Shown in pieces: positions 1-34,382 of a stretch of DNA of 34,382 nucleotides. This DNA is from Salpingoeca rosetta (lineage: Eukaryota; Protista; Choanoflagellata). Both the position numbers and the translations under genes were made by a program. The notes under the pieces are model-generated. The model did no database searches. It saw only the letters and a program-made list of their open reading frames with translations, and had not been told where the DNA came from. The stretch is taken from NCBI GenBank assembly GCA_033442325.1, contig JAWQFM010000034.1, positions 483,060-517,441 on the forward strand, given 5' to 3'. Within the stretch, counting starts at the first letter, position 1, and each line of letters opens with the position of its first letter.

Positions 1-11704: not shown

Positions 11705-13775
11705 ACCTTCAACCCCATAACAATGCACATCACGTGCAGCTGATGATGCCGTGCGCTGACGAGTACTGGCCGGAGCTGCTGCCGACGCTGTGGGCCATGG
11801 CCCAATCCGGCAACGCAGACCACCTCGAGACATCCCTCTTCATCTTCAGGTGTGTGCGCGCGCGTGTGTGCATGAAGTAGTGTGTGTGTGTGTGTGTGCA
11901 TGAAGTAGTGTGTGGTGTGTGTGTGTGCATGAAGTAGTGTATGGTGTGTGTGTGCGTGTGTGTGAACCTGTGGGGATGTGACATGCCACCTCAAGCTGGT
12001 GGCCGCCATGCTGTTGCTTACATATCCACACACTCGCACATACACGTCCACATTCGTGTGCGCGCGTTTTGCTTGACGGCAGCTGCATCCCTGGTGTGTT
12101 TGGGACGAGCATTGAGAAGTATGCCGAGGCCATCCGTGACCTCCTTGCATCAAGCATCAGCCACGACGACCTCAAGGTGTGCGCACACCCATTGCACGGA
12201 CATACGAATGCACGCATGCACATCTTGTTGTGTCGTGTGCCGCTCGTGTGCGCATGCATGCATACGAATGCGGCTTGTCACTGTATGTGCTCATTTAGGA
12301 CACCTTGCTCACCCACCGTCCAACGCCACTGTGTATGTGTGTGTACACAGGTGCAAGTGTCTGCTGCGCTGGCCTTGAGCGGACTGCTCGGCCGCATGGA
12401 GACGCAGATTGCTCGCTACTTTGCAGACCTCCTCCCGCCAACCATCATGGTGCGTGTGTGGGTGTATGCGTGCGTCTGTGTGTGTGTTTAAGTGTCAAAG
12501 TGTGTATGAATAATCTGCTGAACTGTCGATGGACTTGTTTGTGGGTTGTTTCAACTGTAGCCGTGTCTCCATACCCATTGTGTCTCGTGTCCCCTTCACT
12601 CATTCACCCTCATTCACACACCATGACACACACGCAGGTTGTTGCAAAGGCGCTTGAGGCGTCTCAGGTGTCTGCGGGCGAGAAGACGCTCAAGGCGCTG
12701 GTAGAGCTTACGGAGACGCAGCCAAAGCTCTTCAAGGCCCACATTGTCGACATTATCAAGCTTATGCTCAGCCTCACAAGCAACGGCGTACGTTTCCTTC
12801 GTTGTGTTCAGTGGTGGCTGTGATGTGTGCTGCAGGGTACTTTGCACAGATGTTTTGCACATGTTCGCGCACACTCGCACAAACTCGCATTTTCAACACT
12901 GGAATCATTACTCACACGTATGTATTTCCAAATGTGTGTGCGCCTTCGTGTGTGCGTGTGTGTGTGTGTGTCGCCTTCATGTGTGTGTGTGTGTGTGCAG
13001 GAGATGGACGACGGCTGCCGGCGCCTGGCGCTGGAGGTGTGCGTCGGGCTGTGCGAGAGCGGCGGCAGCATGATGCGCAAGGTCCCAAACTTTGTCGACA
13101 ACATCTTCCCCGTCTGCCTCCAGGTGTGTGTGTGTGTGTGTGTGCATGATGCGGAGGCGCGGCTGTGTGGGATGTAGATGGCTCGTGCGGGTGAGGTTGA
13201 GGTTGCAATGCAGGGTCAAGTGCATGCTGCCGTGTCGTGGCCTCCCCGCTCTACCTGTGCTCACCATGTCCGTACCTGCATAATTGCATGTGCGCGTGCG
13301 TGTGTGATTATTACAGCTGATTATGGAGGTTGAGGAGGACGACGAGTGGTCGATGCAGGACGAGCCCATCCAGAACGAGGACGAAAACTCAATCTGCGGC
13401 GAGGACGCCCTCGTAAGTCGCCGTTGTGTCTGTGTGTGTGTGTGTCTGTGTGTCTGTGTGTGTGTGTTGGCACGCACATGGTGATGTGGTCTGGGCTGTC
13501 CCTGCCCTGTCAACCACCCCTTGTGTGGTCTCTCACCCCTCAAGCACACACGCACGCACACGCACGCACACGCACGCGCACACATCACCATCGCCACCAT
13601 CACCATCACCATCACCCTCCTTGCCACCCCAGGACCGCATTTCGCAGGCGCTTGGCGGGAAGCAAGTTGTTCCTGTTGCCTTTAGTCTGCTGCCGCCGCT
13701 GATGGAGAGCGGCAACTGGCGCGAGCGCTACGCGGCCTGCCTCGCCATCTCCTCCATTGGCGAAGGTGCGGTGGC

Positions 13776-13827
<52 letters not shown>

Positions 13828-14041
13828 ACTCTACTCTGCCTGTACCCTCCCCTCGTCCAACTCGATTTAGTCTGTCCGCTGCTGCGTGCTCACCTCCTCC
13901 TCGTACTGCTGCTGGTTGACATGTGTGTGTGTGTGTGTGCAGGCTGCTACAAGGTGATGCGTGACAGCCTGGACGGCATCCTCGAGAAGTGCCTGCCCCT
14001 CCTCGGCGACCAGGTCAGCAGCACCCTGTGCTGAGCTATGC

Positions 14042-14089
<48 letters not shown>

Positions 14090-14956
14090 TTTGGTGTGTG
14101 GTTTGGTGTGTTGTGGTGTGTTGTGGTTTGTTTTGTTCGCCAACCACACAACACAAACAATCACCCTCACGCACACGCCCGTACAAGACATTTCTAACTC
14201 GCTCCCCCCACCCCACCCCGGCCAATCACTGCCATTGCACACGTGCAGAACATGCGTGTGCAGTATGCGGCCATCAATGCGATTGGGCAGATGGCGGTTG
14301 ACTTTGCGCCGCGCACGCCCAAGGAGTACGGCGTGAGCTTTGCCGGCCGCTTCCACCAAGTCGTCATCCCGGCATTTGTCGAGTGCATGAAGCAGGCAGA
14401 CGGACACCCGCGCGTCCAGGTGCGACGCAGTGCGCGCGCGTGCGTGTGCGTGTGTGATGTGCCCGGCGTGCGTGTGTGTATGTGCGTGATGTGCTGTGAT
14501 GTACCGTGTGTGTGTGTGCCGTACTGTGTTACGCGTCGTACCTTCGGAGTGTGTATGTATGGCCTGTTTGACGCCAACTTTCCGTTGTCGTGCCTCACAT
14601 GCCTGGTGTTCGCTCTCCAACTCCACCTCCCGCTTGTTGTGTTGTATCAGGCGCACGGCACGTTTGCGCTTGTGAACCTGATGGACAACACGAAGCACTC
14701 TGACCTCGAGCCGTACACCGAGATGCTCATGCAGTGCATCTCCGTCCTCCTCCAGTCACAGTCAGTCGCGCTGTGTGTGTGTGATTGTGATTGCGATTGC
14801 GATTGTGATTGTGACTGTGATTGTTGTTCTACTTGATAGCCGCCCTGGATCAGTGATGAGTGCTGATGTGCTGTCGTTTGGGCAATGGTCCGCATCACTG
14901 ATCACATCCCTACCACAACAACACGACAACCACACACATACGCACACACTCACACA

Positions 14957-14995
<39 letters not shown>

Positions 14996-15378
14996 GTCTT
15001 CCCCCTCGCACAGGTTCATGCTTGTGCAGGAGGCTGCGGTTGGCCTGCTGGCGACGGTGGCGGACGTGGCACAGGAGCGCTTCAAGGACTACTACAACGA
15101 CTTTATGCCGTTTATGAAGAACATTCTGCAGCACGCCAACGAAAAGCAGTACCGCATGCTGCGCGGCAAGACGCTTGAGGCCGCCACCCTGATGGGCGTG
15201 TCTGTTGGCAAGGACATGTTTGCGCCGGATGCACACGAGCTCATGCGCATTATGCAAGCCAGCGCCGCCCAGATTGAGGAGGACGACCCGCAAATCTCAT
15301 ACATCCACACAAGGTCAGCGTTCAGGTCAAGTTGCGAAGGGGGGAAGGTTCCTGTTTGCGTTTGTTTCGTGTGTGTAG

Positions 15379-15415
<37 letters not shown>

Positions 15416-17619
15416 TGCGTATATTCTGCGTTGCGATCCTCTCATATTCTTCTCTGCTCCCTTTGTTCACACACACCTCTCCTCCCATCCCTCCCAACTC
15501 TGCAGCTTTGCGCGCATCTGCCAGGTGCTTGGGGACGACTTCTACCCGTATCTGGACACGGTGCTGCCGCCGCTGCTGCGGTCTGCGCGGCTTCCCTCGG
15601 GCATTGTTGAGCTGGACGACGAGGAGGCTGTGGAGCACCTCCCCGACGGCGTCCAGGCCTGGGAGGTCCTCGCCATCGACGACCAGGTTGGCTGTGATTT
15701 GTGTGTGTGACGTGTGTTCGTGTGTGTGACGTGTGTGTGTGTGTGCTTTTGGTGTGCCACACAACCTCCACTTTGCCGTTGTTGTTTTGTTTTCCGAAGC
15801 ATGTCGTGCTGTGCTGACTGTGCTACCTTCTCCCTTCCCCGTCCCCCCCCCCCTCCGCCCCTCCGCGCTTCCCCGCCTGCTGCAGCGGTTTGCGATCAAG
15901 ACGTCTGTGGTGGAGGAGAAGCGCGCTGCCATTGAGATGCTTGTGCTGTACAGCCAGCACCTCGGAGGCAAGTTTGCCCCGCTCGTTGAGGACGTGGCTG
16001 AGATTGCCCTCAAGAACCTCGCCTACTACTTTGACGAAGGTGCGCGTTATGGGTGTAGTTTCGGTGTTTGTGTGTCGTCGTGTTGGATTGTTGTGTGGGT
16101 TTGTTATGGGTGCACCGTGCAATGTCATTGTCTCACCTTGGAGTGTTGTGTGCTGGTGTTGCCTGCAGGGATTCGCATTTCGTCCGCCATCCTGCTGTCC
16201 TTCCTCATCCACTCCTACAACGCCAACGATGAGGTGCGCCGTTGAGTGTGAGAGTGTCTGTGCGTTACAGTCCACTGCACTTTCACCTGAATGCTTGCGG
16301 ACACACGCACCCAAGCACACGCACGCACCCAAGCACATAACAGTGCTCACACAACCTCTCCCTTGCATCGCATGTTGTGCGTCTGCGCGCATGAGTATAG
16401 TTTGGTGCTGCCGCTGCGCTGAAGCTGTTCCAGCACATGTATCCGAAGCTGCTTGCCGAGACGCAGCGCGAGCCGTACCCAGAGGTCCTCTCCTCAAAGA
16501 TCAGCGGCATCCACATGTGCATCACAGGTGTGTGTGTGTGTGCGCGCGCGTGTGTATGTGTGTGTCTGTGTGTGTCTGTGGGTGTTTGTTTGAGTGGAGT
16601 GCGACCGTCGCTGTCGTTCTTGCGAGGATGCCATCGCCCGTTGCTCACTTCGTTTTCGTGTTTGGCGTGTTTAGAGATGGGCGAGGCTGCACTGCAGCCG
16701 GAGTTTCTCACGGAGGTCTCCGCCCTCGTCCTCAAACTCCTCGAGGACTACGACGAGCGGTGTGTGTGTGTGTGTGTGTGTGATTGCCCTGTGATTTTTG
16801 CTCTGCTTGCTTGTGTTGTCGCTTGGACGTGTGCGATACCTCATGTCAAGCTGTGCATTCGTCCCTCACACACAAACACCTACGCACCTCCACACGCATT
16901 CACTTGCACGCGCGCATGGCTGGTGGTGGCAGTGCAAAGGAGCGGTATGAGCAGCGGCAGCAGGACGAGGACCACGACGAAGAGGAGGAGGAGAACCTCT
17001 CTGATGAGGAGGAGGCCGACTTTGAGGTGCTGAGCGAGGTGTGCACCCTGGTGCAGGTAATTGTGCACATTGGCGGGCTTGGCACGAAGCCATTCTTTGA
17101 CAGCGTTGCGCCTGCGATTATGAACCTGCTGAACGCGGGCCGCCCTACAGCAGACTACCGCTGCGCCGTCAGCACCTTTGCAGACGTCGTCGAGCAGTTC
17201 CAGCAGGTGCGCAAGAGGGGAGGGTGGTGTGCATTGTGGTGGTGTTAGACGCTTTGCTTGTTGTATGGTCTGGTCTGGTTGGTTGAGGCGCTGTGTTTTG
17301 GCTGTTATTGTGCGTGTGTTTCGTTCCTCGTGTACCCTTGTCTGTCTGTTCTGTGTGCATCTTACCCCGATCTGTGCCCACTATCCCCCCCCCGCTTCCA
17401 ATCTGTAGGAGGCCGTGCCGTATCTGCAGCACGTGAGCCAGGCGTTTGTGCAGCACATCACCTCGGAGGACTATGAGCTGCGCGAGCTCGCGGCATACGT
17501 CGTTGGCCTCATGGCCCTTCACTCCGGCCCCGCCGTTGCTGAAGTCTGCAAGGCCGTACGTTTGCGTAATTGTGTGGGTGTGTGTCTGTGTGTGTCGGTG
17601 TGTGCGTGTGTGTGCGTGT

Positions 17620-17684
<65 letters not shown>

Positions 17685-18801
17685 CGTGTGCGTGTGAACG
17701 TTGAACATGTCGTTTCGTTGATTGCCTCGCCCTGCTCTTCCGCCTTGCCAAACCTCATATTCCAACCCTCACCCCACCCCATCCTTTCGTCCTGCTGCGT
17801 TCAGGCTGTTGAGCCGCTGCTTGCTGTGATCCAGGCGCCCGGCTCCCGCGAGTCGCCCAACACCAGTGCAACCGAGAACTGCATCTCCGCCTTTGTCAAG
17901 ATTGCACGCAACCCAGCACACGGCCTCTCAGAAGGTGTGTGTGTGTGTGTTGGCGTTGTGAGTTGGTTCACTCCTTCTTCGCTGCTCTCTACGTTGTTGG
18001 TTGCTCCTATCATTACGTTTCGGTCGCTTATTCTTTACCTCCTCATCCACCCGTCCACCATCAACCCTTGCACAGACGAGATGCTGACGCATCTGCTTGA
18101 CTGGCTGCCCATCACGGAGGACGATGATGAGGCAAAGTACATCTACACATACCTCGTCGAGCTCCTCCAAGCGTAAGTACTTCTTGTGCGCTGTGTGTGT
18201 GTGTGTGTGTGTGTGGGTGTGTGTGTGTGTGGGTGTGGGTGGAAGGGGGTGGCTTCTGCTGTGCGTTGTGTGCGTGCGTGCGTTGGCGGTGTACTCCGCC
18301 GCCTGCCGTTGTCGATCTCGACTGACCCTTACTCCCCCCCCCCCCTTTGCTTCCCATGCTTCCCTCCCTCTCGTTACTTTTGCCTTTCTTTCCTTGGTGG
18401 TTGGTTCTGCAGGCAAGACCCACGCGTGACTTGCGCCCTGAGAGCCTGNNNNNNNNNNNNNNNNNNNNNNNNNNNNNNNNNNNNNNNNNNNNNNNNNNNN
18501 NNNNNNNNNNNNNNNNNNNNNNNNNNNNNNNNNNNNNNNNNNNNNNNNTCCTCCTCCTCCTCCTCCTCCTCCTCCTCCTCCTCCTCCTCCTCCTCCTCCT
18601 CCTCCTCCTCCTCCTCCTCCTCCTCCTCCTCCTCTGCCTTCTCGTTCTCACGCCCCTCCCTCCCCCCGCCCAACTTGTCGTTTCCACTGGTAGAACATGC
18701 AGGATTCGCCTGCCCACGGTGTGTTGGGGCAGTTGATGCAGGACCCAGAGGTGCACGCCCGCGTGCAGCGCGCTGTTGAGGCGCTTGGCTCGTCCGCGTA
18801 G
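10299..18801 (+). CDS. IPO5: Importin-5 / karyopherin-beta3 (Pse1/Kap121-like HEAT-repeat nuclear import receptor)
   Basis: At least 27 exons, phase-consistent up to the gap: 10299-10376, 10634-10720, 10900-10995, 11175-11215, 11374-11491, 11740-11849, 12083-12176, 12351-12449, 12638-12787, 13001-13123, 13317-13412, 13633-13765, 13943-14013, 14249-14419, 14651-14760, 15014-15313, 15506-15686, 15886-16039, 16169-16233, 16401-16527, 16675-16759, 16933-17206, 17409-17555, 17805-17934, 18076-18172, 18413-gap, 18694-18801. IPO5-typical motifs: VRQLAALLFRR, WPELLP, ALDRISQALGGK, WRERYAACLAISSIGEGC, RVQYAAINAIGQMAVDF, HPRVQAH, YRMLRGKTLE, DDPQISY, IKTSVVEEK, ATENCISA, WLPITED. Confidence 0.93.
18449..18548. 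other. Assembly gap (Ns), followed by (TCC)n
   Basis: Run of n inside the IPO5 3' region. Confidence 1.
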
Positions 18802-19784
18802 TCGCCATTCTTGTGGTGTTGTCGTGTCGACTTGTGCATCAGTTCGGATCATGGCTGAATGCCTGCTGATTCCTCTCTTCTTTCCCTTTCTTGTTCTCTT
18901 CTCTTCTCTTCTCTTGCTTGCTTATGTCGCGCCTTGCTTGTGCTTGCCTGGTCTCTTCATTGCATGGCGCTGTGTTGTACAGCCAACCACACTTCTGGCG
19001 TGGTTGGCTGATGTGTGCTGCTGATGCTGCTGTAGTGTTGATACCTGGCTTGGCACTAGGTGGTGCAGTTTAATGTGCAGAAGGGGTTGGTGTTGTTTGG
19101 TTGGCTTGGCTCGTGCTGCGTGTGGTGGTGTGGTGTGTTGTTTGGGGACCTGCTGCTTTTCCTCAGTAAATAGCTCGATGAAGTGACATGATGACAGCGT
19201 GGTGGAGTGGCGGGCGGTGTTTGTCGTGTTTTGCGTGAGCGTTGTTCTTGTGTGTTGGTGAGAAACTGATTGATGCATGTGTGGAAGGCTGGATGAGCGG
19301 TGACAAGAGTGTTGTGATGTGGGAACAAGAGGGAGCTGTATCTTGCCCACGAGGCGACAAAACTAAAAGGCCATCACAACGTACTATGTTGCTGAGCGGT
19401 TGCGTTTATAAGGCTTTGTCGTGTTGTCTGACAACAAGAGAGTTGGTTCACGTTGTACTGGTTGGTTCGCCTCCACCTTTCTGTGTTGTCCTTCTCCGCG
19501 TTCGTTTCCCCGTTACTGCCGTGGCACCGCAGCGTCGCAGTAGATATGTACTCCACAGGCAACAAGCAGTCAAGCATGAACGCGTGGGGGCCTGTGTGGT
19601 GTGGCGTCAGCAAGCGAGCTCGAGAATGCATGCCTGCATGCATGCAATGCATGTTTTATGACATCGCTTTACATCAATGAGCAAAACAACAGCAGGCAGC
19701 TACGCAGGGAACAGCTACAGCCGGGAAAATCTGAAAATGCCTGCATGCGGCAAGTGTTGCTGCTCCTTCAGCGCGCGAGTGGCA

Positions 19785-19863
<79 letters not shown>

Positions 19864-19864
19864 T

Positions 19865-19895
<31 letters not shown>

Positions 19896-19990
19896 GGAGG
19901 GAGACAGACAGACACACAGCCAGACAGACACACAGCCAGACAGCCAGACAGCCAGACAGCCAGACACCACCCTGGATGAAAAAAAAAAAC

Positions 19991-20001
19991 AAAAAAAAAA
20001 A
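19991..20001 (-). terminator. Pol III oligo-T terminator of the tRNA-Ser gene
   Basis: T11 run on the minus strand, 6 nt after the discriminator base. Confidence 0.75.
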
Positions 20002-20007
20002 CAAGTG

Positions 20008-20145
20008 CGACAACGGCAGGACATTCGACAGATCCCCAGCTGCAGTGTGCTGGGGTTGTGCTTGTTCGTATCAAGGATTCGAACCTGCGCGTGCAGAGCA
20101 CAACGGATTAGCAGTCCGTCACCTTAACCACTCGGCCACGTTGTC
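20008..20145 (-). tRNA. tRNA-Ser(GCU) with a 56-nt non-canonical intervening sequence in the T-loop (exon 1 20145-20078, insert 20077-20022, exon 2 20021-20008)
   Basis: Joined exons give 82 nt: GACAACG TG GCCGAGTGGTTAAGGT G ACGGA CT GCT AA TCCGT T GTGC TCT GCAC GC GCAGG TTCGAA^T CCTGC CGTTGTC G. The acceptor (7 bp), anticodon (5 bp) and T (5 bp) stems are perfect. It has the serine-type variable arm and G73, with anticodon GCT at 20112-20110. Confidence 0.93.
20075..20138 (-). promoter_or_regulatory. Internal Pol III promoter: A-box (20138-20128) and B-box (20085-20075)
   Basis: A-box TGGCCGAGTGG and B-box GGTTCGAATCC; the last 3 nt of the B-box are supplied by the insert. Confidence 0.8.
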
Positions 20146-20297
20146 ATATGGCACTTCTTGCTTTCCTATGTCGAATTTTTTGTTTTTGAACCTAAATCTG
20201 CATGCTGTGTGCGTGTTTTGCAGCCACAGACCAAACAAACAGCGCACATTCATCCTCACCTCAAACAACGAAGTCACCACCTACCAGCCGGTCAGCC

Positions 20298-21770
<1,473 letters not shown>

Positions 21771-22409
21771 CCAGCCACCGTTTGCGTTCATGTGTGTGCG
21801 TGTGCGCAAAACTCTCTTGCGCGCCTTTCTGTTCTCTTCTCACAACATTGCCCATACAACCCCTTGTTCTCCTTTCTCCCTCTCCCTCCCTCTTCCTCCC
21901 TTCTCGCACTGCTCTCCTTCTTCTTCACTCTGCGTTACGTTCCACACACGGCGTTGTAGTAGAGATAGTCGGAGACTGACACGCACCAACCAGTACACCC
22001 ACCAACACTGCACTGCACTGCACTCAACACCTTGTCTGCATGAAAAAGCCCCGTGCTCAGCTCAATCCCGTGTAACACTATCGTGCGTGCAGTGCATGCA
22101 TGCATGCATGCAAGCAAGCAAGCACGCCACCTCCAATCATCATGACGATGCCAGTGTGCCACGATGACGATTCAGTGTGAAAACACACAACCCGCACGCA
22201 CACAAAAGCGCAGAAACAGTTACGAAAGTGCCACTGCAACACCCACAACACCACACACGAACACGTGTTTCACCTGCCACAACACAGACAGAGAGCGTTG
22301 CTCCATCCTTCCTTGTGGTTCATTTCCACACTGCACCGCCCAGCCGTGATCCACAAAGCCCCAGCCACCAAGCAGGCCGTTCTTCCTTCGACACTCATCA
22401 TCAACCACC

Positions 22410-22820
22410 ATGTGAGTGAACGTGTGGGCTCGTGAATGGTTTGTATGTGAACGAGTGAATGTGCGCGCACGATTGTGGTTCACCCCTGGAACATCCCACC
22501 ATTCCCTTCGCGCTCCCCCCCTCCTCCTTTCGCCCCGCTCCTCTCCTACTCTCTTGCATCTACTCACATCCCTGCTGCTGTATCAGGCCCAAGATCTTGC
22601 TGCTTGGCGCCGGGTTTGTCGCGGGCCCCTGCCTCGACTACCTGCTCCGCCGCGATGACAACACCATCACCGTCGGTACGACAGATGCCACTACATGTGT
22701 GCTTGTGTGTGTGTGTGTGTGCTTGTGTGTGTGCTTGTGTGTGTGCTTGTGCGTGTGTGTATGTGCTTGCATGTGTGCTTGTGTGTGCTTGTGTGTGCTT
22801 GTGCGTGTGTGTGTGTGTGC

Positions 22821-22907
<87 letters not shown>

Positions 22908-23841
22908 TGCGTGTTTGTGTGCGCACGGTTGCGTTGTGCATGGTTGAATGCTGGTTGGTTCTCCAGTCGATGAGCCAGCGCCGTACAATCATCTCCTCGC
23001 CATTGAACTGCACACCGCGTAGCCTGTCGCACGCTAGAGAGGGCGCAGGAGCTTGCCGGCGACCGCCAGCGCACCGCCGCCATTTCGCTCAACGTCAAGG
23101 ACTCCGAGGCACTCGTCGCAGAGGTCCAGAAGCACGACATTGTCATCAGGTGTGCATGTGCGTGTGCGTGTCTGCCTGTCGACACGTGCCCCTCTCTTCG
23201 TGCCTTGCTGCGAGTGCGTCGCTCAACACCCCTCACCCACTCCCCTCACTTCAACGCACTCACCTCGAACCAACCACGCACACCCTTGTGCTTGCTACTC
23301 GCATGGTACTCTCCAGCCTCATCCCGTACACGTACCATCCGCTGGTGATTGAGGCCGCCATCAAGGTCAAGAAGCACTTTGTCTCCACCAGCTACGTCTC
23401 CCCCAAGATGGCCTCCTTCGACCAGGCGTGAGTGTGTGTGAGTGTGTGCGAGTGTGTCTGCGTGAGTGAGTGAGTGTGTGTGTGTGTGAGAGTGAGTGTG
23501 TGTGTGAGTGTGTGAGTGTGTCTGCGTATATCTGTGTGTGTGTGTGTGAGTGTCTGCGTATATTTGCGTGTGAGTGAGTGTTTGTGTGTGTGTGTGTTCA
23601 TGGCGCGGGCTTGTTCTCGCTTGTATGTGGCCTTTCGGGGGGTGGGGGGGGGTGGGGGTGCTTGTCTCGCCTGCCACATCTCCTCTCCCTCACACCACGA
23701 CCACTGCCACCACTGCCACGGCGCAGCGCCAAGGATGCGGGTATCACGGTGATGAACGAGATTGGTGTCGACCCAGGCATCGACCACCTCTACGCCAAGA
23801 AGATCATCGACGAGGCACACGAGGAGGGCTCAAAGGTACAT

Positions 23842-23879
<38 letters not shown>

Positions 23880-25685
23880 ACTCCTTGTCTTCAACTATTC
23901 CCTCACACATCATCTCCTCTCCCCATTTCATCCACCACGCTTCCGTCACTCGCGCCTCTCACTTTGTGCAGGTGCTTGAGTTTACGTCCTACTGCGGAGG
24001 GCTGCCTGCACCGGAGGCGAGCAACAACCCGCTCGGGTACAAGTTCAGCTGGAGCGCACGCGGCGTCCTCCTGGCTGCCGGCAACAGCTGCAAGTACTTT
24101 GAGCACGGCAAGGTGTGCGATGTTGCTCTCTGTGTGTGTGCATGTGCATATGTGTGTGCAAGTGTGCAAGTGTGCAAGTGTGCAAGTGTGCAAGTGTGTG
24201 TGCATATGTGCAGCTCTCTCACTCGTCATGGCTGTGTTTGCACACACACACACACATGTCACTCACTCACCCACCCCTGTTCGCCCTCATCACTCACACC
24301 ACGCCGCCCCTTGCCCCTTCGCTCTCACACCATTCACATGCCGGAGCAGAAGGTTGAGATTGAGGCGCCGTATGTGCTGAGCAAGGGCGTGCGCAACATC
24401 AACATCTACCCGGCCTTTGCCTTTGAGGGCTACCCAAACCGCGACAGCACCCCATATGAGGAGCGGTACAACATCCCGGAGTGCCTGACCATTCTCCGCG
24501 GCACGCTGCGCTACAAGGGCACGCCGCTGCTGGTACAGAGCCTCGCCCTCGTCGGCTTCCTCAACGACCACCCGCAGGTGCGCTGCTGCTGATGTGAGTG
24601 AGTGTGTGTGTGTGTGCGTGCGTGAGTGAGTGAGTGAGTGGGTGAGTACATATACGTGTGGACACGCCACTCCTCTGACAGCGCAGCACCTCACGCCACG
24701 TGACCACCATCTACTCCCCCCCGACTACCGCCGTGTACAGGACTACCTGCAGCCTACTGCCCCAGACATGGCGTGGAAGGACGTCCTCGCCAAGATGCTC
24801 GGTTGCACAAACGACGAAGCGTGAGTGTGTGTGTGTGTGTTTGTGTGCGTGCGCATGTGTATGTATTCGTATGTGTGTTTGTGCATGTGTTTTTGTGCTC
24901 ATGTGGATGAGAGCTACTTTGTGTACACTTAACCACAGCAGCATCTCACTTTTATTCCCCTTCAACCTCACCACCACCACCACCACCACCACCACCATCA
25001 CCACCACCACTATGCATGCTTCTTCTTCCTGCGGTGTATGCAGGTCGCTGGCCAAGGCTGCTGCCGAGCGGGCGGGCATCCGGGACCACCCCGAGGAGCG
25101 CCGTATCATCTCCGCCATGAAATGGTCAGCACAAGCTCGTGTATTGTGTGTGTATTGTGTGTGTATGTGTGTGTGTATTGTGTATTTGCGTTTGAATGTG
25201 CCCTTGCTTGTGTGCATGCGTGTTGAATGTGCCCTTCCTTGTGTGCATGTGTGTTGAATGCACCTGCCTGCATACTTGTGCGCTTTGTGGACGTTTTGCG
25301 TTGGATGTTTGTCTTGCTTTCAGATGCGTGTCTTGTTTCCAACTCACGTCACCAAGCAACAACCAATTCCCCACCTTGTCTCCCACTGTAGGCTGGGCCT
25401 GTTCAGCGACGATGTGTGTCCAAAGAAGGTGTCGCTGCTTGACTCGCTGGCGCACACGCTCGCAGACAAGTGCGCGTACCAGCCCGGGGAGCGCGACATG
25501 ATCATGATGCAGCACAAGTTCCGCATCCAGAAGAAGACCGGCGACGAGGTATTGCCTGACACGATTGCATTGCACATCCTCCAAGCAATCAAGGACAAAG
25601 ATGCACACACATGTGAACCCACCCACACACGCACACACACGCACACACACGCACACACACGCACACACACGCACACACACACACA

Positions 25686-25727
<42 letters not shown>

Positions 25728-25980
25728 CACAAGAACACGCACACACACACACACATAAGGACACGCGTTGCGCCTCACTCGTTCAATGCCATGACTTCCT
25801 GCTGTTTCTCCATCAACCAGTACGTTGTTGCAAGCACGATGCTTGAGTATGGCATTCCGTTTGGCGCAACGGCCATGGCCCGCACTGTTGGCATCCCCTG
25901 CGGCATTGCTGTCCAGCTCATCCTTGACGGTGCGTGATCGTGTGATTGTGATTTTGTGTGCGTGTGCATGTGTGTGATCA

Positions 25981-26046
<66 letters not shown>

Positions 26047-26350
26047 GGAGATACTTTTTTTGGTTATATGTGTGTGCGAGTTGCTTCATATGAAGCTCGC
26101 GGCTGTTGTGACAAATCCGTTCAATCAACATTGCAACGTCTTGTCTTCCCCTCATTTCTTTCCCACCCTTCCCCACCTCCCTCCTTCTCCTCACGCCCAC
26201 CCTTCCTTCTCCTCCTCCATTGCAGGCAAGATCACGCGCAAGGGCGTGTTTGCGCCGATGACCAAGGACATTTACCAGCCGCTCATTGCCGAGCTGGAGA
26301 AGGAAGGCATCGGCTGCAAGGAGGAGTACCTCGACGAGTGGACACACTGA
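22410..26350 (+). CDS. LYS9: Saccharopine dehydrogenase (NAD(P)+, L-glutamate-forming) / saccharopine reductase, monofunctional Lys9 type
   Basis: Exons 22410-22411 (AT), 22587-22675, 23023-23149, 23317-23427, 23727-23835, 23972-24112, 24350-24577, 24741-24820, 25044-25124, 25392-25548, 25821-25929, 26226-26350. Motifs: KILLLGAGFVAGP (Rossmann fold), VISLIPYTYH, STSYVSP, NEIGVDPGIDHLYA, SYCGGLPAPEASNNPLGYKFSWS, EGYPNRDS, RGTLRY, ERDMIMMQH, AMARTVGIP. Confidence 0.93.
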
Positions 26351-27099
26351 CGTGCTGCAACTGTGCTTGTTTCTTGTTTGTGCGCGCAACTGTGTGCAGC
26401 TGTGTTTGTGCACGCCTGCAGTTGTGTTTGCACCTGTGTACGTGTGCGTGTGTGTGTGCGTGTGGCTACAACACTGCACAGCACAGGCACCCACCCTCCC
26501 CCCTTGACATGCATGCCCTTCTTTCTTTGTCGTTGCGTTGGTCTCTCAATACATAGCTCCATCCACCCATCCGATACAAAGCAAAGCAAGACGACGACCA
26601 AAAGCAACAAAAAGCAACACTACGCCTGATTCGATGCGACATTATGGCACCCCCCCATAAATTACTGCTGACATTGCATTTTTATTGCTGACACATGTAT
26701 TTTTCCGGGACGATTTCTCATTGATTTCTTTCAGAATTTATCGTTCCCTCTTTGAATTCCCTTTTTGGCCACCAGCCGGCCGGAAGTTACATTACGCCAT
26801 AAGCCCCACTTGCCATCATCACCTGCAGCTTCCCTTCCTGTGTGTGTGTGCGCTTACAGCCTCCCCTCCTCTCATTTATTACACGCCAACCCCCTGTTGC
26901 GCGCCCGATCACCCGCATCCCCCCAAAGCCGTTTCAGAGCAGCGGTCGCAAATGTGAGCGGTAACTCACCACCGCCCGTCAACCACACACACACACCACC
27001 ACCACCAGCTACCCAAACGAATTGCCTGAGCCAGCAGATATCAAGCAACAGCAAAAGCAAAAAGCAAAAAGCCACAACAACAACAACAACAACAACAAC

Positions 27100-27178
<79 letters not shown>

Positions 27179-27399
27179 GAGCTTCAGCACACCAACCAAC
27201 TCTACTCCTCCTCTCCTTTTGCGTAACATCATCAACAACAAAGAACGTCTCTTTGTCTTCGAATTCTTCCCCAACAACAAACAACAACCAACAACCAGCC
27301 ACAACAACAACTGACAGCGACCTCAGCTTTCTTCAATCAACCCCCGTAACCGCATCGTCTGTCGGAACAACCCTCCGGCCGCCTCCAGCACACCACCCA

Positions 27400-27855
27400 A
27401 TGCAACAAACAACGATGAGCGGCCACCATTTTCTGACAGCTGCATCTGAGCAGCCCCAATCGCACGCACAGCAACCTCATGTGCAGCAGCAACCACACCC
27501 CCTCAAGCCCGAGAACAACAACGACAACAACACCCAGCAGCAACCACTCTCTCCTGTGGAGCAGCGCGTTGCTAGCGAGCTTGGACAGACACATGCCGCC
27601 ACCATCCTCCTCTCCCATGCCCTTTCCCGTGAATGCGCAGCATCGCAGCCAGAACCAGCGTCCCAGCAGCCACAGGACGAAGCGCAGCAGCAGCAGGAGG
27701 ACACCCCTTCTGCCTCCACACCACACCTAGGGGAACGCTGGGCATCTGACATCTTTGACAACATTGACTGCCCTTCCCTCGTTGCCCTGCTCACAGACAC
27801 AGACAACAAGCTCAAAGCAACCACAACAGACCAGCAACCCATGCCACAGCAACCC

Positions 27856-27890
<35 letters not shown>

Positions 27891-29409
27891 CACCACTGAA
27901 CCAATCACCGCACAGCCACAGCCACAGCCACAGCCACAGCCACAGCCACAGCCACAACAGCAAGCACAGCAGCAGCAGGCGCCTTCAAGCATGGCCACCA
28001 TGCTGTCGTCGACTGCGCCGTCGCTGGATGACGCCGGCGACCAGGGCGAGCTGCAGCGCTTCACCTCGGAGGACATGCTGGGCGCGCTCCCACCCATGTC
28101 GGAGTCCATGATGGCCATGCTGCCCACTGCATCGTCCCTCATGGCCGACCTCGGGGCCGCACCGCACGACACCATCAGCAACACGAGCCCAGCCAGCACC
28201 GCAGGGTACCCCACCTACCCGGCAACCACCTCAACTGACACTGCAGCCACAGCCACAGCCACAGCCACAGCCACTACCACCACCAGCACCACCAGCACCG
28301 TCAGCCAGCAACTGGAGATGCACAACGGCCTGCTCTTCCGTGAGCCGTCTGCAGACTTCTTTGGCGACCTGCTGCAGAAGCAGCCGTCGTTCATAGCCAC
28401 CCTCGACCAGCTGCTGGGAACCATCGACTCAGACGCTTCCACCAGTGGCACAGCCACAGGGCCCGCGCCCCTCCACACCGTCGTGCCAACGTGCACAGCG
28501 TCCTCCTCAGCGTCGTCGTCGCTGGCGGACCACCACCACCACCACCACCACCACCACCACAACCACAGTAGCAACAGCAACACAACCAACACGGCTGCAG
28601 GGGACCTGCCCCGCGCAGAGAGCAACATCTTCGCCATGGACTTTGTGGACGACGCTGCGGACGAGTTTGCAGGTGTCATGCCGTCTCCATTCTCACTGGA
28701 CATGGAGGCGCCCTCGCCCGCCCTCTCTTCCACATCCACCGCCACCTCCACCACCACTGCCATCAAGGGCACATCCGCATCAGCAACCACAGCATCAGCA
28801 ACCTCGGCTGCTGGTCCCCGCAGCAAGCGCGCCAAGCGTGCAGCAGCAGCAGGCGGCACCAGCAAGACCAAGAAGAGCAAGGGCAGCGCTGGTGCTGGTG
28901 GTGCTGATGGTGGTGCCGATGAGGCTGATCCCGCCATCCCCGGGGCAACCCCGGAGGCGCCGCTTGGATATACAGTGGACGGGCGACCGCGCAAGCGCCG
29001 GCCAAAGCGGTTTGTGCCGGACACGGAGAAGACGGCTGCGTACTGGGCCAAGCGCAAGAAGAACACGGCGTGCGCGCGGCGCAACAGGGAGCGGCGGCGA
29101 CAGGAGCGCGAGGAGCAGGAGCGTGTTCTACGGCAGCAGGACGAACGGCGCAAGGCGCTCGTGCGCGAGATGGCGACGCTTCGGCAGCGCGCATGCGACC
29201 TCCGTGACGTGCTCATCGCCACATATGCACAGCGCAGCCCCGCACACATGACGGCCGACCAGAAGCTGCTGCTGCAGTATGTGACCAAGCACATGCCGCG
29301 GCTTGACAAGCACCGCCCCGTGCAGTTGCCCCACGCACTGCAGTCTATGGTGTCGTCATCATCGGCGTCTGCTGCTGCTCCGCCCTCATCGTCACTCACA
29401 CGGCACTGA
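27400..29409 (+). CDS. PAR/E4BP4-type bZIP transcription factor, single long exon with a low-complexity N-terminus
   Basis: RKRRPKRFVPDTEKTAAYWAKRKKNTACARRNRERRR resembles the PAR/NFIL3 extended basic region (FVPxExKxxxYWxxRxKN-x7-R) and is followed by heptad leucines. The first in-frame ATG is at 27400, with an alternative at 27415; the true start is uncertain. Confidence 0.85.
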
Positions 29410-30017
29410 TGTGATGCTGTCATGTCGGTGTTGGATTGAAGATGACCGGTTGTGCGGTGGTCGTGTGTGCGAGTGATTTATTTTCTCTCTCTCTCTCCCT
29501 CTCTGTGCTTTGTTTCTCGCGCTATCTAAGGAAGGCACTTGATGTGATGATGGTGATGATGATTATGTGGTGTTTACGTGCGCGTTTGTGAGTGAGCGAG
29601 TGAGTGAGTGAGTGTGTGTGTATGTGGTGTGTTGATGTCATTTAGCGAGTGAGTGATTGAGTGTGTGAGTGTGTATGCGTGTTGTTACTTTCCCCTCCGT
29701 TTCTCGCCGTCCTTGTGTCACAACTGAGTGAGCTTTACCCATTACGTTTTGACTTGTTGATTTGCTTTGAAGACCCCACTTGGAGAACTGAACTAACTGC
29801 ACACTTGTTTGAAGCCGTTAGTTAGTCTAGTGCGTCTTCTTCACGCTCTTCTTCACGTGTTGTTGTCTCGTTGTGGTTGTTGTGGTTGTTGTTGTCTTGT
29901 TCACATGGCGTGCTTTGTATTGTGTACTTGTGTATTTGTGTAGTGCTGTAAACAAAACAAGCAAGCAAGCAACATTGCTCACAAACTACCTGCAACAAAG
30001 ACAAGGAGCGATTGACG

Positions 30018-30079
<62 letters not shown>

Positions 30080-30088
30080 ACGCATGGC

Positions 30089-31036
30089 TCACGTGAGGAA
30101 TGGACAGCATGTGAGCGTGTGGTATGGGAGGATGGGCTGGTGTGCGCCGAGTTGCAATGCATGCAACATGCACTGCACAGCGTCATCTGTTGCTCCACGC
30201 TCCTGAAGCAACGTCGCCAGCGCTCGGTGTGCCTGCATGCAGTGTGTGCGTGTGAGTGAGTGTGTGTGTGTGTGTGAGTGTGTGAGTGTGTGAGTGTGTG
30301 TGTGTGTGTGTGCGTGCGTGAGTGTAAATGTGTGTGAGTGAGTGTAAATGAGTGTAAATGAGTGGGGGCAGAAACGCGCTTGCAGTGGCAGAGGAAGCAC
30401 GATCATGATGCAACGCAGCACCTCTGCGTGTGTTGGGTCGATGCGAAGTGCATGCTGCAGTCTGTTCTCGGCCATGTCCGCCTCTCCCTGTGTGAATGCG
30501 TGCGATTGATGGAGCGACGAAGAGACAAAGGAAGGGCGGGGGGGGGGGAGGTGTCGTCGTGGCGGTGAACAGACAGCGATGAGCGGACAAGGCACCGTTG
30601 CAGTGCAGCCATGCAGACAGAAGAAGAAGAAGAAGAAGAAGAACAAGAAGAAGAAGAAGAAGAAGAAGAAGAAGAAGAAGAAGAAGAAGAACAAGAAGAA
30701 GAAGAAGAAGAAGAAGAACAAGAAGAAGAAGAACAAGAAGAACAAGAAGAAGAACAAGAAGAAGAAGAACAAGAAGAAGAAGAACAAGAAGAACAAGAAG
30801 AAGAACAAGAAGAAGACCACATACGCGCGTGTATGCTCTCATGTACGCACCAGGCTGTGCTGACACATGCCGAGTTCAACAAGGGAGGTGACATCGTGTT
30901 CGTCAAAGGTGAGCGCTTGTTCAAGATGCTCAATGGCATCACGCACGCGCCCTGCAGTGATGGCCATAACGATGATGATGAGGGTGGCGACGAAGACAGG
31001 GGGATGCCGAAGCTGTGTTCTCGCACAGATTGAGCA

Positions 31037-31135
<99 letters not shown>

Positions 31136-31863
31136 ACACGTATGCAGGCAAGCATGCAAACATGCAGCACGTGAGCGGGGTGACAAAGAAGCGTGAATGT
31201 TGTTGCTTCGGGAAGCAAACCATGGAAGGCGCAACACCACATCATGAACATGACTTCAATCATGACCGCCACCACCATCCCGACGTGAGGATTCACCTGT
31301 GAGGGTGTCTGCACCAATGGAGGAGGGACCAAGCGGTTGGAACGGGCGCCCAGCCTTCATCGCATCGCTGGCACCAACGCAACGCAACACAACAAGACAT
31401 ATGGCGTGCAGGCGAGCAATGGCGGTGAGTGCATGGGAGGTGTTGTGTACAAGTGCGCACGCGTGTGGCGTGGATGACTGAGGCGGAGAGCACACAAACG
31501 GAAGATCCACGGAGGGGCAACAGTGCATGGTACTCGTTGAACACACACACACACATACACACGTGTCACTGACCGCATCATTGTGTTCATTGAGGCGAAG
31601 AATGTCTTGTAAGCAGACAGTGCTCCCCGCGGGCCCTCTGTGCGCGCGCGCGAGACAGACAGACAGAGAGAGAGAGACAGAGAGAGTGTGTGCGTGTGTG
31701 TGTGTTTGGAAAGGTGAGGTGGGTGAACTTTCTCGCCCACGCGCGGATGAACAACGAATCCCAACAGCAACCAAACGCGGATCCACACAGACACACAGAC
31801 ACACGCACGCACACACACACACACATACACAGACACACACACAGACACACACACACACACACA

Positions 31864-31906
<43 letters not shown>

Positions 31907-32853
31907 AGACACAGCCAGCAAAACGAGCCACGGACGCACCGAGGGCGTGGGTTGTGTGTCCAGCGATGCGCATACTGACGACATCTGTTGGGAAGAGCTC
32001 GAGTGTCTGGTGGCATACGGAGAGGGCCTCATCCAAGCTGATGATGGTGTGTACGGTGAGAAGCATCAGGTGCATATGTGCATGTGTGTGTGTGTGTGTG
32101 TGTGTGACGTGAACAAAGGCACTTGCGCTGTTTTGGCCGTGATCAAGCAGCATTGATTACAGGAAAAAAAAAAAAAACGACCACAAGTGCACCATAATCT
32201 GTCACCGCGGCCAAGATGGCATGTCTTGCTCACTTTCGCTTGGCGGTGAGAAGGAGGGCAAAGAGCTGCAGGCCCTGGCGGTGTGTTGGGCAGAGGGATA
32301 GACACGACCACACCGCCCCCACTGCATCGTCGGTGGCGCGCGCGTGTGCGAGTGTCAGCGCCTCCAAGTACATGTCATCCGCCGTCTTGAGGTCGTCATC
32401 AATCCTGATGATGTCGTTTGACGTGCACACGTGTTGTGTATGGGGTGTGGTGTTGTGGGGCAGGTGAGTTGCGGAGGTGTGTGACCATGAGTGTGGTGCT
32501 ACCGTAGGTGCGTTTGCATCTGAACGTGCGCGTACATGGGCAGACAGACTGGCAGACAGACTGGCAGACAGACAGACAGACAGACAGACACAGACACACA
32601 AACACATGGACACGACTCGGGATGAAAGAGTGCACATGCATGTGTGCATGTGTGTATATGTGTGTGCGTGTGAACGTACGATGAGAGCGCGGTCTTTGCT
32701 GCCTTGAGGGCGGCTGCCTGCTGCGCAGCGTCGTGCAGTGATCGGTACTCAAGCAGATGCGTTGCCGCCGCCAGCTGCACACAGTACGCACACATGGGTG
32801 GTTGTGTGTTGTGTATGTGTTGTGTTGTGTGTGTGTGTGAGGGTGTGTGTGTG

Positions 32854-32946
<93 letters not shown>

Positions 32947-33250
32947 GAGGGAGGGAGTACAGCAACTAGTGCGAGCGAGGAACGTGCAAATGCCACATGG
33001 TTTTTTCCGCACAAACACACACATATGCATTGCATTGAAACGAGCCAGGCGTCATGGCATGGTTGTGGTCACCTGGTCTGTTGCGTGTCGCTGTTGTTGT
33101 GTTGTCGAGGCGGTGCGCGCTTTGCGGAGATCAGCCTGGATTGCATCCTGAGTGCACATGTGCAAGAGCGCATGTGGGTGGATGGGAGTAAGCAGCGTCA
33201 ACACACAGACATACGTGCAAAGAGACGCAGACACAGACACACACACACAT

Positions 33251-33309
<59 letters not shown>

Positions 33310-33473
33310 CGGTCACCTGTGATGCGCGCTGCGTTCCGAGGAAGAGCGACGCCTTTGCAGCGGCGGTCAGGGCTTCACACACGCGCGCCGGGTGCGTGGT
33401 GGTGTGATCAAGTGCACACTGGTGATAGACTGCAATTGCATGCTTGTGGCGGTCGGTCCTGCCATCATTGCAG

Positions 33474-33565
<92 letters not shown>

Positions 33566-34150
33566 GTGGTGGTGATGGTGAAGACAAGCGAGGAGGAAGA
33601 CAAGTGGGGCTCATGGCTATGTACACGCCAGACAAGAACACATCAGCATCACACAAGACTCGCTCATGTGCACACTGAGGATGCATGTTCAGCAGCACCA
33701 CGACGACCACCAGCTCAGCAGTTGGTTGGTCGGTTGTTGTGCTCACCGCTCGAGTTCAGCGCCGAGGAGCATCCACAGGTGGAAGTTGTCTGCACCGTAC
33801 GTCGCCGCAATTGCCCGCTCAAGCACCTGGCAGTGGGCGACATGATGGTGGCAGTGGGCGACATGATGGTGGTGGTGGTGATTGTTTGAAGTTGATTGAG
33901 GTTGATTGAGTTTCGCAGTCCACGAATTCTTCCATGCACACACACACATACAGACACACAGACACACACACAGACACATGGACAAACACACAGACACATA
34001 GACAAACACACACACACACACACACAGACATAGGCACACCTCGACAGCTTGGTCGTGGAGGCCGCAGATGTTGAGGAGGAGCATGATGCAATCGTACAGA
34101 CGGACGAATATGTCCGCGTTTTCAAGGGCGCGGGAGGACCGCGCAAGCAG
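30089..34150 (-). CDS. TTC7: TTC7/Ypp1-like TPR scaffold of PI4-kinase III alpha (3' part; gene continues past the window end)
   Basis: Phase-consistent exons: 34150-34040, 33826-33747, 33458-33317, 33147-33073, 32774-32680, 32404-32234, 32037-31940, 31637-31574, 31367-31297, 30951-30851, 30487-30422, 30232-30089. TTC7-like segments: [41 protein letters not shown], and the C-terminal [43 protein letters not shown]. Confidence 0.78.
30620..30816 (+). repeat. (GAA)n with CAA interruptions, intronic in the TTC7-like gene
   Basis: Direct reading; lies in intron 30488-30850. Confidence 0.95.
33475..33563 (+). repeat. (GAT)n microsatellite, intronic
   Basis: Direct reading; just upstream of the acceptor of exon 33458-33317. 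Confidence 0.95.
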
Positions 34151-34312
34151 CTGCATCGTGTTTCACGCGTGCATGCATGTGTTGGAGATGAAGGAAGCGA
34201 GTTGATAGTGTGAAAACGTAACATCAGCACGACAGATTGCGATGGAAAGTTGGAGAAAAAAAAAGGAATGGGCAGAGCAGGGGTTGTGGCTGGAAGTATG
34301 CGAGCAGATGCA

Positions 34313-34382
<70 letters not shown>

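Follow-up and report, generated by a model that had tools for sequence, protein, structure and literature searches.

Does a nuclear tRNA gene of the choanoflagellate Salpingoeca rosetta carry an intron in its T-loop and, if so, what could remove it? The question is raised by the window analyzed here, a stretch of 34,382 nucleotides (C34:483060-517441) from the 55.4-Mb, 68-contig assembly in which our genome searches were run. On the minus strand of this window, between positions 20145 and 20008, lies a tRNA-Ser(GCU) gene that is split by a 56-nt insert between T-loop positions 59 and 60. Among eukaryotes, ectopic tRNA introns have been listed only for red algae, nucleomorphs and some green algae (PMC4090602, PMC3728597, PMC13578239), and the literature that we searched contains no report of non-canonical tRNA introns in choanoflagellates or other opisthokonts, a blank that is not proof of absence. 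Ectopic bulge-helix tRNA introns as such are already known; it is the lineage and the enzyme context that are unexpected here. The observations described below suggest that this is likely to be a functional nuclear tRNA-Ser(GCU) gene of S. rosetta with a 56-nt intron at 59/60 that is cut via a relaxed bulge-helix (hBH) motif; both the splicing and the enzyme are inferred and have not been observed.

An interrupted tRNA-Ser(GCU) gene

The minus strand reads GACAACG-UG-...-CUGCUAA-...-GCAGG-UUCGAA, followed by the 56 nt and then by U-CCUGC-CGUUGUC-G. The parts of the gene and its surroundings are the following.

20146..20215, minus strand: upstream block of about 70 nt shared with the second full copy of the gene, on contig C9 (about 84% identical); the likeness stops beyond this block
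20078..20145, minus strand: exon 1, 68 nt, tRNA positions 1-59 (acceptor 5' strand, D-arm, anticodon arm, long variable arm, T-stem 5' strand and T-loop UUCGAA); identical at 68/68 positions in the C9 copy
20128..20138, minus strand: A box, TGGCCGAGTGG; absent from three 5'-truncated copies
20112-20110, minus strand: anticodon GCU, within exon 1
20075..20085, minus strand: B-box-like GGTTCGAATCC, straddling the exon 1/intron junction
20022..20077, minus strand: insert of 56 nt, read as an intron at 59/60; its excision restores an 82-nt tRNA accepted by ARAGORN
20034..20055, minus strand: intron hairpin CCCCAGC-ACACUGCA-GCUGGGG, 7 bp with an 8-nt loop
20008..20021, minus strand: exon 2, 14 nt, comprising U60, T-stem 3' strand CCUGC, acceptor 3' strand CGUUGUC and discriminator G73; identical at 14/14 positions in the C9 copy
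19979..20001, minus strand: Pol III terminator T11-G-T11, 6 nt past the discriminator (T runs 20001-19991 and 19989-19979)

The signals of a Pol III gene are all present, namely an A box, a B box and a downstream T-run, with CACTTG lying between the 3' end of the tRNA and the T runs of the terminator. The intron starts with TCC, the same letters with which exon 2 starts, and the B-box-like sequence of the C9 copy is GGTTCGAATCT. No run of four or more T, which would be a Pol III stop, occurs within the 56-nt insert.

When the 56 nt are removed with a script, ARAGORN calls an 82-nt tRNA-Ser(gct) that has the T-loop UUCGAAU and no defect in its acceptor, D, anticodon, variable or T stem. This product meets the criteria for a class II cytoplasmic tRNA-Ser(GCU), that is, a cloverleaf with a 7-bp acceptor stem, a 5-bp anticodon stem, a 7-nt anticodon loop, U33, GCU at 34-36, a long variable arm and G18G19, and it aligns over its full length with two uninterrupted eukaryotic tRNA-Ser(GCU) genes from metagenomes (L124 and L125), both of which have the T-loop TTCGAAT. 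Given the unspliced window and the unspliced copies, ARAGORN called no tRNA, and Rfam at the gathering threshold gave no match in the window; in E-value mode, the Rfam tRNA model (threshold 29 bits) found the locus at 26.6 bits and misaligned it as a 75-nt tRNA.

Two familiar classes of intron were considered and rejected. A canonical 37/38 intron is ruled out by the unbroken anticodon loop CUGCUAA and by the position of the insert at 59/60. A group I or group II self-splicing intron is ruled out by the insert length of 56 nt and by the lack of a match to any Rfam intron family at E-values up to 10; the core of such ribozymes typically exceeds 200 nt.

The T-arm and the insert form a relaxed bulge-helix motif

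The elements of the putative splice motif are arranged as follows.

20080..20083, minus strand: central helix H, 5' strand, T-loop U54-G57 (UUCG)
20024..20027, minus strand: central helix H, 3' strand, intron positions -6 to -3 (CGAA)
20021..20023, minus strand: 3-nt bulge UG^U with the predicted 3' splice site, between helix H and the T-stem
20077..20079, minus strand: AA^U with the predicted 5' splice site, in a loop, the inner helix being absent

The CGAA of the insert makes four Watson-Crick pairs with U54-G57 of the T-loop, and four such pairs at the exact register would arise by chance with a frequency of about 1/256. Within this helix, A(-3) of the intron pairs with U54, and this pair is the counterpart of the anticodon-intron pair of eukaryotes. 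With the T-stem GCAGG/CCUGC as helix h, UG^U (the last two intron bases and U60) as the bulge and UUCG/CGAA as helix H, the criteria for the relaxed motif (hBH/BHL) are met; for eukaryotes, hBH has been defined by a 4-bp helix that stands between a single 3-nt bulge and a loop (PMC3728597). On the opposite strand, the 5' site AA^U is located two bases beyond helix H, and cutting at both sites restores UUCGAAU. The strict form (hBHBh') was rejected: the bases after AA^U cannot pair with those before CGAA, and the folds show a loop at this place.

Folding models predict that the hBH structure is within thermodynamic reach: for the C9 copy it is the fold of lowest energy, for the window copy it lies within 0.1 kcal/mol of the minimum, and for the tRNA-Phe genes described below it is 2.4 kcal/mol above the minimum. 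A rival pairing exists in the window copy, where an internal ACGAAC of the intron can take the T-loop. Two further limits apply to this evidence: TTCGAA is palindromic, such that helix H and the direct repeat TCGAAT...TCGAAT amount to a single feature, and helix H shows no covariation, all copies carrying identical bases.

The first-pass annotation of this locus had proposed this gene at these positions, the same 56-nt string, the CGAA/TTCG helix, the bulges TG^T and AA^T, the restoration of TTCGAAT by exact excision of 56 nt, and a relaxed bulge-helix-loop motif without an inner helix. All these claims held, the restoration being confirmed by the 82-nt ARAGORN call and the relaxed form by the folds.

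Five copies with the insert and no uninterrupted gene detected

A BLAST search with the 138-nt gene identified five insert-bearing places in the genome. Two of these are full genes, namely the one in the window (on C34, with the 56-nt insert) and C9:1700949-1701083 (with a 53-nt insert). The remaining three (C9:1700769-1700880, C18:1347004-1347118 and C18:1347186-1347297) contain the insert and are truncated at the 5' end, beginning near tRNA position 24 and lacking an A box; the truncated copies are arranged in tandem with a spacing of about 180 bp. The exons of the two full genes are identical at 82/82 positions and the 3' 38 nt of the introns (hairpin, linker and CGAAUG) at 37/38, and the 5' third of the intron has diverged by substitutions and indels. 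The intron hairpin is kept in 5/5 copies, the sole change being C/U in the loop.

Could the 56-mer be a fragment of a mobile element, or an assembly artefact with a target-site duplication? The flanking of the insert by TCGAAT on both sides would fit such an origin. Several observations speak against it. A pattern for the T-loop together with the insert end matched only the five Ser(GCU) copies in the genome, and the insert itself occurs nowhere else in the 55 Mb. The flanking repeat is the palindromic T-loop and leaves a GT unexplained, so it is not a clean target duplication. The insert-bearing stretch is present in many independent sequencing runs and contigs span the insert, which is therefore real DNA. 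Finally, a different insert occupies the same site in tRNA-Phe (see below). We consider this explanation very unlikely, and the insert is, with a high degree of confidence, a genuine intron that needs to be removed, a conclusion for which there is no direct RNA evidence.

An uninterrupted Ser(GCU) gene was not found by whole-gene BLAST, by an anticodon-arm pattern or by a D-arm pattern, in a genome scan that was not exhaustive. The anticodon-arm pattern, GGACTGCTAATCC, has exact matches only in the five insert-bearing copies; its 18 one-mismatch matches are near the control rate and include no tRNA. The serine-type D-arm pattern retrieved three Ser(AGA) genes, one Leu(TAG) gene and the two interrupted Ser(GCU) genes, and nothing else. 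Of the 498 candidates in a genome-wide search with the Rfam tRNA model, only 63 were scored, and the search overlooked Pro genes that are intact and Gly genes that carry introns. Hence it provides no argument for absence; a very divergent intact Ser(GCU) gene remains possible and is not strictly excluded. Outside this genome, a scan of metagenomes for Ser(GCU) genes interrupted in this way yielded no intron-bearing relative; its two matches, L124 and L125, are ordinary intact genes that happen to be followed by TCGAATG, and they were used for comparison only.

A second tRNA family with an insert at 59/60

A scan of 335 kb for T-loop inserts detected, besides obvious false matches, only Ser-GCU and Phe-GAA. 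Pattern search and BLAST showed that all four detectable tRNA-Phe(GAA) genes, three of which first surfaced as weak Rfam matches (31.4 bits, 66 nt), carry a 41-nt insert at 59/60; one of the four is degenerate and adjoins a gap. The same searches of the genome did not find an intact tRNA-Phe gene. The gene reads ...CCCAG-UUCGAU, followed by the 41 nt and then by C-CUGGG-UGACGGC-A, and removal of the 41 nt yields a canonical tRNA with the T-loop UUCGAUC. The register is that of the serine gene, with U54 pairing with A(-3), U55 with A and C56 with G, followed by a G·A mismatch and with a 3-nt bulge AC^C adjoining the T-stem. Helix H in this case contains only 3/4 pairs, and the intron's own UUC competes for the 3' GAA. 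The Phe insert is unrelated in sequence to the Ser insert and also holds a hairpin with an 8-nt loop. Between Phe paralogs, gene and intron are identical at 113/114 positions and the flanks are just 59-72% identical.

These genes can be traced in the published annotation. The spacings between tRNA genes in the present assembly agree, base for base, with the table that Southworth et al. 2018 published for S. rosetta (in both sources, 6648 bp for the Ser-AGA pair, 758 and 8060 bp for the Lys-CTT genes, 216 bp for the Met pair, and 15828 bp between Phe 5' ends). In that tRNAscan-SE table, two S. rosetta Ser-GCT genes are given at 74 and 77 nt (PMC6188563), calls that are too short because a class II tRNA has a long variable arm. 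All four S. rosetta Phe genes are labeled 'putative pseudogene', and GAA is the sole Phe anticodon in the tables for this species (PMC6188563 supplement S4b). Therefore, with the sole Phe genes interrupted, S. rosetta would lack tRNA-Phe altogether unless these genes are expressed and their transcripts repaired. In the published tables, the Ser-GCT genes of Monosiga brevicollis are also called at 74 nt, with two such calls in CH991551:212569-213069, and its Phe genes at a normal 73 nt, its tRNA-Lys(CUU) set is published as 'pseudogene', with lengths of 91-93 nt in CH991567:250951-252741, and the Ser-GCT genes of Capsaspora are 85-86 nt. The 74-nt Ser(GCU) calls and the Lys(CUU) 'pseudogenes' of Monosiga hint at the possibility that the trait is old and widespread in choanoflagellates, which is a lead and not a test.

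The published label points to an alternative, namely that both interrupted families, Ser(GCU) and Phe(GAA), consist of dead pseudogenes and that the working genes reside in unassembled or unsearched sequence. In favor of this alternative are the flagging of all four Phe genes by tRNAscan-SE (PMC6188563), the plainly non-functional character of 3/5 Ser copies, which are 5'-truncated duplicates, the degenerate Phe copy beside a gap, and the incompleteness of the genome search. Against it, two assemblies made years apart (the contigs of the 2018 table and the present 68 contigs) list only these genes for both anticodons, and Phe(GAA), the only Phe anticodon listed for S. rosetta, is indispensable. 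Furthermore, paralog exons are identical although the flanks have diverged, the inserts occupy an identical position and register in two unrelated tRNAs, and excision yields canonical tRNAs. We consider the pseudogene explanation unlikely and favor functional, intron-bearing genes.

Canonical introns, a U6 insert and the splicing endonuclease

Many S. rosetta tRNA genes contain introns at the canonical 37/38 position, with lengths of 36-37 nt in Gly-GCC, 21 nt in Ser-UGA, 32 nt in Ile-UAU, 31 nt in Lys-UUU and 11 nt in Arg-CCU. In six canonical families, loop base 32 pairs with intron position -3, 2-4 of the 4 positions of helix H are paired, and the 3' site is in a 3-nt bulge. Since the local rule seen in the T-arms also holds for the six families, an insert-bearing T-arm mimics, position by position, an anticodon arm that contains a canonical intron: position 54 corresponds to 32 and 59/60 to 37/38, with a 5-bp stem and six loop bases preceding the intron in each case.

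An insert was also identified in the sole U6 snRNA match found in the genome (C9:815095-815281; L126:96-282), which covers positions 1-68 of the 105 positions of the Rfam model. The gene reads ...GGCCCCUGCGCA, followed by a 65-nt insert and then by AGGAUGACACGCGAAA... The unconstrained minimum-energy fold of this insert shows a 4-bp helix UGCG/CGCA, 3-nt bulges CA^A and UG^A, and a 4-bp inner helix running into a long hairpin, which together make a near-strict bulge-helix-bulge; the conserved GCGCAAGGAUGACACGC is regained when each bulge is cut after its second base. This insert likely serves as supporting context, in the sense that structure-defined introns in this genome are not confined to anticodon loops, an inference from sequence alone.

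A B-box-like GGTTCGATGCC is contained in the U6 insert as well. A spliceosomal reading of the insert was rejected on account of the lack of GT...AG ends.

The catalytic endonuclease domain PF01974 (Sen2/Sen34-like) is found at two loci (63.5 and 49.8 bits), the Sen54-like N-domain PF12928 at one (32.2 bits) and the Sen15-like PF09631 at one (27.9 bits). All four matches exceed the curated cut-offs, and the translated fragments resemble the respective families. Because matches for all these domains are present, S. rosetta probably encodes a four-subunit splicing endonuclease, although this, too, is deduced from sequence only. The four-subunit endonucleases of animals and yeast (fungi) are held to cut only at 37/38, with a ruler that reads the mature domain (PMC10485636).

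A model for transcription and excision

The following tentative model can be proposed. Pol III would transcribe through the insert, given an undamaged A box and B-box core and the absence of a T-run from the insert, as can be seen in the sequence. In the transcript, CGAA at the end of the intron would pair with U54-G57, so that the 3' site would fall within a 3-nt bulge beside the T-stem and the 5' site would lie two bases beyond helix H; the T-arm and the intron would then present the local geometry of an anticodon arm with a 37/38 intron, a correspondence that is shown in the sequence. The tRNA splicing endonuclease would cut at both sites via the hBH (bulge-helix-loop) motif and tRNA ligase would join the halves, a step that is inferred and has not been observed. 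The predicted product is an 82-nt tRNA-Ser(GCU) with the T-loop UUCGAAU and the junction GGUUCGAA|UCCUGC, i.e. ...GCAGGUUCGAA|UCCUGC..., and the predicted junction of spliced tRNA-Phe is ...CCCAGUUCGAU|CCUGGG....

The available RNA data do not bear on the last step. In two raw RNA-seq runs, the tRNA region is covered at low depth; in one run, the insert has a depth of 4-5 in the orientation expected for minus-strand RNA, and in the other, it is covered at lower depth in both orientations. There is a loose end at 20122, in that some RNA reads derive from a 5'-truncated copy and not necessarily from the gene in the window. The spliced joint was not seen in either run, which is uninformative as such libraries rarely capture tRNAs.

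A referee may object that the insert could be removed by another nuclease-plus-ligase route, or retained as an expanded T-loop. The inner helix of the strict bulge-helix-bulge is indeed missing, helix H of tRNA-Phe has only 3 pairs, alternative folds compete with the hBH fold, and four-subunit eukaryotic endonucleases are described as confined to 37/38 by a mature-domain ruler (PMC10485636). Against a different route, the local motif is the same as that of the canonical introns of this genome and fits the published hBH definition, the U6 insert forms a near-strict bulge-helix-bulge, and Cyanidioschyzon merolae splices T-loop bulge-helix-bulge introns (PMC3728597). Against retention, the elbow between D-loop and T-loop, on which cytoplasmic tRNAs normally depend, would be lost if the T-loop were enlarged by 56 nt. 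Taken together, these points make removal by another route, or retention, improbable, and cutting by the splicing endonuclease through the hBH motif, although inferred, appears to be the likely mechanism.

The broader claims of the first-pass annotation can now be assessed. It had held that standard tRNA scans would miss or mis-call such genes, which is borne out by ARAGORN, Rfam and the published tRNAscan-SE table, and that the host is a holozoan protist, which is borne out by the tRNA gene spacings of S. rosetta. Its claim that introns are spliced by structure recognition is supported by the sequence; splicing and the enzyme remain inference. It had also pointed to three observations on which its reading depended, and each turned out in its favor: no intron-less Ser(GCU) copy was found, inserts exist in another family (Phe-GAA, at the same 59/60 site in all copies), and the 56-mer is not dispersed, being found only in Ser(GCU) copies without a duplication beyond the palindromic T-loop.

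Implications

According to reviews up to 2026, tRNA introns outside 37/38 are restricted to a few algae and nucleomorphs, and the four-subunit enzyme cuts only at 37/38 (PMC13578239, PMC10485636). If the present interpretation is correct, this would be the first opisthokont case found in the literature searched, and the only Ser(GCU) and Phe(GAA) genes of the organism would need the removal of a T-loop intron. S. rosetta would then offer a genetically tractable organism for studying how a Sen54-containing enzyme treats a substrate that its ruler cannot measure. A bolder reading is that this genome contains structure-defined introns outside 37/38 at the T-loops of tRNA-Ser(GCU) and of every tRNA-Phe as well as in the catalytic stem-loop of the sole U6 match; the evidence leaves this reading as apt to fail as to stand. 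If it is true, the 37/38 restriction is not a fixed property of opisthokont-type enzymes, and the U6 case suggests that the substrate range might possibly extend past tRNA. At the level of annotation, the tRNA calls for two S. rosetta families are wrong (Ser at 74/77 nt and all Phe as pseudogenes), and analyses of codon usage versus tRNA gene count that rest on those calls need re-examination.

Comparison with known systems

The U6 introns of Schizosaccharomyces pombe and some other fungi are spliceosomal (mRNA-type), lie in the catalytic region and carry a B-box-like sequence. The S. rosetta U6 insert resembles them in being a catalytic-region insert with a B-box-like sequence and differs from them in having a bulge-helix-bulge fold and no GT...AG ends.

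Compared with canonical 37/38 introns, the T-loop inserts share the 5-bp stem, the pair between loop base 1 and intron position -3, the location of the 3' site in a 3-nt bulge, and a 5' site that follows loop base 6. The difference is that the S. rosetta Ser and Phe inserts are in the T-arm rather than the anticodon arm, and therefore the distance ruler of the yeast and human enzymes cannot apply in the usual way.

Archaeal non-canonical introns, in Crenarchaeota and others, include 59/60 among their sites (PMC4090602) and likewise have a 4-bp helix and 3-nt bulges cut after the second base. They differ in that archaeal EndA reads only the local motif and its broad-specificity types cut relaxed forms. 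In S. rosetta, the gene is a eukaryotic nuclear one with A and B boxes and a T-run terminator, and the motif is without an inner helix.

In the nucleomorphs of cryptophytes and chlorarachniophytes, too, the D and T arms of eukaryote-type tRNA genes harbor introns, and RT-PCR has confirmed that these are excised (PMC4090602). These introns are 3-24 nt long and belong to highly reduced endosymbiont nuclei of algal origin, whereas the S. rosetta inserts are 41-56 nt long, contain their own hairpin and belong to the main nucleus of a free-living heterotroph.

The closest parallel is found in C. merolae and other algae, where nuclear Pol III tRNA genes contain introns outside 37/38, including in the T-loop (PMC3728597, PMC13578239, PMC10485636), with strict or relaxed (hBH/BHL) bulge-helix motifs; these genes, too, were missed by standard tRNA finders and came to light when essential tRNAs seemed absent. 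In C. merolae, 63% of the tRNA genes are disrupted, often with several introns or in permuted order, no Sen15 has been found, and splicing has been shown by RT-PCR. In S. rosetta, splicing has not yet been shown, and only two tRNA families (Ser-GCU and Phe-GAA) are known so far to be affected, with one intron each at 59/60; here, however, sequences for all four endonuclease subunits are present, and the host is a holozoan, a member of the sister group of animals.

Inserts in tRNA-Phe(GAA) and U6 snRNA genes

Every detectable tRNA-Phe(GAA) gene in the Salpingoeca rosetta assembly (n = 4; loci L112-L114 and L120) is interrupted between T-loop positions 59 and 60 by an insert of 41 nt, and the relaxed bulge-helix-loop motif of these inserts has the same register as that of tRNA-Ser(GCU). 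The fourth copy is degenerate and adjoins a run of N.

tRNA-Phe(GAA) copies detected in the assembly
C7:861940-862052, minus strand
C7:877880-877992, plus strand
C9:847874-847986, plus strand
C9:842452-842564, minus strand

The sole U6 snRNA match found in the assembly (C9:815095-815281, corresponding to L126:96-282) contains a 65-nt insert directly 3' of ...CUGCGCA, which folds into a near-strict bulge-helix-bulge and includes a B-box-like GGTTCGATGCC; cuts at the predicted sites flanking the insert would give back the U6 sequence in its conserved form. Some 30 nt upstream is a TATA-like TTTATAAAGG.

Other tRNA genes and scope of the search

The tRNA-Gly(GCC) genes on contig C27 form tandem pairs, have an unusual D-arm and contain canonical introns of 36-37 nt that share their ends and differ in their interiors. 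Gly-GCC introns are not common among eukaryotes.

tRNA-Gly(GCC) tandem pairs, contig C27
L029:1126-1433
L031:1644-1950

The search of the whole genome with RF00005 (Rfam tRNA) listed just 63 of the 498 candidates; intact Pro genes and Gly genes with introns are missing from this list, and absence from it does not equate to absence from the genome.

As a separate observation, 5'-truncated tandem tRNA copies were seen for two families. These copies lie downstream of full genes or of one another, start within the anticodon arm or just 5' of it and retain the terminator; at least one truncated Ser(GCU) copy is represented among RNA reads.

Truncated tRNA copies
C9:1700769-1700880 and C18:1347004-1347297, tRNA-Ser(GCU), loci L002 and L003
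Contig C10, tRNA-Thr(CGT), loci L011/L012

Surroundings of the tRNA-Ser(GCU) gene

RNA-seq places the start of a plus-strand transcript at ~20259-20273 and the end of its first exon at 20361, past which reads run into unlike sequence. This implies that the Pol II start and the 5' end of the tRNA gene, which is oriented divergently, lie ~115 nt apart. Read placement left out window positions 19800-20010, treated as repeat.

Features flanking the gene (window positions)
20259-20361, plus strand, first exon of the transcript (RNA-seq)
19850-19968, short (TG)n, (GA)n and CAGACAGCCAGA-type repeats directly downstream of the tRNA terminator

Comparison with Monosiga brevicollis

Published tRNAscan-SE calls for M. 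brevicollis (PMC6188563, supplement S4a) give Ser-GCT a length of 74 nt and label five Lys-CTT genes of 91-166 nt as 'pseudogenes'.

Ser-GCT / Lys-CTT calls in that supplement
CH991551:212569-213069
CH991567:250951-252741
CH991577:54631-54796

These calls may be additional cases of mis-annotation, at genes whose introns lie off-position, in another choanoflagellate.
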